Assembly: GCA_016840085.1 (NCBI GenBank)
Contig: JAEOTA010000088.1
Location: 84,517 to 148,516 of the forward strand
Direction: 5' to 3'
DNA from: Promethearchaeota archaeon
Lineage (GTDB): Archaea > Asgardarchaeota > Lokiarchaeia > Sigyniarchaeales > SOKP01
DNA: 64,000 nucleotides
Shown: positions 1 to 64,000 of the stretch, one piece after another
Numbering within the stretch: the stretch's first letter is position 1
Layout: the number at the start of each line of letters is the position of its first letter
Notes under the pieces: model-generated
What the model was told of the DNA's origin: nothing
Databases searched by the model: none
Seen by the model: only the letters and a program-made list of their open reading frames with translations
Translations under genes and position numbers: made by a program

Positions 1-1547
1 TAAATTATAAATTAAGAGATTGGGGTATTTCACGTCAACGTTATTGGGGGTGTCCTATTCCAGTTATTTATTGTGAGGTGTGTGGTATAGTTCCGGTCCC
101 ATACGAAGACTTACCTGTTTTTTTACCTAAAGATGTTTCTTTTACAGGAGCGGGTAATCCATTAGAAACAAGTCTCAGTTTTATTAATACTAAATGTCCT
201 AAATGTGGTAAAAATGCGAGAAGGGAGATAGATACTATGGATACGTTTATAGATAGCTCTTGGTACTTTTTCGCTTTTTGTGATCCACCTTCTGTTGAAT
301 CAGATATTCCCTATAATAAGAATGTTGTAAATTATTGGGGTAATGTCAATCAATATATAGGAGGCATAGAACATGCTGTTATGCACTTAATATATGCAAG
401 ATTTTTCACTAAGGTTGCTCGAGATCTGGGGCTTCACAAATTTGATGAACCTTTTCAATCTTTACTAACCCAAGGAATGATTAATAAAGCTCATCCATAT
501 TGCCCTAATTGTAATGCATTCTTTATGAAAGCTGATTTAAAAGAAATGAAATGTAAAATATGTGGGAATATTGACCTTATTCAAAAATCTGTTAAAATGA
601 GTAAGAGTTATGGAAATACTGTAGACCCTGGTAAGATTATTGGTAAATATGGAGCAGATGCAGCAAGATTTTTTATTTTATTTGGAGCAAGTCCATCATC
701 AGGATTAGAATGGTCGGATGAGGGTGTTGATTATGCTTATAGATTTATAAAAAATACATTTAGTCTTTTAACTGAATTTCCTAATAATGTAAGACAAGAA
801 CTAACAATCAGAGATTCGTTAATTAAATACTATTTGAATAAAACAATAAAAGAATTCACAGAAAATATGCAGAAACTAGCAATTAGAAATGCAGTTAATA
901 ATTTAATACAATTTATAACAGAATTTGGCAAATATAAAAACGAAGGTGTGAAAAGAGAAATTTTTGAAGAATGTAGAGAAAATCTAGTTTTACTACTTCA
1001 TCCAATAGCACCTCATATGACTGAAGAAATTTGGGAAATTATTGGTAAACAGAAATATGTAAGTCTAACTACCTGGTGTTCTTATAACCAAGAACTTTTA
1101 ACAGAGGAATCTGACTATAAATGGAACTTAATGAACAATATCTTAGATGATATTAAGAATATAAAAACAATAATGAAGAAAGATGATTTAGAATCTCTTT
1201 CACTGATTGTTACTGATCCTTGGAAAACGAAATTTTATAACTCGTTAATATCAATTTTAGAAGAAACTAAGAATCAAGGAGAAATAATAAAAAAATTAAT
1301 GCAAAATAACGATTTTAGAAAGTATAGTAAACAAATTAGTAAATTTGTTGTCAGAATATTAAAGAATGTTGGGAAATATCCAAAATATTGCCTATCTTCA
1401 AATGAAGAATTTCAATTTTTTAATGAAATTAGAACTATTATTGAAAAGAAATACAGATGTAATGTTAAAATTATCTTCGAAAAAGAATCTACTGAACAAA
1501 AAGCATCTCAAGCTCTCCCAGGTAAACCCGCTATAGTTATATCGTAA
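1..1547 (+). CDS. leuS: Leucyl-tRNA synthetase, C-terminal part (gene starts before the window); bacterial-type core
   Basis: Frame is open from position 3 (NYKLRDWGISRQRYWGCPIP); DTMDTFIDSSWYF, YIGGIEHAVMHLIYARF and KMSKS motifs; C-terminus ALPGKPAIVIS. Confidence 0.95.
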   Translation, partial: NYKLRDWGISRQRYWGCPIPVIYCEVCGIVPVPYEDLPVFLPKDVSFTGAGNPLETSLSFINTKCPKCGKNARREIDTMDTFIDSSWYFFAFCDPPSVESDIPYNKNVVNYWGNVNQYIGGIEHAVMHLIYARFFTKVARDLGLHKFDEPFQSLLTQGMINKAHPYCPNCNAFFMKADLKEMKCKICGNIDLIQKSVKMSKSYGNTVDPGKIIGKYGADAARFFILFGASPSSGLEWSDEGVDYAYRFIKNTFSLLTEFPNNVRQELTIRDSLIKYYLNKTIKEFTENMQKLAIRNAVNNLIQFITEFGKYKNEGVKREIFEECRENLVLLLHPIAPHMTEEIWEIIGKQKYVSLTTWCSYNQELLTEESDYKWNLMNNILDDIKNIKTIMKKDDLESLSLIVTDPWKTKFYNSLISILEETKNQGEIIKKLMQNNDFRKYSKQISKFVVRILKNVGKYPKYCLSSNEEFQFFNEIRTIIEKKYRCNVKIIFEKESTEQKASQALPGKPAIVIS

Positions 1548-1710
1548 TATATTTATAAATATACGTAATTTTTCTTTGTAATTTAATAACTTTTAATAGA
1601 AATTTATTAACTTAAGATTAAATAAATTATTTTTATACTGAAAATATTAAATCTAATAAAAAAATGGCTTTAATTAAATTCTTAGAAAAGAATCAAGGAA
1701 TTTATTAAAA

Positions 1711-2580
1711 ATGACTATATATGAACTTAGTATCATCTCAACTACAGGTTTTCCATATTACAACAAAAATATTAAACCGATACCTGAAGGTGTAAAAATT
1801 TTTCTAAGATTTTTTGATTTTTCTAAAGACAAGTCTACAGTTCATGAACAATTAGATTCAAATTCAAAATTTGATCTTACTGCAGGTTTAATTTCTGCTT
1901 TATATGAATTTGCTTGCAATATAGATAAAAGAATACATGTTTTAGAATTTAAACCTACAAAGACATTTAAAGCTTCAAAAAAAGTTAAAGAGAAAGCAAA
2001 ATATCAAGGAGATGTATTGATTACAACACAAACAGAATCTTTTTTGCTCCATAAATCAGTTCAAGAAAAAATAAAGCTTATATATAATTATTTTATAAAT
2101 TCTAAAATTCCTCTTGATTCTTCAGAAGAAATTCAAGAAAATGAACAAAATAAAATAATTGAAATTTTAACTGATTCAAAAGCAAGAAGTATGATAAAAG
2201 ATCATCAAAATGAATTAAAACGCTTAGCAAATGATTTTCTGAGTGAGATGAAAGATTATGGTTTACGGGGAATTTGCATAACTTCATTTGACCTTTCACC
2301 CATAATTACGTTTGGAAAAAAATATTCCTTGAAGCATATTAATGAGATTTTAAGACATATTGGATATATTCCAGAAATAACACCTTTAGATTGGATTTAT
2401 AGATCATCATTTTTTTCTGAAGAACAAATTCAGGTATGCATTATAAAATCAGGAGTCGGACCCACTGTTAAGGAAATTTTATTCGAGCCATATTTTTACT
2501 TACTTTTTGCCGATCCCCAAAGCATCTTTGGAGAATTCCCGGGAAAAATAACAACTTCATTTAATAATATTCTTGATTGA
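1711..2580 (+). CDS. Hypothetical protein, probable longin-like N-terminal domain and small alpha/beta C-terminal domain
   Basis: 289-aa ORF; IYELSIISTTGFPYY...LTAGLISALYEFA resembles the first strands and helix of longin domains (by eye). Confidence 0.5.
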   Translation: MTIYELSIISTTGFPYYNKNIKPIPEGVKIFLRFFDFSKDKSTVHEQLDSNSKFDLTAGLISALYEFACNIDKRIHVLEFKPTKTFKASKKVKEKAKYQGDVLITTQTESFLLHKSVQEKIKLIYNYFINSKIPLDSSEEIQENEQNKIIEILTDSKARSMIKDHQNELKRLANDFLSEMKDYGLRGICITSFDLSPIITFGKKYSLKHINEILRHIGYIPEITPLDWIYRSSFFSEEQIQVCIIKSGVGPTVKEILFEPYFYLLFADPQSIFGEFPGKITTSFNNILD

Positions 2581-2629
2581 AAAAATAAAATCAAATAAAT
2601 CTTTAAATATTAATTACTCCTCATTTTAG

Positions 2630-3397
2630 TTAATCACTCTTAAATGCAGCCTTTATTATTTGAAAAAAAGAATTTGCATCAAGTGATGCCCCTCCAACTA
2701 AGCCACCATCAATATTTTCTTTTTTAAATAAATCTTTTGCATTTGTTGGTTTGATTGACCCCCCATATTGAATTCTGATTAAATTGGCTGTCTCTTTATC
2801 ATATTTTTGGGATAAAAATTCTCTAATGAAAATGTGAACTTCTTCTGCTTGTTCTGGAGTTGCTGTTTTACCCGTACCTATTGCCCAAATTGGCTCATAT
2901 GCGATAACGACCTTTAATATTTGTTCTCTCGTCAAATCTTTAAAAGTTTCATTCATTTGAAATTTAATTATTTGCTGTGTATCACCAGCTTCTCTTTCTT
3001 CTAAATGTTCTCCAATGCACACAATGGGATTTAAATCCATATATAATGCCTTTTTTAACTTTTTATTAGTTAATCCATCTGATTCATTAAATATATTTCT
3101 TCTTTCACTATGACCAAGAATCACATATTCAACACCTATAGTTTTTAAAAAATTTGGTGAAATTTCACCAGTAAACGCACCCTTCTCTTCAAAATACATG
3201 TTTTGAGCACCTAATTTGATATATGTATTTTTTAACATCTCGTATGCACTAGTTAAAGCAGTAAAAGGTGTAGCAATTACTATATCGACAGCATTAATTC
3301 CTTTTACCAAAGGTATTAACTTTTTTAACATATTTCTGCATTCTTCTGGAGTTCCCCTATTCATTTTCCAATTTCCACCAATTATTGGTTTCCTCAA
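2630..3397 (-). CDS. tpiA: Triosephosphate isomerase (bacterial/eukaryotic length type)
   Basis: GGNWKMN, GHSERR, AYEPIWAIGTG, YGGS, GGLVGGASL; 255 aa. Confidence 0.97.
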   Translation of the reverse strand: MRKPIIGGNWKMNRGTPEECRNMLKKLIPLVKGINAVDIVIATPFTALTSAYEMLKNTYIKLGAQNMYFEEKGAFTGEISPNFLKTIGVEYVILGHSERRNIFNESDGLTNKKLKKALYMDLNPIVCIGEHLEEREAGDTQQIIKFQMNETFKDLTREQILKVVIAYEPIWAIGTGKTATPEQAEEVHIFIREFLSQKYDKETANLIRIQYGGSIKPTNAKDLFKKENIDGGLVGGASLDANSFFQIIKAAFKSD

Positions 3398-3527
3398 CTT
3401 TTCTTACCTCTTAATATGATTTAATCTTTTTATAATATAATTTCGCTATAATAGTTGTAAAGTTTAAATTCTATAAAATTCTACCTAAAATTTCTAGAAA
3501 TAACAAACCAATGAGAGAAAATAAAAA

Positions 3528-4031
3528 TTATTCTTGTTTAGGCAGTTTTTCGGACAATTTAGTTGCTTTTAGAATCTTCTTTACATCATCTACATCAGGA
3601 GTCATTATTTCTGGTAAACTCAACTGTGTACGTCTCCTTTTTATGGCAGGTTGCATTGGTATTGCTTTACCATGTTCTAAAATAGTAGTAGCTTGGCCAG
3701 TATAATATGTTGGAGCTTCTCCCCTTTCCACACTCATATTCTTTAAGATAATAAAGATTTCCGTTAATTCAACTTTTTGGGGACAAACTTCATCGCATGT
3801 ATCGCACATTGTACAACCCCAAATATTGAAACTATTTTCAGCACCAAATATTTTTTCTTTAAGTCCTAATAGAGCATCTAGAATCAAACGCCTTGGGTTA
3901 TACCTACCTTCTGTAACTTGTGCGACTGGACACGCACCACTACAAGTAGCACATTGATAACAATATGCTAATGTAGTGCCAATTTCATTACCAAGAATTT
4001 GGTTTCTAAAATCAAAATCTATAGTTGCCAT
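3528..4031 (-). CDS. hdrC: Heterodisulfide reductase subunit C-like 2x[4Fe-4S] protein
   Basis: CYQCATCSGACP and IWGCTMCDTCDEVCP; NPRRLI. Confidence 0.85.
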   Translation of the reverse strand: MATIDFDFRNQILGNEIGTTLAYCYQCATCSGACPVAQVTEGRYNPRRLILDALLGLKEKIFGAENSFNIWGCTMCDTCDEVCPQKVELTEIFIILKNMSVERGEAPTYYTGQATTILEHGKAIPMQPAIKRRRTQLSLPEIMTPDVDDVKKILKATKLSEKLPKQE

Positions 4032-4272
4032 TTGAATTGATCAGTTTATCTTAATATTATGTAATATAACTTATAGTCGGTTTTAAAATTAATTCTTTTA
4101 AAATTTAGTTTTTTAACCAGAAAAATATCTATTAGTTTTTTATGTTTTGACAATCATTATTTAAGTCTTCTTTTTAAATTGTAATTGAAATTAATATAAG
4201 TAATTAAATATTTAATCTTATAACTATATAACAAAATTATTTTAATGGCAAATATTATTAAATTGAGATAGA

Positions 4273-4629
4273 ATGACAAATATCGAAGAATTAAAAGAGT
4301 ATGGTCTTGAAATCACAGAAGATATGAAAAAAGGAAAGGTTATCATCGATATTTATACAAATTGGTGTGGACCCTGCCAATTTTTAAGCCCTCTCTTAGA
4401 AAAATTGGAACGTGAAGGATTGATTAAATTGTTGAAAGAGGACCTAGATCAAAATAGACCCCTTGGTGAAAGATTTGGAATTACAGCCATTCCAACTACT
4501 CTACTTTTCAATAATGGTGAACTCTTAAATCATCCTATAGAAGTTCAGGGACAAATACTAGTAAAAAACGGACTAATGGTTGGAGCAGCAGGAGAACAAA
4601 TAATTCGTGAAATCATTGAAAAAATGTAA
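4273..4629 (+). CDS. trxA: Thioredoxin
   Basis: WCGPC active site; FGITAIPT cis-Pro motif. Confidence 0.9.
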   Translation: MTNIEELKEYGLEITEDMKKGKVIIDIYTNWCGPCQFLSPLLEKLEREGLIKLLKEDLDQNRPLGERFGITAIPTTLLFNNGELLNHPIEVQGQILVKNGLMVGAAGEQIIREIIEKM

Positions 4630-4872
4630 TTGGATTAAAATTAAATTGTTTTCACAGGAAATTTTCATTTTTCCTTTTTTATATAAACATTTACTAAAAC
4701 AGAATTAGTATTCGAATAATATAGATTAAAAATTTCAATGATCGAGTAAGATAATATGTTTTCTTAATAATCAATTACTATGTGTTAATAAGAATTCATA
4801 CAAATAATCTATTATTCAAATTATAAATTTTTTATTTAATGAAAGTTTTTCAATATTTAATTTGATAAAAGA

Positions 4873-5400
4873 TTGGAAAATAGCAATATGAATTATTCAA
4901 GAAAAGAATTAATACAAACAGACGCAACTATGAATCAAATGAGAAATGCAATTTATGGCTTAGCTCGTTTTATGGAGAAAAACGGAGTCACTGATTTGAA
5001 GAATAAATTGAGGAAGATGGGACAAAATATAGCTAGAACTTATATTCAATACTGGAGACCAACAAATTTAATTAATACTTCTAATTTAAAAGATGTTATT
5101 ACAACAATTTATCAAAAAATATTGAATAGTAGTGTGTCAATTGAAATAAATCAAGTAGAAAGTTTAATAAAAGTTCAAGATTATAAATGTGCTTTGTGCA
5201 AATATCATTATGATGATATAGAGATAGCAGGTTGTGAAATAATATTAGGTATGGTTTCTGAAATCATTTCTCTTATAAGTCAAGAATCTCATGATCCTTC
5301 TTCTATATTTTTAGAGCCCTATGATGTAACAGAATCTCGAGCATATGGAAATAAAACATGTATTCAATTATATAAATATAAAATAGGAGAGAAAGGTTAG
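4873..5400 (+). CDS. V4R/TRAPP-Bet3-like domain protein (start may be ATG at 4888)
   Basis: LRKMGQNIA helix, CALC, GCEIILGMVSEII, ESRAYGNKTC pattern typical of the V4R/Bet3 fold. Confidence 0.6.
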   Translation: MENSNMNYSRKELIQTDATMNQMRNAIYGLARFMEKNGVTDLKNKLRKMGQNIARTYIQYWRPTNLINTSNLKDVITTIYQKILNSSVSIEINQVESLIKVQDYKCALCKYHYDDIEIAGCEIILGMVSEIISLISQESHDPSSIFLEPYDVTESRAYGNKTCIQLYKYKIGEKG

Positions 5401-5402
5401 AA

Positions 5403-6875
5403 ATGGGGGCTTTTCAGTGGTTAATGAAAAAGATAACGAAAGTATTTGGTCGTTCTACAAATGCTCTATTTTATACCTTACTTTATAGAGAAATTCTTAA
5501 GGAAATTAATGAGGTCACTAAGAAAGAAGAAGACAGCCTTATAATTCTTAGAGAACTTGGAAAGAGAGCAGCTATTGAGTCTTGTGAGCGACATTCAAGT
5601 ATTTTTAAATTTATGCCAGGATCTCCTAAAAAAGTTTTAGATTATTTCGAGATTCTTTGGGTTGTCGTGTTTGGAAGAGATTTAGATGATTATTCATATG
5701 AAGAAATTCCTAAAGTAGACTCAAAATATAATGATTATGTTTTAAAAATCAGTAAATGTCCTATCTGCGCGGGCTATGGGAAAGATATTGAAGATTCATT
5801 TGATTTTAATAAATTGAAAAGTAAAGAAACAGAAGGGCTAGCTTGTGGACTTTGCGGAATGTTAGAAAGTGTTGCTAATTTTATCTTAAAAATAAAAAGG
5901 AATAATTATAGAATTCAAATAGTTGAGCAAGAATGTATAGCTAAAGGAGGAAATTCCTTACAATTTATCTGCAAAATACATGATATAAATGAATGGAAAC
6001 AACTTATGGCTTCAAGAGTTGAAGAAAAGGCTATATTAAGTGTGCATTTTGAAGAAGATTTAGAAGAAGAGGAGATTATTCAAGAAACAAAGATTGATGT
6101 TATAGATAAAATCCAAGATGTTATCTCAATCGATAAACTAGAGGAATATCTTGATGAACCATTAGAAAGTATAAAAAATAGAGTTTCTGATATTATTAGA
6201 GATAAATTAAATATGGAGCCTAAAAATTTCTTCGACTACTTCCGTAATTATGAGGATGATATGATAAAAATAATTGGATATTTAGGCACACATCTTTTAA
6301 ATGAATATGGAGGATTATTGGAGAAATCTCTTAAAAATGAGTGGTTTGCAAAAGTTTTAGGATATATTTTTAAACAACTTAAAGAAATGACGCTATTATT
6401 TATTCCATTAGACGTTATACGTGATTATAATGAATTATTGGTCAGTTTTCTTGATGATTTAGCTCCCTCAGAAATGGTTGATAATGTAAAACAATTTACA
6501 AGCAAAGATACAATTAATTATCTCTTTGAGGGTGCTCAAATGGCTCTTGAAAATTTAGGGATTGATTTTTCCGAACTTAAGGATAATGTATGGGAGGAAT
6601 TAAAAGCGGAACGTGAGAACGGCTTAATTTCTTCAGAAACATCAACAATTGAAAGGACACGTGACAGAGTACCACAAATAATCAATATAATGCAACAAAT
6701 TTTAATGATAATGAATGATATCCTCACTTTGCCAATTAGAGTCTTAATATCAGAAAGCCATTACGGATTAAAAACAGCAATTAATTCTGTGGTCTCGGAA
6801 GAAGAAGGGTTATATGGCTCAATACGTGGGAAACTTGATAACATATTTGACCAGATTCAAGAAATAAGAAAATAA
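5403..6875 (+). CDS. V4R/Bet3-like domain protein with long helical C-terminal region
   Basis: LRELGKRAA, KCPIC, ACGLCGMLESV, EQECIAKGGNSLQF; follows the previous gene after 2 nt; last 336 bp duplicated at 11442-11777. Confidence 0.65.
   Translation: MGAFQWLMKKITKVFGRSTNALFYTLLYREILKEINEVTKKEEDSLIILRELGKRAAIESCERHSSIFKFMPGSPKKVLDYFEILWVVVFGRDLDDYSYEEIPKVDSKYNDYVLKISKCPICAGYGKDIEDSFDFNKLKSKETEGLACGLCGMLESVANFILKIKRNNYRIQIVEQECIAKGGNSLQFICKIHDINEWKQLMASRVEEKAILSVHFEEDLEEEEIIQETKIDVIDKIQDVISIDKLEEYLDEPLESIKNRVSDIIRDKLNMEPKNFFDYFRNYEDDMIKIIGYLGTHLLNEYGGLLEKSLKNEWFAKVLGYIFKQLKEMTLLFIPLDVIRDYNELLVSFLDDLAPSEMVDNVKQFTSKDTINYLFEGAQMALENLGIDFSELKDNVWEELKAERENGLISSETSTIERTRDRVPQIINIMQQILMIMNDILTLPIRVLISESHYGLKTAINSVVSEEEGLYGSIRGKLDNIFDQIQEIRK
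6540..6875 (+). repeat. Copy 1 of duplicated 336-bp gene 3' end (in frame with 5403-6875)
   Basis: Collinear, ungapped with 11442-11777; 88/111 aa identical by manual count. Confidence 0.95.
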
Positions 6876-6916
6876 TGCGTAGAGATTCAAATAAAACTCT
6901 TTCTTACGTTAATAAT

Positions 6917-8386
6917 TCAATCTTCATCTGGACCCCAGGCTTCTTCTATTTCTTCTGGCGTCATACCATTAAACCAAGTCATAAAATCTCGTTTAAAATT
7001 AGAAGGATAATAAGGCTTTTTGAAAATAAAAGTATATATATTTTTAAGTCTCATACCTTTTTTCCTCATCTTTATAGTTATATCTCTTCGATGTTTAAAT
7101 AAGATCTCATTTCTTCCACCAAAATTATGTTTATACACGCTTACTATTGTATTAAAAGGTAATCCACTAATCTTTGCAATTTCATAATTTGGAACTTCCT
7201 TGGTTACCCATTCCTCCCATTGGGATTTAGATATCCCACAGTATTTCTCTTCAAGATTTTCAAGTATATTTCTTATTTTATTAATATCTAATATCTTTAA
7301 TTTGAGCCAAAATTTAAAATCTAAATTCTCTTCTTTTTTCCACCATTTAAAAAGCCACCCCTCCTTAGAATGAGGAGATGAAAAAGTATTATAAATTTTT
7401 TTATATGAAAATCCTTCATAAACTAATGCTTCAACTACTGGTTTTAAAAATAATTTTTGAGCCTTTACCCAATCTTTAAATTCCTCAATGATTCTTCTAC
7501 GTAATGTGTTCTCTGCAATATTCTCATTCATAAAATCATTCTTATATAATTTATTTAAAATTTTCCAAATTTTCTTCTGAGTATATCCTAATGCAATCAT
7601 GCCAACTATGTCATAAAATGGAAGAGGGATATAGGGGAGTCCCCCTTGACCTCCTCCAAGCTCATTAAGTTCTAAGGTGGTATCATATTTGTGTATGAGT
7701 TTAATCTCTTGCTTTATTGCTGTCTCTAATTTTTTATGACATACCAAATCTACTACATCAAAATAATTTTCTTCAATTTTATATGATAATTTTTCCAACA
7801 TTCTACTCTGGGAATATACATCCTCAATTTGGAGAAAATCATAAATTTCATTAATTATATAACCCATATCTTCTAGTGCCAAAATAATTGACCTGTTAAG
7901 TTTTGTTGGTATTTCACGTCGATATCCCCTTTGATAATCAATAAATTGTTCAATAGCTTCTTGAATATGAGTCTTAAATCTAATTTTTTCAGTTGAGTGT
8001 GTATAACCAAAATATTTCTTCTTTTTGAACCAATTATTAGGAAAACTATTTTTACACTTAATCAAATATACCATAGCTTCATAATTTCTGTATCTTTTTA
8101 CGAATCCATAAAATTTATCCTTAACAGTTATATAATCTTTACCTTCATAAATATCAACTAACTCTTGTTGAATAGTTAATCGTTTTTGCACTGCTCTGTA
8201 TAAAGGAAGTTTACCCGATCTAATACAATATTCTAACACTATATCAGCATATTCTAATATCTTTAAATAAATGGTTTCATCCTTACTTTCCTTTAAAATC
8301 TTATCTCGCATATAATTATAACCATTTAAACTCACATCATGTCTAGTTATTAGAATTCCATTTTTTTCTTTTGGTTTTTGAACCAC
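6917..8386 (-). CDS. GIY-YIG-family endonuclease with C-terminal HTH-like segments
   Basis: MVYLIKC...KKYFGYT...IRFKTH and later KQEIKLIHKYDT..LNELGGG match the GIY-YIG Y/YxG/R/E/N layout; YTQKKIWK, FSYKKIY, PNYEIAKISGL look HTH-like. Confidence 0.65.
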   Translation of the reverse strand: MVQKPKEKNGILITRHDVSLNGYNYMRDKILKESKDETIYLKILEYADIVLEYCIRSGKLPLYRAVQKRLTIQQELVDIYEGKDYITVKDKFYGFVKRYRNYEAMVYLIKCKNSFPNNWFKKKKYFGYTHSTEKIRFKTHIQEAIEQFIDYQRGYRREIPTKLNRSIILALEDMGYIINEIYDFLQIEDVYSQSRMLEKLSYKIEENYFDVVDLVCHKKLETAIKQEIKLIHKYDTTLELNELGGGQGGLPYIPLPFYDIVGMIALGYTQKKIWKILNKLYKNDFMNENIAENTLRRRIIEEFKDWVKAQKLFLKPVVEALVYEGFSYKKIYNTFSSPHSKEGWLFKWWKKEENLDFKFWLKLKILDINKIRNILENLEEKYCGISKSQWEEWVTKEVPNYEIAKISGLPFNTIVSVYKHNFGGRNEILFKHRRDITIKMRKKGMRLKNIYTFIFKKPYYPSNFKRDFMTWFNGMTPEEIEEAWGPDED

Positions 8387-8842
8387 TAAAACACCGTTTT
8401 TATTTTGATTTTTATAATAAAAGGCTTTTTCTGACTATGATTCAAGAAATGACAATCACAAAGAGACCCTATCCTTACTTTTATAATAGAATTTCTATCT
8501 ATCTTTTTTAACCACATTATTAATTTTTTTATTATGAATGATGATTATTTTTACTTGCAAAATAAAAGTCCTTTTTAATAATTTATTTAATATAATGATA
8601 AATTTCACATATTTAAATCTAGTCAATTTACATCAATTATTCCATCCAACCGATTTTGTCTTTATAAATAACTTAAAAATTTCTTAAGGAATTTTTCCTT
8701 TATAAATATTTCGTAAAATCTATAAATATACATACCTCATAAATACCTTATACGAGTATAAAGTATCAATCTAAAATAGCTTTTAGTAATATAAGATTTT
8801 TATTCCAAGATTAAAAATAATACTTTCTCGTACACGTTAATT

Positions 8843-9673
8843 TCATATTTCAAAATTTTTCATAAAATTTTCTAATGAAATAAAACTAATCTTGTCATAA
8901 TGATTTTCCAAAACTAGTTGTTTCCAATTGATACTATCTAAAATTACTGCCAAATCTGTGATATCGGAAATTGCCGGATCCATATCCATATATTCGTTGT
9001 CTAAATTTTTTACAATTATTTTTTTGAATATGTCATTGATGATATATAAAAAATCTAAAAATGTACTAACTTCGAATTCTTTAAAAACTGAATTTAATTT
9101 ATCCCATTGGTCATAAATATAAAAAACCTGTGAAGTTAATAAACATGCTTTTATTAAACCAAAAATCCCATATCCTGCTCTAAATGTCGTTTGGAATGAA
9201 TGGAAATTAAGTTTAATATGTTCTTCTGGAATTGACTTGTCAATTTTTTCATGAACTAAATAATTTGCTATAAAATCAAAAAAAATCTCATTTAAATTAA
9301 CTTTGAAATACTGATTATTGATTCTACATTTAACATATTCATCAAACGGTAATATATAAGAATGTAATTTATTGAATGTCTCACATGAAATTGAATGCCC
9401 ATATTCATGACGGGCAACCTGAATAAAATAATTTCTGTATGATTCGGGATTATCTTTAAATATTTCCCTATGTGCGGGATTTGATAAGTAATAATCGATG
9501 GGAATGATTTTAAAACTAATATTGATATGTTGTTGAGACCAATTACAATCCACTAATCCTTTATCATTTATCTTGTCTAATGAATAATTCAATTGACGCT
9601 TATCCTCAAATCTTTGCATTAATGATTCAAATTCCTTTTTAAAATATTCAATGATATCGTCTTGATTAACCAT
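8843..9673 (-). CDS. HEXXH zinc-metallopeptidase-like protein
   Basis: VARHEYGHS with downstream NEIFFDFIAN; overlaps the upstream DUF4238 gene. Confidence 0.55.
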   Translation of the reverse strand: MVNQDDIIEYFKKEFESLMQRFEDKRQLNYSLDKINDKGLVDCNWSQQHINISFKIIPIDYYLSNPAHREIFKDNPESYRNYFIQVARHEYGHSISCETFNKLHSYILPFDEYVKCRINNQYFKVNLNEIFFDFIANYLVHEKIDKSIPEEHIKLNFHSFQTTFRAGYGIFGLIKACLLTSQVFYIYDQWDKLNSVFKEFEVSTFLDFLYIINDIFKKIIVKNLDNEYMDMDPAISDITDLAVILDSINWKQLVLENHYDKISFISLENFMKNFEI

Positions 9674-10595
9674 GTATAATTCTAAACCTGTTTAGGTCTT
9701 TTAAATCCTTATATTCTTTAACATATTTCCGTGCGAATTTAAAATCATTTGTTCTCGTAAAAACGGTTCTATGTGCCATTGCGATGATTTGCGTGTTAAT
9801 AAAATCCAATTCACGTTGAATTACCCTTTTTGACATTCCAAAATGTCTATATTCTGATATTTCCTTATCATAAAAAACCAAACATAATCTCGGTGTTAAA
9901 GGAAAAAAAATTTCCACACCCTTCGCTGTGTATATTTGTCTACCAAAACCTCTAATTTTCAATTCTTTATTTTCAGGGGGTATATATACGCGCACGGGAT
10001 GGTCAGATGTGTAAAACTCTCTTTTTAAATCGTTTTTTAATAATACGGAACCTAACTCTGCCATCTCGAATATTGTTTCAATCGGATAATGAATGGTACC
10101 ATCTTCCATTTCCACGGGATTAATCATGACATTTAATTGCCCTCTCGCCGCACCTCCTTCTAATAATTTCTTTTTATATTCTTCGGAAAAGTTTTCAAAT
10201 GGAGGAAATCCTTGTTCTTCTTCAAAATTCTTGTAAACCAACTCATATATTTGGGCATTGCGGGTACGGGCGCTACGGGTACGTTCATTCTGTATAATTA
10301 TATAATGGTACATAATGTATTTATCATATAATGTTAAGTGTTTGATTGATTGGTCTTTTATGATTCTATGATATACCGTGGCGTGTAATCCTTCCAAATG
10401 CGAAAAGTAATTCTCAAACTCGGGTGGATCATCATTGTCATAAAAATATCTTTCCATTGCTACTTGTGTGATGTTTGAATTATACGATTTATCCAATTCC
10501 TTGTTATAACATTGAATTGAATATTCCCCCGACGCTTTTTGTATAGCGAAATTTTTCAAATAAAATTTCGGTACATAATGCTGCTTTTTTTTCAT
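9666..10595 (-). CDS. DUF4238 domain protein
   Basis: KKQHYVPKFYLKNF N-terminus, RT..AR, FYTSDHPV, FPLTPRLCL. Confidence 0.85.
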   Translation of the reverse strand: MKKKQHYVPKFYLKNFAIQKASGEYSIQCYNKELDKSYNSNITQVAMERYFYDNDDPPEFENYFSHLEGLHATVYHRIIKDQSIKHLTLYDKYIMYHYIIIQNERTRSARTRNAQIYELVYKNFEEEQGFPPFENFSEEYKKKLLEGGAARGQLNVMINPVEMEDGTIHYPIETIFEMAELGSVLLKNDLKREFYTSDHPVRVYIPPENKELKIRGFGRQIYTAKGVEIFFPLTPRLCLVFYDKEISEYRHFGMSKRVIQRELDFINTQIIAMAHRTVFTRTNDFKFARKYVKEYKDLKDLNRFRIIHG

Positions 10596-10601
10596 ATTAT
10601 T

Positions 10602-11282
10602 TCATTCATCTTGGTTGCTCAAAAATTGTCTTACAAATTCAAAATCATTCGTTTTTGAAAAAATGAAATCTTTAGCTACCTGAATCATGGCTTTGTTAGC
10701 TTCATTAACAAACCATTTGCTTGCTTGTATTTTTTGACTTGGATACAATTGCATCCAATCTTCGCTATTGTTCATTATTAAAAATAGATCTGGTGCTAAT
10801 GGCATTGCAACTTTAATGCCTTTTTCATTTGATTTATCGAATTGTGAAATGGGATGGTCGCTCGTGTAAAATATCTTTTCTGTGTTGTTTTTCAAAATAT
10901 AATAATTGAAATTCATTAATTGTTCCATCGTTAATTCCCGTGCTCTGCGGGTGCGTGCATGGGTAAGATAAACGAATTCCATGATTTTTCTTTTCTCTGG
11001 TTCCATTAATGCATACATGGGGATTTCTTCAATAAATCTATAAATGGTGGAATGATAACCATCTATAATGCTCAATGCATCTTCAAAAATGTTATGCCTG
11101 TCGTAAAACCAATTTTCCTTGCAAATATTATTGATATTTGACTCAAATACATCCCCTGTCTTTTTATTATAACACCATACATAATGCTCCCCGTTTCTTT
11201 CTATTGAAAATTGTTTTAAATAAAACCTAGGTATATAATGTTGACCTTTCCTTTTTTGTCGGCTATTTCCTATTGGATGCAT
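10602..11282 (-). CDS. DUF4238 domain protein, internally shortened paralogue
   Basis: GQHYIPRFYLKQF, ARTRRAR, FYTSDHPI, MPLAPDLFL; lacks the central helical segment of its neighbour. Confidence 0.8.
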   Translation of the reverse strand: MHPIGNSRQKRKGQHYIPRFYLKQFSIERNGEHYVWCYNKKTGDVFESNINNICKENWFYDRHNIFEDALSIIDGYHSTIYRFIEEIPMYALMEPEKRKIMEFVYLTHARTRRARELTMEQLMNFNYYILKNNTEKIFYTSDHPISQFDKSNEKGIKVAMPLAPDLFLIMNNSEDWMQLYPSQKIQASKWFVNEANKAMIQVAKDFIFSKTNDFEFVRQFLSNQDE

Positions 11283-11441
11283 GTAATAATACCGTTTTAA
11301 TCCATAATGTTTACTTCATTATTACACACCCATATTCGTTTCAACCTATTATATTTTACTATTAATCCGGGGATGAGTTTTCATTCTCATTAAATGATGG
11401 TTGATTTTAATTCGAATTAGACTTCAATTAGTAATTTTATA

Positions 11442-11777
11442 ATGGCTCTTGAAAACCTAGGGATTGATTTCTCTGAATTAAAGGAAAATGTATGGGAAGA
11501 ATTAAAGAAAGAACGTGAAAATGGATTAATAAATGCAGAAGCTTCAGCAGTTGATAAAACACGTGAAAAAATTCCACAAATTATTAACATTATACAGCAA
11601 GTTGTAATGGTTATTAATGATATACTCACTTTACCAATTAGGGTATTAATCTCGGAAAGTCATTACGGACTGAAAACAGCCATAAATTCTGTTATTTCAG
11701 AAGAAGAGGGATTATACGGTTCTATTCGAGAACGCTTTGACAATTTATTTGATCAAATTGAAGAAATAAGAAAATAA
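11442..11777 (+). pseudogene. Orphan 3' fragment (copy 2) of the V4R gene, probably the displaced original end
   Basis: 111-aa open frame ~79% identical to the C-terminus of 5403-6875; similarity stops abruptly upstream of 11441; followed by a T-rich tract at ~11811-11824. Confidence 0.8.
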
Positions 11778-11857
11778 TAAACATAAAATTGGTTAACATC
11801 ACTAGAACTCTTTTTTTATTTTTAAATTTATAAACTTTTGATATTATTTTAAACCTG

Positions 11858-13285
11858 TTAATAGTTTTTTTCTTTTTCAGCATAGTAAATATCAAAAATC
11901 CAATCTACAATATATTGAAAGAAAAATCGCTCTCGCAATACATCATAATGAGATTTTCCCCTTAAACTTGTTAATTTAGCAATATCTTCTGATTTTATTT
12001 TATCCTTAGCAACTAAATCCATACGCGTTATAAATTGATCTTTAAGCTTGATTTTTCTAAAAATAATAGAAATTGATTTAGAAATCTTTTTTATTATCTC
12101 TTTTAATTCCGATTTGTAATCCTGTTGAAATTCATCAATATCGTTAATGAAATTTATTATTTCTTTTAAAATTGAATCTCTATCGAAATAATTAATTAGT
12201 TCATTTGGATTAAGAATCCCTGATAAATAATCAATAATTTTTTCTCTAATGTCTATTTTAATATTAATATTTATTAACTCTTTTTCTAATTTACCTAAAA
12301 ATTGTCTTTTAAGAAATTGCTTGAATTTTATTATAATCGCTTCATTTTCTTTCTGATCTGAGCAAATTTCAATGATCTCTCCTTTTGGAGTGGAATAAGT
12401 GAATCCTAAACCCTGTGGCCCTAAACCTCCAAGTAGAACCATAGATAAACTGTAAAACTTATAATTATCTCTCGCCAAAATACTACCCAAGTTTTTCAAT
12501 ATGTTTTCTGGTGAAATAAAATGCTTTTTAATTTCACTGTATTCACGATTTTCCTCAACACCATAATAAAATGTTCTATAAATTACATTAAATTCCATAA
12601 ATCTCTTATTTTTATCATTTAAATCTATTTTTTCTTTTATTTCTTCATTTTTGAAAAAATTATAATACTTTTTAAAAATATCAATAAATCTCCTTATGGA
12701 ACTTAAATATCTTACACTTAAACCATATATAGTATACTGGTTGAAAAAATCATTCTTAATATAGTGCATTAGACCATCTCTATCTTGGAAATATGAATTC
12801 GATCTTTTCATGAAATGTTCGTAAATATCTCGTGGAAATACTAAATACACATAAGAAATAAATGAATCTGACACTTTACCATACAAATCATTTAAGTTAG
12901 CTAAAAATAACTTATCTTTTTTGATTTTTATTATTGAATTTTTTTCTTCTTCAGTTAATTCTTTTTCCAATAAACTATATTCATTACAAAATCTTAAAAT
13001 ATCAATTTGATCTCCCAATGCTGAAGTTTGATACTCAGTAGAAATCCTATCGATAAGATTCATAAGTACTTTAGAAATAAATTCAAATCGTTGATTTATT
13101 TTTTTTACATCAATAAAAATATCAAAATCAATCGATGCATTAAATAACTTCTTGAAGTTTTTTAATTGTCCATGCTTAAGGCATTTAGCTAATTCCTCAT
13201 AATAAGCTATTTCAAATAATTGCTTATCTTTGATATTTGAAGTTTTTAATTTGAATTCCTCAAAAAATTGATTTGAATGCATCAT
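11858..13285 (-). CDS. Hypothetical protein
   Basis: 475-aa ORF with a conserved-looking Gly-rich core LLGGLGPQGLGFTYSTPKGE; family not recognised. Confidence 0.7.
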   Translation of the reverse strand: MMHSNQFFEEFKLKTSNIKDKQLFEIAYYEELAKCLKHGQLKNFKKLFNASIDFDIFIDVKKINQRFEFISKVLMNLIDRISTEYQTSALGDQIDILRFCNEYSLLEKELTEEEKNSIIKIKKDKLFLANLNDLYGKVSDSFISYVYLVFPRDIYEHFMKRSNSYFQDRDGLMHYIKNDFFNQYTIYGLSVRYLSSIRRFIDIFKKYYNFFKNEEIKEKIDLNDKNKRFMEFNVIYRTFYYGVEENREYSEIKKHFISPENILKNLGSILARDNYKFYSLSMVLLGGLGPQGLGFTYSTPKGEIIEICSDQKENEAIIIKFKQFLKRQFLGKLEKELININIKIDIREKIIDYLSGILNPNELINYFDRDSILKEIINFINDIDEFQQDYKSELKEIIKKISKSISIIFRKIKLKDQFITRMDLVAKDKIKSEDIAKLTSLRGKSHYDVLRERFFFQYIVDWIFDIYYAEKEKNY

Positions 13286-13355
13286 AAAAATAATAAGATA
13301 AAAGATTTAATAAAAATACATTCATTGCTAATGTTATTGCTATGATTAAAACAAA

Positions 13356-13727
13356 TTAATCTAAAAGTTCAGCAATTTTCTTAGAAACACTTTGAATGTT
13401 TAAGAAAACCATCCCCAGTGAAGCATCGCTTCGAGCTAACGTGCATAAAATTGCATTTTCTCCTGCTTTTGACAAAATAATTATCCCATCAACGCCTTCT
13501 ATAAGAATTCGTTTTAAATCTCCACGAGCAAGCTCCTCTACAGCACGTTCTGATACACTTAGAATCGCTGCACTCATAGCACTGACAATCCCATCGTTTA
13601 CATCTCTAGCCAACGCCGAACAAATCGGAAGGCCTTGCACACTCACTATTGCACTTCCTTGGATATCGGGATTAACTGCTTCCATTTGGCGTAATAAGTC
13701 AGTGAGTTCAGCAATGTTTTCACTCAA
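13356..13727 (-). CDS. Roadblock/LC7 (MglB-like) domain protein
   Basis: IQGSAIVSVQGLPICS, VSAMSAAILSVSERAVEEL, ILIEGVDG, LGMVFL. Confidence 0.9.
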   Translation of the reverse strand: MSENIAELTDLLRQMEAVNPDIQGSAIVSVQGLPICSALARDVNDGIVSAMSAAILSVSERAVEELARGDLKRILIEGVDGIIILSKAGENAILCTLARSDASLGMVFLNIQSVSKKIAELLD

Positions 13728-13884
13728 CGATTAATCAACTTGAATAAATAGTGCTTAATAATCTAATAAGATAATTATATTATAAAATTATTTTTTTTTT
13801 GATCTTATTTTAATGTTAACTTTATTATAAAAGTTAATTCATATTTAAAAAATATTTTTATCAAACACCACATTAGTAATTGTA

Positions 13885-14862
13885 ATGACTGAGAATCAAA
13901 AATTAAAAAGCGATACGCAAGAAGAAAAAAGTAAGGAAGAATTGGAAAAAGAAGAAGAAGAAAAAATTAAAGTAAACTCACTAAGAAAAGCTGGAAAAAT
14001 TGCTCAGCAGGTAAAAGAGTTTATCAAGCCAAAAATAAAAGTAGGAGCAAAAGCAATAGACTTAATTACTATTACTGAGGCAAAAATTGAAGAATTAGGT
14101 GGATTTTCTGCTTTTCCTGTAAATTTAAGTATAAATAATATTGCTGCGCATTACACCTCTCCAATAAAAGATGATGGTTTGACTATTAACGATGATGATA
14201 TTGTTAAAATCGATTTAGGAGTTCATGTTGAAGGTTATATTGTTGATACTGCTTTTACAGTTAAATTCAATGAAGATGAATCACTTGAAAATATAATTCA
14301 AGCTACTGAAGTAGCTCTTGATGCTGCAAAAATGATGGTCAAACCTAAATTAAATACAAAAGAAATAGGAAAAAAAATTGAAAGTATTGTAAGGGGATTT
14401 AAGTATAATCCAATAAAAGAACTTGGTGGTCACCAAATTGAGAGATGGACTGTTCACGGAAAAAAAGCATTACCAGAATTAGGATCTCAAGGTGGTGATA
14501 TTATAGAGGAAGGAGAAATATTTGCTATAGAGATATTTGCAAGTACAGGTGAAGGATCAGTTCATAATACTCCATATTCATATATATACGAATTAAATCC
14601 ATATGCTGGAAGAGTTCCTTTACGTAGGAAGGTATCTAAACAACTTTTAGGTTTTATCAATAAGAATTATAAGACTTTACCTTTTGCCGAAAGATGGTTA
14701 GCGAAAGAATTTAGATTAGGCGTAGCATTTGGACTTCAAGAACTTGTACAACAAGGAAAATTACAAGCCCATTATGTTCTGGCAGAAAAAAAAGGTGAAT
14801 ATGTTGCTCAATCAGAACAAACTATACTAATAACTGAGGACGGATATGAACAATTAACTTAA
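13885..14862 (+). CDS. map: Methionine aminopeptidase type 2
   Basis: AFPVNLSINNIAAHYT, KIDLGVHVEGYIVDTAFT, LGGHQI, AIEIFAS, TLPFAERWL. Confidence 0.95.
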   Translation: MTENQKLKSDTQEEKSKEELEKEEEEKIKVNSLRKAGKIAQQVKEFIKPKIKVGAKAIDLITITEAKIEELGGFSAFPVNLSINNIAAHYTSPIKDDGLTINDDDIVKIDLGVHVEGYIVDTAFTVKFNEDESLENIIQATEVALDAAKMMVKPKLNTKEIGKKIESIVRGFKYNPIKELGGHQIERWTVHGKKALPELGSQGGDIIEEGEIFAIEIFASTGEGSVHNTPYSYIYELNPYAGRVPLRRKVSKQLLGFINKNYKTLPFAERWLAKEFRLGVAFGLQELVQQGKLQAHYVLAEKKGEYVAQSEQTILITEDGYEQLT

Positions 14863-14903
14863 CTTTTTCAAGATTTTTATTAACAAAAATTGATAAGTTT
14901 TTT

Positions 14904-16013
14904 ATGGAAAAATTAAATATATGCCTTGTTTCTTTAACAATCGCTCCAGACAGCCAAGATGGAGCTGGAAAAAGTTTTAGAGGAATTTTTGATTATCTCA
15001 GAAAGCAAGGACATAATGTTAAATTAATCACAGGTAAATGGAATATCGATCTCAATGATCCTGATATCATACAAATTAATTTAATACGGAAACGTTTTCT
15101 TTGGGCGCCTCAATTTTTCTTGAACGCAATCAAATCTATCAATAAATATAAATTTGATATTTTCCATGGAAATGCTCCTAAAGGCACTTTACCCATTTTA
15201 TTTGCCAATAAAAAGAAATTTATCACTACAATTCATGATTTAGGACCATTTGAAACTACATTTACTAAAATTCCTATAGAAAAATATTTAATTAAGTTAG
15301 CTGTACAAAAAGCATCAATGATAACAACTGTTTCTGATTTTATAAAAAATGAAATTAATTATTATATACCCAAAGTAAATTTGAATAAAATTTCCACTAT
15401 ATATAACGGTATTGAAGATAAATTTAAACCATATCCAAAAGAAGCTGAAAAACTGAAAGATAAATTGTCGATTGAAGGGCCAGTACTTCTCTATATTGGA
15501 CGAATAGCATTTTATAAGGGTGTGGATGATATCATTGCTGCTTATAATATTGTAAAAAAATCAATTCCAAATATTAATTTAGTTATTGGTGGGAAACCTG
15601 ATTTCCAAATGGAAAAGATTTATAATGAGTGGGTAACTAAATATAAAGATATTCATTTTGTTGGTTTCGTGCCTGATAATGAAATTCCTTATTATTATTC
15701 TTTAGGAGATATTTTCATTACTTATTCTTTTGCATCCGAAGGTTTTGGCTTAACTCCTATTGAGGCTATAGCATGTGGAACTCCAGTTATTTGTTCTTCA
15801 ATGATAGCCTATAAAGAAATTTTAAAAGATAATGCTATCTATGTTGCTCCTAGGAATCCTAATCAATTGGCTAGAGAAATTATTCGCTTATTACGAAATG
15901 ATTTTGACAGGAATAACCTAATTAATAAAGCTCAAAAATTTATAACAAGATATACATGGAATTCTGTAGGTGAAAAACTTGAAACCATCTATAAAAAATT
16001 CCTTTATGATTAA
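14904..16013 (+). CDS. Glycosyltransferase family 4
   Basis: TIHDL, YIGRIAFYKG, EGFGLTPIEAIACGTPVI. Confidence 0.9.
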   Translation: MEKLNICLVSLTIAPDSQDGAGKSFRGIFDYLRKQGHNVKLITGKWNIDLNDPDIIQINLIRKRFLWAPQFFLNAIKSINKYKFDIFHGNAPKGTLPILFANKKKFITTIHDLGPFETTFTKIPIEKYLIKLAVQKASMITTVSDFIKNEINYYIPKVNLNKISTIYNGIEDKFKPYPKEAEKLKDKLSIEGPVLLYIGRIAFYKGVDDIIAAYNIVKKSIPNINLVIGGKPDFQMEKIYNEWVTKYKDIHFVGFVPDNEIPYYYSLGDIFITYSFASEGFGLTPIEAIACGTPVICSSMIAYKEILKDNAIYVAPRNPNQLAREIIRLLRNDFDRNNLINKAQKFITRYTWNSVGEKLETIYKKFLYD

Positions 16014-16042
16014 AAGCTTATTCGGTTTAAGTTTTAATCTAT

Positions 16043-17155
16043 CTAAACTAATTTATCTTTAACAAAATTAAAACAAATTTCTACAGGATTTTCAAATTGT
16101 TTAATTTTTTCTTTAAACAAATTTATTCTGAATCTGTTTGATGATGGCTCTTTCGAAAGAATTTCTATGGATCTTTTTATCAATTGTTCTTTATCTTTTA
16201 TATGTTCTAATGGAAATCCATTTTTCATTAGAAATAATTCTTGAGGTGCAGAGTCTCCTGGAAAAAATTCTATACTAGGAACATTTAATAGACTTGCTTC
16301 ACGAACAATAGTTCCGCCACCACTCAAAGTTAAGGCTCCATAAAAACATAAATTAACTATATTGGGTAAATATTGAGTAATTATAACATTTTTTTCTTTG
16401 CTATATTCATTGAGCTTTTTTGAGAGAAATTGCTCTTGTCTATCTGTCCTGACAAGGATTAAATATTTATGGTTAGGAAATTCTTTATATATTGGTGAAA
16501 AGAACTCACTTATCATCGTTTCCTCCGGTTTAAATTTATCAATTAGATAACAGGCATGAGTAGGTTCGCTTCTAATTAACACAAACTTTCCTTTTTCTAA
16601 ATCAAATTTATTTAGAATGTTTGGATTGGGAGTATATTCCGAAAGCCAAGCAATTTCATCTAAACCATTATAACGAATTATTTTTTCTGGGGCAGCATGT
16701 AGTTGTACATACAATTTTTTAGGGATACAATCCGGTGTAATAACGTTTCCAATTAATGGATGAATTAATTTACAAACAGGTTCATTTCGAGGTTCATCAT
16801 TAAACCCTATTGAAGGAATATTTAATCCATAAGCAATTCGTGTACCTTCTACTGATAAAAAAGTTATAAAATAATTAGGAGAGAATTTTTTGACTAAAGG
16901 GAAAAGATCCTTCAAACGTTCTATATATGTGCTAAGCTTATTATCTAATCTATCACCACCATGTTTCCCGATCTTTTTATAATTTACCCCAGTACTATCT
17001 AAAATTTGAAATGTAGAATCATAATTTCGAGCAGTAATTAAAAGTTCTGATTTTTCTTTTTCAAACATTCTTATTAACGAACGAAACATAATAGCGCTTT
17101 TAGGTTGCTCAATATCTATCCATATTTTTTTACGTTGAAGACTCATATTAAACAT
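16043..17155 (-). CDS. DUF354 family GT-B fold protein
   Basis: KIWIDI, LITAR, IGKHGG, YNGLDEIAWL, GGGTIVREASLLNVPSI. Confidence 0.8.
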   Translation of the reverse strand: MFNMSLQRKKIWIDIEQPKSAIMFRSLIRMFEKEKSELLITARNYDSTFQILDSTGVNYKKIGKHGGDRLDNKLSTYIERLKDLFPLVKKFSPNYFITFLSVEGTRIAYGLNIPSIGFNDEPRNEPVCKLIHPLIGNVITPDCIPKKLYVQLHAAPEKIIRYNGLDEIAWLSEYTPNPNILNKFDLEKGKFVLIRSEPTHACYLIDKFKPEETMISEFFSPIYKEFPNHKYLILVRTDRQEQFLSKKLNEYSKEKNVIITQYLPNIVNLCFYGALTLSGGGTIVREASLLNVPSIEFFPGDSAPQELFLMKNGFPLEHIKDKEQLIKRSIEILSKEPSSNRFRINLFKEKIKQFENPVEICFNFVKDKLV

Positions 17156-17277
17156 TAAAATAGTAAAGATGTTAAAATGTTTATGATAAAAAGTATTATA
17201 ATTTTTAGAAATTTTAACAGTTTATATGATTTTCTAAAATCTAAACATTTATTTTTATAAAAAAAATGAAATGATTA

Positions 17278-17571
17278 TCATTTTCCACATATACATGGAT
17301 TTGATTTGCATTTAATACACATATTAGGATATTTTTTTAATAAACTTAGTTCAAGATCAATTTCTAATAAGTTTGCTATTGAAGATGTCCATGCAATTAT
17401 ATCAGCTAATTCTTCTGATACTTTATTTTTATCGATTTTATTATATTTAAAAATTCTTGCTAATTCTCCAATCTCTTCTATTAACCATATAAAAGTGCTC
17501 TTCAAGCCTCTTTTTTTATCTTGTTCAAAATAGAGACTTTTTATTAATTCTTGGAATTTTAAAATTTTCAT
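17278..17571 (-). CDS. MazG-like nucleotide pyrophosphohydrolase
   Basis: WLIEEIGELA, EELADIIAW, C-terminal KYP..C..C..NPCIC. Confidence 0.85.
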   Translation of the reverse strand: MKILKFQELIKSLYFEQDKKRGLKSTFIWLIEEIGELARIFKYNKIDKNKVSEELADIIAWTSSIANLLEIDLELSLLKKYPNMCIKCKSNPCICGK

Positions 17572-17618
17572 CTAAAAAAAAAATAAGTAATTTACTTAAT
17601 ATATGGTAAGGGATTAGA

Positions 17619-17840
17619 TTAACCACCACCTGGAGTAAAAAGCCAACTAAAAACACCTAAATGTGCTAATATTACTAATAATATAAGAGTTACTGAGAGT
17701 AGCACTGTACTTATTGGACCAACTTTAATACCAATTGAGCTGTCTTCAAAAAATCTCATTAATCCTGCTCCTCCCATAGGCATTGGAGCACTTCCACTCC
17801 TTCTCTTCTTACGTCTAGATTGAGTACGACGGGATGACAT
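17619..17840 (-). CDS. Protein translocase subunit Sec61beta (SecG-like)
   Basis: Basic N-terminus, AGLMRFFED, IKVGP, single C-terminal TM helix ending in H. Confidence 0.9.
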   Translation of the reverse strand: MSSRRTQSRRKKRRSGSAPMPMGGAGLMRFFEDSSIGIKVGPISTVLLSVTLILLVILAHLGVFSWLFTPGGG

Positions 17841-17977
17841 TTTGAAATATGTGACTTAAGCTTTTTACACTTATATAGTCTATAAATAATAATAAAAATA
17901 TAAAATTTTATCTTTAAAGTTTAAATTTATTATCTAATAAATTTTTATAAATTAATTTTATTTTTTTAAGATAAATT

Positions 17978-19855
17978 ATGACATTGAATGCTAATATGTT
18001 GAAAAGAGAAAGAGTCCTGTTAATTTCTGTGATGATCATTCTCTCTTTTGCTCAAATCTTATTTATTTCAAATGATTCTGATTTGAATTATCTCACTCAT
18101 GATGAAATAAAAGATCCAAGATATTCTGCTAGTGTAGAAGGAATAGAAAATATCATTATTACAAAAATCATTAGAATAGCAAATATTAGTAGGTGTGGTT
18201 TAGTAAATTTTGAAGATTATATAACATTTAAAAATTTAAATAATAATCCAATTACATCAATTTTTATAGGAATTCCATTGAATTATTCAGATGATTTAGT
18301 TTATTATGCAGCTACTGGAATTGATAAGAATACTTTACTAATTGAACGTTCACATTTAATTATGGAAGATTTTGAAATAATAACGATATACCTTGACTCT
18401 CCTCTTTTACCTTATCAAACAAAATCAGTTATTTTCAATCATCACTATAAAAACCTTGTAACTTATCATATAGAATATACTCCGGAAGGAACTCCTAATC
18501 AATACCATACTTTCAATGGTTTTGTTTATCCTACTTTACCATATAAATTAGAAAAAGAAGTAGATGCACGATTTTTTGTACCAAGAAGAATGGGCGATTT
18601 AGAAGGCGGTTGGGGTTGGGAAGATCCAGAGAAACTTAATGTTCGATATCAGTTCTCATCTATTGAGGACGAATTTAAAGATGAGTTCATTGCACCTTTT
18701 TTAGAAAATTTAAATAATAAAAAAATAATTAATATTTCTTTCTTTCATAACGAATTTACTCGGTTAGATGTAGAGGAAATTAATCGAGAAATATACATTT
18801 CACCATGGGGGATCATTGAAGTTAAAGAAGATTATACCATCAAGAATTTTGGAGCTATAGATCTTAATTCTTTTACACTAAATTTGCCACGTTCTGCTAG
18901 AAAAATTTATGTTTCAGATAATTTTGGTGAAATCCCATTCTCTAAAACAGAAGGCAATTTAAAATACAAAGAGATAACAATTAAATTAATAGAAAATCGA
19001 GTGAAATTAACGCCAAATTCTTCTTTTACTTTTAATCTCAGATATTTTTTACCTTTTGAAAACTATTATTCAATGAATTGGATTCAAGAATCAATTGAAA
19101 TTGATCTATTAACTTCAAATTTTGAATATTTAGGGAGACAGCAAATTATTAAAATAATTATTGATGGATGTTATAGAATTGATTCTATATCTGAACCGCC
19201 CGAATCAATTGAAAAAGCTAATGGAGCTACTGTTTTAATTTATAGTTCTAATTATGTGTCTCCTCTAGAAACTAAATTTATTCAATTTACATTTACACTA
19301 GATCTATTTGATTTACTTTTAAGACCTATTATAATTTTACTTTTAATTTCTATAATTCTAACATCATATGTATTAGTAGTAAAATTAAGAAAAAAAGGGA
19401 CAGAATCACCTCTATTAAAAAAAGAATACATTCCTGTAAATGAAATTCGAGAATTCTGTTCTTTACATGAGGAAAAAAATGCCTTAATCTTAGAGATTAG
19501 ACAAGCAGAAGAGGATTCAAAACGTAAAAAAATAGCAAAAAAGAATTACAAGAATATTTTAAATAAAAATACTTCAAAAATAGATGAAATACAAAAAGAA
19601 ATAGTTCCATTTAAAAAAACCCTAATAGAAACAAGTGAAACTTTCGAAAATATCGTAAAAAAACTAGATATCTTAGAAGCGGAGCAAATTAGTATTAAAG
19701 ACAGCTTAAATCTTTTAGAAGCCCGTTATAAAAGGGGTAGATTACCTTCTAGAGCAGCCTATTTGAAATTATCTGATGATTTCAATAAAAGAAGAAGAAA
19801 AATAGACAGAACTATTGATAAATTTATTCAGCAATTAAGGAGTTATCTTTTATAG
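17978..19855 (+). CDS. Ribophorin I (OST1)-like oligosaccharyltransferase subunit
   Basis: N-terminal signal, REIYISPWGIIEVKEDY and LPRSARKIYVSDNFGEI resemble ribophorin I motifs; one TM then coiled-coil cytoplasmic tail. Confidence 0.8.
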   Translation: MTLNANMLKRERVLLISVMIILSFAQILFISNDSDLNYLTHDEIKDPRYSASVEGIENIIITKIIRIANISRCGLVNFEDYITFKNLNNNPITSIFIGIPLNYSDDLVYYAATGIDKNTLLIERSHLIMEDFEIITIYLDSPLLPYQTKSVIFNHHYKNLVTYHIEYTPEGTPNQYHTFNGFVYPTLPYKLEKEVDARFFVPRRMGDLEGGWGWEDPEKLNVRYQFSSIEDEFKDEFIAPFLENLNNKKIINISFFHNEFTRLDVEEINREIYISPWGIIEVKEDYTIKNFGAIDLNSFTLNLPRSARKIYVSDNFGEIPFSKTEGNLKYKEITIKLIENRVKLTPNSSFTFNLRYFLPFENYYSMNWIQESIEIDLLTSNFEYLGRQQIIKIIIDGCYRIDSISEPPESIEKANGATVLIYSSNYVSPLETKFIQFTFTLDLFDLLLRPIIILLLISIILTSYVLVVKLRKKGTESPLLKKEYIPVNEIREFCSLHEEKNALILEIRQAEEDSKRKKIAKKNYKNILNKNTSKIDEIQKEIVPFKKTLIETSETFENIVKKLDILEAEQISIKDSLNLLEARYKRGRLPSRAAYLKLSDDFNKRRRKIDRTIDKFIQQLRSYLL

Positions 19856-19871
19856 AATAATACTTCTTTAA

Positions 19872-20507
19872 GTGTTAAAAATTATGAAACCATGGCTATT
19901 TGATATTCTTGCCTGTCCTATAGATAAATATTTCCCATTAGAATTATATATTTTCTCGTATGAATCTAAAAACGAAGAATTTCAAATCCTTATTGAAGTG
20001 TATGAGAAAAGAGATATTGATCATATTAAAAATGAGAATATTATTGAATTGTCAAAAAAAAATGGTAATCTTTTCTTAAAAGATAATATTATCATTGAAT
20101 TTACTACACTTAAATTTTATATTAATTCGATTCTCACAAGTTTAAATGAAATGGATTCCATTTTTGATAAAAGTGGGAATGATTTGGCCAACAAATGTTT
20201 AAATATTATTAAATCAGTAATTAAACCTAAAATTTTAGAATTTTCTAAACAGCTAAATCTTGATAAACTTGAAAATATTTTTCCTGAATTATACTTTTTG
20301 AATAAAATTAAGTTGGAAATAGAGATAGATTCAGGATTATTATTTTGTAAAAATTGCAATCGATGGTACCCAATTATTGATACTATACCACAAATGCTCC
20401 CTGATGAATACAGAGATGAGGGAAAAGAAACTGAATTCCTTCAAATCAATAAAAATTTATTGGATGAAGAATTTTTAAACCAAGAATTAAAACCTTTTAA
20501 TATATAA
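19872..20507 (+). CDS. Trm112-like methyltransferase activator with a large central insertion (probable start ATG 19884)
   Basis: MKPWLFDILACPIDK...GLLFCKNCNRWYPIIDTIPQMLP. Confidence 0.8.
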   Translation: MLKIMKPWLFDILACPIDKYFPLELYIFSYESKNEEFQILIEVYEKRDIDHIKNENIIELSKKNGNLFLKDNIIIEFTTLKFYINSILTSLNEMDSIFDKSGNDLANKCLNIIKSVIKPKILEFSKQLNLDKLENIFPELYFLNKIKLEIEIDSGLLFCKNCNRWYPIIDTIPQMLPDEYRDEGKETEFLQINKNLLDEEFLNQELKPFNI

Positions 20508-20537
20508 ATTATAATTGAATCATAAACAATAATCTGT

Positions 20538-20610
20538 AGCCGCGTGGTGTAGTGGCCAAGCATTTAGGGCCTTGAACCCTGAGACCACGGTTCGAATCCG
20601 TGCGCGGCTA
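20538..20610 (+). tRNA. tRNA-Gln(TTG), intronless, CCA not encoded
   Basis: Acceptor AGCCGCG/CGCGGCT (A1-U72 as in archaeal tRNA-Gln), D stem GTGT/GCAT, anticodon stem TAGGG/CCCTG with loop CCTTGAA, T arm CACGG-TTCGAAT-CCGTG. Confidence 0.9.
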
Positions 20611-20919
20611 TCCCTTATTATATTATCTTCAATAAAAATAATTATTATATATCTTTCTTAACATTCAAGATAATAGAATTTCGATTTTATTATTTAATAA
20701 ATCTATTATAACTTGGAAATTAGTGACGCTTTAAATGTTTCAAAATAAAATTTAAATTATTTATTTATTAACTCATTTCTATTTTATTTTTTAATTAGAT
20801 ATTAAATAAAAAATGATTCCCCTTATTTTGTAAAAAATCATTAAAGATTAGAAAAGTTAAATTAACTATTTATTAATTAACTATTAAAATCGCTACATTA
20901 TTTCAATAAAAAAAATAAA

Positions 20920-21363
20920 ATGCAAAATTATAGAAAAAAAAAGATTAAAAGAGTGATGTTATTTATACTTTCTACTGCATTAATTACAACCCTGATTATT
21001 TCTATTCTATTCGCTGATTTTAATATAAAATTCAACCTCGACGATGATCATGTTGATAATGATGAAGAGTGTAAAATATGAAAACGTTCATTAAATGAAA
21101 ATAATAATATTGAAGATTGGGAAATAATTCTAAAAGAATCGAACAATTATCAAACAAATGAGCTCTTTAAAATAGAAAAAAATAAAAATGTGGATGAATC
21201 TTTTGAAAAAAACCTAGTTAAAGAGGACAGCCTTGTGAGGGTCTTATTTTTCTTACAATCTAATAAGTTTAATTTTTATAATAAAGATTTAATAACGCTA
21301 TTAAATTTAAAAATTAATGAACTTTTAGTAATAATAAAACTCTTCATCATTAAACTAGGTTAA
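20920..21363 (+). CDS. Unannotated membrane-anchored ORF with one in-frame TGA (21079-21081) in C-K-I-TGA context; candidate selenoprotein, alternatively a 53-aa protein or pseudogene
   Basis: MQNYRKKKIKR + hydrophobic helix + acidic linker + ECKI*; frame stays open for 93 further codons to TAA at 21361-21363. Confidence 0.5.
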
Positions 21364-22026
21364 TATAATTTGATCAACCAAAAGATAAATTGCAAGAAAA
21401 ATTAAAATTATTCCACTTAATATTCTTAAATATGGGCGATATTTCAGTCTGACATCATTTATCTTATTTGATTCTAAACCCAACCGTATTAATACTAATA
21501 AAAATATAATCGGAATAATCATTCCTAATAAATATACAAAGATAAAAACGTAAAGTAAAGGATTATTTTGGAGATTATATAGTAATGACAAATAAACTGT
21601 GCCAAAACATGGAATTTTAATTAGCACAAAAATGATTCCTACTAAAAAAGCATAAAACCCTGAGTTTTGTTCGATAAAGTCTTTTAAGATTGTCTTAACT
21701 TTTTCTGGTGTTCTATAGATTGTGCTATGTTCCTTTTTACATTCTATTATCTCCCAGATACCGATTATAATTAAAATACCAGCAAATATATAGCTAGAAA
21801 TGAAAAAATTTTCTAATAGCTGGAAAAAATAAAGAAAGACAATTGATATAAGAATATATGCTAAAATCATACCTGAGAGTAAACCTAAAGAAATGGCTAT
21901 AAATTTCCTCTTTTCTTCAGTTAAAATAAGGGATGTGCCAAACACACTTAACATTAATAATATACATGGTGTTATGCCTATTGATAAACCAGATATAAAC
22001 GCTATCGCAAAATTAACATCAACCAT
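21355..22026 (-). CDS. CcdA/DsbD-like transmembrane electron transporter
   Basis: Six hydrophobic segments with paired TPC and IPC motifs. Confidence 0.8.
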   Translation of the reverse strand: MVDVNFAIAFISGLSIGITPCILLMLSVFGTSLILTEEKRKFIAISLGLLSGMILAYILISIVFLYFFQLLENFFISSYIFAGILIIIGIWEIIECKKEHSTIYRTPEKVKTILKDFIEQNSGFYAFLVGIIFVLIKIPCFGTVYLSLLYNLQNNPLLYVFIFVYLLGMIIPIIFLLVLIRLGLESNKINDVRLKYRPYLRILSGIILIFLAIYLLVDQIILT

Positions 22027-22160
22027 AGTCTCTACTAGAACATTTTTTAAATAAATTTTCTATAATCTCATTTCATTCTTAATTTTTAAAAATGTTAATA
22101 TAATTAAGGTTTAAATTTTTAGATATTACATCAAATCTTAATTTCATATTAAATCTGAGG

Positions 22161-22179
22161 ATTTTTAATTTCCCTTCAT
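22161..22179. repeat. Left arm of perfect 19-bp inverted repeat flanking tnpB
   Basis: atttttaatttcccttcat is the reverse complement of atgaagggaaattaaaaat at 23482-23500. Confidence 0.9.
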
Positions 22180-22257
22180 TATTAATTTTCTTGTATCAAA
22201 TATAAATCACCAGTCTCTTTTCTTTTAAATCTGATACTCTCCTTTCATATTATTGGA

Positions 22258-23448
22258 ATGAGACTGACAGAACAGATTCAATTAAATAAAACAACTCAAC
22301 TATCTTATCTATGTCATTTATCTAAAAATCTCTATAATCTTGCCAATTATTATGTGAGACAAGAATATTTTTATTTAGGAAATTGGTTGAGATATTACGA
22401 TTTATGGTATATGTTAAAAGAGAAGGAACCATATAAAAAGCTCCCTTCACAAACTGCTCAGCAAACTTTAAAACTCGTGGATAAAAATTGGAAATCATTT
22501 TTCCAATCACTTAAAATCCATAAAAAGCATCCAGAAAAATATTTAGGAGCTCCAAAGCCGCCACGTTATAAAAAGAAAGATGGTGAGTATATGTTTCTGT
22601 TTACGAATCAACAATGTAGGATCAAGGGAGGTTTTCTTTTTTTTCCGAAAAAAACTCAATTCCTTCCTGTCAAAACTCGGATAAAAAGCAAATTGCATCA
22701 TGTCAGAATCATTCCTAAAGGAGTGTATTATATCTTAGAAATTATTTATCAAAAAGAAGTAAAAGATTTAAATTTGGATAAAGAGAGAGTTATTGGAATT
22801 GATTTAGGGTTGAACAATATCATAACTATGGTAAATAATGCTGGACTACAACCCGCTATTGTTAAAGGTGGTATTGTTAAATCTATTAATCAATTTTATA
22901 ATAAACAACTTGCCAGATATAAAAGCATAAAGGATAAGCAAGGGATTAGTTCTGCAACAAAAAGAATGCAATGGTTAACTCGGAAAAGAAATAATAAAAT
23001 AAATGATATGTTTCATAAAATTTCAAGAGAAGTGATTAATTATTGTATTATCCACGATTTTGGAACGATAGTCATCGGTTATAATAAAACTTGGAAATAT
23101 AAAATAACATTAGGTAAGAGGAACAACCAGAACTTTATCCAAATTCCTTTTGCCAAATTAATATCTCAAATTACATACAAAGCAGAGTTACTCGGAATTG
23201 ACGTAATTTTAGAGCCAGAATCTTTCACTTCGAGATGTAGTTTCTTAGATAACGAATCAATTGCCAAGCATGAAAAATATCAAGGAAAGCGTATTTGCAG
23301 AGGGTTATATCATAGTCAAGAAAGAATCATTATCAATGCGGATGTGAATGGCGCATACAATATTCTTAAAAAGGCAGTCCCAAAAGCCATATCGGCAGAT
23401 GGGATAGAGGGTGTAGGGTTACACCCATATTCTATTGCGATTTCATAG
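22258..23448 (+). CDS. tnpB: TnpB RNA-guided endonuclease (IS605 OrfB family)
   Basis: SKNLYNLANY, LPSQTAQQ, PKPPRYKKK, GIDLGLNN, QIPFAKL, ESFTSRC, INADVNGAYNI. Confidence 0.95.
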   Translation: MRLTEQIQLNKTTQLSYLCHLSKNLYNLANYYVRQEYFYLGNWLRYYDLWYMLKEKEPYKKLPSQTAQQTLKLVDKNWKSFFQSLKIHKKHPEKYLGAPKPPRYKKKDGEYMFLFTNQQCRIKGGFLFFPKKTQFLPVKTRIKSKLHHVRIIPKGVYYILEIIYQKEVKDLNLDKERVIGIDLGLNNIITMVNNAGLQPAIVKGGIVKSINQFYNKQLARYKSIKDKQGISSATKRMQWLTRKRNNKINDMFHKISREVINYCIIHDFGTIVIGYNKTWKYKITLGKRNNQNFIQIPFAKLISQITYKAELLGIDVILEPESFTSRCSFLDNESIAKHEKYQGKRICRGLYHSQERIIINADVNGAYNILKKAVPKAISADGIEGVGLHPYSIAIS

Positions 23449-23481
23449 CTGTGATAAGAGATAGAATAAAATTTTAATTTC

Positions 23482-23500
23482 ATGAAGGGAAATTAAAAAT
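23482..23500. repeat. Right arm of perfect 19-bp inverted repeat flanking tnpB
   Basis: See 22161-22179; lies 33 nt after the tnpB stop. Confidence 0.9.
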
Positions 23501-23622
23501 AACCTTAAATCTTAAGAATAAAAATAAAAAATTAAAATATATCAAGCATTTTATTTTTTCATCCTCAAAATTCAGAATATTAATAATAATTTTATAAAAT
23601 ATTTACAAAATTCTTTTGATCT

Positions 23623-24999
23623 ATGATTCCATTATCGGATTTAAATTGGGGTTTTCTGCAAATCTTATTTTTAATAATTATTTTTTTAGCGGGTTTTTTT
23701 ATTACCTATTTTATTCTCCCCTATATCATGAATTTAATGAAGAAAAAAGGTTATGTTGGTTATGATATTCATAAAAACGCTAGACCCGAAATTCCAGAAT
23801 CTGGAGGGCTTAGTATAGTTATTGCTTTTACTGTTACAACAATACTCTTAATGATCTTCTTTATTGATTTTTTTAATGAAATCTTAATTTTTCTTTTGAC
23901 AGTTTTACTAGCAGCAGCCATCGGGTTTATTGATGACCGTAAAAAGCTTAGATCACGATATAAAATAATTTTATCTATTTTCACGGGAATTCCAATTTTT
24001 TTAGCTAATTATAGTAATTTTGTAAATATCTCTTCTCCAATTATTCCTCTCCTTGATAGAACAAGATTGACTATTATTTACCCATTATTAATTCCTATAA
24101 TTATTGCTATTTCTACAAATACTGTAAATATGTTAGAAGGCTATAATGGTGAAGGTTCAGGAACTTGTTTGATAGCTGCTTGTTTTCTTCTTATCTGTAG
24201 TATTATATGGGATTCCACTGAGGGAATATTATTCACTATACCAGTTATCGCAGTTTTAATTCCCTTTTTTATATATAATAAATATCCAGCGAAAATATTC
24301 CCTGGAGATATTGGAACATTAAGTATGGGTGCGATGATAGCATGTATTATGTTATTTGGTTCACTTGAAGTTGCTACTTTTTGTGTATTACTAATTCATA
24401 TATTCAATAGTTTTTATGTTATTTATTCAGTACGAGGTTTTTTGGAAAGTGATAAAATAAGAGAAACAAAAGAAGATATTATTTTACTCGAAAATGATCA
24501 AATTAAAGCCTCTGATCAAAAGGATGCTGCTTTAACTTTACCACGATTAATTCTCGCGAAAGGACCTTTATCAGAACCAGATTTAGTTAACAATTTCCTG
24601 GCAATCTCAATAGTATGTGGTTTATTTTCAATAATCTCAGTTTTATTTACACAATTCACGATAGGGGTTTTAGAAATCATACCATTTCTTATCACATCTC
24701 TAATACTTATTGCCCCTATTGGATATTTATTATTAAAATTCCCGAGGTTAAGAGGAATAATCGTGTTAATGGTATGTTTATTAGTAGGGATAGTTATTTT
24801 TCTAATGATAGTAGAATCTCTAATTATGCCTCTTCCTCTGGGAAATATCAATCTAGGAATAATTCAACTGCCTCTTAATCTAATCGTTATTTTCCTTTTA
24901 TCTATAGTAGGGATCATAATATGGTATTATGTTACAATTAAGTATTTTTGGTATCAAATTAATGAAATGAAAATAAAAGAAATTCAAGATTCTAGATAA
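23623..24999 (+). CDS. UDP-GlcNAc:dolichol-phosphate GlcNAc-1-phosphate transferase (GPT/AglH, MraY-like)
   Basis: GYDIHK, IPESGG, GFIDD, NTVNMLEGYNG, YPAKIFPGDIG; polytopic. Confidence 0.85.
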   Translation: MIPLSDLNWGFLQILFLIIIFLAGFFITYFILPYIMNLMKKKGYVGYDIHKNARPEIPESGGLSIVIAFTVTTILLMIFFIDFFNEILIFLLTVLLAAAIGFIDDRKKLRSRYKIILSIFTGIPIFLANYSNFVNISSPIIPLLDRTRLTIIYPLLIPIIIAISTNTVNMLEGYNGEGSGTCLIAACFLLICSIIWDSTEGILFTIPVIAVLIPFFIYNKYPAKIFPGDIGTLSMGAMIACIMLFGSLEVATFCVLLIHIFNSFYVIYSVRGFLESDKIRETKEDIILLENDQIKASDQKDAALTLPRLILAKGPLSEPDLVNNFLAISIVCGLFSIISVLFTQFTIGVLEIIPFLITSLILIAPIGYLLLKFPRLRGIIVLMVCLLVGIVIFLMIVESLIMPLPLGNINLGIIQLPLNLIVIFLLSIVGIIIWYYVTIKYFWYQINEMKIKEIQDSR

Positions 25000-25008
25000 A
25001 ACTTAAAG

Positions 25009-27561
25009 GTGCTTAAAGTGAAATTACATATAAGACTTACTCTATTTATTTCTTATCTTATTGGGTCAATTGCTTTTTTTTACATTTTTATTATAATTTT
25101 TCTTAATATGAGTACTATTGAACTTATAACAGATTGGAGTTTTATAATCACTGTTTTACTTTATTTTTTATCAATTGAAGAATTTTATCATTGGTTAAAA
25201 AATGGCAAAAGAAGTGAAATGAGTGATCTTGTTGCAATAATATTTTTCTTTTTCGTCATTTTTTTCTTTTCGAAGGATCTACTGACATCATTAATGGGCG
25301 CGTTTTCAATCTATTTATGGATAGGAGTTTTTGAATTGAAGGATTATCCAGTTTTAAATAAAATTTTAATAATATCGTTAGTCACATACAATATTATTTT
25401 TATCGCTGGCATATTTTCCTTTTATTTAGATGATCCTTTTTATATAAATACAAGTTTTGCTTTTTCTTTCTGGATTATCCTTATTATGGGATTTCTACTG
25501 TTTGGAAGGAAATATATAATGGTTTGGCGTTTTATGAGCCCTGAATACTTAATATTATTTCTCTATATTATCGCTTGGTTAGTTGTAGTTTTTATTAATC
25601 AGTATACCCCATTCGATTTGACTACATCAAATCCTATTGGTTCCAATCAATTTCGATTAATTGATTTCTTTTTGAATATTTATTTTATTTTAATTATAGT
25701 AAATTGGATAATTTATTTCATTTCAGGTATAATTTTAGACAAATTACTCGGTATTAAAAAAGTTGAAAATAAAAATGTAATAGATATTGTAAATGAAGTC
25801 AAACATAACGTTGGGATTAACGGTAAGGTTAAAATTGGGTTTGGAAAATATCCAATCTTGAATGCAATGGCATATGGCTCTATTTTTGATAAAAGAATCG
25901 CTGTTATAGCAGATGATATAAATGCTATTCCAGAAGACGAACTAAAAGGAATTGTAGCCCATGAATTGGCTCATACTAAAGGGAACCATACACTTATATT
26001 AACACTCATTACATCTATCGATCTTTTTTTGAGAATGCTTCTCGGTATCCCCGCTACTTATTACGATTACACTTTTGGAGACCCTCAAATTCCATTATTT
26101 ATGTTTATTCTTTTGAATTTATTAATATATGTAATTCTCTTTATTTTCGTAAGATTCTTAGAGGGGAGGGCAGATTTAAAAGCTAAAATTTCAGGATATG
26201 GGAATGAGCTTGTCAAGGCTTTATATAATTTAGAAAGTTTTTACGCGTCAGGTCGAGAAATTGGATTTAATACAATGTTATTATGTGAAGAAAAGATATC
26301 AAAAGATAATCAGCTATTAGATTATATGAACACAGCTTCATATTTATATCGTTCAATAATAAAACCTTCAAGAGCATCTCTTTTAGGTAATTTTATAAAC
26401 TCTCATCCACCAAGTTATTTTAGAATAGCAGCAATTTTAAGTGATGAACTAAAACCAAGTAAAGAGGCAATTCTTCCATTTATTTGTTTAAAAAAATCAA
26501 AACAAAAGAAGTACGCTCACAAATTTGAAAAATCAAGAGAAGAATTTAAAAGGATAGCAAATGAAAAATTTAAAGAGCTTTTTCAAATTAATGATATCTC
26601 TTTATTAATGAATAATCTTAAGAGAAAGGACTTTTATAAATATGAACTTAATAAAGATTACATCTTTAAAAATAAAATTACTGATGAGATTATCCTTGGC
26701 AACTTAGAGAATATACGATTTATTGATGATATTTGTGAAAGTGTTCAATTTATTATTACAAATTTGAAAACTAATAAAACCCAATATTTGGAATCCTCAA
26801 TGTATACCCGTAATCAAATTGATTTGAATGAAACATATTTTTTCAAGAAAGATAATCCTTTAATTTTAAGAGATATTAATTTAAAAGCTGATCAAAACGA
26901 AAAGGGATTCATTGTTTTTTTAGATAAAGAACAAAATCAAGTTTTTAAACCTATTTTAAAAACAAAATTACCAAATTCAATAGGATTAATTAAAAATCTT
27001 AAAGGTATTAGTATCTTTCTAAAATTAAAGGGAAACTTAAAAATATTAACATGTCTAAGCATATCTACCGCTAACAATTATGATGAATATAAGATAACCT
27101 TATCTAATCCAAATGCTACTAGAAATCAAGATCAAGAAATCTTGAATTATACTCTTAAAGAATTAATTATTAAACCCAAAAAGATATATTTACCGATTAG
27201 TAAAGATAAAAGTTTTAGAAAATCCGAAGTTGAAGTAATAAATTGGTTAATACAAAATAAAATTCTAACACATATTTATCTTAAAAAACCCGTAAATAAT
27301 TTAGAAACTGGATTTATTACAAGAATTATCTTTGAATCCAAGAGTTTAAAGACACAGAAAAAAGAAGAAAAAGAAGAAAATATCATTTATTTAAGAAATA
27401 TTTTTGAAAATGAAATTAAGATACCATACGATAAAGTAGATTTGATTGCTTTTGAGTATAATAGCGTAATGATTCAAATCAAATCTGCTACTAGCATTTC
27501 TAGTCGTTTAGGTTATAGGATCTTAAAGAAATTTAAACCTGAAAGGATTATAATGACTTAA
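25009..27561 (+). CDS. M48 (HtpX-like) membrane zinc peptidase with extra N-terminal TM block and large C-terminal domain
   Basis: NAMAYG, ELKGIVAHELAH, EGRAD, SHPP..FRI. Confidence 0.8.
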   Translation: MLKVKLHIRLTLFISYLIGSIAFFYIFIIIFLNMSTIELITDWSFIITVLLYFLSIEEFYHWLKNGKRSEMSDLVAIIFFFFVIFFFSKDLLTSLMGAFSIYLWIGVFELKDYPVLNKILIISLVTYNIIFIAGIFSFYLDDPFYINTSFAFSFWIILIMGFLLFGRKYIMVWRFMSPEYLILFLYIIAWLVVVFINQYTPFDLTTSNPIGSNQFRLIDFFLNIYFILIIVNWIIYFISGIILDKLLGIKKVENKNVIDIVNEVKHNVGINGKVKIGFGKYPILNAMAYGSIFDKRIAVIADDINAIPEDELKGIVAHELAHTKGNHTLILTLITSIDLFLRMLLGIPATYYDYTFGDPQIPLFMFILLNLLIYVILFIFVRFLEGRADLKAKISGYGNELVKALYNLESFYASGREIGFNTMLLCEEKISKDNQLLDYMNTASYLYRSIIKPSRASLLGNFINSHPPSYFRIAAILSDELKPSKEAILPFICLKKSKQKKYAHKFEKSREEFKRIANEKFKELFQINDISLLMNNLKRKDFYKYELNKDYIFKNKITDEIILGNLENIRFIDDICESVQFIITNLKTNKTQYLESSMYTRNQIDLNETYFFKKDNPLILRDINLKADQNEKGFIVFLDKEQNQVFKPILKTKLPNSIGLIKNLKGISIFLKLKGNLKILTCLSISTANNYDEYKITLSNPNATRNQDQEILNYTLKELIIKPKKIYLPISKDKSFRKSEVEVINWLIQNKILTHIYLKKPVNNLETGFITRIIFESKSLKTQKKEEKEENIIYLRNIFENEIKIPYDKVDLIAFEYNSVMIQIKSATSISSRLGYRILKKFKPERIIMT

Positions 27562-27599
27562 AAAAGTTTAAAATTAAAGTACCTTTCAAACAGTTAATA

Positions 27600-28523
27600 A
27601 TGGTAGGGAAAATTAGAAGTATTATACATCTATTGCGAATACGTCAGTATTATAAAAATGTAATGGTATTTGCAGGGATTTTTTTTAGTGAAAAACTATT
27701 TGATACATCTCTTTATTTTAACCTTATATTAGGTTTTGTACTTTTATGCTGTGCCTCTTCCTTTAATTATATTATTAATGATATTAGAGATATCGAAAGT
27801 GATAAAAAACATCCAGAAAAGTTGAAAAAAAGACCCCTTGCCTCTGGAGCTCTATCTCTATATTTCGCTATAATAATATTATTTGCATTAGCTGGTTTAA
27901 TTATATTATCTCTTATTTTCCTAATTCCTAATATAGGTCTTATCTTTATGATTGCTTTAATAATCATAACTGGTCAACTTTATAATCATGTTTTCAAGAA
28001 ATTTGCTTTCATTGATATTCTTATTCTATCTACTGGATATTTATGGAGAACATTAGCAGGATGCATGATAATTGAGGAATATGTTTCTGCATGGTTATTT
28101 TTAGCTATTTTTGAGGTAGCTATCTTTTTAAGCATAGCTAAGAGAAAAGGGGATTTGAAATTTCTTGAGAAAGATATAGCAGTCGAGCATAAGAAGGTCT
28201 ATGATCAATACTCTTTAAAGTTATTAGATCAATTTCACATCATCATTGCAGGCTCTTTGTTTATGACTTATTCTCTCTACCTAATTTTAAAATTTAATTT
28301 ATTTGAGCCTGGAATCGCCAATTTTTATGAATATATTGCAATAATTACAATCCCTTTAGCTTTATATATTCTTATGAGATATATGTATTTGACTTCAGCA
28401 AAACCAGAAATTGCCCGCAATACCGAGAAAGCATTTCTGGATAAAGGAATTGTGATTGCCGGATTATTACTAATAATTATTCTATTTTTCTCTTTCTATT
28501 TCGATATAGTATTTAATATTTGA
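27600..28523 (+). CDS. UbiA-superfamily prenyltransferase (decaprenyl-phosphate phosphoribosyltransferase-like)
   Basis: LRIRQYYKN, YIINDIRDIESDKKHP.K..RPLASG, AKRKGDL. Confidence 0.85.
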   Translation: MVGKIRSIIHLLRIRQYYKNVMVFAGIFFSEKLFDTSLYFNLILGFVLLCCASSFNYIINDIRDIESDKKHPEKLKKRPLASGALSLYFAIIILFALAGLIILSLIFLIPNIGLIFMIALIIITGQLYNHVFKKFAFIDILILSTGYLWRTLAGCMIIEEYVSAWLFLAIFEVAIFLSIAKRKGDLKFLEKDIAVEHKKVYDQYSLKLLDQFHIIIAGSLFMTYSLYLILKFNLFEPGIANFYEYIAIITIPLALYILMRYMYLTSAKPEIARNTEKAFLDKGIVIAGLLLIIILFFSFYFDIVFNI

Positions 28524-28833
28524 AATCTGAGAAAAGAAATCCCATTTTTTACCCACTTCTAAGCTCTCAAGAGTTAGATACAGTATAATTCAAATATATT
28601 GATAATTCCTAAATAGAGGGGTACAATAATAAATAAAACTACAATACAGAATAAATTCTCAAATTCCGAAGACTTATTTATATTTATGATTGCCATACAT
28701 ACAATAAATAGTTATGATTTCAAGAAATAATAAAAAAAAAAAGATAAAACTTATAAGTATACGAATTTAACAACATATTTAACAACATATATAAAAAAAA
28801 TTAAAAACACACACAATATATAGTGAATTCAAT

Positions 28834-30636
28834 ATGGAAAAGAAAAATTTAGCAATAATTGTCTTAGCTATTGCACTCGCTGCTTCAGGAGTTGGCAATG
28901 TTATTCTTGGCGTTATGACTGGATTTGTCCAATTAGCTCCCGAAGAGAAACAAACATTGGTTATTGGCTATGGATCAAATCCTGCAGAGCTTGATCCTCT
29001 TGATACATGGGACGTACCTTCCCACAATATGCAACACCAGGTTGTAGAAGGTCTAGTTAAATATGATATAACAACTCATCCTAATTATACGATAAAACCT
29101 GTACTTGCTGAATCTTGGGAATGGATTAGTGCCTCAGAAATCAAATTTAACATAAGAAAGGGTGTGAGATTCCATGATGGAGAATTGTGTACTGCTGAAG
29201 AAATAAAATGGAATTTTGAAAGAGTTCAGTGGTTTATTAATGCCAGTGGTGATCTTCCTGCTAATGAAACTTCTTGGCCAGCATTTCCAGGGTCATTATA
29301 CTTTTTCTCTGATGGTACCCCTATCTTTAAAGAGTTTAGAGCAGATAGTACATATGAGTTTACAATAGTCACAACTAAACCTATGTCAGCGTTATTAGAT
29401 TTACTTTGTTTTAGTGCAACCTATATTATGTCACCTGCTTCTACCCCTAGATATACATATCTAGATTTAGCAGAGGATATTCTAGTTGGTACTGGTCCTT
29501 ATGAATATATACGCTTTGAAAGAGATAAAGAAATAAGATTGGAGGTTAATGAACATTACTGGGGTGAAAAACCCTATTTTGAAGAAGTAGTAATGTATAT
29601 CATCGAAGATGATACAGCTAGAATGACTGCTGGGTTAGCTGGAGTATTTGATCTGGTTGGCGGTGTACCAAAGTCATTTATTGACACATTTAAAGCTGAC
29701 GATGATTTCATTGTGAAAGATGTTGGTGAAGATCTCTGCTACTGGTACTTAGAAATTTACTGTGGACCAAAAGATGAAAATGGGGATTGGCTTGAAACAG
29801 GTTCTAATAAATATCAAGCCCAGAAAAATCCTGCATACTTGAGACGAGCTCTTGCATATGCGGTCAACTATTCATATATCTGGGAAGAAATTAAAGCTGG
29901 ATATTCTGTTGAAGGAACCACAGCAGTTCCTAGGACTATGCCTGGAAATAATGCATCTGTTGTCCAGGCAAGTGACGAGAAATTCGATTGGGAGGACAAT
30001 GTCGAGAAAGCAAGACAACTCTTGAAAGATAATGCTGCTGATATAGTAACAAGAGGAGGAATGAATGTTTCTGGATTCGCTGTTGATAAAGATTCGGATT
30101 GGAAAGGTAAAAATATCCTTGGAAGAAAACTTGCATTAAACAGACACTTTGGAAGCGTTACTAATCTCCGGTTAAATCAATTAATGGCAGCAAACTTTGA
30201 TTTGCTTGGAATCCAAACTGAAGAAACAATAAGACATTGGGATCCCTATTTAGAAACAGGAGAAAACACTCCGTGGGAGATGGATATTGGATATGTTGGA
30301 TGGTGTCCAGATTACCTAAATCCATTCAATATGATTGATCCATTATTCAACTTAGCTTCTGGCTCATGCTTTTCACGAATTAATGATACCAGCCCTGGGG
30401 GTTTAACAGCATTAATGGAAGCTGCTGCAGCTGAAACTGATAGGGATACTCAATTAGATCTTTATAGGGACATCCAATCATTAATTTATGATGTAGAACG
30501 TCCATTAAATCCAGCAAGCCACACTCATATCTCAGGTTGGTCTGATTTGGTACAATCAACTCATAAGGCCAACTTAATGAAACCATACACTACTTTGTCA
30601 TATACTGAATATGCTCTATTCTACTGGGAAGATTAA
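28834..30636 (+). CDS. oppA: ABC peptide transporter substrate-binding protein (family 5)
   Basis: LDP, PVLAESWE, IRKGVRFHDG, VGTGPY, LRRALAYAVN, GWCPDY. Confidence 0.9.
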   Translation: MEKKNLAIIVLAIALAASGVGNVILGVMTGFVQLAPEEKQTLVIGYGSNPAELDPLDTWDVPSHNMQHQVVEGLVKYDITTHPNYTIKPVLAESWEWISASEIKFNIRKGVRFHDGELCTAEEIKWNFERVQWFINASGDLPANETSWPAFPGSLYFFSDGTPIFKEFRADSTYEFTIVTTKPMSALLDLLCFSATYIMSPASTPRYTYLDLAEDILVGTGPYEYIRFERDKEIRLEVNEHYWGEKPYFEEVVMYIIEDDTARMTAGLAGVFDLVGGVPKSFIDTFKADDDFIVKDVGEDLCYWYLEIYCGPKDENGDWLETGSNKYQAQKNPAYLRRALAYAVNYSYIWEEIKAGYSVEGTTAVPRTMPGNNASVVQASDEKFDWEDNVEKARQLLKDNAADIVTRGGMNVSGFAVDKDSDWKGKNILGRKLALNRHFGSVTNLRLNQLMAANFDLLGIQTEETIRHWDPYLETGENTPWEMDIGYVGWCPDYLNPFNMIDPLFNLASGSCFSRINDTSPGGLTALMEAAAAETDRDTQLDLYRDIQSLIYDVERPLNPASHTHISGWSDLVQSTHKANLMKPYTTLSYTEYALFYWED

Positions 30637-31082
30637 ATATAAATAGCTATAAATATATACATTTAAAACTTAACAAATTAATCTTTTTTTTTTTTCTACT
30701 TATTTAATTATATTGTAATTATTAGATTCAAAAATGGTGTTTTGATATCAATTTATAAATCTACACTTCTTTTTGAATTTATTTTAGAAGTAATAAACGA
30801 TTTAAGTTAAGTAAATGCATATTTACAGCTGTGTCTCTCTATAATTACGATTTGTGAGGATAATTTGATTGTGTTAATTTTAATTAAATTAAGATTTAAA
30901 TAATTAGTATCTACCAAAATTTATTACCATAATTAAAATATATAGGATGCACATGTCAAGATAAGTTAATGATTTCTCAAACAAATGGAATATTTAATAA
31001 AGGATCAAATCTAAATAATTTTAAGTTTTCAATTTACATAATAATGTAAAAATTCACTTACAAATTGGTTCGAGAATAGACG

Positions 31083-31568
31083 ATGAAATTTTCGAAAATT
31101 CACCTTGGTCGGCAAGGAAATTTTATATTAGGGTTATTATTGCTTTATTTTGTATTATTTGGATATATAGCTAATGCATATCCAAGATACATAGATGTAG
31201 ATTTAAATAAAACCGTTCAATCAGCAATTGGGCTAAAATTAATCTTTTTATATCAAATATTTTTTAATATAAGGACATTCTGGTCATTTATAATTCTTTT
31301 TGCTATTATTTTTTTCGTTGCACTTAGAGAACCATTTTATGAATACGCAATTAGAAATAGTATATGGTATATTCCAGCAATACTTATAATGTCGTGGATT
31401 TGGTATTGGATACTCTATGGTTTTGATCCTACTGTGTTTTATATTTATTTTATTAGAGTTGAAGGTTATATAACAATATTGACCCTATTAGGTACTAATC
31501 TATCAGCGGCAATATTAGCTTCTGTAATAAATGAGAAGCGAAAATTGATGCGAGAAATTGAAATTTAA
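31083..31568 (+). CDS. Membrane protein of unknown function within the opp cluster
   Basis: 161 aa, about four hydrophobic segments. Confidence 0.7.
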   Translation: MKFSKIHLGRQGNFILGLLLLYFVLFGYIANAYPRYIDVDLNKTVQSAIGLKLIFLYQIFFNIRTFWSFIILFAIIFFVALREPFYEYAIRNSIWYIPAILIMSWIWYWILYGFDPTVFYIYFIRVEGYITILTLLGTNLSAAILASVINEKRKLMREIEI

Positions 31569-31592
31569 TCAAAAATATTAAGAGGTATAATA

Positions 31593-32624
31593 ATGAGTTT
31601 ATTAAAATATATAATTAGAAGAATTATAGTAATGATTCCTGTATTGTTCGGTGTATTAACCTTAACCTTTATACTTACTCGATTGATGCCTGACAACCCT
31701 GTCACTGCTCGATTAGCTGCTGCTGGAGTACATAACGCCGCACCAGAAGTCGTCCAACAGATGAAATGCCAACTTGGACTCTGTGATCCAATAATTATAC
31801 AATATTTTCGATATATAGGCGAAGTATTTACTGGTCAGTGGGGAGTATCTGTGTCTATTGTCCACAATCAAGAAGTTTGGGATCTAGTAATGGGGAGGAT
31901 GCCTTTAACAGTAGATTTAACACTATTTTCTATTGTAATTGCTTCATTTATAGGAATTAAGGCAGGAGTTTTTTCTGCAGTCCATAGAAATAGAACACCT
32001 GATACTGTTGTTAGAGGCCTCGCTTTAGTAGGAGTGGCAATTCCAGTATTTTTTCTCGGAATGTTACTTCAATATACGCTAGGTTATCAATTACATTGGT
32101 TTGAACCAACGGGTTATCTAACTCCTACAAATCAAAATCCTCCATTTGTCACTGGTTTCATCTTGATTGATTCACTTTTATCGGGACAATGGTATTTAAT
32201 TGGAGATTATTTATGGCATATGTTTCTACCTGTATTTTGTTTATCATTTATAATGCTGGCAGGGATAACAAGACAAACACGTTCCAGCATGCTGGAAGTG
32301 ATGGAACAAGATTTTGTAAGAACAGCTAGAGCAAAAGGTTGTAAAGAAAAAGTAGTTATACATTCACACGCATTAAGAAATGCCCTTATTCCCACTGTAA
32401 CTATTATTGGATTGAGTATTGCAGGTTTATTAGGGGGTGCAGTTCTAACTGAGGCCACCTTTGGTTTAAATGGAATGGGAAAATTATTTATTGATGCTAT
32501 TTTGCTCTCTGATTATTGGGTAATATCCGCATTGGTGTTTATGATAACAATCATCTTCATTGTAGCAAATTTATTTACAGATGTTATCTATGCAATACTA
32601 GATCCAAGAATAAGATACACATAA
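31593..32624 (+). CDS. oppB: ABC peptide transporter permease
   Basis: YIIRRI, RSSMLEVMEQDFVRTARAKG, HALRNALIP, LDPRIR. Confidence 0.93.
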   Translation: MSLLKYIIRRIIVMIPVLFGVLTLTFILTRLMPDNPVTARLAAAGVHNAAPEVVQQMKCQLGLCDPIIIQYFRYIGEVFTGQWGVSVSIVHNQEVWDLVMGRMPLTVDLTLFSIVIASFIGIKAGVFSAVHRNRTPDTVVRGLALVGVAIPVFFLGMLLQYTLGYQLHWFEPTGYLTPTNQNPPFVTGFILIDSLLSGQWYLIGDYLWHMFLPVFCLSFIMLAGITRQTRSSMLEVMEQDFVRTARAKGCKEKVVIHSHALRNALIPTVTIIGLSIAGLLGGAVLTEATFGLNGMGKLFIDAILLSDYWVISALVFMITIIFIVANLFTDVIYAILDPRIRYT

Positions 32625-32645
32625 AGAAAAAAATAGGTAAAAAAA

Positions 32646-33653
32646 ATGGAAAAATCTTATGTAGTAGTAGAAGAAGAATTAGAAGAAGTGGAAGAGAAAG
32701 AAAAAATTATAAGAAATATTTTATCTTGGATTTCTAAGAATATTAAATTTCTTGTCCTTCCAGGATCTAGAATAGAAGAATTATCAACTCGTCAATTCGA
32801 ATATGAAAAAAATACTAGTAAAAGAAATCTAATACTACGATTAAAAAATCCATTGACTATTTTAGGGTTTTGTATCATCTTTTTTATTATAACTTTAGCT
32901 GTGTACGCACCATGGTTATCTCCTCAAAGTTTTGAAGATGCAATGCTACCTCATAGTGGTTCATGGAATCCTCCATCTCCAGAACATCCTTTTGGACAGA
33001 CAGTTATGGGGGGTGATATATTATCACGATTAATATGGGGCGCTAGGACTTCTTTAACAATCTCTTTACCATCGATTTCCATTAGTGTAAGTGGTGGTAT
33101 AATATTAGGTGTTATTTCAGCATACTATGGTGGATGGGTTGATTCTATAATAATGAGGATCTGTGATATCTTTCTTGCTTTTCCAGCATTAGTTCTTTCA
33201 TTAGTCCTTATAGGTATTTTGGGTCCCACTATTGAGGTCATTTTATTGGTGTGGGGATTTTTAGGAATTCCTATCTATGCAAGACTGATTAGAGGTAGTG
33301 TTTTACAGGCTCGTGAACTTCCTTATATAGAGGCAGCTAGAGTTGCTGGTGCAGGAAGTTGGAGAATTATGTTTCGCCACATTTTACCTAACGTAATACA
33401 GCCGATTATTGTGTTTTTTACTTTTGATATTGGTGCTTATATCTTAGGTTTAGCAGGACTTTCTTTTCTTGGTATGAATCAATCTGTGTTGATTGAATGG
33501 GGAAATGATATTAGCGTGGCAAGAGAGAATCCTTATGATGCACCTTGGGCGGGTTTATGGCCTGGATTTATGATCTTCCTAACTGTTTTAGGTTTTATGT
33601 TAGTTGGTGATGGCTTAAGGGATGCTTTAGATCCACGATTGAAAAACTTATAA
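32646..33653 (+). CDS. oppC: ABC peptide transporter permease
   Basis: HPFG, DILSRLIWGARTSL, YIEAARVAGA, GDGLRDALDPR. Confidence 0.93.
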   Translation: MEKSYVVVEEELEEVEEKEKIIRNILSWISKNIKFLVLPGSRIEELSTRQFEYEKNTSKRNLILRLKNPLTILGFCIIFFIITLAVYAPWLSPQSFEDAMLPHSGSWNPPSPEHPFGQTVMGGDILSRLIWGARTSLTISLPSISISVSGGIILGVISAYYGGWVDSIIMRICDIFLAFPALVLSLVLIGILGPTIEVILLVWGFLGIPIYARLIRGSVLQARELPYIEAARVAGAGSWRIMFRHILPNVIQPIIVFFTFDIGAYILGLAGLSFLGMNQSVLIEWGNDISVARENPYDAPWAGLWPGFMIFLTVLGFMLVGDGLRDALDPRLKNL

Positions 33654-33705
33654 TTAAATCTTACATTTTTTTTTAATAATTTTAACTATAGGAAAAAAGG
33701 GAATA

Positions 33706-34968
33706 ATGGAAATAGTAGAAAATGAGAAAGAAGCCGTAGCTACTGCTAAAATTGAATCAAAACCTTGGAAAAAATTACTCGAAGTTAAGAATTTAAAAAC
33801 ATATTTTTATACTGAAGAAGGTATAGTTAAAGCAGTTGATGGAGTAAATTTTGACATTTATGAGGATGAAGTCCTTGGTCTTGTTGGTGAAACAGGATGC
33901 GGTAAATCTGTTACAGCACTTTCAATTTTACAACTTGTAAGAGCCCCAGGTAAAATCATTGATGGAATAACCATCTTTAAAGGAGAGAATCTTTTAGAAT
34001 TAAAGGAAAATGAGATGCGTGAGCGTCGTGGTAAGGACATTACTATGATCTTTCAAGATCCTTTAAATTCTCTCAATCCTGTATTTACAGTCGGTAAACA
34101 AATTTCAGAGGTCTTCTTATTACATCAAGAAACAGATCTTAAAAGAGGACTTGATAATCGTTTATTAGAAAGAGCAAAAAAAAAAGAAGAAAAAAATAAT
34201 TTAAAAGCATTACTTGAGGATGAAGAAAGCGGCTTATCAGAGGAAGAGAAGAACGAAATTAAAGCCAAAATTAAAGAGCTTAAAAAAGAAACAGCTCATA
34301 TCCCCAAATTAGAAGAGATAAAATGGGAGTGGGCTGAAAAAATAATAACTGAAGTAGGGATTCCAGATGCAAGTGGAATATTAAAACGATATCCTCATGA
34401 ATTAAGTGGCGGTATGAGACAACGTGTCATGATAGCTATGGCACTTTCATGTAATCCAGCACTTCTGATTGCAGATGAGCCTACTACTGCTTTAGATGTT
34501 ACAATTCAGGCTCAAATTCTTGATTTGATGAAAGGTTTGAAAGAAAGATTTAAAACTTCAATCCTTATTATAACTCACGACTTGGGAATTATAGCTGAAT
34601 TGTGCGATAGAGTTGCTGTAATGTATAGTGGCAATATCGTTGAATATGCAACCGCAGAACATTTATTCCAAAATCCACGTCATCCATATACAATAGGATT
34701 GATTGGAGCGATTCCAAGTATAGAAAAAAAGGATCAAAAATTACAAACTATTCGAGGAATGGTCCCAAATCTCATTTATCCCCCATCAGGTTGTAGATTC
34801 CATCCCAGATGTGATCATAGACTTGAAATTTGTGATAAAATCAAGCCACAATTAACTGAAATTGCTGATAGATATTTTGTGGCTTGCCATCTTTTTGATC
34901 CAAAGTATAAAGATTCACCTAAATATGTGTGGACTGAAGAAGAAAAAGAAGTTTCTTTGAGAGTATAA
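33706..34968 (+). CDS. oppD: ABC peptide transporter ATPase with coiled-coil insertion
   Basis: GETGCGKS, YPHELSGGMRQR, IADEPTTALDV, GCRFHPRC. Confidence 0.93.
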   Translation: MEIVENEKEAVATAKIESKPWKKLLEVKNLKTYFYTEEGIVKAVDGVNFDIYEDEVLGLVGETGCGKSVTALSILQLVRAPGKIIDGITIFKGENLLELKENEMRERRGKDITMIFQDPLNSLNPVFTVGKQISEVFLLHQETDLKRGLDNRLLERAKKKEEKNNLKALLEDEESGLSEEEKNEIKAKIKELKKETAHIPKLEEIKWEWAEKIITEVGIPDASGILKRYPHELSGGMRQRVMIAMALSCNPALLIADEPTTALDVTIQAQILDLMKGLKERFKTSILIITHDLGIIAELCDRVAVMYSGNIVEYATAEHLFQNPRHPYTIGLIGAIPSIEKKDQKLQTIRGMVPNLIYPPSGCRFHPRCDHRLEICDKIKPQLTEIADRYFVACHLFDPKYKDSPKYVWTEEEKEVSLRV

Positions 34969-35000
34969 AATTGAAAATTCAATATTAATTACCAAAAAAA

Positions 35001-36269
35001 TTGTCTAAAATGACTGTTCCAGAATTAAAGACTAAAAAAACTGAATTAGGAAAAACAAGAAAGTATAATAATAAACGAGATGCGATAATAACCGTAAAGA
35101 ATCTTAAGACGTATTATCCTATATATGGAGGAATGTTCAAGCGTAAAGTAGGGGAAGTCAAAGCTGTTGATGGTGTCACATTTAATTTTTATAGAAATGA
35201 AACTTTAGGATTAGTTGGAGAGAGTGGTTGCGGAAAGACAACAATTGGGAATACAATTTTAAGATTAGTACCAAATACCGATGGAGAGATTTATTATGAA
35301 GACCTGAGAATTGATCCAAGAAAAGTACAAGGATTACTTGAACGATGGATAAGTAGATATAAGACTTTAGTACTCTATGCAATTCCAGGAATCTATGAAA
35401 AAAATAAAGAAAAATTTGAAAAGTGGATGTCTAGATTACCCTCATTTCTCTATAAACGATATAAAAGGCTTAAAATTGATATTAAAATACTTCAGAGAGA
35501 TTTTCTTGTAGGTAAATTTATCCGTAAAAGAATTCAAATGGTTTTTCAAGATCCAGATGCATCCTTAAATCCTAGGTGGAAAGTAGTAAATATTATCGGT
35601 GAACCCCTCAAAATATTGGAAGGAATTACTAAAAAAAGAAAAATTCGAGCAAGGGTTTTAGAACTCCTTCAAACAGTATCTATGAAGCCTGAACACTTGG
35701 ATCGATATCCCCATGAATTTTCGGGGGGACAAAAGCAGAGAATAGTGATTGCTAGGGCTTTGGCATGTAATCCTGAAGTAATTATCTTAGATGAGCCCAC
35801 TTCTGCTCTTGATGTGTCCGTGCAGGCTCAAATATTGAATTTATTAAAAGAACTTCAAAAAGAATTTGATCTTTCATTTCTCTTTATTACTCATGATCTT
35901 AGTGTTGTACAACATATTGCTGACAGAATCGCAGTAATGTATTTAGGCAAATTTGTCGAAACTGGAGCGGTAGATGAGGTATTTTATAATCCGTCTCATC
36001 CATATACTAAAGCATTATTGTCTGCACGACCTACATTCGATCCTACTTCAAAAACAAACAGAATTATTTTAGAAGGCGATGTTCCAAGCCCTATTAATCC
36101 ACCAGAAGGATGTCCGTTTCATCCAAGATGTCCTGAAAAAGACAAACATATCGGCTGTGGTGTTGAAAATCCAAGGAAAATTCATTTAGGTGGAGACCAT
36201 TATATAGTATGTCTACCATTTAAGGATGAGAAAAAATCCTATGAAGGCATGGAATATATATCAGATTAA
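35001..36269 (+). CDS. oppF: ABC peptide transporter ATPase with basic insertion
   Basis: GESGCGKT, YPHEFSGGQKQR, LDEPTSALDV, GCPFHPRC. Confidence 0.93.
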   Translation: MSKMTVPELKTKKTELGKTRKYNNKRDAIITVKNLKTYYPIYGGMFKRKVGEVKAVDGVTFNFYRNETLGLVGESGCGKTTIGNTILRLVPNTDGEIYYEDLRIDPRKVQGLLERWISRYKTLVLYAIPGIYEKNKEKFEKWMSRLPSFLYKRYKRLKIDIKILQRDFLVGKFIRKRIQMVFQDPDASLNPRWKVVNIIGEPLKILEGITKKRKIRARVLELLQTVSMKPEHLDRYPHEFSGGQKQRIVIARALACNPEVIILDEPTSALDVSVQAQILNLLKELQKEFDLSFLFITHDLSVVQHIADRIAVMYLGKFVETGAVDEVFYNPSHPYTKALLSARPTFDPTSKTNRIILEGDVPSPINPPEGCPFHPRCPEKDKHIGCGVENPRKIHLGGDHYIVCLPFKDEKKSYEGMEYISD

Positions 36270-36414
36270 ATAAATTCAAATCTTTTTTTCGATTTTTTTT
36301 TATATATCTATATCATATCAATAATTCTTATTTCTAATTATAAATTTCAATAATTAACATATTGAAATAATTCAATTATATGATATTAAAATAACATATT
36401 CTTTTTCTCATAAA

Positions 36415-37584
36415 ATGACACGAAAGAATTCTCAAATATTCATAATTAAAACAACACCTAAAACAATTTTGAAGGATTACCAGAAATTAATGCACATGGC
36501 CAATTATCAACAATATTATGATAAAAATAGCAAAATTATTCTTAAATTAAACTTGAGTTGGTCAAAGTTTTTTCCTGCTTGTTCTAGCCCACCATGGCAA
36601 GTTGAAGGTGTGCTTAAAACAATGGTTGAGGATGGTTATGATTCGAAGAAAATCTATGGTGCTGAAAATAGAACTGTTGTTACAAATATTGAAAGAGGTT
36701 TAAAAGGAAATAAGTGGAATCCAATCATTAAAAAATACGGTGTTTGGTTTGTGCCTTTAACTAGGATTCCATTTGTTCCATATGATACTTTAAGACCTAA
36801 ATTTTTAACATTGAAAAATAAAAAATTATTCGTATTAGATACTAAAATTTTTCCAGAGGGTTTTAGAATACCTAAATTTTACGTAGGGAAACCAATAATA
36901 CACCTCCCTACAATGAAAACCCATGGACATACTGGAGCAGTAGGGGGAAGTTTAAAACATACAAAAGAAGAATTAAAACATGGTGGTATTACTTGTGCTA
37001 TGAAAAATGCATTTGGTGGGCTATTAACAACAAGAAGGCATTTTTCGCATCAATTTATGTCCGAAGTTTTAGTTGATCTATTAATTATTCAAAAACAAAT
37101 TCATCCTCGTATATTCGCGGTTGTTGACGGAACTGTATGTGGGGATGGAGCAGGTCCTCGAATAATGATTCCTCGAATAAAGAATTATTTACTCGCGGGG
37201 TATGATCAAGTTGCTGTTGATACAATTGTTGCTAAAATGATGGGGTTTGAACCATTAAAATTGCCTGCCATAAAACTCGCACATGATGAAGGTTTAGGAT
37301 GTGGAGATTTCGATCAAATTGAAATAATAGGAGAAGATATATCAAATTTAAATTGGAATTTCAAAGTTAAACGTAGTATAGTTATTTGGGGAGATCAAAT
37401 GGTACGAAAAGGGCCATTACAATTTCTTTATCCCTTATTTCGAAGCGATCTCTTTTTTTTAGGGCCGACTTATGCTTCTATGATATACCATGATATGTTT
37501 TGGTATCCTATAATTGGCAAGCACAGAATAAAGAAATTCTATCGTACAGAATGGGGTAAAATATTCAAAAATTATGAAAAATAA
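36415..37584 (+). CDS. DUF362 family Fe-S protein
   Basis: LKLNLSW, LPTMKTH, CAMKNAFG, VDGTVCGDGAGP, DQVAVD. Confidence 0.8.
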   Translation: MTRKNSQIFIIKTTPKTILKDYQKLMHMANYQQYYDKNSKIILKLNLSWSKFFPACSSPPWQVEGVLKTMVEDGYDSKKIYGAENRTVVTNIERGLKGNKWNPIIKKYGVWFVPLTRIPFVPYDTLRPKFLTLKNKKLFVLDTKIFPEGFRIPKFYVGKPIIHLPTMKTHGHTGAVGGSLKHTKEELKHGGITCAMKNAFGGLLTTRRHFSHQFMSEVLVDLLIIQKQIHPRIFAVVDGTVCGDGAGPRIMIPRIKNYLLAGYDQVAVDTIVAKMMGFEPLKLPAIKLAHDEGLGCGDFDQIEIIGEDISNLNWNFKVKRSIVIWGDQMVRKGPLQFLYPLFRSDLFFLGPTYASMIYHDMFWYPIIGKHRIKKFYRTEWGKIFKNYEK

Positions 37585-37607
37585 TTTGGATCCAACTAAT
37601 TATTGTG

Positions 37608-38414
37608 TTAGTTGTACCTTACAAAATGATTTAATTTTAAGATGTTTTTTATTTTCTTTTTAAAATCAAAGATTAAGCCAGATTCTTTCAGCTTTAAATG
37701 AATAAAAAATTCGATTGAGCCCTCTTTGCCTAATAGAGGTGATTTAATAACTTCATATGGATAAAATTGATTTTTAATACTCCATTGAATTAAATCATTG
37801 AGGATTTGAAAAAGTTTTATAGGATCCTCTATATTATCAAATCTACCTTTATTTTGGAATTCAGTCTCAAAAATCGGTTTTACTAAAACAATAATATCAC
37901 CACTATTTTTTAGTAGATTCTTTATATTTGGAAGGATTGCTTTTAATGACGTGAATGTAACATCAATAGTACATATATCCGCCCTTTCTTCAATATTTAA
38001 AGAATTACGAGCATCTGCACCCAATATTGGAATTACTTTCCCTTTCATTTTCTCGCAACTTAATGATGGGTGGAGTAGATCAGTAGCAGTGTCAATAGCA
38101 TAAACTTTTTTTGCTCCATGTTTTATCAAACAATCTGTAAATCCACCTACTGATGCTCCAATATCTATACATATTTTACACTCAACTGGAACAGAAAAAT
38201 CTCTTAATGCTGCTTCTAATTTTAATCCTCCGCGACCAACATAAGGAAATCTCTTCGTTAACTGAATTTTAAGAGAATTATCTATTCTTCTTCCTGGTTT
38301 CACTATTTTTTTTCCACTAACGAATACATAACCACTCTTTATTAACCATTGTGCTTTTGTTCTGCTTTCTACTAATCTTCTTTCTACTAACAGAATATCA
38401 ATTCTTTCTTTCAT
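37608..38414 (-). CDS. tlyA: TlyA-family rRNA 2'-O-methyltransferase (S4 + FtsJ domains)
   Basis: KERIDILLVER, SRTKAQ, YVGRGGLKL, DIGASVGGFTD, LVKPIFE. Confidence 0.88.
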   Translation of the reverse strand: MKERIDILLVERRLVESRTKAQWLIKSGYVFVSGKKIVKPGRRIDNSLKIQLTKRFPYVGRGGLKLEAALRDFSVPVECKICIDIGASVGGFTDCLIKHGAKKVYAIDTATDLLHPSLSCEKMKGKVIPILGADARNSLNIEERADICTIDVTFTSLKAILPNIKNLLKNSGDIIVLVKPIFETEFQNKGRFDNIEDPIKLFQILNDLIQWSIKNQFYPYEVIKSPLLGKEGSIEFFIHLKLKESGLIFDFKKKIKNILKLNHFVRYN

Positions 38415-38431
38415 TGATTAAGTTTTATTCC

Positions 38432-39529
38432 TTATCTTTTATTTATTCTCTCTTCAATTTTCATTGTGATTCCGAGACTTAATTTACTAATTTGAACTTT
38501 TATTGATGCTGTTCCCTCCCAAATTTTATAGATAGCTCTTAAAATCAACCCTATAAAAATAAATGCCCCAAGAACAAAAAACCAGATATTAAAAACATTT
38601 AATTGATGTAAAAATAAAAAATAAAGTAGATTATGAGCTAAATAAATAGTAAGAGAATAGTATGAATAATAAAATAGAAATTTATAACTTTTTGTTGTTT
38701 CTATAATCTCAAATTTTTCAAACAATATTAAAATAGAAATTAAAAGAACATTTATTCCTAAAGAATAGATTATCCATGATAGACTCTCTCGTATTAAAAA
38801 ATCTGGGAATGAATATAAAACACCAACAATTATTAAGAGAATTCCAACAATCATTGAGGGTGCTAAAAATTCTTTCTTAATTATACTTCTTTTATTACCA
38901 TTCATTAATACTGTGTCAAAAATAATATCTCCAATAACAGTTCCAAATAGAAAAAAAGGAAAAAATATTATTATTGGATCTAGATGAATATCATTATATA
39001 AAATATGAAATAATAATCCATATATATTTGAATCACCCTGATAGGGTGTCAATAATAAAACAATAAATAGATGTGCGATAAGAATCATTATTGCAATTAA
39101 GATTCTAAAGAATTTTGGAGTTTTTAAAAGTGGCCAAGCTAAAAAAAGTGATATTGCTACGGTTAATAAAAAAAACCATGTCCAAACCATAGAAGGATCT
39201 TTTAGACTTATTGCAACTGCTGAATTATAAATCAAAGCAATGATTAATATGAAAAATGCTCGAAAAAGATATGAATTTCTTATCATTCTATAGTTATAAG
39301 TTTCTGATCTCTCTGCTTTAATTAATCTCTTTCTGTATGATAATGATGTACTTATTCCTGATATAAATAAAAATCCAGTAGCTCCGATAGGATCTAAAAT
39401 TCTTATCATAATTGATTTCAACCAAATATATTCAGATTTCAACCACCAATCAAATAAATGGTTTAAAACCATCCAAGCCATACATAACCCGCGAAAAATA
39501 TCAATACTCTTTAATCTTTTAAGTTCCAT
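38432..39529 (-). CDS. DUF1624/HGSNAT-like membrane acyltransferase
   Basis: RLKSIDIFRGL, FLFISGIS, SLTIYLAH; polytopic. Confidence 0.75.
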   Translation of the reverse strand: MELKRLKSIDIFRGLCMAWMVLNHLFDWWLKSEYIWLKSIMIRILDPIGATGFLFISGISTSLSYRKRLIKAERSETYNYRMIRNSYLFRAFFILIIALIYNSAVAISLKDPSMVWTWFFLLTVAISLFLAWPLLKTPKFFRILIAIMILIAHLFIVLLLTPYQGDSNIYGLLFHILYNDIHLDPIIIFFPFFLFGTVIGDIIFDTVLMNGNKRSIIKKEFLAPSMIVGILLIIVGVLYSFPDFLIRESLSWIIYSLGINVLLISILILFEKFEIIETTKSYKFLFYYSYYSLTIYLAHNLLYFLFLHQLNVFNIWFFVLGAFIFIGLILRAIYKIWEGTASIKVQISKLSLGITMKIEERINKR

Positions 39530-39611
39530 AATAATATTTTTTTTATTTTCTCTAGGATCTTGAATTCTATAAGTAAATCATTTCAAATTGAGAATCTATT
39601 ATTCTTATTTC

Positions 39612-40448
39612 TTATCTTATCGATTCATATGATAAATTAAGAGGTATTTCATTATCTAATATCTTTTTTATTATATTTTTTAAATCTAATGGAAAATCCC
39701 TAATTTTTTTGAAATTATTTTCAGAATTAAATTTAATATCTGAATTTTGTAATTTGAACTGTTTAAGAATATTAAAATAATTTGATTCATTTACTTCAAC
39801 TCCATGCCTTAGAGCCAAAATCAATGCTGAAATTTCATGTTTTGAAATTCTTTTATTTTTAAGTTGTAATTTCAATTTCGAGGATTTAGATTCGTCAATT
39901 AAAAAAACCTTCATATTTTTCCTATTTTTAAAAACACTATAGATTTCCTTTATTAATTCTATAGTTATTGATAACACACCACTCCCAAATTTGAAGGTTA
40001 ATTCTAAGACATTTGAATTCTCATTTTGAAAGCAATTTACATAATTTTTGATAACTTCAACAAATTCTCTTTTTTCATAAAGTGTCTGAGACATTAAATA
40101 AAAATCATCTAAGAAAACGATAATCCCTACATATTTCGAACCAGGATCAATAGAAAAGATTAAATGTGAATATGATTCTTTATAACCTATTCGATAAGCA
40201 GCTAATACCTTTAAAATGTAATTTTTGAAACTAATCTTTTCAGAATAAGGTAGAAATTTTAAATTTTTATAAGAATTTTTAATATCGGAAATTTCACCTA
40301 ATGTAGTAAGGATTAAGGATGAAATGTCTGGAAATTTAGTTCTTGTATTCAAAATCGTGAATTTAATACCAAGGTGCTTTAATTCCTTATTTAATCTGTA
40401 GAAAAAATTTAGGTTTTCTGTGTATATATATAAGGTTTTATTTCTCAA
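39612..40448 (-). CDS. Hypothetical protein with RNase H-like (YqgF/RuvC-like) motif
   Basis: IFSIDPGSKYVG, LIDESKSS, HEISALILAL. Confidence 0.55.
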   Translation of the reverse strand: MRNKTLYIYTENLNFFYRLNKELKHLGIKFTILNTRTKFPDISSLILTTLGEISDIKNSYKNLKFLPYSEKISFKNYILKVLAAYRIGYKESYSHLIFSIDPGSKYVGIIVFLDDFYLMSQTLYEKREFVEVIKNYVNCFQNENSNVLELTFKFGSGVLSITIELIKEIYSVFKNRKNMKVFLIDESKSSKLKLQLKNKRISKHEISALILALRHGVEVNESNYFNILKQFKLQNSDIKFNSENNFKKIRDFPLDLKNIIKKILDNEIPLNLSYESIR

Positions 40449-40491
40449 ATTATAATTATAAATATTAGATAAAATTAATAACTTTTAATTA

Positions 40492-41178
40492 ATGAAATTT
40501 CCAACCTTAAGATTAAATACTTATTTTAATAAATTAGATTTTTCTGAAGGTGTTATTTCTGTTTGGGGTGATTTTGGTGTAGGAAAAACCACATTTGCAC
40601 TCCAAACAGCATTTAATAATACTAAAAATAGAAACAAAATCCTCTTTTTTTATACTAAACCTAATTTCCCTACAGAAAAGATTATTGCCCTTTCTAAAAA
40701 CTCAAAACAATTACTTGATAAAATTATCTTTATAACACCCACAAATTTTAATGATTTGTATAAAACTATTTTTAATTTAGAATTTGTATTTTTAGAACAT
40801 CTTAAAAATAACAGGAATCAATTTAAATTAATTATCATTGACTCAATTACAGATCTCTATCGATTAGAATTAAATAGGGAGAAAAAAGAAAAAAATTACA
40901 GTTTAAATTATCATTTGAATCAAATATTAGCAAATTTGTTTTATATCAATAAAACATACAAAATTGAAATTTTAATCATTAATGAAATAAGTAGAAAAAC
41001 TTTAAATGATCATATTGTTGAAGTCCAAGCAGGTGGAAAAGTTATGGAATACTGGATTTCATATAATATAAAAATAAATAGAACTGAAAAGCTCAACCAG
41101 AGAAAATTCATAATGAGAAAAGGAGAAAAAATAATATTAGAATTTATTGCAAATTTAACTAATAATGGTTTTGAATAA
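40492..41178 (+). CDS. RecA-family ATPase, RadB-like
   Basis: Walker A GDFGVGKT, Walker B LIIIDS, AGGKVMEYW. Confidence 0.75.
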   Translation: MKFPTLRLNTYFNKLDFSEGVISVWGDFGVGKTTFALQTAFNNTKNRNKILFFYTKPNFPTEKIIALSKNSKQLLDKIIFITPTNFNDLYKTIFNLEFVFLEHLKNNRNQFKLIIIDSITDLYRLELNREKKEKNYSLNYHLNQILANLFYINKTYKIEILIINEISRKTLNDHIVEVQAGGKVMEYWISYNIKINRTEKLNQRKFIMRKGEKIILEFIANLTNNGFE

Positions 41179-41425
41179 CCTGAAGATAAAATAAACTAGA
41201 GAATCAAACATTTTTTTAAACCAATAATTTACCACCTCAATTTTTTCATTAGCTCTAAAGTGTAATTGAACTTAATTTAAATTCTAATTTAGAAGGTAGG
41301 CTTTAATGATCTTTAACTATTATTTTTATAAAAAATCTTAACATTATTATACATGATTTATTTAAATCAAATATTCAACTAGTATAATATTTATGTTTAT
41401 CTTAAGATTTTACTAATATAAAAAA

Positions 41426-42682
41426 ATGGAAGAAAAAGATTTAACCATAAAAAGAGAAGGTCTAGCAAATTTTTATATTCATACTATTGATAATAGTTTA
41501 ATCCCGTCAAAGGCTATGAATGTCTTTTATAACAAAAAGATGGTAATTAATCGTGATATCACTAATCTCGCGATAAATGCTTATAATGAATTATATAATC
41601 CGGATTCAATTATAATCGTAGACTCTATGGCAGCATCTGGAATAGGATCGATAAGACTTCTAAAAGAGTGTAAAAATATAAAAAAAATATATATTAACGA
41701 TATAAATCCTACAGCTGTTGAATTAATTGAAAAGAATATCAAGTTAAATAAATTGGATAATACGAAAATTCAGATTGAAATTTCAAGAAAAGATGCTAAT
41801 TTTCTCTTCTCTGAAATTGCTCAAGTTAACTTTTTTAATTTAAATAAAAAAATTGAAAAACCAGATGTCATTATTATTGATCCTTTTGGAACTCCAAATC
41901 ATTATATCCACTCTGCTTTTAAAGCAATAAAAAAAGTAAATGGTTTATTATGTATTACAGCTACAGATACTACCGTATTGTTTGGAATTAAACCAAAAGC
42001 ATGTTTACGAAAATATATGTCAAAACCTCTTCATAACGAGTATTGTAAAGAAATTGGAGCGAGAATTCTACTTTATTTTATATCACGAATGGCAAATATA
42101 AACAATTTAGGAATCCATCCTATACTGACTTTTTATTCAAACCATTTTATTAGGGTATTTGCTCTAACTTTTAAAAAAAAAGAAAGAATTGTAAAATATA
42201 TTAGAAAATATGGTTATATAATTCATTGCCGAAAATGTGGATTTAGAACTATCTCAAAAAATACATTTTTCGATATTTCACAAAAATGTCCTCAATGTAA
42301 TTTTAAACAGGGTTTGGATTATGCAGGACCATTATGGCTTGGAAAACTTCACGATATTAAATTCGTAGAAGATCTTATTATTTCAAATAATATTTTTAAA
42401 TTTGAAATGAAAAAAAGAATAAATAAACTCTTAAATTTAGCTTTAAGCGAAAATCTAATGCCGATATCTTATTATAATATTCATAGACTTAGTGAAGAAA
42501 TAAAGCTACCTTTTATTCCAAAAGTAGAATCAATAATCAAAAAAATTAAGGAGAGAGGTTATAAAGTTTCAAGAACTCATTTTGATTTTTTATCAATTAA
42601 AACTAATATGGAAATTGAATTAATAAAGAATATATTATTAGATTTACAAAAAAAAAGAAATTTGAATAAGAGTGTCAGATAA
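41426..42682 (+). CDS. trm1: tRNA (guanine-26-N2)-dimethyltransferase
   Basis: VFYN..M..NRD, AASGIGSIR, IDPFGTP, LCITATD, GPLWLG, SRTHF. Confidence 0.92.
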   Translation: MEEKDLTIKREGLANFYIHTIDNSLIPSKAMNVFYNKKMVINRDITNLAINAYNELYNPDSIIIVDSMAASGIGSIRLLKECKNIKKIYINDINPTAVELIEKNIKLNKLDNTKIQIEISRKDANFLFSEIAQVNFFNLNKKIEKPDVIIIDPFGTPNHYIHSAFKAIKKVNGLLCITATDTTVLFGIKPKACLRKYMSKPLHNEYCKEIGARILLYFISRMANINNLGIHPILTFYSNHFIRVFALTFKKKERIVKYIRKYGYIIHCRKCGFRTISKNTFFDISQKCPQCNFKQGLDYAGPLWLGKLHDIKFVEDLIISNNIFKFEMKKRINKLLNLALSENLMPISYYNIHRLSEEIKLPFIPKVESIIKKIKERGYKVSRTHFDFLSIKTNMEIELIKNILLDLQKKRNLNKSVR

Positions 42683-43307
42683 TCACCACTTTCATAAAAA
42701 AGAAGCATATTATAAACGGGCTAAAAATAATGGATATCGAGCAAGATCAGCTTATAAATTATTAGATATTCAAAAGAGATATAATATTTTCAAAAGAGCA
42801 TTTTGTATTTTAGATTTAGGTTCTGCTCCGGGCTCCTGGCTCCAGGTTGCAAAAAAAATTGCGGAAGATAATTTAGAAAAATATAAGGATCAATATTACC
42901 ATCGAGAAGATTATAAAATTATGGGTGTTGATATTAAATCCATAACTCCTGTTGAAAATGTAAAAATAATAAAAATGGATTTTACTAAACCTGAGTTTAA
43001 TAATGAAATCGAATCCTTTTTTCAAGATAAATTGGATTTAATCTTATCTGATGCCTCAATATCTAAAATTGGGAATAAATTTACCGATCAATTAAGACAG
43101 ATTAATCTTTGTTATGATATTCTTACTTTAGTCCAAAAATATTTAAAATATAAGGGTAATTTAGTAATGAAAGCTTTTCAAGGATCTGATTTTGATAAAT
43201 TAACCAAAAATATAAAAACAGAATTCAAAATATTAAAAATTCTTAAGCCTCAATCTTCTAAAAAGAAAAGTAATGAAATCTATCTTATAGGTTTGCAAAA
43301 AAAATAA
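42672..43307 (+). CDS. rlmE: 23S rRNA Um2552 methyltransferase (RlmE/FtsJ)
   Basis: YRARSAYKL, LDLGSAPGSWLQV, ILSD, KAFQG, KP.SS...S.EIY. Confidence 0.92.
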   Translation: MSDNHHFHKKEAYYKRAKNNGYRARSAYKLLDIQKRYNIFKRAFCILDLGSAPGSWLQVAKKIAEDNLEKYKDQYYHREDYKIMGVDIKSITPVENVKIIKMDFTKPEFNNEIESFFQDKLDLILSDASISKIGNKFTDQLRQINLCYDILTLVQKYLKYKGNLVMKAFQGSDFDKLTKNIKTEFKILKILKPQSSKKKSNEIYLIGLQKK

Positions 43308-43919
43308 TTAAATATCTCGCAGACTCGATTCAATTTCATCAAAATTAATAACATATTCTTTTCCTTTAGAAGTCAACTCAATCCATTCTGTTAACCAAGA
43401 ACAGTGAAGAGGATTAAATTGATCTAAATTAGTATCATTACATTTATCTCGAAAAGGACAAATGAAACAGGGTTGTCTAGAAAACATATTCCAAATGAAA
43501 TCCTTTCTTTTTTTATCAATTGTAATCTGTTTGACATCTGTATCAATATCTTCAAGAGAATAAATATGTTTTGTCCAAGAAGCATCAACTAACTCCCTCC
43601 TAAGTTTAATTTTTGATTGTAAAGCTAAGATTTCTACTATTTCCTCTAAATCATTCCGTTTTTTATCACTAAGTTTTAAAAGATCATTAAAATACAGGTC
43701 CTTTTCTCGATTTATAATATCAAGGATTATTTTCTCATCTTTTCGTAATGTGCGAACAAATTCTTTTTTCTTTTCTTCTATTCTTTCAATTCTTCTTTCA
43801 ATATCAGATTTTTCATCTAAAGGACCTTCAACACGCTCTTTTATTTTGCATTTATGACGAGATAAATACGCAAAACTTTTCCCACAATAAGGACATATTT
43901 CCTTTTTCTTTTTTGCCAT
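43308..43919 (-). CDS. Rpc34/TFEbeta-like protein (winged helix + Fe-S motif) with N-terminal zinc finger
   Basis: C-terminal PCFICP...C...NPLHCSWLTEW matches the Rpc34 Fe-S motif; N-terminal CPYC..F..L..H.C. Confidence 0.75.
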   Translation of the reverse strand: MAKKKKEICPYCGKSFAYLSRHKCKIKERVEGPLDEKSDIERRIERIEEKKKEFVRTLRKDEKIILDIINREKDLYFNDLLKLSDKKRNDLEEIVEILALQSKIKLRRELVDASWTKHIYSLEDIDTDVKQITIDKKRKDFIWNMFSRQPCFICPFRDKCNDTNLDQFNPLHCSWLTEWIELTSKGKEYVINFDEIESSLRDI

Positions 43920-44114
43920 GATAGTAGGATTTTAGTATTTTTTTTGATAATAAGCTAATAAAGAATTTAAAATTCAAGTTGTTTAATATTAATTCTTATG
44001 ATTATTTAAAAATTAAATTTTTGTTTTCAGTAAACTATTTTTATAATTTGTTCTATACTTTTTAATTATTAATTTCAAATTATTTTTAAATAGAAAGGTT
44101 ATTAATAGTTAATA

Positions 44115-44933
44115 ATGAATCTTCATGAAATTTTAGAAATTAAGCAGCAGCAGATACTAAATCCGCATACTATAATAAATAAATTCCATAAAGAAAAAAA
44201 TAGAAAAATAGTTTTACCTCTGGGCTCAAATAGTTTTGATGAAATTTTAGGAGGAGGATTCTTGTCCGGTAAAAAATATTTGATCTTCGGCGCAAATAAG
44301 ACTGGTAAAACACAATTATGTCATCAATTATGTGTTCAAGCGTATAAAATACTCTCGGTAAAATCAAATAGAGACAATTTGATACAAATATATTACTTTG
44401 ATACAGAAAATACATTTCGACCTGAAAGAATAAATGATTTAGCATCTTCTTCCAATCTTAAATATGAAAAGGTATTAAAAAGTATAATAGTAGCTAAAAT
44501 CATGAGTAGTTCTGCTTTGCTACTTTCTTTGAAAGATTTTGTAGAAAACCTTAAAAAAAATCTAGTTAGTGTCTTAATTATCGATACAATCAATAATTAT
44601 TATCGATCTGATTTAAGCAACAATAACATTTCTTATAAAAAAACTAAAGAAGTTTTTTTAGATATCTTAGAAAATATTGATAAACTTACTGAAAAATATA
44701 ATTTAATTACTATTGCTACAGCACAGGTTGCTCCAAACTTTACTGAAAATGCTATTATTAGAGAATTGCCAGTTGGAAACCAATTTTTAAATCATTTTTT
44801 TTCAGACTATATTTATTTAAGCTATAAAAATGAAAAAAAATCTTTAATTCAAATGATTAACTCATTGGGACTTTCTGAAAAAAAATACATTTTCAAAATT
44901 ACATCTGCTGGAATTCAAGATTGCAAAATATAG
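44115..44933 (+). CDS. RadA/Rad51 paralogue (no N-terminal HhH domain)
   Basis: FDEILGGG, GANKTGKTQLCHQLCV, DTENTFRPER, LIIDT, TAQV. Confidence 0.85.
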   Translation: MNLHEILEIKQQQILNPHTIINKFHKEKNRKIVLPLGSNSFDEILGGGFLSGKKYLIFGANKTGKTQLCHQLCVQAYKILSVKSNRDNLIQIYYFDTENTFRPERINDLASSSNLKYEKVLKSIIVAKIMSSSALLLSLKDFVENLKKNLVSVLIIDTINNYYRSDLSNNNISYKKTKEVFLDILENIDKLTEKYNLITIATAQVAPNFTENAIIRELPVGNQFLNHFFSDYIYLSYKNEKKSLIQMINSLGLSEKKYIFKITSAGIQDCKI

Positions 44934-44940
44934 ATATCTC

Positions 44941-45774
44941 CTATTTTATGATATCTATAAAATCTCTAATAGAGAGATAAGTAAATCTTTCAGATATCGA
45001 GCTTGAATTTACAAAATAAATCTCGTTATGCATTTTGTATTTTAGCCATTTGATTAATTCTACAGCGTATTGAAGTTTTTTTTGTTTTATTGGACTTCCT
45101 TCTTGATCAATAATAAAGTTTAATTTTGAATATTTTCCAATGATATTTTTGAAATCCATTCCAATTAGAAATAGTTTTTGCATTGGCTTTAATAAAGGAC
45201 GTAGGAAATAAAGAATTCTATCTCCATCTGTAAAACCACCAGGGTTAATAATATTATTGGATGGTTCAACTTGCGTTGTTCCAATAATGTTTTTAAACTT
45301 TAAGATTTCAGGTTTAAATAATTCTAGTTTATCTAGATTATCTCCATGTGCATGGATTATCATGAAATCAGTAGAATTAAATTCTTTAAAAGTAATTCCA
45401 TCAAGATCTGAAAAAATACTATTTATTGGTATCCCCCTCTCTCTTAATAATATAGCAGCACCATCTGCAGTAAAGTTTAAGCACTCGCTAAATAGTCCTT
45501 TACCAATATTTTTTAATAAAATATCTACAGTAGATTCAAGGGAAGGACCACAACCATATATTAAAATATTAGATTTACTTCTAATCATAGTTTGGAAATC
45601 ATTTAATATTACTTCTAGATTATATTTATTTACTTTTTTTTGTAATAAATTTGATAAATAATCACGAGATTCAGAATCCTTTTGGTAATCAAAACCAAAA
45701 TCAGATGAAATCTTATAATACCACTCTTTAAATTCACTATAAAAATTTAGACGGGCTATTAATTTCGAATCCAT
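44941..45774 (-). CDS. mptE: 6-hydroxymethyl-7,8-dihydropterin pyrophosphokinase (MptE/DUF115)
   Basis: GCGPSL, TADGA, SDLDG, HAHGDN, GTTQ, GGFTDGDR, GMDF. Confidence 0.88.
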   Translation of the reverse strand: MDSKLIARLNFYSEFKEWYYKISSDFGFDYQKDSESRDYLSNLLQKKVNKYNLEVILNDFQTMIRSKSNILIYGCGPSLESTVDILLKNIGKGLFSECLNFTADGAAILLRERGIPINSIFSDLDGITFKEFNSTDFMIIHAHGDNLDKLELFKPEILKFKNIIGTTQVEPSNNIINPGGFTDGDRILYFLRPLLKPMQKLFLIGMDFKNIIGKYSKLNFIIDQEGSPIKQKKLQYAVELIKWLKYKMHNEIYFVNSSSISERFTYLSIRDFIDIIK

Positions 45775-45892
45775 GTTTTCTTAAAATTCCACATAATTAA
45801 CTTAATAATAAAATTTTAAATTATTATTTTAATTAATAAAAACATAATAATAAATTCAAATTAATTTAAATTCATATATGAATTAAGAAAGA

Positions 45893-46300
45893 GTGGAAAA
45901 TATAATGACTAAATACTTCACAAAGACGCATCAATGGTTTGATGATGGAACAAAAGAGGTGGGAATTACTCCTTTTGCCGCTGAGCAACTTGGAGAGATA
46001 AGTTTTGTGGATGTAGAAGGACTTATCGATGCTGAGCTTGAACAAATAAAAATGTCTGGAGATGAACCTGCAAGTGATCCTATTGATTGTACTGTAGAAT
46101 CCTCAAAAGCAGTTGGAGATGTTTATTCTCCAGTTTCTGGAAAAGTTATTGAGGTTAATGAAGATTTGATGGATGAACCTGAAAAAATTAATGAAGATGC
46201 CTTTGCTGCGTGGCTTTTCAAGATCGAACCATCAAATTGGGATGCTGAAAAAGGAAACTTAATGGATGAATCTGCTTATAAAGCTTTTGCTGGGGAATAA
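45893..46300 (+). CDS. gcvH: Glycine cleavage H / lipoyl carrier protein (probable start ATG 45905)
   Basis: VGITPFAAEQLG, VESSKAVGDVYSPVSG, VNEDL..PE.IN. Confidence 0.92.
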   Translation: MENIMTKYFTKTHQWFDDGTKEVGITPFAAEQLGEISFVDVEGLIDAELEQIKMSGDEPASDPIDCTVESSKAVGDVYSPVSGKVIEVNEDLMDEPEKINEDAFAAWLFKIEPSNWDAEKGNLMDESAYKAFAGE

Positions 46301-46358
46301 ATAATTCTTTAATTTTATTAATTTACACAATTTTTTCTTTTTTTTATTAATTAATTCA

Positions 46359-47513
46359 TTGAATCGTATGAAACAATCCAATAAATTCACCATAGGCTTA
46401 ATAATAAATCCTATCTCTGGGATGGGAGGAACAGTAGGTTTAAAAGGTACTGATGGTAGAGAAATTCTAAAAAAAGCAATAAATTTAGGAGCGATCCCAA
46501 AAGCAAATAATAGAACTATGGAATTTTTAAATGGATTAGAATCAATAAAACATGAATTGCTCTTTATAACCTGTCCAGGGATTATGGGTGAAAATATTCT
46601 AAAAGAATTGAATTACAATTATGAAACCATTCAAGATTCAATATTTGAAAAATGTAATAATATTTTAGACACAACCCCTGAACATACTGCGTTAGCAGCT
46701 CAGATTATGATGAAAAGCGAAAATGTACAAATTATAATCTTTGTTGGTGGCGATGGTACAGCTCGGGATGTTTTAAATGTAATTAAGAGAAGTAAACCAT
46801 GTTTAGGGATACCTGCTGGTGTTAAAATCTATTCTAGTGTATTTGCACTTAATCCTATAGACGCGAGTAACCTACTTATACAATTTCTCTGGGATGAGAT
46901 CCCCTTGAAAGAATCTGAGGTACTTGATGTTGATGAAGAGCAATATCGAGCAGGGCAGTTAGTTTCTAAATTATATGGGTATTTATACACACCCTTTAAT
47001 CCTGATTTTTGTCAATTTTCTAAAATGGGGACACCAAAATCAGACCTAAATAATCAAGAACGAATAGCTAACAGAATTATAGAGATTTTAGAAGATGATG
47101 TCTATTATTTATTAGGACCTGGCACTACTGTTAAATTCATTGTTGACAAATTAAATCAAAATAAAACGCTTTTGGGAATTGATCTGCTCTTGAATAAAAA
47201 TATTATATCTAAAGATTTAAATGAACAACAGATTCTTGAGTATGTTAAAGCTGAGAAAGTAAAAATAATAATATCTATAATTGGGAGACAAGGATTCATC
47301 TTTGGAAGAGGAAATCTACAAATTTCTCCTAATGTTTTAAAAGAAGTTGGTTGTAAAAACATGATAATAGTTGCTACAAAATTTAAATTACAGAGCATCC
47401 ATAATAGAATATTAAAATTAGACACAAGAGATCCTGAATTAGACAAAAAAATGAAAGGTTTATATAAAGTAATTATTGATTATGATGAGATAAAAATTTG
47501 TGAAGTAAGATAA
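46359..47513 (+). CDS. ATP-NAD kinase family protein
   Basis: IINPISGMGGTVGLKGTDG, GGDGTARD, GIPAGVKIYS, GRGNLQIS. Confidence 0.85.
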   Translation: MNRMKQSNKFTIGLIINPISGMGGTVGLKGTDGREILKKAINLGAIPKANNRTMEFLNGLESIKHELLFITCPGIMGENILKELNYNYETIQDSIFEKCNNILDTTPEHTALAAQIMMKSENVQIIIFVGGDGTARDVLNVIKRSKPCLGIPAGVKIYSSVFALNPIDASNLLIQFLWDEIPLKESEVLDVDEEQYRAGQLVSKLYGYLYTPFNPDFCQFSKMGTPKSDLNNQERIANRIIEILEDDVYYLLGPGTTVKFIVDKLNQNKTLLGIDLLLNKNIISKDLNEQQILEYVKAEKVKIIISIIGRQGFIFGRGNLQISPNVLKEVGCKNMIIVATKFKLQSIHNRILKLDTRDPELDKKMKGLYKVIIDYDEIKICEVR

Positions 47514-47531
47514 ATGATTATTTTTATATTC

Positions 47532-48053
47532 TCATTGTTGTAAAATTCCTGATTTAATAGCTAAAATATACTGAAGTGCGATAAAAGTGATAACTGTCAT
47601 TAAAACTCCGATTACTAAAATATATATTGCCATTTTTCGATTATAAACATATTTTGACGCTTGGTATAATAATATGAATCCAGTTGAACATAAAAATATC
47701 AAAATTGAAGCTACAATACCTTCAATGATAAAAGATTCATGAATATCGGGATAAATAAACATAGGATTTCCTTGGCTGTCCGCTCCTAGTGCTGGGGGCT
47801 CTCTAACTATAAAATAAGCTACTCCCGTTTGAAGTACAAATAAGATTATGAAAATAACAATAATACTCAAAGATCGTGCTGGCATTGGAAGTGATAATTT
47901 AGGAATTTTAAATTTTGGAAATTTTATTTTGGGTTTTCTTAACTTACTTCCAAGTATCCACGGAGTCTTTCTTCTAATTTTTTCTAAGACAGTCTCTGAT
48001 CCAATTATTTCTTCTTTCTTAATCTCATCTTTAGCTGCTTGCTGTTTTTGCAT
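47532..48053 (-). CDS. OSTC/DC2 (OST3/OST6-family)-like oligosaccharyltransferase subunit
   Basis: TGVAYFIVREPPALG...FIIEGIVASILIFLCSTGFILL aligns by eye with eukaryotic OSTC (GGIIYDVIVEPPSVG...YIMEGLASSFLF..GG.GFIIL); three TM. Confidence 0.75.
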   Translation of the reverse strand: MQKQQAAKDEIKKEEIIGSETVLEKIRRKTPWILGSKLRKPKIKFPKFKIPKLSLPMPARSLSIIVIFIILFVLQTGVAYFIVREPPALGADSQGNPMFIYPDIHESFIIEGIVASILIFLCSTGFILLYQASKYVYNRKMAIYILVIGVLMTVITFIALQYILAIKSGILQQ

Positions 48054-48125
48054 AATATACTATAGTTAATTTATTAATTAATGCTTAATAATTTTTTCAA
48101 ATAACTTTAAACAATTTTTGATATT

Positions 48126-49619
48126 TTAATTTAATTTTTCTAATAATTTTAATAAAAAATTCCAAATTTTTTCTACAGATTTTACTGATAAACGTTCATC
48201 AGGCGAATGAGCTCCTTCATTTTTTGGACCAATTGATATCATTTCCATATGAGGAAATTTTTTCTTTAAGATGCCACATTCTAGTCCCGCATGAAGCGCT
48301 TTCACAAGTATGTCTTTATTAAATAATTCTTTATAATTATCTTTAGTAAATGTTAAAAGGTTTGAGTTAAAATTTGGTGTCCATCCTGGATAATCACTAT
48401 CAATTATAGTTTCAACATCTAAACCAGTTAATTGAACTAAAGAATTAGCCTTCTCCCATATCACATTTTTGAAATATTCACTTAAGCTTCTTTGACTTAA
48501 TTGTATTTCAATCTTATCCTTTTCAGTTTTTATTACAGCCAAATTTGATGATGTAAAAACAAGATCCTTAATTTTTGGATGCATAGAAAGAGGACCGTTC
48601 GGAATTGTATACAAGATCTTAAGTAAGTTATCTTGAATTCTTTTTGTTAAAACCTCCTTATTATCATAATTTATTAATTTTTCAATTGATATATCGATTT
48701 CAGGGTCAATACCCTCAAAAAGAACCTTGATTTTCACAACTAGATCCCTAATAAATTCTTTAATATCTGAATATTCATCTTCCTTAGCAAAGAAAGTAGC
48801 ACTGGCTTCTCTAGGTATTGCATTAGTTCTATTACCCCCATCAATAGAGGCAATATTCATCATATAATTTTCGTTTAATTTCCAAAGTATTTGTCCTATA
48901 ATTTTTAATGAATTTCCCCTTCCTATATGAATGTCCACTCCTGAATGCCCTCCAATTAAACCAGAAATAAATAATTTTATTGGAATTAGGTTTTCTTTAT
49001 TATTTATTTTAAAAGTATCTTTTTTTATATGAAAAAAAGTGACTATCCCTCCTGCACAACCAATAATTACAGCATTTTCATCTTCAGCATCCAAGTTGAT
49101 AAGAAACTTACCATTGATTAAATCATTATCGATTTTAAAGGCCCCACGTAAACCCATTTCCTCATCAACAGTAAATAATAAATCAAATCCAAGTGATTCA
49201 TAATCAAGTTCTCCATCATGAATTTTTTTCATTAAGGCTAATAAATAACAAATACCCACTCCATTATCAGCACCCAATGTTGTTCCTTCTGCAGTTACCC
49301 ATTTTTCATTCTCAATTTCGATAATATTAATTTTTAATGGATCTTTAGAAAAATCGTGAATAACCTCTTCATTCTTTTCGCACACCATATCCATGTGACA
49401 TTGTAATACTACGTTTTGCTTTTTTTTAGATTTTGCGGGAATTCTGACTACAAGATTTCCTGCATTATCAACTTGAGTTTTAAATCCTAATTTCTCTGCT
49501 TCTTCTTTTATAAAAGCTCTCACTTTTTCTTCATGTTCAGAACACCGAGGGATTTCTGTAATTTGTTCAAAATATTCCCAAAATTCAAGAGGTTGGCTTA
49601 AATCTTTTAAATTTAACAA
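48126..49619 (-). CDS. pepD: Aminoacyl-histidine dipeptidase (M20C)
   Basis: LQCHMDMVCEK, TTLGADNG, TVDEEMG, GGHSG, HAGLECG, AHSPDE. Confidence 0.93.
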   Translation of the reverse strand: MLNLKDLSQPLEFWEYFEQITEIPRCSEHEEKVRAFIKEEAEKLGFKTQVDNAGNLVVRIPAKSKKKQNVVLQCHMDMVCEKNEEVIHDFSKDPLKINIIEIENEKWVTAEGTTLGADNGVGICYLLALMKKIHDGELDYESLGFDLLFTVDEEMGLRGAFKIDNDLINGKFLINLDAEDENAVIIGCAGGIVTFFHIKKDTFKINNKENLIPIKLFISGLIGGHSGVDIHIGRGNSLKIIGQILWKLNENYMMNIASIDGGNRTNAIPREASATFFAKEDEYSDIKEFIRDLVVKIKVLFEGIDPEIDISIEKLINYDNKEVLTKRIQDNLLKILYTIPNGPLSMHPKIKDLVFTSSNLAVIKTEKDKIEIQLSQRSLSEYFKNVIWEKANSLVQLTGLDVETIIDSDYPGWTPNFNSNLLTFTKDNYKELFNKDILVKALHAGLECGILKKKFPHMEMISIGPKNEGAHSPDERLSVKSVEKIWNFLLKLLEKLN

Positions 49620-49715
49620 AAAAATCGCTTCTAATCAAAATATATATATTAAAGTTTTTATAATAATTATAAAATAACACTAGATTCCTTATAATTTTAT
49701 TTAAAGGCTGATCAA

Positions 49716-50849
49716 ATGAGTTGGAAAGACCTTTATTCGGAAGTTAAGAAACGTAAAATGGAAGCACTTGATAAAAAGGATGTTGTGAAAGCAGTAGAGA
49801 AACATGGGAAAATTCTTGCTGTTAATGGAAGATATGAAAAGCCTAAAAAAGTTGTAGAACATATGTATGCATCTATGAAGAAAATAATAAGAGAAAAAGA
49901 GATTATGAAAGAAGATCTATCTCAATATGATGTAACTCTTATTGGATGCCCTGGTAGCGATATTCCCTATGCTGCTCATCCCAAAATAAAAGATTTTGTA
50001 AATAATGGTGGATGGTTAATAACTACTGATTGGGCGCTTCGAAGCATTGTAGAAATTATTTTTCCTGGATATATAAGATGGAATCATGCAAAAACTGCCG
50101 ATGCTGTTGTTGCATGCCAAATTCTTGAACCAAATCACCCGTTTTTAGAGGGGGTGTTAAGTGAAATTCAACAGAGTAAATGGCAAAAGCAATCAGATAA
50201 AGGCACAAAAAAAAGTGAATTTAGATGGTGGTTAGAAACTCGCTCATTTCCTATACAAGTTCTAAATCCTCAAGCTGTAAGGGTATTAATAAGCTCATTT
50301 GAAATCCAGAATAAATGGGGAGAATCTCCTGTACTTGTAGAATTTGAATATGGAAAAAATAGTGGTCGAATTATTCATATGATTAGTCATACTCATTTAC
50401 AGAAAGGCGGAACAAAAGGAAAATATGCCTCTGCTTTAATTCTAACTAATATAATAGACGAGAAAATATCTCAAAAAATGGGTATTTCAAAATCATCAAC
50501 ACCCAGATATGTTTCTGATTGGCAAACTTCTCAAATTCAACCACAACAACAAAATCAGCAACCTTCTTTAGAAGAAAAGTGGATATCTCCAGCTCAAGAA
50601 ACAAATTATTTAACACCTGCCACTGGAGCAAGAGGATTAATGGAAACGTCTCAAATCATAGAAGTAGATGTCAATAATCCTAATTTTTCATTCGCAAGTA
50701 AATGTGTATATTGCAGCTTCGATTTTGCTGAATATAAAGGAAAAATTTATGTATGTCAATCGTGTAATGCGCCTTACCATGAGAATTGCATTAATACTCA
50801 AATTAATGAAGGAACATGTAAGAATTGTGGTAGAATCTTGTTATGGTAA
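49716..50849 (+). CDS. Hypothetical protein: GATase-like alpha/beta domain, Q-rich linker, C-terminal RING/PHD-type zinc finger
   Basis: DFVNNGGWLITTDWA; C-terminal CVYC-x13-CQSC-x4-HENC-x9-CKNC. Confidence 0.6.
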   Translation: MSWKDLYSEVKKRKMEALDKKDVVKAVEKHGKILAVNGRYEKPKKVVEHMYASMKKIIREKEIMKEDLSQYDVTLIGCPGSDIPYAAHPKIKDFVNNGGWLITTDWALRSIVEIIFPGYIRWNHAKTADAVVACQILEPNHPFLEGVLSEIQQSKWQKQSDKGTKKSEFRWWLETRSFPIQVLNPQAVRVLISSFEIQNKWGESPVLVEFEYGKNSGRIIHMISHTHLQKGGTKGKYASALILTNIIDEKISQKMGISKSSTPRYVSDWQTSQIQPQQQNQQPSLEEKWISPAQETNYLTPATGARGLMETSQIIEVDVNNPNFSFASKCVYCSFDFAEYKGKIYVCQSCNAPYHENCINTQINEGTCKNCGRILLW

Positions 50850-50956
50850 ATAATATCTTTTTTTCAGTAAAATATTTTTACTTTGTTTAAAAGTAAATTT
50901 AAACTAGTGCTAATTTTCAATATTAATAATTAGGAATTTCTAAGTGAATAATTAAT

Positions 50957-52249
50957 ATGGTAAATTTGCAACAAATATATGAAGAAGTTGATAATTTAGA
51001 CAAAGATAGAATTATGGGAATTATAAGAACTCTTGTAAATATTAATACTGCTGTTCCTCCAGGTAATTCTTATAGAGTATATGTAGATGCATTATCACCT
51101 TATTTTAAGAATCTTGGTTTTTCTTTAGAAGAAGTTATCGTACCAGAAGAATATATTAAACAGATTCCTTATCCTTTAGAAGGACCTCGAATTAATTTAA
51201 TAGCAACTAAAGAATTCGGTAAAAAAAAATTCATATCTTTTTATGGTCATATGGATGTAGTACCAGCTCCTAACGAAGGAGCACAAAAATGGCGATTTCC
51301 CCCATTTGAAGCTACTATAATTAAGAGTGGAAAAATTTATGGTCGTGGCGTTGGAGATATGAAGGGTGCAATGGTTTGTTTGATTTTAGCACTTCAAATA
51401 ATAGAAAAACTAAATATTACTCCTAAATATAATATTCAGGTATTGAATTGTACTGATGAAGAATTAGGATTTTATCCTGGAATTCGTTATTTGACAGAAC
51501 AAGGATATATTAAAGGGACCCTTTTCTCGATGGATTATACAGTTGAGCCTATTATTCTAATGGGTTCAGCAGGTGATCTAGATATAGAGATTCAAACAAT
51601 AGGAAGAAGTTCTCATTCGGGTTTGAGTATACTAGGTGTCAATGCTTTGGAGGAGATGATACCAATTTTAGTAGAACTCAAAATATTAAAAGAAAAAGTA
51701 GAATCTCGCCAAAGTAAAGATATTCCTGGGTTTCCTGATCCTCAAACTGGTAAAAAACGTAATTTGACCCCTCTATTTAACTTGGATATTATAAAGTCAG
51801 GGGAAAAATCAAATATTATCCCAGATATTTGTTCATTAATAATTAATAGGCGAATTATACCAGATGAAAACATTAGAGAAGTAAAACAAGAAATTTTAGA
51901 CGCTGTAGAAAGAGGTAAAGCGAAAAGTAAAGCATTAGATGTAAAAATTTCATTTAAGTATTCTAATCCCCCTTTAAAGGTAGATATTAACAGTCCAGAA
52001 GTTCAGAGGATTCAAAAAGTGATACAATTAGTTCATAAAATTCCTGAGGAAAAAATTCGAAAGACTGGAATGAATTTTACTTTTGATGCTGGTTTTGTAT
52101 CACAAATTCTAAATACTCATGATATTATTCTTCGTGGGGTTGCTACTGGAGGTTCTAATACTCATGGTGTTAATGAAACAATTAGATTAAAAGATATTAA
52201 GAAATTTATAAAAGAAATAATTGTATTTCTATGTGCTGATTTAGACTAA
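50957..52249 (+). CDS. M20 ArgE/DapE-family metallopeptidase
   Basis: YGHMDVVP, YGRGVGDMKG, TDEE, GRSSHS, THGVNE. Confidence 0.88.
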   Translation: MVNLQQIYEEVDNLDKDRIMGIIRTLVNINTAVPPGNSYRVYVDALSPYFKNLGFSLEEVIVPEEYIKQIPYPLEGPRINLIATKEFGKKKFISFYGHMDVVPAPNEGAQKWRFPPFEATIIKSGKIYGRGVGDMKGAMVCLILALQIIEKLNITPKYNIQVLNCTDEELGFYPGIRYLTEQGYIKGTLFSMDYTVEPIILMGSAGDLDIEIQTIGRSSHSGLSILGVNALEEMIPILVELKILKEKVESRQSKDIPGFPDPQTGKKRNLTPLFNLDIIKSGEKSNIIPDICSLIINRRIIPDENIREVKQEILDAVERGKAKSKALDVKISFKYSNPPLKVDINSPEVQRIQKVIQLVHKIPEEKIRKTGMNFTFDAGFVSQILNTHDIILRGVATGGSNTHGVNETIRLKDIKKFIKEIIVFLCADLD

Positions 52250-52313
52250 ATTTTAATATAAAATTACAAAGAAAAAATAAAAAAAAGAAATTAGATTTAC
52301 CGATTATAAAAAT

Positions 52314-52511
52314 TTAGTTTTCGATAATTTCTATGGCTTCTTCAGGGCATTGAGTTTCACAAGCTCTACATCCCACACAGTCTTCTCTGTTCTCTTCTAT
52401 AATATTTACCTTATCTCCTTCAGGTTCGCCAAAACATTCAGAAGGGCATACTTCATAACATGTACCACACCCTGTACATGCATCCATATCTATTTTAATA
52501 TCAAAGGACAT
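52314..52511 (-). CDS. 2x[4Fe-4S] ferredoxin
   Basis: CTGCGTCYEVCP and CVGCRACETQCP. Confidence 0.92.
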   Translation of the reverse strand: MSFDIKIDMDACTGCGTCYEVCPSECFGEPEGDKVNIIEENREDCVGCRACETQCPEEAIEIIEN

Positions 52512-52879
52512 TTTTTGTTAACCTCTTTAACCAATCTTTCTATTCCATAAAAATCATAGAACTTTTAACGATTTAGGTTTAAAATCTTAAAGTTTTAATT
52601 TTTAATTAATTCTTCTATTTATATTTTTTTCATTGATTATAATAAAATAATCCTACCTTAGATAATAGTATAAAAAATATAAATTTCGTTTTTATTAAGA
52701 AAAATAGTTATTGAATTATTACTTTTAAAATATGGATTTTCGATTTTTATGTCAAATTATTATTTGATATTGGAAAAAAAGGTTTAATATGTAATAAAGT
52801 ACAAATAATAATACATTAAATCTCCACTCCCAATTTAAAATATTAATATATTATATTCAATCGGACTTTAATTCTTATT

Positions 52880-53323
52880 ATGCTCGATAGAAAATTTATT
52901 GGATATGAATTTGAACCTAGTGAGATGACTATTCCAAGATGGAGAGTAACGCAATTTGCGAATGCTATCAGAGATTCTAACCCATTATATTATGATTTAA
53001 AAGAAGCAAAAAAGCAAGGTTACAGAGATTTACCCTTACCGCCAACATTCTTTACAAGAATGACATATTCTGGTAAGAAAAATTTTTATGCTACCTTGGG
53101 TATAGATTACAAAAAACTTTTAGATGGTGGAAGAGAATTGAAGTATTATTCTCAATGTGTTGCAGGAGATACGATAGTGTATCAAACGAAAGTAGAAAAT
53201 ATTATTGATAAAGAAGGTAAACGAGGAAAAATGGATATAGTAACTGCTGTAACAAGAGGAAAAAACAAAGAAACAAATGATAAAGTCTTTGATGCGATTA
53301 TCACCTTAATTGTATTCCATTAA
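52880..53323 (+). CDS. MaoC-like dehydratase, N-terminal-half (HadA-like) subunit
   Basis: FANAIRDSNPLY, PPTF, LLDGG; hot-dog fold pair with next gene. Confidence 0.8.
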   Translation: MLDRKFIGYEFEPSEMTIPRWRVTQFANAIRDSNPLYYDLKEAKKQGYRDLPLPPTFFTRMTYSGKKNFYATLGIDYKKLLDGGRELKYYSQCVAGDTIVYQTKVENIIDKEGKRGKMDIVTAVTRGKNKETNDKVFDAIITLIVFH

Positions 53324-53362
53324 ATTGATTAAAAATATAATAAAATAGAGAGATAAATTATA

Positions 53363-53791
53363 ATGTCAAATAAATTATTGAATTTTGAAGAACTTACTGA
53401 AGGATTGGAACTACCTGAGGTAAAAAGTGAACCTATAACACGAAGACAATTAGTTGATTATGCTTCTGCTTCAGGAGACTATAACCTACTCCATTATGAT
53501 GAATTATTTGCTAAAAATTCGGGATTAAAGGGATGTATTGCACATGGAATGCTTCAAATGGCAATGGTTGGGTCTTACATATTGAATTGGGCAAAAGGGG
53601 GGACATTAAAGAATTTTAAAATTCGCTATTCTGCGCCAGCTGATGAAAATGATATTCTTATCTTTAATGGAAAAATTATAAAAAAATATCAAGAAAATAA
53701 TGAAAATATAATCGAAATAACTTTTATCAGTGAAAATCAAGATAAAAGAGTAACAAATCAGGGCTCAACTCTAATTGCTTTTAAAAAATAA
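53363..53791 (+). CDS. MaoC-like (R)-hydratase, catalytic (HadB-like) subunit
   Basis: YASASGDYNLLHYD, IAHGM. Confidence 0.85.
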   Translation: MSNKLLNFEELTEGLELPEVKSEPITRRQLVDYASASGDYNLLHYDELFAKNSGLKGCIAHGMLQMAMVGSYILNWAKGGTLKNFKIRYSAPADENDILIFNGKIIKKYQENNENIIEITFISENQDKRVTNQGSTLIAFKK

Positions 53792-53959
53792 AATTTTAGC
53801 CATTTATTAAAATTTTTTTCTTTTTATTCATCTTCAATATCGAGGAAGTATAGAATGGTTTTAATTTAATAATTTTTTAAAAATAATATTAAACACAATA
53901 AATGTTTAAATTTCATTTAATATAACAAAAATTATAAATACTTAAGGAGTTGACCTACA

Positions 53960-54292
53960 ATAGCAAAAGATAAGGTTATTGGCGCCATTGTAATGATCAT
54001 TGGTATTTTAATTGCCATTGTTTATACTATGGGGTCGATACTAGATCTATTATTTACTACAGTTTGGAAACCAGATACAGGTGAATGGGATGACTGGATT
54101 CACCTTTTTGATATCGATTGGCTTGATTGGAGGCTCTTTGTAGTCCTACCCATGTGGCTAATTGTTGTTCTAATTTCAGTTATCGCAATCTGGATTGGTT
54201 ATTCAATGCTGACTACTCCTGCACCAGTTCCGCTTGAAGAACTAGAGGAAGAATTGGCAGCAGAAGAGGAAGCTGAAGAATCTGGAGAATAA
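53960..54292 (+). CDS. Small two-TM archaeal membrane protein with acidic tail (start ATA 53960 or ATG 53993)
   Basis: AKDKVIGAIVMIIG...WIGYSMLTTPAPVPLEELEEE; aaggag at 53944-53949. Confidence 0.7.
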   Translation: MAKDKVIGAIVMIIGILIAIVYTMGSILDLLFTTVWKPDTGEWDDWIHLFDIDWLDWRLFVVLPMWLIVVLISVIAIWIGYSMLTTPAPVPLEELEEELAAEEEAEESGE

Positions 54293-54455
54293 AATAATAA
54301 TTTCAAATCAACATTTTTATTTTTTTCATTTTTTGATCCTTCTTTTTCTTAGAAATTAAAAATAATAATCATAAATATCATATTATGATGATCCACTAAT
54401 AGTTAATATGAAGATAAGAAATTTAATGATGAAAACAGAATGTAGAGTTTAAACC

Positions 54456-55424
54456 ATGTTAGAAGAAACTGAGTATGTTCTAATAATTGGTTCAAGTAAT
54501 ATGGACCTAAACATCTATTCTAACCGCTTTCCAAACTCGGGTGAAACAGTTACAGGTGGGGTATTTAAACAATTTTTGGGGGGTAAAGGCGCTAATCAAT
54601 CAGTTGCTTCTGTTAGATCGGGTACGAGAACAGTTTTTATTGGAAAGATTGGTATCGATACCTTTGGTGATCAGATGATTTCTCAACTAACTAAAGAGGG
54701 CATTAACATGGATCATGTTATTAGAGATCCTGAAGAGATGAGTGGTGTTGCATTTATCTTGATTGATGAAAATGGAGAAAATATGATTAGTGTAGCTCCT
54801 GGAGCAAATTTTAAATTATCTCCACAAGAAATTCAATCTAAAATGAGTATCATTGAAAATGCCGAATGCGTAGTTGTTCAAATGGAAATTCCAATAGATA
54901 CAATAAAAGAAATCTTCGATATAGCTTCACATGGGGATAATATTAAAATCTTAAATCCTGCTCCTTTAAAATCATTACCAAAAGAGGTTTTAGAAAAAGT
55001 GGATGTTATAATCCCTAATAAAGGAGAGCTTTTTAGATTGCATTCTCTTTTAGGGTTTAAAGATTTAACTAGAAAAGAAAAAGAAAATATTATGCAGGCT
55101 TCAAAAGATATTGCTAGTTTTGGGATAAAATATGTAATAACTACATTAGGTGATAAAGGGTGTTTTATCTTTATTAGAGAGGAAAATAAGGCAATCGAAA
55201 TTGCTCCCCCTGTAGTAAAAGCTGTAGACACTGTAGGTGCTGGAGATTGTTTTATTGGCGTTTTAGCAAGTAGGTTATGTAAAGGGGATACTATTATTAA
55301 TGCTGTGAAATATGCTACTGTTGCAGCCTCTATTGCGGTAACTAGAAAAGGAGCACAAGCTTCAATGCCTTTTTTAAATGAAATTGAAGCTAAATTAAAA
55401 GAACTTGCTATAGAAATAGAATAG
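54456..55424 (+). CDS. rbsK: Ribokinase (PfkB family)
   Basis: GSSNMDL, GGKGANQ, LNPAP, TLGDKG, VDTVGAGDCF. Confidence 0.9.
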   Translation: MLEETEYVLIIGSSNMDLNIYSNRFPNSGETVTGGVFKQFLGGKGANQSVASVRSGTRTVFIGKIGIDTFGDQMISQLTKEGINMDHVIRDPEEMSGVAFILIDENGENMISVAPGANFKLSPQEIQSKMSIIENAECVVVQMEIPIDTIKEIFDIASHGDNIKILNPAPLKSLPKEVLEKVDVIIPNKGELFRLHSLLGFKDLTRKEKENIMQASKDIASFGIKYVITTLGDKGCFIFIREENKAIEIAPPVVKAVDTVGAGDCFIGVLASRLCKGDTIINAVKYATVAASIAVTRKGAQASMPFLNEIEAKLKELAIEIE

Positions 55425-55437
55425 AAGGGTAGTTAAA

Positions 55438-56112
55438 TTGAAAGAAGAAAGAGTTCTTGCGGGAAGAAGTACATTATTAAGAAAAAATAACTCTAAAGAT
55501 TTATTTATTAATTTAAATCAAAACGACTTCAAAAACGTTTTTCTAATTAATGGAGTAAAGTTTATTACTAAGAAAGTTTTAAAATCCGATTTATTCGTTA
55601 AACCACATGATTTTTATATGATAATCAATAATAAAAAAACCCCAATCGAAATCACATATAATCAAGATATTTCTGAACACCAGATTATCTACGATCCATA
55701 TAAATATGAACACTCAGACAGAATTAATTTAAAACCTGAAATGTTTTTTGAGAGATATAATGTCCCAAATAATTATATTAGTACGCTTCCTAAATGGTAT
55801 AGTTTTAAATTTACATATCCTAATTATAATCTTATTTTTGTTCGTCCAGAATTCGGACTTTCAATACAAATTCATAAAGATAGAAATGAAATTTGGAAAA
55901 TTTTAGAAGGAGAACCAATCGTAATTATTGGAAATAAAGTGCATTATTTTGTACAAAGCGGAACAAAGTTTCAAAATCCAAGAAATACATATCATTCTAT
56001 TATCAATCCTAATAAGGAGAAAAACAAATTTGCTGTATTAAAAGAGAAATGGAGTGGAAAATTCGACGAAAACGATATAGAAAGAATTTTTAATCCCAAT
56101 CATTATGAATAA
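55438..56112 (+). CDS. Cupin protein resembling the type II mannose-6-phosphate isomerase C-terminal domain
   Basis: LSIQIHKDRNEIWKILEG...YHSIIN...ENDIERI. Confidence 0.65.
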   Translation: MKEERVLAGRSTLLRKNNSKDLFINLNQNDFKNVFLINGVKFITKKVLKSDLFVKPHDFYMIINNKKTPIEITYNQDISEHQIIYDPYKYEHSDRINLKPEMFFERYNVPNNYISTLPKWYSFKFTYPNYNLIFVRPEFGLSIQIHKDRNEIWKILEGEPIVIIGNKVHYFVQSGTKFQNPRNTYHSIINPNKEKNKFAVLKEKWSGKFDENDIERIFNPNHYE

Positions 56113-56338
56113 GATTTTTCAAATAAGAATTAGCTAATTCAAAAATGTTTTATGATTTGAAATTCAAAATTTGATGAGATTCTCTTCAATTTACATCTAA
56201 CACTTATAAGTTTTATGATTTTTGCTTCCTTAACCTAAAAGTTAAAATTAAAAGTAATACTAAAATCCTTACCGTAATAAGTTTTGTGAGAAAAAGTTTA
56301 CAGAAAAAAATAATTGGAATAAGCAGATTGGTTAAAAA

Positions 56339-56872
56339 ATGGCTCCTGACGAAGAAAGTAATAAGGAAATGGAAGAAAAATTAGAAAAGGAAGAACCTTC
56401 TGAAGAAATCGTTGAAGAGCTTGAAGAAGAAGAAGGAGAAAGAGAATTAGATACAGAAGCAGAGCTAGATAGATTAAGGTTTAAATATAGAGGTTACACT
56501 TTAGAGGAATTAAAGAAGATGAATATGGATCAATTCATTCAGTTATTACCAGCTAGATCAAGACGTTCCTTAAAAAGAGGATTGCCTCCAAGACAAAAAA
56601 AATTGCTTGAAAGGTTAAGACGGGCATATCGAGCTAAAAAAAGAGGTAAAGATTTAATTACAAGAACACATATCCGCGATATGATAGTTTTTCCTGAAAT
56701 GTGTGGTCTTACAATTTCAATTTATAATGGAAAAGATTATATACCTGTTGAAGTTCGCCCAGAAATGATTGGTCATTATCTTGGGGAATTTTCTTTAACA
56801 AGAAGAAGAGTACAACACGGTTCACCAGGAATAGGAGCCACACGAAGTTCCAAATATGTTCCACTAAAATAA
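56339..56872 (+). CDS. rps19: 30S ribosomal protein uS19 with acidic N-terminal extension
   Basis: [49 protein letters not shown]. Confidence 0.97.
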
Positions 56873-56904
56873 ATTAAGATAATAAATGATTGAGATGAAA
56901 AAAA

Positions 56905-57384
56905 ATGCCTAACTGGGATTATTCATTCATTGAACAAAAATACGATAAAGAAAGGTTAGCAAAAGCTTCAGGTCGCGATCTCAGAATAAAACCCAAACAT
57001 GCTCGAGAAATCTGTGCTGTAATAAAAGGAATGAATGTAGATCGAGCTAAAAGATTTCTTGAAGCTGTAATTAACTTGAAACAATCAGTCCCATTTAGAC
57101 GACATAAGAAAAAACTTGCCCATAAAAAAGATTTAAAACAATTTAAATGGTACGCAGGAAAGTACCCTCAAAAAGCTGCAGCAAGAATCTATGAAATCCT
57201 TTCTTCTGTAGAATCTAATGGTGAATATAAAGGATTGGATATTGATATGTGTAAAATTATTCACGCAGCAGCACATAGAGGAAGAATAATAAAACGATAT
57301 ATTGAACGTGCTCGTGGACGTAGCACTGCATATTTTAAACATCTTACTCATGTAGAACTTGTAATTTACGAATTTCCAAGTTAG
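56905..57384 (+). CDS. rpl22: 50S ribosomal protein uL22
   Basis: KHAREIC, VPFRRH, GKYPQKAA, RARGR, THVELV. Confidence 0.96.
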   Translation: MPNWDYSFIEQKYDKERLAKASGRDLRIKPKHAREICAVIKGMNVDRAKRFLEAVINLKQSVPFRRHKKKLAHKKDLKQFKWYAGKYPQKAAARIYEILSSVESNGEYKGLDIDMCKIIHAAAHRGRIIKRYIERARGRSTAYFKHLTHVELVIYEFPS

Positions 57385-57474
57385 GTAAAATTATAATAAA
57401 TTATAATAATAAAATTAAAAGAATAATAAAAAATGAATTGTATTACAAATGAAAGTATTGCATTGGTGATTTAA

Positions 57475-58309
57475 TTGCCACTAGTGAAAAATTTTATAGA
57501 ACAAGGGATTAAATTGATGCAAATAAACGAATATTTGCGATCAGAATTAGTTAGAGCAGGATTCGCTGGCGTTGATGTACAAAAGACACCGCTTGGAGTG
57601 CGTATTACCCTAAGAACCTCAAGACCAGGTTTGGTCATTGGTAATTATGAGTGTCAATTCGACAATATAGCCAAAAGGGGGAAAACGCATCCAAGAGATC
57701 ACGGACGTTCTTCAAGATCGATTTGGGCTGGAAAATTAATTTCTGTCTAAGAAGTTAAGCCTATTGCCCCAGATCGAAGTCGAAGAGGTTTCTAATCCTG
57801 ATTTAAATGCTCAGATCATGGCGGAAAGATTGGCTTACAGTTTAGATAGGGGGCGTCACTATCGTAGAGCAGGTTACTACATCCTTCGCAAGATAATGGA
57901 CTCTGGTGGTGCTCTTGGCGCTGAGATTCGAATTAGTGGAAAAGTCACTAGTCAACGTGCTAGAACCCAAATATTTAGAGCAGGCACTATGACAAAAAGT
58001 GGCTTTCCTGCCCAAGAGGGTGTAGATAAGGGTGTAGCTCAATGTATTCAAAAATCAGGCGTATTGGGTATAATTGTAAAAATTTTTCACGCTGACACAA
58101 AGATGGGAGATGAAATAAAAATTAAAGAAGAACTCTTAAATCAAGCACAAGCAGAAGCTGAAGCCAAAATAGCTAAAACAAGAGCAGAGTATGTTATTGA
58201 GGAGGAAGAAACAGTAAAAAGTGAAGAAGATAGACAACTAATAGATGAAGTAGATGAAGAAGCTATTTCCGAAATTTCATTAGCTCCCGATAAAAATAAT
58301 GATAAATAG
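57475..58309 (+). CDS. rps3: 30S ribosomal protein uS3, three predicted exons: 57475-57644, 57676-57734, 57765-58309 (774 nt, 257 aa)
   Basis: Joined product reads ...[44 protein letters not shown]..., a canonical KH GxxG and uS3 sequence; position between rpl22 and rpl29. Confidence 0.9.
57645..57675 (+). other. Putative bulge-helix-bulge micro-intron 1 in rps3 (31 nt, frameshifting)
   Basis: Central helix UGGU(57639-42)/GCCA(57670-73), bulges AA^U and AA^A, inner hairpin UAUG..UGUC/GACA.UAUA; removal restores the frame. Confidence 0.82.
57735..57764 (+). other. Putative bulge-helix-bulge micro-intron 2 in rps3 (30 nt, contains in-frame stop)
   Basis: 9-bp inner stem 57736-44/57750-58; strong exon-exon stem 57719-28/57766-76; exactly 7 nt (4+3) between stems on both strands. 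Confidence 0.78.
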
Positions 58310-58339
58310 ATTGGATAAAAATAATGGATATGATTAATC

Positions 58340-58543
58340 ATGGTTGATATATTAACTGCTGAAAAAATTAGAGAAATGGAAGAGAGGGAGGTAGAAAGAG
58401 CATTAGTTAATTTAAGAGAAGAATTAATGTTACTTTATTCAAATCAAACTGGTGGAGGAATTTCTGATAATCCATCTAAAGCAAAAATAATAAGAAAGCA
58501 AATAGCAAGAATTTTAACTGTGATGAATGAGGAAAAGCGATGA
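58340..58543 (+). CDS. rpl29: 50S ribosomal protein uL29
   Basis: IREM, LREEL, NPSKAKIIRKQIARILTV. Confidence 0.93.
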   Translation: MVDILTAEKIREMEEREVERALVNLREELMLLYSNQTGGGISDNPSKAKIIRKQIARILTVMNEEKR

Positions 58544-58854
58544 TTAATCCTAAATATTTAATATATCATGATTTAATTGGCATTCATGCATTCGCAAAGC
58601 TAAAATCAAAATCCATAGATATACAATTCTCTGATATAGGAATAATAATTGATGACACAAAAAATATATTAATTACTGAAAAAGGGAACAAAATTAAAAA
58701 ATATATTAAGAAAGATTATGTGTTTAGGTTTAAAATTCCAAAATATAAAAATGAAGATAATGAGTATTATTTAGAAGTTTATGGGAATAAAATAGTTGGT
58801 CATCCATTAAATAGATTAAGAAGCTTAAAAAAGAAGAGATGGGTAAAAAAATGA
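58540..58854 (+). CDS. rnp1: RNase P protein subunit Rpp29/Pop4
   Basis: INPKYLIYHDLIG, GIIIDDTKN, G.KIVGHP..RL; conserved position between rpl29 and rps17. Confidence 0.85.
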   Translation: MINPKYLIYHDLIGIHAFAKLKSKSIDIQFSDIGIIIDDTKNILITEKGNKIKKYIKKDYVFRFKIPKYKNEDNEYYLEVYGNKIVGHPLNRLRSLKKKRWVKK

Positions 58855-59204
58855 GTAGAAATATTGGAATTCCTGGTGTAACTCCTCCTAAAGCTAAAAC
58901 AGAAGAATGTAATGATCAATTTTGTCCCTTTCATGGCACTACAAGGATAAGGGGTAAAATTACTCAAGGAGTTGTAGTAAGTAAAAAATCACAAAATACT
59001 GTCATTATTAGACGTGATTATGTTCAATTTGTTAAAAAATATCAAAGATACGAGCGTCGTAATATGCGACTTGCGTGTCATTTACCTGAGTGTTTAAACA
59101 ACGAAATTGAGATCGGAGACCTAGTAAAGGTAGGAGAATCTCGTAAAATTTCAAAGACGAAAGCATTTATCGTTTTAAGCAAAGTATCAAGCGGTGAGAT
59201 ATAA
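58851..59204 (+). CDS. rps17: 30S ribosomal protein uS17
   Basis: RNIGI, CND..CPFHG, KYQRYERR, GDLVKVGESRKISKTK. Confidence 0.96.
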   Translation: MSRNIGIPGVTPPKAKTEECNDQFCPFHGTTRIRGKITQGVVVSKKSQNTVIIRRDYVQFVKKYQRYERRNMRLACHLPECLNNEIEIGDLVKVGESRKISKTKAFIVLSKVSSGEI

Positions 59205-59270
59205 TTGGGGACTCGTAGAAAGCTTGGTAGGAAAAAGGTTTCTAAACCACGGACTAGTTACGGTGTGTAT
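59205..59270 (+). pseudogene. rpl14: 5' fragment of uL14 gene, truncated after ~22 codons
   Basis: Directly follows rps17 where rpl14 is expected; basic N-terminus MGTRRKLGRKKVSKPRTSYGVY, but the expected DNSGA motif is absent in all three frames downstream. Confidence 0.6.
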
Positions 59271-59358
59271 ACTTGCTATATGATATTTGAGCATTTACTC
59301 CTATTATGCATCCCTGTGCGATGGATTTTTTCTATATCATTAAGGTTCATGCAAATAT

Positions 59359-59553
59359 TCACCCAAAGATCAGCTCTCGAACATAATTTACAGTCGATAT
59401 ACCCCCATCGCTATGCAACGTAATCCCCCACTCCTTCCATTGTCGGAATTGTTTTGCTAAAAATTCAAATGTTTCTATAAAATCATCTATCGTTGTCGCA
59501 TGGGCGGTAATCCATTTATTCCTCCATATTGTTATATATATTTCTCTTGGCAT
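59359..59553 (-). CDS. Small hypothetical protein, possibly a truncated or chimeric remnant
   Basis: 64-aa ORF preceded by gaggag-like RBS; another frame carries an unrelated-looking tail (IDCKLCSRADLW...) ending near 59276. Confidence 0.45.
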   Translation of the reverse strand: MPREIYITIWRNKWITAHATTIDDFIETFEFLAKQFRQWKEWGITLHSDGGISTVNYVRELIFG

Positions 59554-59654
59554 TCTACTCCTCTCTATTTTTTTGGTCTTTTAAAATTAATATAATTGCC
59601 TACCCTTATAAAGAAAAAGCGATATGTAAAACAGAAAGAATGAATCACGAAATC

Positions 59655-59948
59655 TCATTCCAGTAATGAAACCATATATTCACTCATACTATTTTCGGTA
59701 ACTCCTAAATGGAATAATATAAAATGTAATATCTCATGGGTAAGTGTAGAAATCCACATCTGTATATCGAGATTAGATGGTTTTCCTAAAAGCATTATCC
59801 TATTTTGTGTTGGTCGTACTACTCCGTTATACTCTTTAGGAGCATATATAATCCCCTCTGAAGTATAAGAAAAAATAAACTCTCCTGAATCATGTTCCTT
59901 TTCTTTTAACTTATACGGTAAAATTTCAATATCTGCTAAATTCTTCAT
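59655..59948 (-). CDS. Small HEXXH (minimal zincin-like) protein
   Basis: ISTLTHEILHFIL followed by SEYMV. Confidence 0.55.
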   Translation of the reverse strand: MKNLADIEILPYKLKEKEHDSGEFIFSYTSEGIIYAPKEYNGVVRPTQNRIMLLGKPSNLDIQMWISTLTHEILHFILFHLGVTENSMSEYMVSLLE

Positions 59949-59968
59949 ATCTACACCATAATAGGAAT

Positions 59969-60005
59969 AAAATAATAGAAAAAAAAAGAAGTTAAAAATA
60001 ATTTT
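59969..60005. repeat. 37-bp direct repeat copy 1 (T-rich on minus strand, just after ligA stop; terminator-like)
   Basis: 34/37 identical to 62097-62133. Confidence 0.75.
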
Positions 60006-60016
60006 ACAGATTTGTT

Positions 60017-61906
60017 TTAGCCAATCATATCAAGGAACTCTTGCTCAGTAATAATCTTGGTGCCTTGGTCTTGAGCCTTTACATATTTAGCGGTCGGCTC
60101 TGTGGAATTGGTTACCAGATAGGATAAATTCTTTACTACCCCACTTTTAGCTTCTCCGCCATGCTCTTTTACCAGTTCTTCCGCTTCAGCTCGTTTCATG
60201 GTCTCAAGTTTTCCTGTAAAGCAAAACGTCATACCCTCCAATTTACCTCCCATAGTTATGCCCTCCTTTATTTTTATTTTATTGGTATCTAATACTGCTT
60301 TCATTTCAGGATAAAGTGTGTTGACACCTTCGAGTAAGTATGAGGCGGTAAGTTCCGCAAACCCGTCAACCTGCGATAATTGGTGAACAGACGCATTCTT
60401 GATTTTATCTAACGTGTCAAATCCCTCATCTACTACTCGCTGAGTCAGATCTTCTCCAATGTTTTCAATGTCAAATCCCCCAATAAATTTGGCTAACGAA
60501 ACTTCTTTTACTGCTAATAAGTTGTTTAACGCTTTTTCAGCCGAAATTTCCTTCACTTGATCAAATCGGGTTAAATCTGAGACTTTTAAGCTATATAAAT
60601 CGGCAATGGTTTTGATGTTTCCATTATCAAATAAGGGTTTCAGCATTAATTTTTCGCTGAAGTGTTTCACCTCTAATTTTTTTATCCATTTTACAATGCG
60701 ATGATACAGTCTTTTTGGGCAGGCTTGATTTGGACAATATAAGCGTGTGCCCTCATTAGTAAGAGGAGTATTACAGACTTCGCAAATAGAAGGTATTGGG
60801 ATTTCTTTAGCATCTGGTGGAGTATTTATTACTTGTTCTATTTTTGGAATAATTTCTCCTCTTTTACTGATAAATACTTCAGAACCAATTTTTATCTTAA
60901 GTTCCTCAATTAAATTAGGATTGGCTAAACTTGCCCTAGAGACATTCGTGCCCATTAATCTTACAGGATCGACAATGGCGACGGGTGTATAATTCTGGCC
61001 ACTGATACTCCACTCCACGTCTCTCAAAACGGTTTCTATCTCTTCTGCATGGAATTTAAAGGCGATTTGCTTCATGGGTCTTGTACGAGCCATATCCCCA
61101 AGGTCGATTTCTCTTCCCTTAATAACCAGTCCGTCAATATCATAGTCTAACGTGTCTCTAATATTGTTCATCACATCTTCTCTTACCTCAATAACTTCTT
61201 GCGGGGTTTTTACAGTTTTTGTTTTAATAGTGTCGAATCCCTGTTCCTTCAACCATTTTAGCTTTTGAGTTTCAGTAGTAAATACAACCTTATCAGTCGT
61301 GCTAATTGCATCATAATAGACGAGGTTCAAATCTCCGCTTCCTACACTATCTTTTCTTCTTACGAGTCCAGCCGCAGCATTTCTACAATTTTGCTTATCA
61401 GAATATCTCTTTTCAAATGTCTCATGGAAAAGTAGGATTTCAGCTCTCACTGCCCCAGTAAATGGAGCTCTTAACTTAGACACAAATCCTTTCATATTTA
61501 CGACATTCGCCGATACATCATCACCTTTTATCCCATCTCCTCTGGTAATCGCATATTGAAAGATGGCCTCTTCATACTGTAATTCGATACTAATCCCATC
61601 AAGCTTGAATTGGATAAGAAAGGTTTTATAATTCCGTTTTCGTGCCCACTTCATGAACTCTTTGGAATCAACTACTTTATCCTGAGAGGTCATTGGGATG
61701 ATATGCTCTCGCTTAGTAAATAATTCTGAACTATCCACCCCGATTTTAAATAAGATTGGATTGTCAGGATCACGTTCTCGCAGTTCATCTTCTAAAGCGT
61801 CATAATTTGCGTCGGAAATCTCTGGCTGTTCATTATAGTAGAGATATCTGTGGTGTCTAATTTCCTTAACTAGATATTTAATTCTTTCTTCCTGTCCTCT
61901 GGTCAT
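60017..61906 (-). CDS. ligA: NAD-dependent DNA ligase
   Basis: YY..QPEISDANYD, KLDG, TRGDG..G.DV, RNAAAG, DIDGLVIK, C..C...C....C zinc finger, BRCT FCFTGKL. Confidence 0.95.
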   Translation of the reverse strand: MTRGQEERIKYLVKEIRHHRYLYYNEQPEISDANYDALEDELRERDPDNPILFKIGVDSSELFTKREHIIPMTSQDKVVDSKEFMKWARKRNYKTFLIQFKLDGISIELQYEEAIFQYAITRGDGIKGDDVSANVVNMKGFVSKLRAPFTGAVRAEILLFHETFEKRYSDKQNCRNAAAGLVRRKDSVGSGDLNLVYYDAISTTDKVVFTTETQKLKWLKEQGFDTIKTKTVKTPQEVIEVREDVMNNIRDTLDYDIDGLVIKGREIDLGDMARTRPMKQIAFKFHAEEIETVLRDVEWSISGQNYTPVAIVDPVRLMGTNVSRASLANPNLIEELKIKIGSEVFISKRGEIIPKIEQVINTPPDAKEIPIPSICEVCNTPLTNEGTRLYCPNQACPKRLYHRIVKWIKKLEVKHFSEKLMLKPLFDNGNIKTIADLYSLKVSDLTRFDQVKEISAEKALNNLLAVKEVSLAKFIGGFDIENIGEDLTQRVVDEGFDTLDKIKNASVHQLSQVDGFAELTASYLLEGVNTLYPEMKAVLDTNKIKIKEGITMGGKLEGMTFCFTGKLETMKRAEAEELVKEHGGEAKSGVVKNLSYLVTNSTEPTAKYVKAQDQGTKIITEQEFLDMIG

Positions 61907-62096
61907 CTTTTACCCCTCACGAAATGAATTAAGCAGGTATGATACATAATATTTATGTTTTTTTAAATTAAAAGAGGCTTTGGAATTATTATCATTTTAA
62001 TTTGAAAATTAATGATAAATTAAAGCATTTTTAACAATAAAAATATCATATCTTAAATGTATTCCACTCTTACAAGTTATTTCTTATTTTAAAACA

Positions 62097-62133
62097 AAAA
62101 TAATAGAAAAAAAATGAAGTTAGAAATTATTTT
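62097..62133. repeat. 37-bp direct repeat copy 2 (just after stop of 62144-62572)
   Basis: 34/37 identical to 59969-60005. Confidence 0.75.
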
Positions 62134-62143
62134 TAATTATCAG

Positions 62144-62572
62144 TTATTCATATTGTCTTAAAATGGTAATAGGGCTATTACAAACGGAACATTTTTTTGC
62201 TAAGGTATCTACAACCATTTCACAATTTAAGCATATTCTTACAATTGCTCGCTTGGCTATTCCGTTGAGATCATAAATCCAATGTTCACAATTATCTTCT
62301 TTATGTTTCTTGGCGATTTGATTAAGTCTTTCTTTATTACATTCTTGTAATTCTTCAGCAGAAAACTTGGCTGTATTGTGAAGGATCTCAAGAATCAAAC
62401 TCTCTTTTTCTGCATCGTGTTTATTCAAAGAATCGAGTTCCAATGTCTTATGCTCAGAATGGGATCCTCTAAATACTTTATAAAACGCGACATAATCATA
62501 TTCTATTGGGATTTTTGTATTAACATATCTTTCTTGTGTAATATTTTGACTCATATCTTTACCAACCCTCAT
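62144..62572 (-). CDS. Hypothetical protein with C-terminal zinc ribbon
   Basis: CLNC-x9-CSVC. Confidence 0.6.
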   Translation of the reverse strand: MRVGKDMSQNITQERYVNTKIPIEYDYVAFYKVFRGSHSEHKTLELDSLNKHDAEKESLILEILHNTAKFSAEELQECNKERLNQIAKKHKEDNCEHWIYDLNGIAKRAIVRICLNCEMVVDTLAKKCSVCNSPITILRQYE

Positions 62573-62672
62573 ATTGAGTACTTAAAATGAATCTATTATA
62601 AAATTAAAAAAAATAGAGACAAGTAATTTACTAAACCAAATTAACCCTTCCAATTTATGTGATACAAAATCC

Positions 62673-63659
62673 TCATACAGCCTTCTGTAGTCCTCTATAA
62701 ATCTTTAACTTTTCTTTTATCTCTCGATACTCATCTGTGCTGATGTTATAGACAAAATTGGATTTTGGAATGAAAACTTCTCGTCCATCACTTTCGAATT
62801 TCTCAAGAGACACCTTAACTTTCTTTCGAGAAATATACCTTCTGTATATTTTATATGCATCTTGAATTTTTTGAATATCACTTTGGCTAAGCTCAGAGAA
62901 GTGATCACTATTCTTTCTCTCATGGGCGTTATACTCCTCTATTTCTCTCTCCAATAAATTCGAGATCTTAAGTGCCATACTTCTAATGCTTACAGAAGTC
63001 TGGTGAAATAGTGGTGAAAGCTGCTTTCCTATTTTCCATGTCGATACTTTAGTATATACCAAATAATAAATAATATAGATATATTTAATAACTAAAAATC
63101 TGTTCTCCTCAGTGATATACTTCTCCCCTAATTGTTGTAATATCTTTTCAGGAATAATATCACGTGGTGCTTTATTATTATGCGTTAATTCCTGATAAAT
63201 CAATCTTTTTAGATGCTTCTTATAATGATTTACCCTTTTCCCTGTGCGTAACGTCCACATGTGAAAATATAACTCTTCGTTATCTACAAATTTCTTGGTA
63301 TATTTTTCGACAACTTTACGCTTAAGTCCAAACTTATGCCCTATCGCTTCATGGGTGGGTAGTGTGTATGAAGGATTCTTCTGAAACCTTTCTTTCTCTT
63401 CTTCTATAAAAGATCGTAATTTATCCAAAATTAATTGAGGAGTTTTATCATTATGTGGATACATTCTGGCATATAAGTTAGTAGTGCTATTCTCAGGTTC
63501 TACTATTTCTTTTGCATACTTTGTTATAGTCCTTCTAGCTATTCCTAGCTCAGAATGGATGCCTCGTAATGAACGTGGCTTATATTGTGGATTTGCCAAA
63601 AATTTAGTTTTCTCTTCTTCAATAATCACTTTTAATTTATCTAAATTTTCTGAATTCAA
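62673..63659 (-). CDS. Hypothetical protein with repeated HTH-like modules
   Basis: Internal repeat LDKL...IEEEK..F..NP.Y followed by SLRGIHSELGIARRTITKY / THEAIGHKFGLKRKVVEKY. Confidence 0.6.
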   Translation of the reverse strand: MNSENLDKLKVIIEEEKTKFLANPQYKPRSLRGIHSELGIARRTITKYAKEIVEPENSTTNLYARMYPHNDKTPQLILDKLRSFIEEEKERFQKNPSYTLPTHEAIGHKFGLKRKVVEKYTKKFVDNEELYFHMWTLRTGKRVNHYKKHLKRLIYQELTHNNKAPRDIIPEKILQQLGEKYITEENRFLVIKYIYIIYYLVYTKVSTWKIGKQLSPLFHQTSVSIRSMALKISNLLEREIEEYNAHERKNSDHFSELSQSDIQKIQDAYKIYRRYISRKKVKVSLEKFESDGREVFIPKSNFVYNISTDEYREIKEKLKIYRGLQKAV

Positions 63660-63925
63660 ATCTTAATTATCCCTCCTTTTTTAAGATTAGTCCTATGTGA
63701 AAAATAATATCTTTTGGGCTATTTAAATCAGAACAATAGACCAACTTAGTAATTTGTAGGTGAACTGATATTTTCATGATCTTATTTTATCATCTCTACT
63801 ATTCTAACAAAAGAAAGAATATGAACCTATAAAAAGAAAAAAACATTTCTAAAGGAAAAGTAAGAAGGGTATGTTTTTGGGTAGTTACAAAATTAAGTGA
63901 TTGTGTTTAAATCTTTCGCTGACCT

Positions 63926-64000
63926 TCATTCTTTTTTTAGCGCGAAATACTTGTTCCAAATCTCTTGGTACTTGCCAAACCATGTATCAAGCTTCTTAAA
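63926..64000 (-). CDS. 3' end of a gene continuing beyond the window
   Basis: Open frame ...FKKLDTWFGKYQEIWNKYFALKKE*. Confidence 0.35.
   Translation of the reverse strand, partial: FKKLDTWFGKYQEIWNKYFALKKE

Follow-up and report, generated by a model that had tools for sequence, protein, structure and literature searches.

The gene for ribosomal protein uS3 (rps3) of a lokiarchaeal genome is interrupted by two short inserts that fold as relaxed bulge-helix-bulge (BHB) motifs, and its mRNA is very probably spliced twice, through cleavage by the endonuclease EndA and ligation by RtcB. The gene lies in a 64,000-nt stretch of DNA, referred to below as the window; named relatives place its host in Promethearchaeota (Lokiarchaeia), in agreement with the Asgard origin that had been predicted from the sequence.

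RESULTS

In the window, whose operon order is rps19-rpl22-rps3-rpl29-rnp1-rps17, rps3 (57475-58309) appears as two ORFs, 57475-57750 (91 aa) and 57764-58309 (181 aa), on either side of a KH segment that sits in a different frame. Alignment to intact same-genus genes confirmed the original prediction that this arrangement comes from inserts of 31 and 30 nt. Once both are removed, exons of 170, 59, and 545 nt make up 774 nt encoding a 257-aa uS3, which shows the same codons as intact relatives and aligns without a gap to an intact orthologue (P0251), with 246 of 256 residues identical. From the protein alone, several registers of the insert boundaries are possible; BHB geometry selects 57645-57675 and 57735-57764 among them, and this register, together with the gapless orthologue, bears out the junctions and exon lengths originally proposed (Table 1). 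Both inserts are letter-for-letter identical in four Logan assemblies of separate sequencing runs and are therefore not an assembly slip, and since several other lineages are interrupted at these two positions too, with compensatory changes, they are not there by chance. The gene is single copy, and a search of the genome found no second rps3, so that the possibility of a decaying duplicate, raised at the outset, becomes very improbable. Between intron 1-bearing alleles, codon differences in exon 2 are mostly synonymous (e.g., 5:0, 9:2, and 10:1) and the remainder largely conservative; judged by these codons, exon 2 is under protein-level selection and, as had been suggested, appears to be a real 59-nt internal exon.

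Table 1 Features of the rps3 locus in the window and further gene-disrupting insertions found elsewhere in the genome
Feature	Coordinates	Strand	Remarks
rpl22	56905..57384	+	Ribosomal operon gene upstream of rps3
rpl22-rps3 spacer, 90 nt	57385..57474	+	SD GGTGA at 57465-57469; part of non-native 5' block
rps3 exon 1, 170 nt	57475..57644	+	TTG start; ends within Lys codon, KH GxxG loop
Intron 1, 31 nt	57645..57675	+	Frameshifting
rps3 exon 2, 59 nt	57676..57734	+	Out of frame unless intron 1 is excised
Intron 2, 30 nt	57735..57764	+	In-frame TAA
rps3 exon 3, 545 nt	57765..58309	+	S3 C-terminal domain and acidic tail
rpl29	58340..58543	+	Gene downstream of rps3
EF-2 insertions	C4:16273-16302 and C4:16144-16173		Gene-disrupting, census
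Ras/Rab-like GTPase insertion	C24:30582-30611		Gene-disrupting, census
AMP-binding enzyme insertion	C6:13999-14028		Gene-disrupting, census
AMP phosphorylase insertion	C9:138211-138240		Gene-disrupting, census
ThiF/E1 insertion	C78:56825-56854		Gene-disrupting, census
E2 insertion	C78:52861-52890		Gene-disrupting, census
88-aa protein insertion	C51:58189-58218		Gene-disrupting, census; second intron probably behind
76-aa zinc-ribbon protein insertion	C49:155064-155094		Gene-disrupting, census

Each insert had been described as a hairpin with the 4+3 spacing of a BHB. Both are indeed BHBs, of the relaxed type; we class them so because the exon-exon outer helix of intron 1 is weak and the central helix of intron 2 has two of four standard pairs. 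In intron 1, the 4-bp central helix (57639-42 with 57670-73; pair probability about 0.9) is perfect; the bulges are at 57643-45 and 57674-76, and the inner stem contains one bulged base. Intron 2 has a perfect 9-bp stem (57736-44 with 57750-58; z about -4) and a strong outer helix (57725-28 with 57766-69); its central helix (57729-32 with 57759-62) reaches three of four standard pairs in the alleles L025, L038, and L271 and is unformed in the computed ensemble. Cutting after the second base of the bulge restores an uninterrupted rps3. Across eight distinct intron 2 sequences, 88% of cells are paired, compared with 29-64% in slid controls, and nine pairs show change on both sides, among them eight of the nine stem pairs and one exon-intron pair that is G-C or, with a synonymous change in the exon, A-U; covariation in intron 1 is weaker (79% paired, five pairs with two-sided change), and because the sequences compared are related, the shuffle figures are not probabilities. 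Placing intron 2 in a register 2 nt upstream gives three invariant central pairs and zero covariation, and its exact cut position is slightly uncertain; at this site the insert length is 29 or 30 nt among alleles and the junction is fixed. In these comparisons, the introns keep their structure while their sequence varies freely.

The 5' half of rps3 is interrupted in 7 of the 51 same-genus genomes with a match and uninterrupted in the other 44. Readable interrupted alleles have inserts at exactly the two sites of the window, with other sequences and the same BHB fold, so the alignment of relatives called for by the original prediction returned both the sites and compensatory change. The intron 1 site is occupied in L025/L266, L038/L039, L105, L258, L267, and L271, and the intron 2 site in L021/L261, L025/L266, L038, L039, L078, L105, L258, and L271 (29 nt); intron 1 stands alone in L267 and intron 2 alone in L021/L261 and L078, and both are present in the window, L258, L038, L039, L025/L266, L105, and L271. 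L105 has a third rps3 intron (L105:9704-9733), a 30-nt BHB insert after codon 7 that adjoins the end of a native rps3 remnant and, being in frame and stop-free, is not visible to gene callers. On a tree of the rps3 3' part, intron presence takes eight changes for ten rows, and good branch support makes at least seven of them unavoidable; the tree of the block around the introns requires six. In G024 (L009/L071), an N gap spans the rps3 5' half, and G032 has no match there, as would be expected if strains differ in this block.

Strains that are 97-100% identical in the rps3 3' part carry zero, one, or two introns. This variation, with the 44 uninterrupted genomes, leaves unsupported the original proposal of a link, through the introns, between ribosome synthesis and tRNA-splicing capacity. 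A conserved regulatory role is unlikely because intron presence or absence varies within species; tolerated or selfish passengers suit the data better than a conserved switch, and the pattern points to lateral spread rather than regulation. Exon haplotypes around the intron sites switch in short tracts, and a species 77% identical downstream has exon 2 in common at 97%. L271, with two introns, and L272-L277, with none, are identical from about 35 nt past intron 2, whereas their 5' parts differ throughout, even in the start codon. Of 55 alleles that begin with the native ATG-AGT, none has an intron (a set that includes kin and is not a set of independent cases), and intron alleles with a readable 5' end nearly all start with TTG, CTG, or GTG, mostly behind GGTGA, the exception being L078. 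The rpl22-rps3 spacer is shorter than 80 nt in native alleles; in intron-bearing alleles it is longer, or foreign DNA stands there. L266 has a decayed copy of the native 5' part that stops 1 nt past the intron 1 site and is followed by the full intron-bearing gene; in L105, the native remnant stops 9 nt past the third-intron site, 2.6 kb before the gene; and in G003, foreign DNA has replaced the native rps3 start. A native remnant with a restored gene bearing a foreign 5' part is thus seen in the relatives L266/L025 and L105, and the window itself has the foreign-type 5' block alone, with no native remnant. The rps3 5' block has recombined laterally between strains and species, and what is new is that introns polymorphic within species travel on this foreign block with its own start.

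By analogy with a Caldiarchaeum tRNA gene (PMC3293823), an integrating element may have been the vehicle of intron spread, a suggestion we put forward tentatively and at somewhat less than even chances. DNA between the native remnant and rps3 gave no Pfam match to an integrase or recombinase. A search of IMG/VR for a viral copy of the rps3 cassette yielded one contig alone (L281:7666-7871), a bacterial HK97-like phage joined to a Loki rps3 fragment, which looks chimeric. A present function of the intron as a sequence-specific recombinase site was rejected, as the stems are without common sequence. All rps3 introns found are 29-31 nt and none holds a homing-endonuclease ORF (forms longer than about 500 nt would escape the search); group I or group II self-splicing was also rejected, the inserts being 30-31 nt against a ribozyme core of more than 150 nt.

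Other disruptions of ribosomal-protein genes were observed. At three loci (L261:1-9589, L035:8320-9770, and L107:2020-9770), 1.4 to >9.7 kb of unrelated DNA, including an ORF of about 3,000 aa without a Pfam match, lies between rpl22 and rps3, which there starts with TTG, ATC, or ACG behind a new SD. In the 59205-64000 part of the window, the match of rpl14 to its orthologue ends after about codon 21-24 (~59265), and foreign-looking DNA follows, with an NAD-dependent DNA ligase (60017-61906), a DUF6782-like gene, and unknowns; the operon picks up again on contig C32, right at the end of rps14 and rps8. The foreign DNA at rpl14 probably represents elements inserted in ribosomal-protein genes. 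Relatives have 29-31-nt BHB-like inserts in rps8, at two different sites, and in a gene for a 99-aa membrane protein (L053:4049-4077; L050; L095:~18430-18460; L034:991-1020; L104:~6180). In L095, a stray rps8 5' remnant precedes rpl14, and in L058 (13897-14043), rps8 stops at codon 49, which is two codons beyond the intron site of L053, and is followed by unrelated genes on the opposite strand.

For a census independent of RNA shape, proteins of the same-genus genome G006 (2.8 of 3.3 Mb) were compared with this genome (G000), making about 1,400 orthologues comparable; the reverse comparison, of G000 proteins with G006, covered about three quarters, and intron counts are therefore minima. Gene-disrupting insertions in the census are 30-31 nt long (Table 1). 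The eight best supported (24-36-nt range, including the two in rps3) have a BHB fit of 18-21, compared with 8-18 for 35 ordinary in-frame indels (p = 7e-6). The usual build is 1 nt, a 9-bp stem, a 5-nt loop, a 9-nt return strand, a 4-nt exon partner, and 2 nt (1+9+5+9+4+2). The intron sequences are unrelated to each other, and no donor for them was found inside the genome. In EF-2, a stop-containing +30-nt insert is present in 16 other genus genomes and the gene is intact in 33. G006 has at least two BHB introns of its own, of 28 nt (C1:1129379-1129406) and 30 nt (C1:1621948-1621977), both in protein genes whose G000 counterparts are uninterrupted. De novo scans of the genome for the BHB shape were discarded, as chance matches swamped them at 30% GC and shifted controls gave equal counts; for this reason we used homology-based calls alone. 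The genome's tRNA genes have introns of the same size as the mRNA inserts. The clearest is tRNA-Sec (C32:24425-24535), upstream of a SepSecS-like gene; the T-loop of this tRNA contains a canonical BHB intron of 30 nt (about 24483-24512), and ARAGORN calls tRNA-SeC once the intron is removed. ARAGORN called 13 tRNAs in the genome, several of them mis-assigned, and many tRNA genes are 100-135 nt long, with non-canonical introns of 28-31 nt. The best reading of these comparisons is that the rps3 introns belong to a set of about ten or more stereotyped BHB-type introns of 29-31 nt in the mRNAs and tRNAs of the genome; the expectation that such introns lie hidden genome-wide as stops or frameshifts was borne out by about ten more cases.

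RtcB is intact (C83:46555-47862). The one EndA in the assembly (C79:3618-4223) is without the catalytic Tyr and His of the Methanocaldococcus jannaschii enzyme and, on these residues, appears to be the structural, non-catalytic beta type. Searches of this assembly with Pfam, regular expressions, tblastn, and a custom HMM reading through stops found no EndA alpha; its absence is likely due to an assembly gap, because other essential genes are also missing (the assembly is without most of uL14, uL24, eS4, and uL5). Most genus genomes carry two EndA paralogues, and the alpha type, which scores more strongly, is in nearly all that were searched. Asgard EndA is reported to be an (alpha-beta)2 enzyme with an L1 loop linked to relaxed-BHB cleavage (PMC5829648). 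We would give a small chance to splicing by another nuclease or route: the missing alpha subunit, the relaxed motifs, and the unusually uniform build could be taken that way, but geometry and cut positions all conform to the EndA rule, the genome has tRNA introns of the same build, and alpha-type paralogues are nearly universal among the genus genomes searched.

Translational recoding, in which the ribosome would hop or frameshift over the inserts as in the bypass of T4 gene 60, is less probable again. Intron 2 does start with a stop codon in a hairpin, as recoding might have it, but matched take-off and landing codons are absent, there is no early stop in intron 1, the three insert lengths (29, 30, and 31 nt) would call for three separate kinds of event, and the covariation of exon-intron pairing is not predicted by hopping. 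It is very improbable that the 91-aa and 181-aa polypeptides form uS3 without the middle segment; gene callers report both ORFs and a TTG opens the 3' one, yet the GxxG loop and the next KH helix would be lost, and exon 2 is conserved at the protein level in intron-bearing alleles. A decaying pseudogene or assembly artefact, suggested by the 7.6% contamination of the MAG and the gaps in the same operon, is equally improbable and effectively refuted already by the single copy, the identity in four runs, and the use of the same sites, with compensatory change, in unrelated lineages.

No spliced rps3 transcript was found in JGI contigs, which is expected because these are assembled contigs, mostly of DNA. 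Intron-free near-twins (P0249, P0259, P0271, and P0125) were rejected as spliced cDNA and are alleles, because the flanking haplotype differs in every one; P0182, also rejected, is a contig-end fragment of an intron-free gene.

DISCUSSION

Splicing by EndA and RtcB is the explanation that we favour for rps3. The operon transcript would fold two intron hairpins, each docking on the exon by a central helix of 4 nt flanked by two bulges of 3 nt; a heterotetrameric (alpha-beta)2 EndA would cut every bulge after its second base, and RtcB would join the exons for translation into the 257-aa uS3. Recombination of the rps3 5' block would spread the introns between strains and species. Of the double mRNA splicing originally predicted, the two BHB introns have gained comparative evidence, and the splicing itself is what we infer from them. 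In a broader scenario, the tRNA machinery of Lokiarchaeia would splice many essential mRNAs (ribosome, EF-2, ubiquitin E1/E2, and small GTPases), and introns would arrive on integrating elements bearing a replacement 5' gene half, with the intron at or beside the crossover; multi-exon protein genes would then be arising through mobile DNA among the closest relatives of eukaryotes. This scenario is on balance doubtful, a shade more so than the vehicle by itself.

If the splicing reading is right, the mRNA of a universal ribosomal protein has to be spliced twice, and about ten further genes, of which several are eukaryote-like, likewise depend on splicing; Asgard archaea would have multi-exon protein genes and routine mRNA splicing without a spliceosome. 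This would bear on the origin of exon-intron gene structure and on that of endonuclease/RtcB mRNA splicing of the IRE1-XBP1 type, an analogous system. Mis-calling of intron-bearing genes as split genes or pseudogenes affects phylogenies built on marker genes, as well as inventories of eukaryotic signature proteins. Strains with zero, one, or two introns and visible recombination tracts make the arrival of archaeal introns directly testable.

In the open-access literature searched, one coding gene (cbf5) and one 5' UTR are the confirmed cases of mRNA splicing in archaea, and we found no Asgard mRNA introns there. Asgard tRNA genes have non-canonical introns with repeated gains (PMC11291895; bioRxiv 10.64898/2026.10.13.758758); they share lineage and motif with the rps3 introns, and the tRNA introns of this genome are of the same size, but both reports concern tRNA genes alone, and we found nothing on mRNA introns in either. 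In Caldiarchaeum tRNA-Thr, an intron was gained by an integrating element (Sugahara 2012, PMC3293823). As in rps3, populations vary in intron number, and as in L266 and L105, a native 5' fragment lies upstream of a restored, intron-richer gene; unlike rps3, the gene is for a tRNA rather than a protein, and no recombinase or integrase was found between the remnant and rps3. The 46-nt intron in the 5' UTR of Haloferax HVO_1309 (PMC7714728) is, like those of rps3, in an mRNA substrate of EndA with a BHB, but it lies in an untranslated region and leaves the reading frame unbroken. The closest precedent in a coding sequence is the BHB intron in the cbf5 pre-mRNA of Crenarchaeota (Watanabe 2002; Yoshinari 2006; Yokobori 2009, PMC2738675); introns in protein genes other than cbf5 were predicted only (PMC2738675). 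Splicing of cbf5 was demonstrated by cDNA, whereas that of rps3 is predicted here from sequence. The cbf5 case concerns the pre-mRNA of one gene; here, a universal ribosomal-protein gene has two introns (three in L105) and an internal exon of 59 nt, splicing in an Asgard host would affect about ten or more genes per genome, and the introns vary in presence and absence within species.

Follow-up and report, generated by a model that had tools for sequence, protein, structure and literature searches.

The gene for the essential ribosomal protein uS3 of a Promethearchaeota archaeon (Lokiarchaeia, Asgard) is interrupted by two short inserts, and its mRNA very probably must be cut and rejoined. We consider it very likely that the first insert is spliced out of the uS3 mRNA as a BHB intron: EndA would cut at 57644/57645 and 57675/57676 and RtcB would join the exons. 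As a class, it resembles the mRNA intron of cbf5, but in a new gene and a new lineage. In the proposed mechanism, local folding of the uS3 transcript would bring four exon bases into pairing with four at the end of the intron, and this central helix would stack on an intronic hairpin, leaving two bulges of 3 nt. The two-subunit archaeal tRNA splicing endonuclease would cleave past the second base of each bulge, RtcB would ligate the exons with restoration of a Lys codon, and removal of intron 2 in the same manner would give a uS3 of 257 aa. Cleavage, ligation and the enzymes responsible are what we infer from the comparison of sequences. Published archaeal mRNA splicing within coding sequence rests on cbf5 (PMC2738675, PMC7714728). 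If the present reading is true, there is multi-intron mRNA splicing in archaea near eukaryotes, with a mechanism that has no relation to the spliceosome, and such an obligatory case in an essential gene would make mRNA a normal substrate of EndA in the lineage closest to eukaryotes. Intron 1 also provides a short testable substrate, together with natural alleles with and without it, for studying how such introns arrive and vanish.

Coordinates in this text refer to the window, which is the whole stretch of 64,000 nucleotides analysed, unless another sequence is named, and the features are collected in Table 1. The uS3 gene belongs to a ribosomal protein operon (uS19, uL22, uS3, uL29, Rpp29, uS17, and uL14) and was predicted as a pair of ORFs (57475-57750 and 57764-58309). 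The former matches positions 2-41 of the Pfam profile KH_2, and positions 42-61 are matched, in a different frame, by the 21 codons past the insert. The latter ORF carries the S3 C-terminal domain. Uninterrupted relatives have V-I-G-K-G-G-K-R-I at this site; in the window, Gly and Lys are separated by 31 additional bases, and intron 1 shifts the reading frame. When both inserts are removed, 257 codons with a single terminal stop are obtained, and the product is 95-96% identical to the uninterrupted uS3 of P0010 and P0012 from other metagenomes. By tblastn, one uS3 locus was found in the assembly (98.8% complete, 7.6% contamination, metagenome-derived). Exons 2 and 3 of intron-bearing alleles differ mainly at silent sites, like those of intron-free alleles (for exon 2, 289 synonymous vs 67 nonsynonymous codon differences), and by this measure the interrupted exons are under normal purifying selection. 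The gene is a phylogenomic marker and yet is stored as fragments for this genome.

Table 1. Features of uS3 in the window and of related inserts (a slash within a codon or motif marks the insert site).
Feature	Sequence	Position	Strand	Remark
Shine-Dalgarno-like GGTGA	Window	57465-57469	+	5 nt upstream of uS3 TTG start; spacing shared with non-ATG starts of intron-bearing relatives
uS3 exon 1	Window	57475-57644	+	TTG start; KH_2 profile positions 2-41
5' strand of BHB central helix	Window	57639-57642	+	Exonic; third base of Ile codon plus Gly codon
5' bulge	Window	57643-57645	+	Predicted cut 57644/57645, by EndA rule
Intron 1, 31 nt	Window	57645-57675	+	Splits Lys codon (AA/A) of G-K-G-G
Intronic hairpin h'	Window	57646-57669	+	Apical stem 57652-55 with 57661-64, 5-nt loop
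3' strand of central helix	Window	57670-57673	+	Intronic
3' bulge	Window	57674-57676	+	Predicted cut 57675/57676
uS3 exon 2	Window	57676-57734	+	59 nt; KH_2 profile positions 42-61
Intron 2, 30 nt	Window	57735-57764	+	In-frame stop; splits Met codon (A/TG) of E-M-P
uS3 exon 3	Window	57765-58309	+	Remaining KH domain, S3 C-terminal domain, acidic tail, stop
uS3 H-F/I inserts	L036; L052; L034; L056-L058	307-278; 7010-6981; 374-403; (none)	-; -; +; (none)
uS3 G-A/K-G-V-E insert, 32 nt	L032	2824-2855	+	BHB
uL14 insert, 29 nt	L059 (G021)	4901-4873	-	Perfect BHB; also L035
30-nt inserts of nitronate monooxygenase; AMP-binding enzyme; Ras-like GTPase; ACS/CODH beta	G000 (this genome), C88; C6; C24; C4	2612-2583; 14028-13999; 30582-30611; 202483-202512	-; -; +; +	Positions listed in this gene order

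By the established EndA rule, each bulge is cut between its second and third bases. The earlier note had proposed a near-canonical BHB at intron 1, and its central helix (U-A, G-C, G-C, and U-G), both bulges and the inner hairpin were all found at the positions that it gave; the MFE structure of 57615-57700 includes the central helix and the hairpin, and adds one U-A pair to the helix, extending it into the 3' bulge. Four of four central pairs are formed in the window and in 11 of the 15 distinct alleles described below, and three of four in the other 4 (93% of cells paired across the 15). The outer exon helix, described in the earlier note as weak, is so in every allele, consisting of one wobble pair followed by a mismatch (15/15). 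Class HBh' is defined by four central pairs plus one flanking helix (bioRxiv 10.64898/2026.10.13.758758), and intron 1 falls in this class, which is scored there as canonical, the flanking helix being the intronic h', which is present and covarying, while the exonic h is weak throughout.

The register could be chosen on the same basis. The earlier note had counted three registers allowed by the protein. There are in fact four, since register -1 also preserves the protein through a silent change of a Gly codon, and the three of them that are identical in DNA give an identical spliced mRNA and an identical circle. The choice of 57645-57675 by the BHB rule held, as this is the only register with at least three central pairs in 15/15 alleles (mean 3.73 pairs per allele, compared with 2.47 for the next best among the protein-preserving registers). 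In the window it has four pairs with an adjacent hairpin, and the others have two, three (without an adjacent hairpin) and zero. Cuts after the second bulge bases restore G-K-G-G in all alleles.

Folding calculations gave a mixed result. In the fold of 57625-57690, a check that the earlier note had suggested, the central helix has an ensemble probability of about 0.22, and the energy of a competing structure lies 1.6 kcal/mol below it; the region 57615-57700 is not unusually stable (z -0.76). When the insert was shuffled 5000 times with the exons fixed, 8.7% of the shuffles gave a 4-bp central helix, and 0.06% gave this helix plus an equally stable inner hairpin. A genome-wide scan for BHB structures yielded about 1000 clusters with the true geometry, and each of five decoy geometries gave about 1000 as well, so a de novo scan of the whole genome is unable to count introns; its first form had missed both uS3 introns because of the short middle exon. 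Since chance alone produces many BHB-like shapes in a genome so rich in AT, the weight of the argument rests on comparative data. The location of the insert in the most conserved motif, which the earlier note regarded as typical of introns, is true but is weak evidence, because inserts are most visible in conserved motifs and three other sites in uS3 are also used.

A contig from another sample spans 56687-58580 and contains both inserts with zero differences. A pattern search found inserts at the intron 1 site in 14 metagenome stretches and in 6 of the 154 genomes of the order, 5 of them GTDB genomes other than the present one. In total, 15 distinct alleles of 30-32 nt were compared with 42 insert-free loci; since the search pattern could recover only alleles with AA at the 5' junction, the conservation of these two bases follows from the search itself. 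In the alignment of intron 1, 90% of cells are paired and two-sided changes are seen in 7 of the 12 pairs. The covariation score is 0.46 compared with 0.21 after shuffling (0/500) and at most 0.13 with slid partners, where the shuffle counts overstate significance and are not probabilities because the alleles are kin. In the outer central pair, an intron base is matched with the silent third position of an Ile codon in the exon, and this pair is found as A-U (5), U-A (5), U-G (2) and C-G (1). Short open frames in G062, G125, G147, G149, and G150 were rejected as introns, being attributable to contig ends, an N gap or a misjoin.

The alleles of intron 1 resemble each other more than chance would give (median pairwise score 0.64 vs 0.32 for shuffled ones), which suggests one origin. 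On the tree of uS3 exons the carriers are not monophyletic (6-8 changes; AU p about 1e-42), and one DNA contig of 98% identity, a single contig of low depth, keeps intron 2 and lacks intron 1 precisely. A single gain followed by repeated precise loss, or spread by recombination, may account for this history; on the basis of a single-gene tree, both fit.

Could the insert be kept in the mRNA, with the ribosome skipping 31 nt by translational bypass or by programmed frameshift stimulated by the hairpin? The conserved hairpin right at the junction would suit such an event, whose class is expected to show either a constant frame change or matched codons across alleles. The alleles, however, have lengths of 30, 31, and 32 nt, which would require three different events, and an in-frame stop is present in all four of the 30-nt alleles, so that no single frameshift rescues them. 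Matched take-off and landing codons are absent; an exon base and an intron base, each four positions ahead of its bulge, covary as expected of a substrate of EndA and not of a bypass signal; and the geometry of four pairs and 3-nt bulges recurs at unrelated sites. Because of the three lengths and the stops this explanation fails, and we regard it as very unlikely. Patchy distribution in the order and the contig lacking only intron 1 would also be seen if uS3 were a pseudogene or expressed in pieces and the insert a DNA scar, e.g., of a miniature mobile element. This fails on copy number and selection, as the locus is the only one for uS3 and its exons are constrained in the normal manner; moreover, the break lies within the KH fold, and the middle exon of 59 nt lacks its own start. 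As for a mobile element, the apical motif of the insert has four matches elsewhere in the genome, none obviously in an intron-like context, and target-site duplication is nil beyond two A bases. We therefore give this explanation very little credit. An artefact of sequencing or assembly could be thought of in a contaminated metagenome assembly, but replication in an independent sample and in 15 diverged alleles from many samples makes the chance of this practically negligible.

The remaining alternative keeps the same cut points and assigns them to a nuclease or ligase other than EndA and RtcB, or adds a helper for which the conserved apical loop would be the binding site. It draws on the weak exon helix, on the apical loop and its closing C-G pair, which are conserved beyond the known needs of EndA, and on the failure to find the catalytic EndA subunit in this assembly. 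RtcB is intact. The catalytic residues of EndA, which we take to be Tyr, His, and Lys as in the Methanocaldococcus enzyme, are incomplete in the sole EndA-family gene of the assembly; the catalytic His is missing from it, its counterpart in relatives is the paralogue with the weaker score, and we assign it as the structural subunit. Two EndA paralogues are present in 4 of 5 relatives, and G021 and G105, themselves carriers of intron 1, have a catalytic subunit that retains Tyr, His, and Lys. In the assembly of the present genome (G000), no match was found for the catalytic subunit, ATPase subunit A or a neighbouring conserved gene. Since neighbours of EndA are missing as well, this points to an assembly gap, which is the probable cause of the absence of the catalytic subunit. 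The intact catalytic subunit in intron-bearing relatives, the missing neighbourhood here and the fit of the EndA rule to the geometry at every site all stand against a different enzyme, which we consider highly improbable, and cleavage by EndA with joining by RtcB stays the preferred reading. Only 26 tRNA genes were detected in G000 by ARAGORN, most of them with introns and many of these in the D arm; at low threshold the program gave mostly noise.

Among known systems, the closest is the BHB intron in cbf5 pre-mRNA of Desulfurococcales and Sulfolobales, the splicing of which was demonstrated by cDNA and in vitro (PMC2738675). Intron 1 is likewise short, lies within a coding sequence, splits a codon of a conserved motif, has a BHB-like junction with predicted cuts past the second bulge base, would need the two-subunit EndA, and is lost in some lineages. 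Unlike cbf5, the host is uS3 of an Asgard lineage, there are several introns per gene (up to 3 per allele, at four sites of the family) and many host genes per genome, the distribution among close relatives is very patchy, and splicing is deduced from sequence. Homology to the cbf5 intron was rejected since the host is uS3 and the site is not the catalytic Asp codon of cbf5. The archaeal mRNA BHB introns named in PMC7714728 are that of cbf5 and one in the 5' UTR of Haloferax HVO_1309. The latter is, as predicted for uS3, an EndA-type intron in messenger RNA, but it is outside the coding sequence and its splicing is not needed for restoring a frame. Non-canonical BHB introns of archaeal tRNAs, including those of Asgard archaea, share the size, the HBh' geometry and repeated gain and loss, whereas the uS3 host is an mRNA; the study describing them treats tRNA genes only and does not mention mRNA (bioRxiv 10.64898/2026.10.13.758758). 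In the openly accessible literature that was searched, introns within coding sequences were not found to be described for Asgard archaea. A group I or II self-splicing intron was rejected because 31 nt compares with a ribozyme core of a few hundred bases, and an Rfam search of the insert gave no family match.

Other inserts extend the observation. Intron 2 has a relaxed central helix (2/4 pairs in the window) and a perfect inner hairpin of 9 bp, and a single register is possible. Across its alleles, 97% of hairpin cells are paired and a G-C of the central helix changes to A-U in two alleles. A register two bases upstream, with three pairs in 11/11 alleles, was rejected as it alters the invariant E-M-P in 9 of the 11 and breaks the perfect inner stem. 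Four insert sites are known in uS3 across relatives, and uS3 of G115 carries three inserts. At the H-F/I site near codon 8, the helix is perfectly Watson-Crick in five of six loci and contains a wobble in one; the 30-nt alleles there are in frame and stop-free, and are annotated as ten extra residues. The insert in uL14 has an apical 5-nt loop identical to the commonest loop of uS3 intron 1. Four more 30-nt inserts with the same geometry and with in-frame stops are present in G000. For the AMP-binding enzyme, the ACS/CODH beta subunit and the Ras-like GTPase, the two halves match consecutive parts of one Pfam profile, and for nitronate monooxygenase a profile match was obtained for the downstream half only. 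Because this census is based on paralogues, it finds only genes with paralogues, and at least four other cases exist. We think it likely that tRNA-type mRNA splicing is routine in this Lokiarchaeia family, in which tiny BHB introns would have colonised many coding genes and several sites of one essential ribosomal protein, with precise gain and loss among close relatives, and ribosome production would depend on the tRNA splicing endonuclease.

Two types of uS3 5' end were seen among relatives (window 57433-57477, loci L001-L089): ATG-Ser-Pro without a strong Shine-Dalgarno sequence, and GGTGA followed after about 5 nt by a mostly non-ATG start (TTG, GTG, ATC, ATT, TTA, or GTT). Intron 1 is present in 16 of 25 alleles of the GGTGA type and in 0 of 34 of the ATG-Ser-Pro type, these alleles being kin and not independent. 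The start of uS3 (57439-57477) was also considered as the site of a third intron, which was rejected since the alleles show no consistent BHB; the conserved element is a Shine-Dalgarno motif ahead of a non-ATG start and so is not an intron. In the same operon, uL14 stops after about 21 codons (window 59205-59270), and no match to the rest of uL14 or to the genes up to uS8 was found in the assembly. The join is spanned by contigs from two other samples, so the population may truly carry a rearrangement or insertion here. At its N-terminus uS19 has a long acidic extension (window 56339-56470), and uS3 ends in an acidic C-terminal tail (window 58150-58309).

What the first reader, a model, noticed from the sequence alone, without database searches (positions are those of the whole stretch)
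57719..57776. Intron 2: stop-containing 30-nt insert with strong outer and inner stems but an imperfect central helix
Outer stem CGAUUUGGGC/GCCC(c)AGAUCG (10 bp, one bulge) is formed by unusually GC-rich exon codons. Inner stem UUAAUUUCU/AGAAGUUAA (9 bp). Between them lie UGGA-AAA and GCCU-AUU, with two G-C pairs flanked by U.U and A.G. Excision of 57735-57764 gives ...GLE-M-PQ... and removes the in-frame TAA at 57737. This implies a splicing endonuclease with relaxed specificity, or a slower and potentially regulatory splice.
Basis: partly seen in the sequence, partly recalled or inferred. Interest (0 to 1): 0.82.

Follow-up and report, generated by a model that had tools for sequence, protein, structure and literature searches.

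The report
Loose tRNA-type intron in Asgard uS3
The only gene for ribosomal protein S3 in this Asgard archaeon is interrupted by a 30-base insert shaped like a tRNA intron, with an unusually loose core; the cell very probably has to cut it out of the messenger RNA, which the papers I could search document inside an archaeal coding sequence only for cbf5.

Summary
Observation confirmed. 57735-57764 is a 30-nt bulge-helix-bulge (BHB) type intron in the single uS3 gene of a Loki-type Asgard archaeon; a second intron lies at 57645-57675. Most intronless relatives read LEMPQ, and a ~98%-identical empty allele of a congener fixes the junction at this register. Fifteen variants at this site keep the 7+7-nt spacing and a covarying inner stem (8 of 9 pairs change on both sides); all hold a stop or frameshift. 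The loose core is a fixed trait of the site: never 4/4 pairs (ten 3/4, five 2/4), with A.G beside the 5' bulge in 14 of 15. Relaxed specificity is supported. Congeners encode an (alpha-beta)2 EndA with a Crenarchaea-type loop, and this genome's tRNA-Ser(UGA) intron has only 1/4 central pairs. The catalytic subunit was not found in this assembly; its usual neighbours are missing too. A regulatory splice is untested and unsupported: the intron is in 15 of 116 alleles and flips between close strains, in at least one pair through a ~130-nt patch. No RNA evidence was obtained. This scan noted the same site and kind of intron before in other genomes.

The parts
57465..57470 (+). Shine-Dalgarno-like GGTGAT before the TTG start of uS3
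   Evidence: sequence; same GGTGA + TTG/GTG/ATG layout in several relatives
57475..57644 (+). uS3 exon 1 (TTG start, KH domain up to the GKGG loop)
   Evidence: 96% identical to intronless uS3 residues 3-58
57645..57675 (+). Intron 1, 31 nt, frameshifting, canonical central helix UGGU/GCCA
   Evidence: 12 same-site loci in relatives and this genome
57676..57734 (+). uS3 exon 2 (59 nt)
   Evidence: spliced translation matches intronless relatives
57719..57728 (+). 5' arm of the outer exon-exon helix
   Evidence: pair probabilities 0.93-1.0 for the closing and distal pairs; 93.6% of cells paired in 14 variants
57729..57735 (+). 5' central strand UGGA and 5' bulge AA/A, predicted cut after 57734
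   Evidence: BHB geometry; unique best protein register; empty allele L147
57735..57764 (+). Intron 2, 30 nt, in-frame TAA at 57737-57739
57736..57758 (+). Inner intron hairpin, 9 bp with 5-nt loop
   Evidence: 8 of 9 pairs with changes on both sides, 96% of cells paired
57759..57765 (+). 3' central strand GCCU and 3' bulge AU/U, predicted cut after 57764; G57759 faces A57732
   Evidence: G kept in 14 of 15 variants
57766..57776 (+). 3' arm of the outer exon-exon helix (one bulged C)
57765..58309 (+). uS3 exon 3 (C-terminal domain, acidic tail); databases hold it as a 181-aa fragment

Best explanation
An archaeal BHB-type pre-mRNA intron in the essential uS3 gene, removed by the tRNA splicing endonuclease and joined by RtcB. 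Shown in sequence: two strong helices (exon-exon outside, intron hairpin inside) hold two 7-nt strands face to face at the 4+3 spacing of a BHB; cutting after the second base of each bulge gives the conserved junction. Inferred: the core is an open 7x7 loop on its own and is closed only on the enzyme, with two G-C pairs in the middle and tolerated U.U and A.G at the ends; a broad-specificity (alpha-beta)2 EndA with a CSL-type loop does the cutting. The loose core is a tolerated trait of this site, not a switch. Weaker inference: the G opposite A is kept because a U there would pair with the first intron A and slip the register.
For: Junction LEMPQ in most intronless relatives (77 LEM, 25 LEL full-length proteins); empty allele ~98% identical to G003 lacks exactly the 30 nt. 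15 same-site variants, 14 of 30 nt and one of 29; covariation score 0.494 against 0.203 shuffled and at most 0.219 when slid; central pair 2 covaries G-C/G-U/A-U. All variants hold a stop of varying type and place or a frameshift. uS3 is single copy. In a motif-free sample, 16 inserts of 29-37 nt in this genome and G002 all keep both middle pairs; mismatches fall only at the end pairs. Congener alpha subunit aligns with A. pernix EndA through the K-P-R loop, whose Lys44 confers broad specificity (PMC3241643). tRNA-Ser(UGA) 37/38 intron has 1/4 pairs including U.U and G.A. RtcB present. In silico G-to-U shifts 75% of the ensemble to the slipped pair.
Against: No spliced RNA found (no full-length member with this strain's exons in its cluster). 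The catalytic EndA subunit was not found in this assembly, although its usual neighbours are missing too. The central pairs are not predicted to form unaided (P about 0.01). This is the weakest core among the 16 mRNA inserts sampled. One variant (L245) does have A-U at the end pair and one (L246) keeps G without an A at +1, so the register-guard idea is not a rule.
Confidence: 0.86

Rival explanations
1. Same intron, but its loose core is a tuned slow step that regulates uS3 output (for example by EndA level, temperature, or binding of the uS3 KH domain to the open loop).
For: No variant of 15 reaches 4/4 pairs although one change would do it in most; G is kept opposite A in a 30%-GC genome; the core is predicted 3 kcal/mol uphill; the unspliced message stops before the C-terminal domain.
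Against: Present in only 15 of 116 alleles, at least 11 changes on the tree, and absent from near-identical strains; an essential tRNA intron here is looser still; no conserved element beyond the junction bases.
Confidence: 0.08
2. No splicing: uS3 is made as two pieces, an N-terminal KH part ending at the insert's stop and a C-terminal part restarting at the NTG that spans the 3' junction.
For: The site lies between the Pfam KH_2 and S3_C domains; the junction codon is TTG, ATG or GTG in all 15 variants; this lineage uses TTG starts.
Against: No Shine-Dalgarno motif before it and the codon abuts the outer helix; it does not explain the fixed length, the 7+7 spacing or the covariation; intron 1 frameshifts the KH loop here, so splicing is needed anyway; TG is simply the rest of the split Met codon.
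Confidence: 0.03
3. Pseudogene, assembly error, or stop read-through/ribosomal bypass.
For: No RNA data; the catalytic endonuclease gene is not in the assembly.
Against: Single uS3 copy in an intact operon; identical in four independent assemblies; exons conserved; stops vary among TAA, TGA, TAG and in position, and one variant is 29 nt.
Confidence: 0.03

Closest known systems
cbf5 pre-mRNA intron of Crenarchaeota (Desulfurococcales, Sulfolobales; Watanabe 2002, Yoshinari 2006, Yokobori 2009 = PMC2738675)
   Same: Short intron inside a coding sequence, cut at a BHB-like motif that is often relaxed, linked to a hetero-oligomeric EndA; lineage-specific presence.
   Different: Different gene and phylum; two introns in one ribosomal-protein mRNA; one of several mRNA inserts per genome (about 8 in 1243 genes sampled); presence flips between close strains rather than between families; splicing not yet shown here.
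Non-canonical and relaxed BHB tRNA introns of Asgard archaea and Thermoproteales (bioRxiv 10.64898/2026.10.13.758758; PMC11291895)
   Same: Same motif, similar size, repeated gain or loss, (alpha-beta)2 EndA background.
   Different: Sits in an mRNA, so synonymous codons must build the outer helix. With 2 of 4 central pairs it falls below that preprint's 'relaxed' class (3 of 4). The preprint does not mention mRNA.
BHB intron in the 5' UTR of HVO_1309, Haloferax volcanii (PMC7714728)
   Same: mRNA substrate of EndA.
   Different: That one is outside the coding sequence and in a euryarchaeon; here failure to splice truncates an essential protein.

Membership tests
Canonical BHB intron (hBHBh') | [quoted passage not shown] | tested here: met
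   7+7-nt spacing in all 15 variants; junction equals the empty allele and intronless proteins
Canonical BHB intron (hBHBh') | All four central pairs Watson-Crick or G-U | tested here: not met
   2 of 4 here; 3 of 4 at best in relatives. So not filed as canonical.
Canonical BHB intron (hBHBh') | Flanking exon helix and intron helix | tested here: met
   10 and 9 bp; 93.6% and 96% of cells paired; covariation
Relaxed BHB-like pre-mRNA intron (cbf5 kind) | Interrupts a coding sequence; removal restores the conserved protein | tested here: met
Relaxed BHB-like pre-mRNA intron (cbf5 kind) | Host has a hetero-oligomeric EndA with a specificity loop | tested here: inconclusive
   beta subunit in this assembly; alpha not found here but present in 9 of 10 congeners searched, with a CSL-like loop where examined
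Relaxed BHB-like pre-mRNA intron (cbf5 kind) | RNA ligase RtcB present | tested here: met
Relaxed BHB-like pre-mRNA intron (cbf5 kind) | Spliced mRNA and cleavage by EndA shown | not testable with these tools
   no spliced junction in the metagenome collection; no wet test possible
Group I, group II or spliceosomal intron | Catalytic core of hundreds of nt, or GU-AG ends | tested here: not met
   30 nt, a single hairpin, ends AU...AU

The most novel reading that the evidence does not exclude
Loki-type Asgard archaea routinely splice essential mRNAs with the tRNA machinery, down to motifs with only two central pairs; synonymous codons are selected to build the exon helix, and intron-bearing and intron-free versions move between strains as short recombination patches. 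In the strongest form, the fixed A.G core of this uS3 intron is a tuned, rate-limiting step.
Probability: 0.3. Interest if true: 0.82.

Novelty: new variant of a known kind. Interest (0 to 1): 0.67.

Why it matters
In the papers I could search, BHB splicing inside an archaeal coding sequence is documented only for cbf5. An intron in a single-copy ribosomal protein gene makes ribosome synthesis depend on the tRNA splicing enzyme in the archaeal group closest to eukaryotes. The 15 natural variants map what the enzyme must tolerate: middle pairs kept, end pairs free. Motif-based searches that need 3 or 4 central pairs would miss this intron, and databases list these genes as fragments. Intron-bearing and empty alleles in near-identical strains give a direct handle on how short archaeal introns are gained and lost, which is still open.

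Tried and rejected
ENPQ and EKPQ registers: rejected; relatives have Met (Leu in one lineage) and neither register fits BHB geometry. Alternative helix GGGCU/AGCCU: 7.6 kcal/mol worse, P about 0, broken in GAG-codon variants. Search for the spliced junction in metagenome contigs: no match. Full-length cluster mates P0129/P0131 looked like spliced products but come from sister strains with different exon codons. L147 may be DNA or cDNA; library type not shown, and its different 5' layout suggests a DNA allele. Catalytic EndA in this assembly: not found by HMM or tblastn; the neighbouring genes seen in congeners are absent too. A third intron at the start codon: the 38-40-nt extra stretch aligns like an insertion but gives no good BHB; read as a leader with SD and TTG. 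A tree of the local patch did not group intron-bearing alleles (11 changes, weak support), so gain versus loss is unresolved. Compensation of a weak core by a strong outer stem: mean -13.8 (2/4 variants) vs -10.9 kcal/mol (3/4 variants), too few and too related to test. First alignment used wrong coordinates and was discarded. Two papers were not held. One census hit (C49) came from an antisense ORF and was dropped.

Full report
What is there. The finding lies in the uS3 (rps3) gene, between uL22 and uL29 of a ribosomal-protein operon. Homologues carry names such as Promethearchaeota and Ca. Lokiarchaeum, so the host is a Loki-type Asgard archaeon. uS3 is single copy in the assembly. The gene starts at TTG 57475 behind GGTGAT and is broken twice: by 31 nt at 57645-57675 and by 30 nt at 57735-57764. 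Removing both gives a 257-aa protein, 95-96% identical to full-length uS3 of sister strains.

Observation. The region folds with z = -4.1. The outer and inner helices form with probability 0.93-1.0 and enclose a symmetric 7x7 loop; the two central G-C pairs are not predicted to form unaided (P about 0.01, 3 kcal/mol above the open loop). Only 1 of 625,821 coding positions in this genome gives a comparable geometry. Four Logan assemblies match the window at 100% across the insert; they may derive from the same samples, but they exclude a one-off assembly error.

Register. Intronless congeners read LEMPQ; among full-length homologues 77 have LEM and 25 LEL. A motif-free scan of all possible 30-nt excisions gives one best register, 57735-57764. 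Contig L147 is about 98% identical to the exons of congener G003 and lacks exactly the 30 nt, with no sliding ambiguity. This register is the one BHB geometry predicts.

Natural variants. I found 15 alleles with an insert at this site; 14 are 30 nt and one is 29. On an ungapped alignment of the 14, 8 of 9 inner pairs change on both sides and 96% of inner cells pair; the covariation score is 0.494 against 0.203 for shuffles and at most 0.219 for slid partners (kin are not independent). Every variant has an in-frame TAA, TGA or TAG at varying places or a frameshift, which excludes a shared read-through. The central helix is never complete: pair 1 is U-A in 9 and U.U in 6; pair 2 is G-C, G-U or A-U; pair 3 is always G-C; pair 4 is A.G in 14 and A-U in 1. 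Ten variants have 3 of 4 pairs, five (with this one) 2 of 4.

Exon side. Intron-bearing alleles pair their exon arms at -11.9 kcal/mol on average against -6.1 for 97 intronless contexts (related sequences, so the P value overstates). The codon string G(G/A)G CTR GAA occurs in 13 of 15 intron-bearing alleles and 7 of 105 intronless ones.

Is the loose core unusual here? Spliced alignment of about 1240 orthologue alignments, mostly from congener G002, found 8 inserts of 29-31 nt in this genome (two each in uS3 and EF-2, one in cdhC, three others), and the reverse search found 8 of 29-37 nt in about 1090 G002 genes. Ten have 4/4 central pairs, five 3/4, and this one 2/4; all keep the two middle pairs. 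Where several registers tied, BHB score chose among them, so these counts lean towards the motif. This intron thus combines two defects that occur singly elsewhere. The tRNA-Ser(UGA) gene found in this genome has a 37/38 intron with C-G, U.U, U.U, G.A (1/4), and tRNA-Ser(CGA) has 3/4.

Machinery. This assembly holds one EndA gene that lacks the catalytic His and Lys motifs, so a structural beta subunit. Five congeners have both alpha and beta, and four of five intron-bearing congeners have alpha. Alpha was not found here, and the genes that flank it in congeners are absent too, which points to an assembly gap. The congener alpha aligns best with A. pernix EndA (E 5e-34) without a gap through the loop containing K-P-R; in A. 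pernix K44 of this loop confers broad specificity (PMC3241643). RtcB is present. An Asgard preprint also reports two EndA paralogues in 44 of 60 genomes.

Mechanism. Shown: geometry, conserved junction, covariation, need for removal. Inferred: the flanking helices pre-position the strands; EndA closes the core, cuts after 57734 and 57764, and RtcB joins the exons, rebuilding the split Met codon. Why G opposite A is kept is less sure. In silico, changing it to U puts 75% of the ensemble into a pair with the first intron A, which extends the hairpin and shifts the bulge; only with the U.U also repaired does a full BHB dominate. That suggests a register guard, but L245 and L246 show it is not a strict rule. 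Another possibility is that introns 1 and 2 are related: both sites read UGGNAA and both introns end in AGCC-like sequence; no wider similarity supports this.

Evolution. On a tree of downstream exon DNA the intron is in 15 of 116 alleles and needs at least 11 changes. This allele and L148, a strain about 95% identical, differ at 24 of 130 positions around the site but at 14 of 431 elsewhere in the gene; L148 keeps intron 1 and lacks intron 2. L148 and L145 are about 99% identical except for a block of about 330 nt holding the leader and intron 1. These patterns recur in independent assemblies (L149, L146) and suggest patch recombination; G003 versus L147 looks like a clean gain or loss. Direction is unresolved. 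Such dispensability argues against a conserved regulatory role.

Comparison. It works like the cbf5 pre-mRNA intron, whose motifs are often relaxed and tied to hetero-oligomeric EndA (PMC2738675). PMC7714728 names cbf5 as the only earlier mRNA case and adds one in a 5' UTR. It is not a canonical hBHBh' member, and falls below the 3-of-4 'relaxed' class of the Asgard tRNA preprint, which does not mention mRNA. My searches found no paper on Asgard mRNA introns, but the library lacks most subscription journals. Earlier notes of this scan report the same site and kind in other genomes; they are unchecked AI notes and were not counted as support.

Verdict. A real, very probably spliced BHB-like mRNA intron with a site-specific loose core (confidence 0.86); new variant of a known kind; interest 0.67. 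Splicing itself, its rate and any regulation remain untested.

Noticed in passing
window 57433-57474: Two allele types at the uS3 start: ATG directly (MSP...) or an extra 38-40 nt carrying GGTGA and a TTG/GTG/ATC start (MP...). An upstream ATG at 57433 opens a short ORF ending just before the TTG. Could be a decayed insert reused as a leader.
   Followed up: partly
L015, L023, L043, L187, L243 (uS3 codon 7): A third intron site in uS3 of relatives, 30-33 nt, canonical 4/4 core.
   Followed up: partly
G000 C4 minus strand, about 188585 and 188714 on the reversed contig: EF-2 gene carries two 30-nt canonical BHB inserts with stops; cdhC on C4 carries one.
   Followed up: partly
G000 C83:98085-98196: tRNA-Ser(UGA) has a 28-nt 37/38 intron with only 1 of 4 central pairs.
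   Followed up: yes
L033 (G021) and L034/L049 (G062, G075): BHB inserts in uL14 of G021 and at one shared site of a small membrane-protein gene in G062 and G075; G021 also has a degraded partial copy of uS3 just upstream of the gene.
   Followed up: no
G002 loci L065, L074, L076, L084, L111, L125, L132: G002, intronless in uS3, has its own mRNA inserts, by sequence in DnaG-like primase, uL11, thioredoxin-like, thiolase-like (two) and UvrB genes.
   Followed up: partly
G000 assembly: No match for the EndA alpha subunit, the MEMO1-like gene or the ATPase A-like gene that lie together in congeners, despite 98.8% completeness: probably an unassembled region.
   Followed up: partly
window 56339-56872 and 58140-58309: uS19 has a long acidic N-terminal extension and uS3 an acidic C-terminal tail; the operon begins at uS19.
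   Followed up: no
window 59205-59423: The uL14 frame that follows uS17 breaks off after about 15 codons (MGTRRKLGRKKVSKP) and unrelated minus-strand genes follow: the operon is interrupted or mis-joined here.
   Followed up: no
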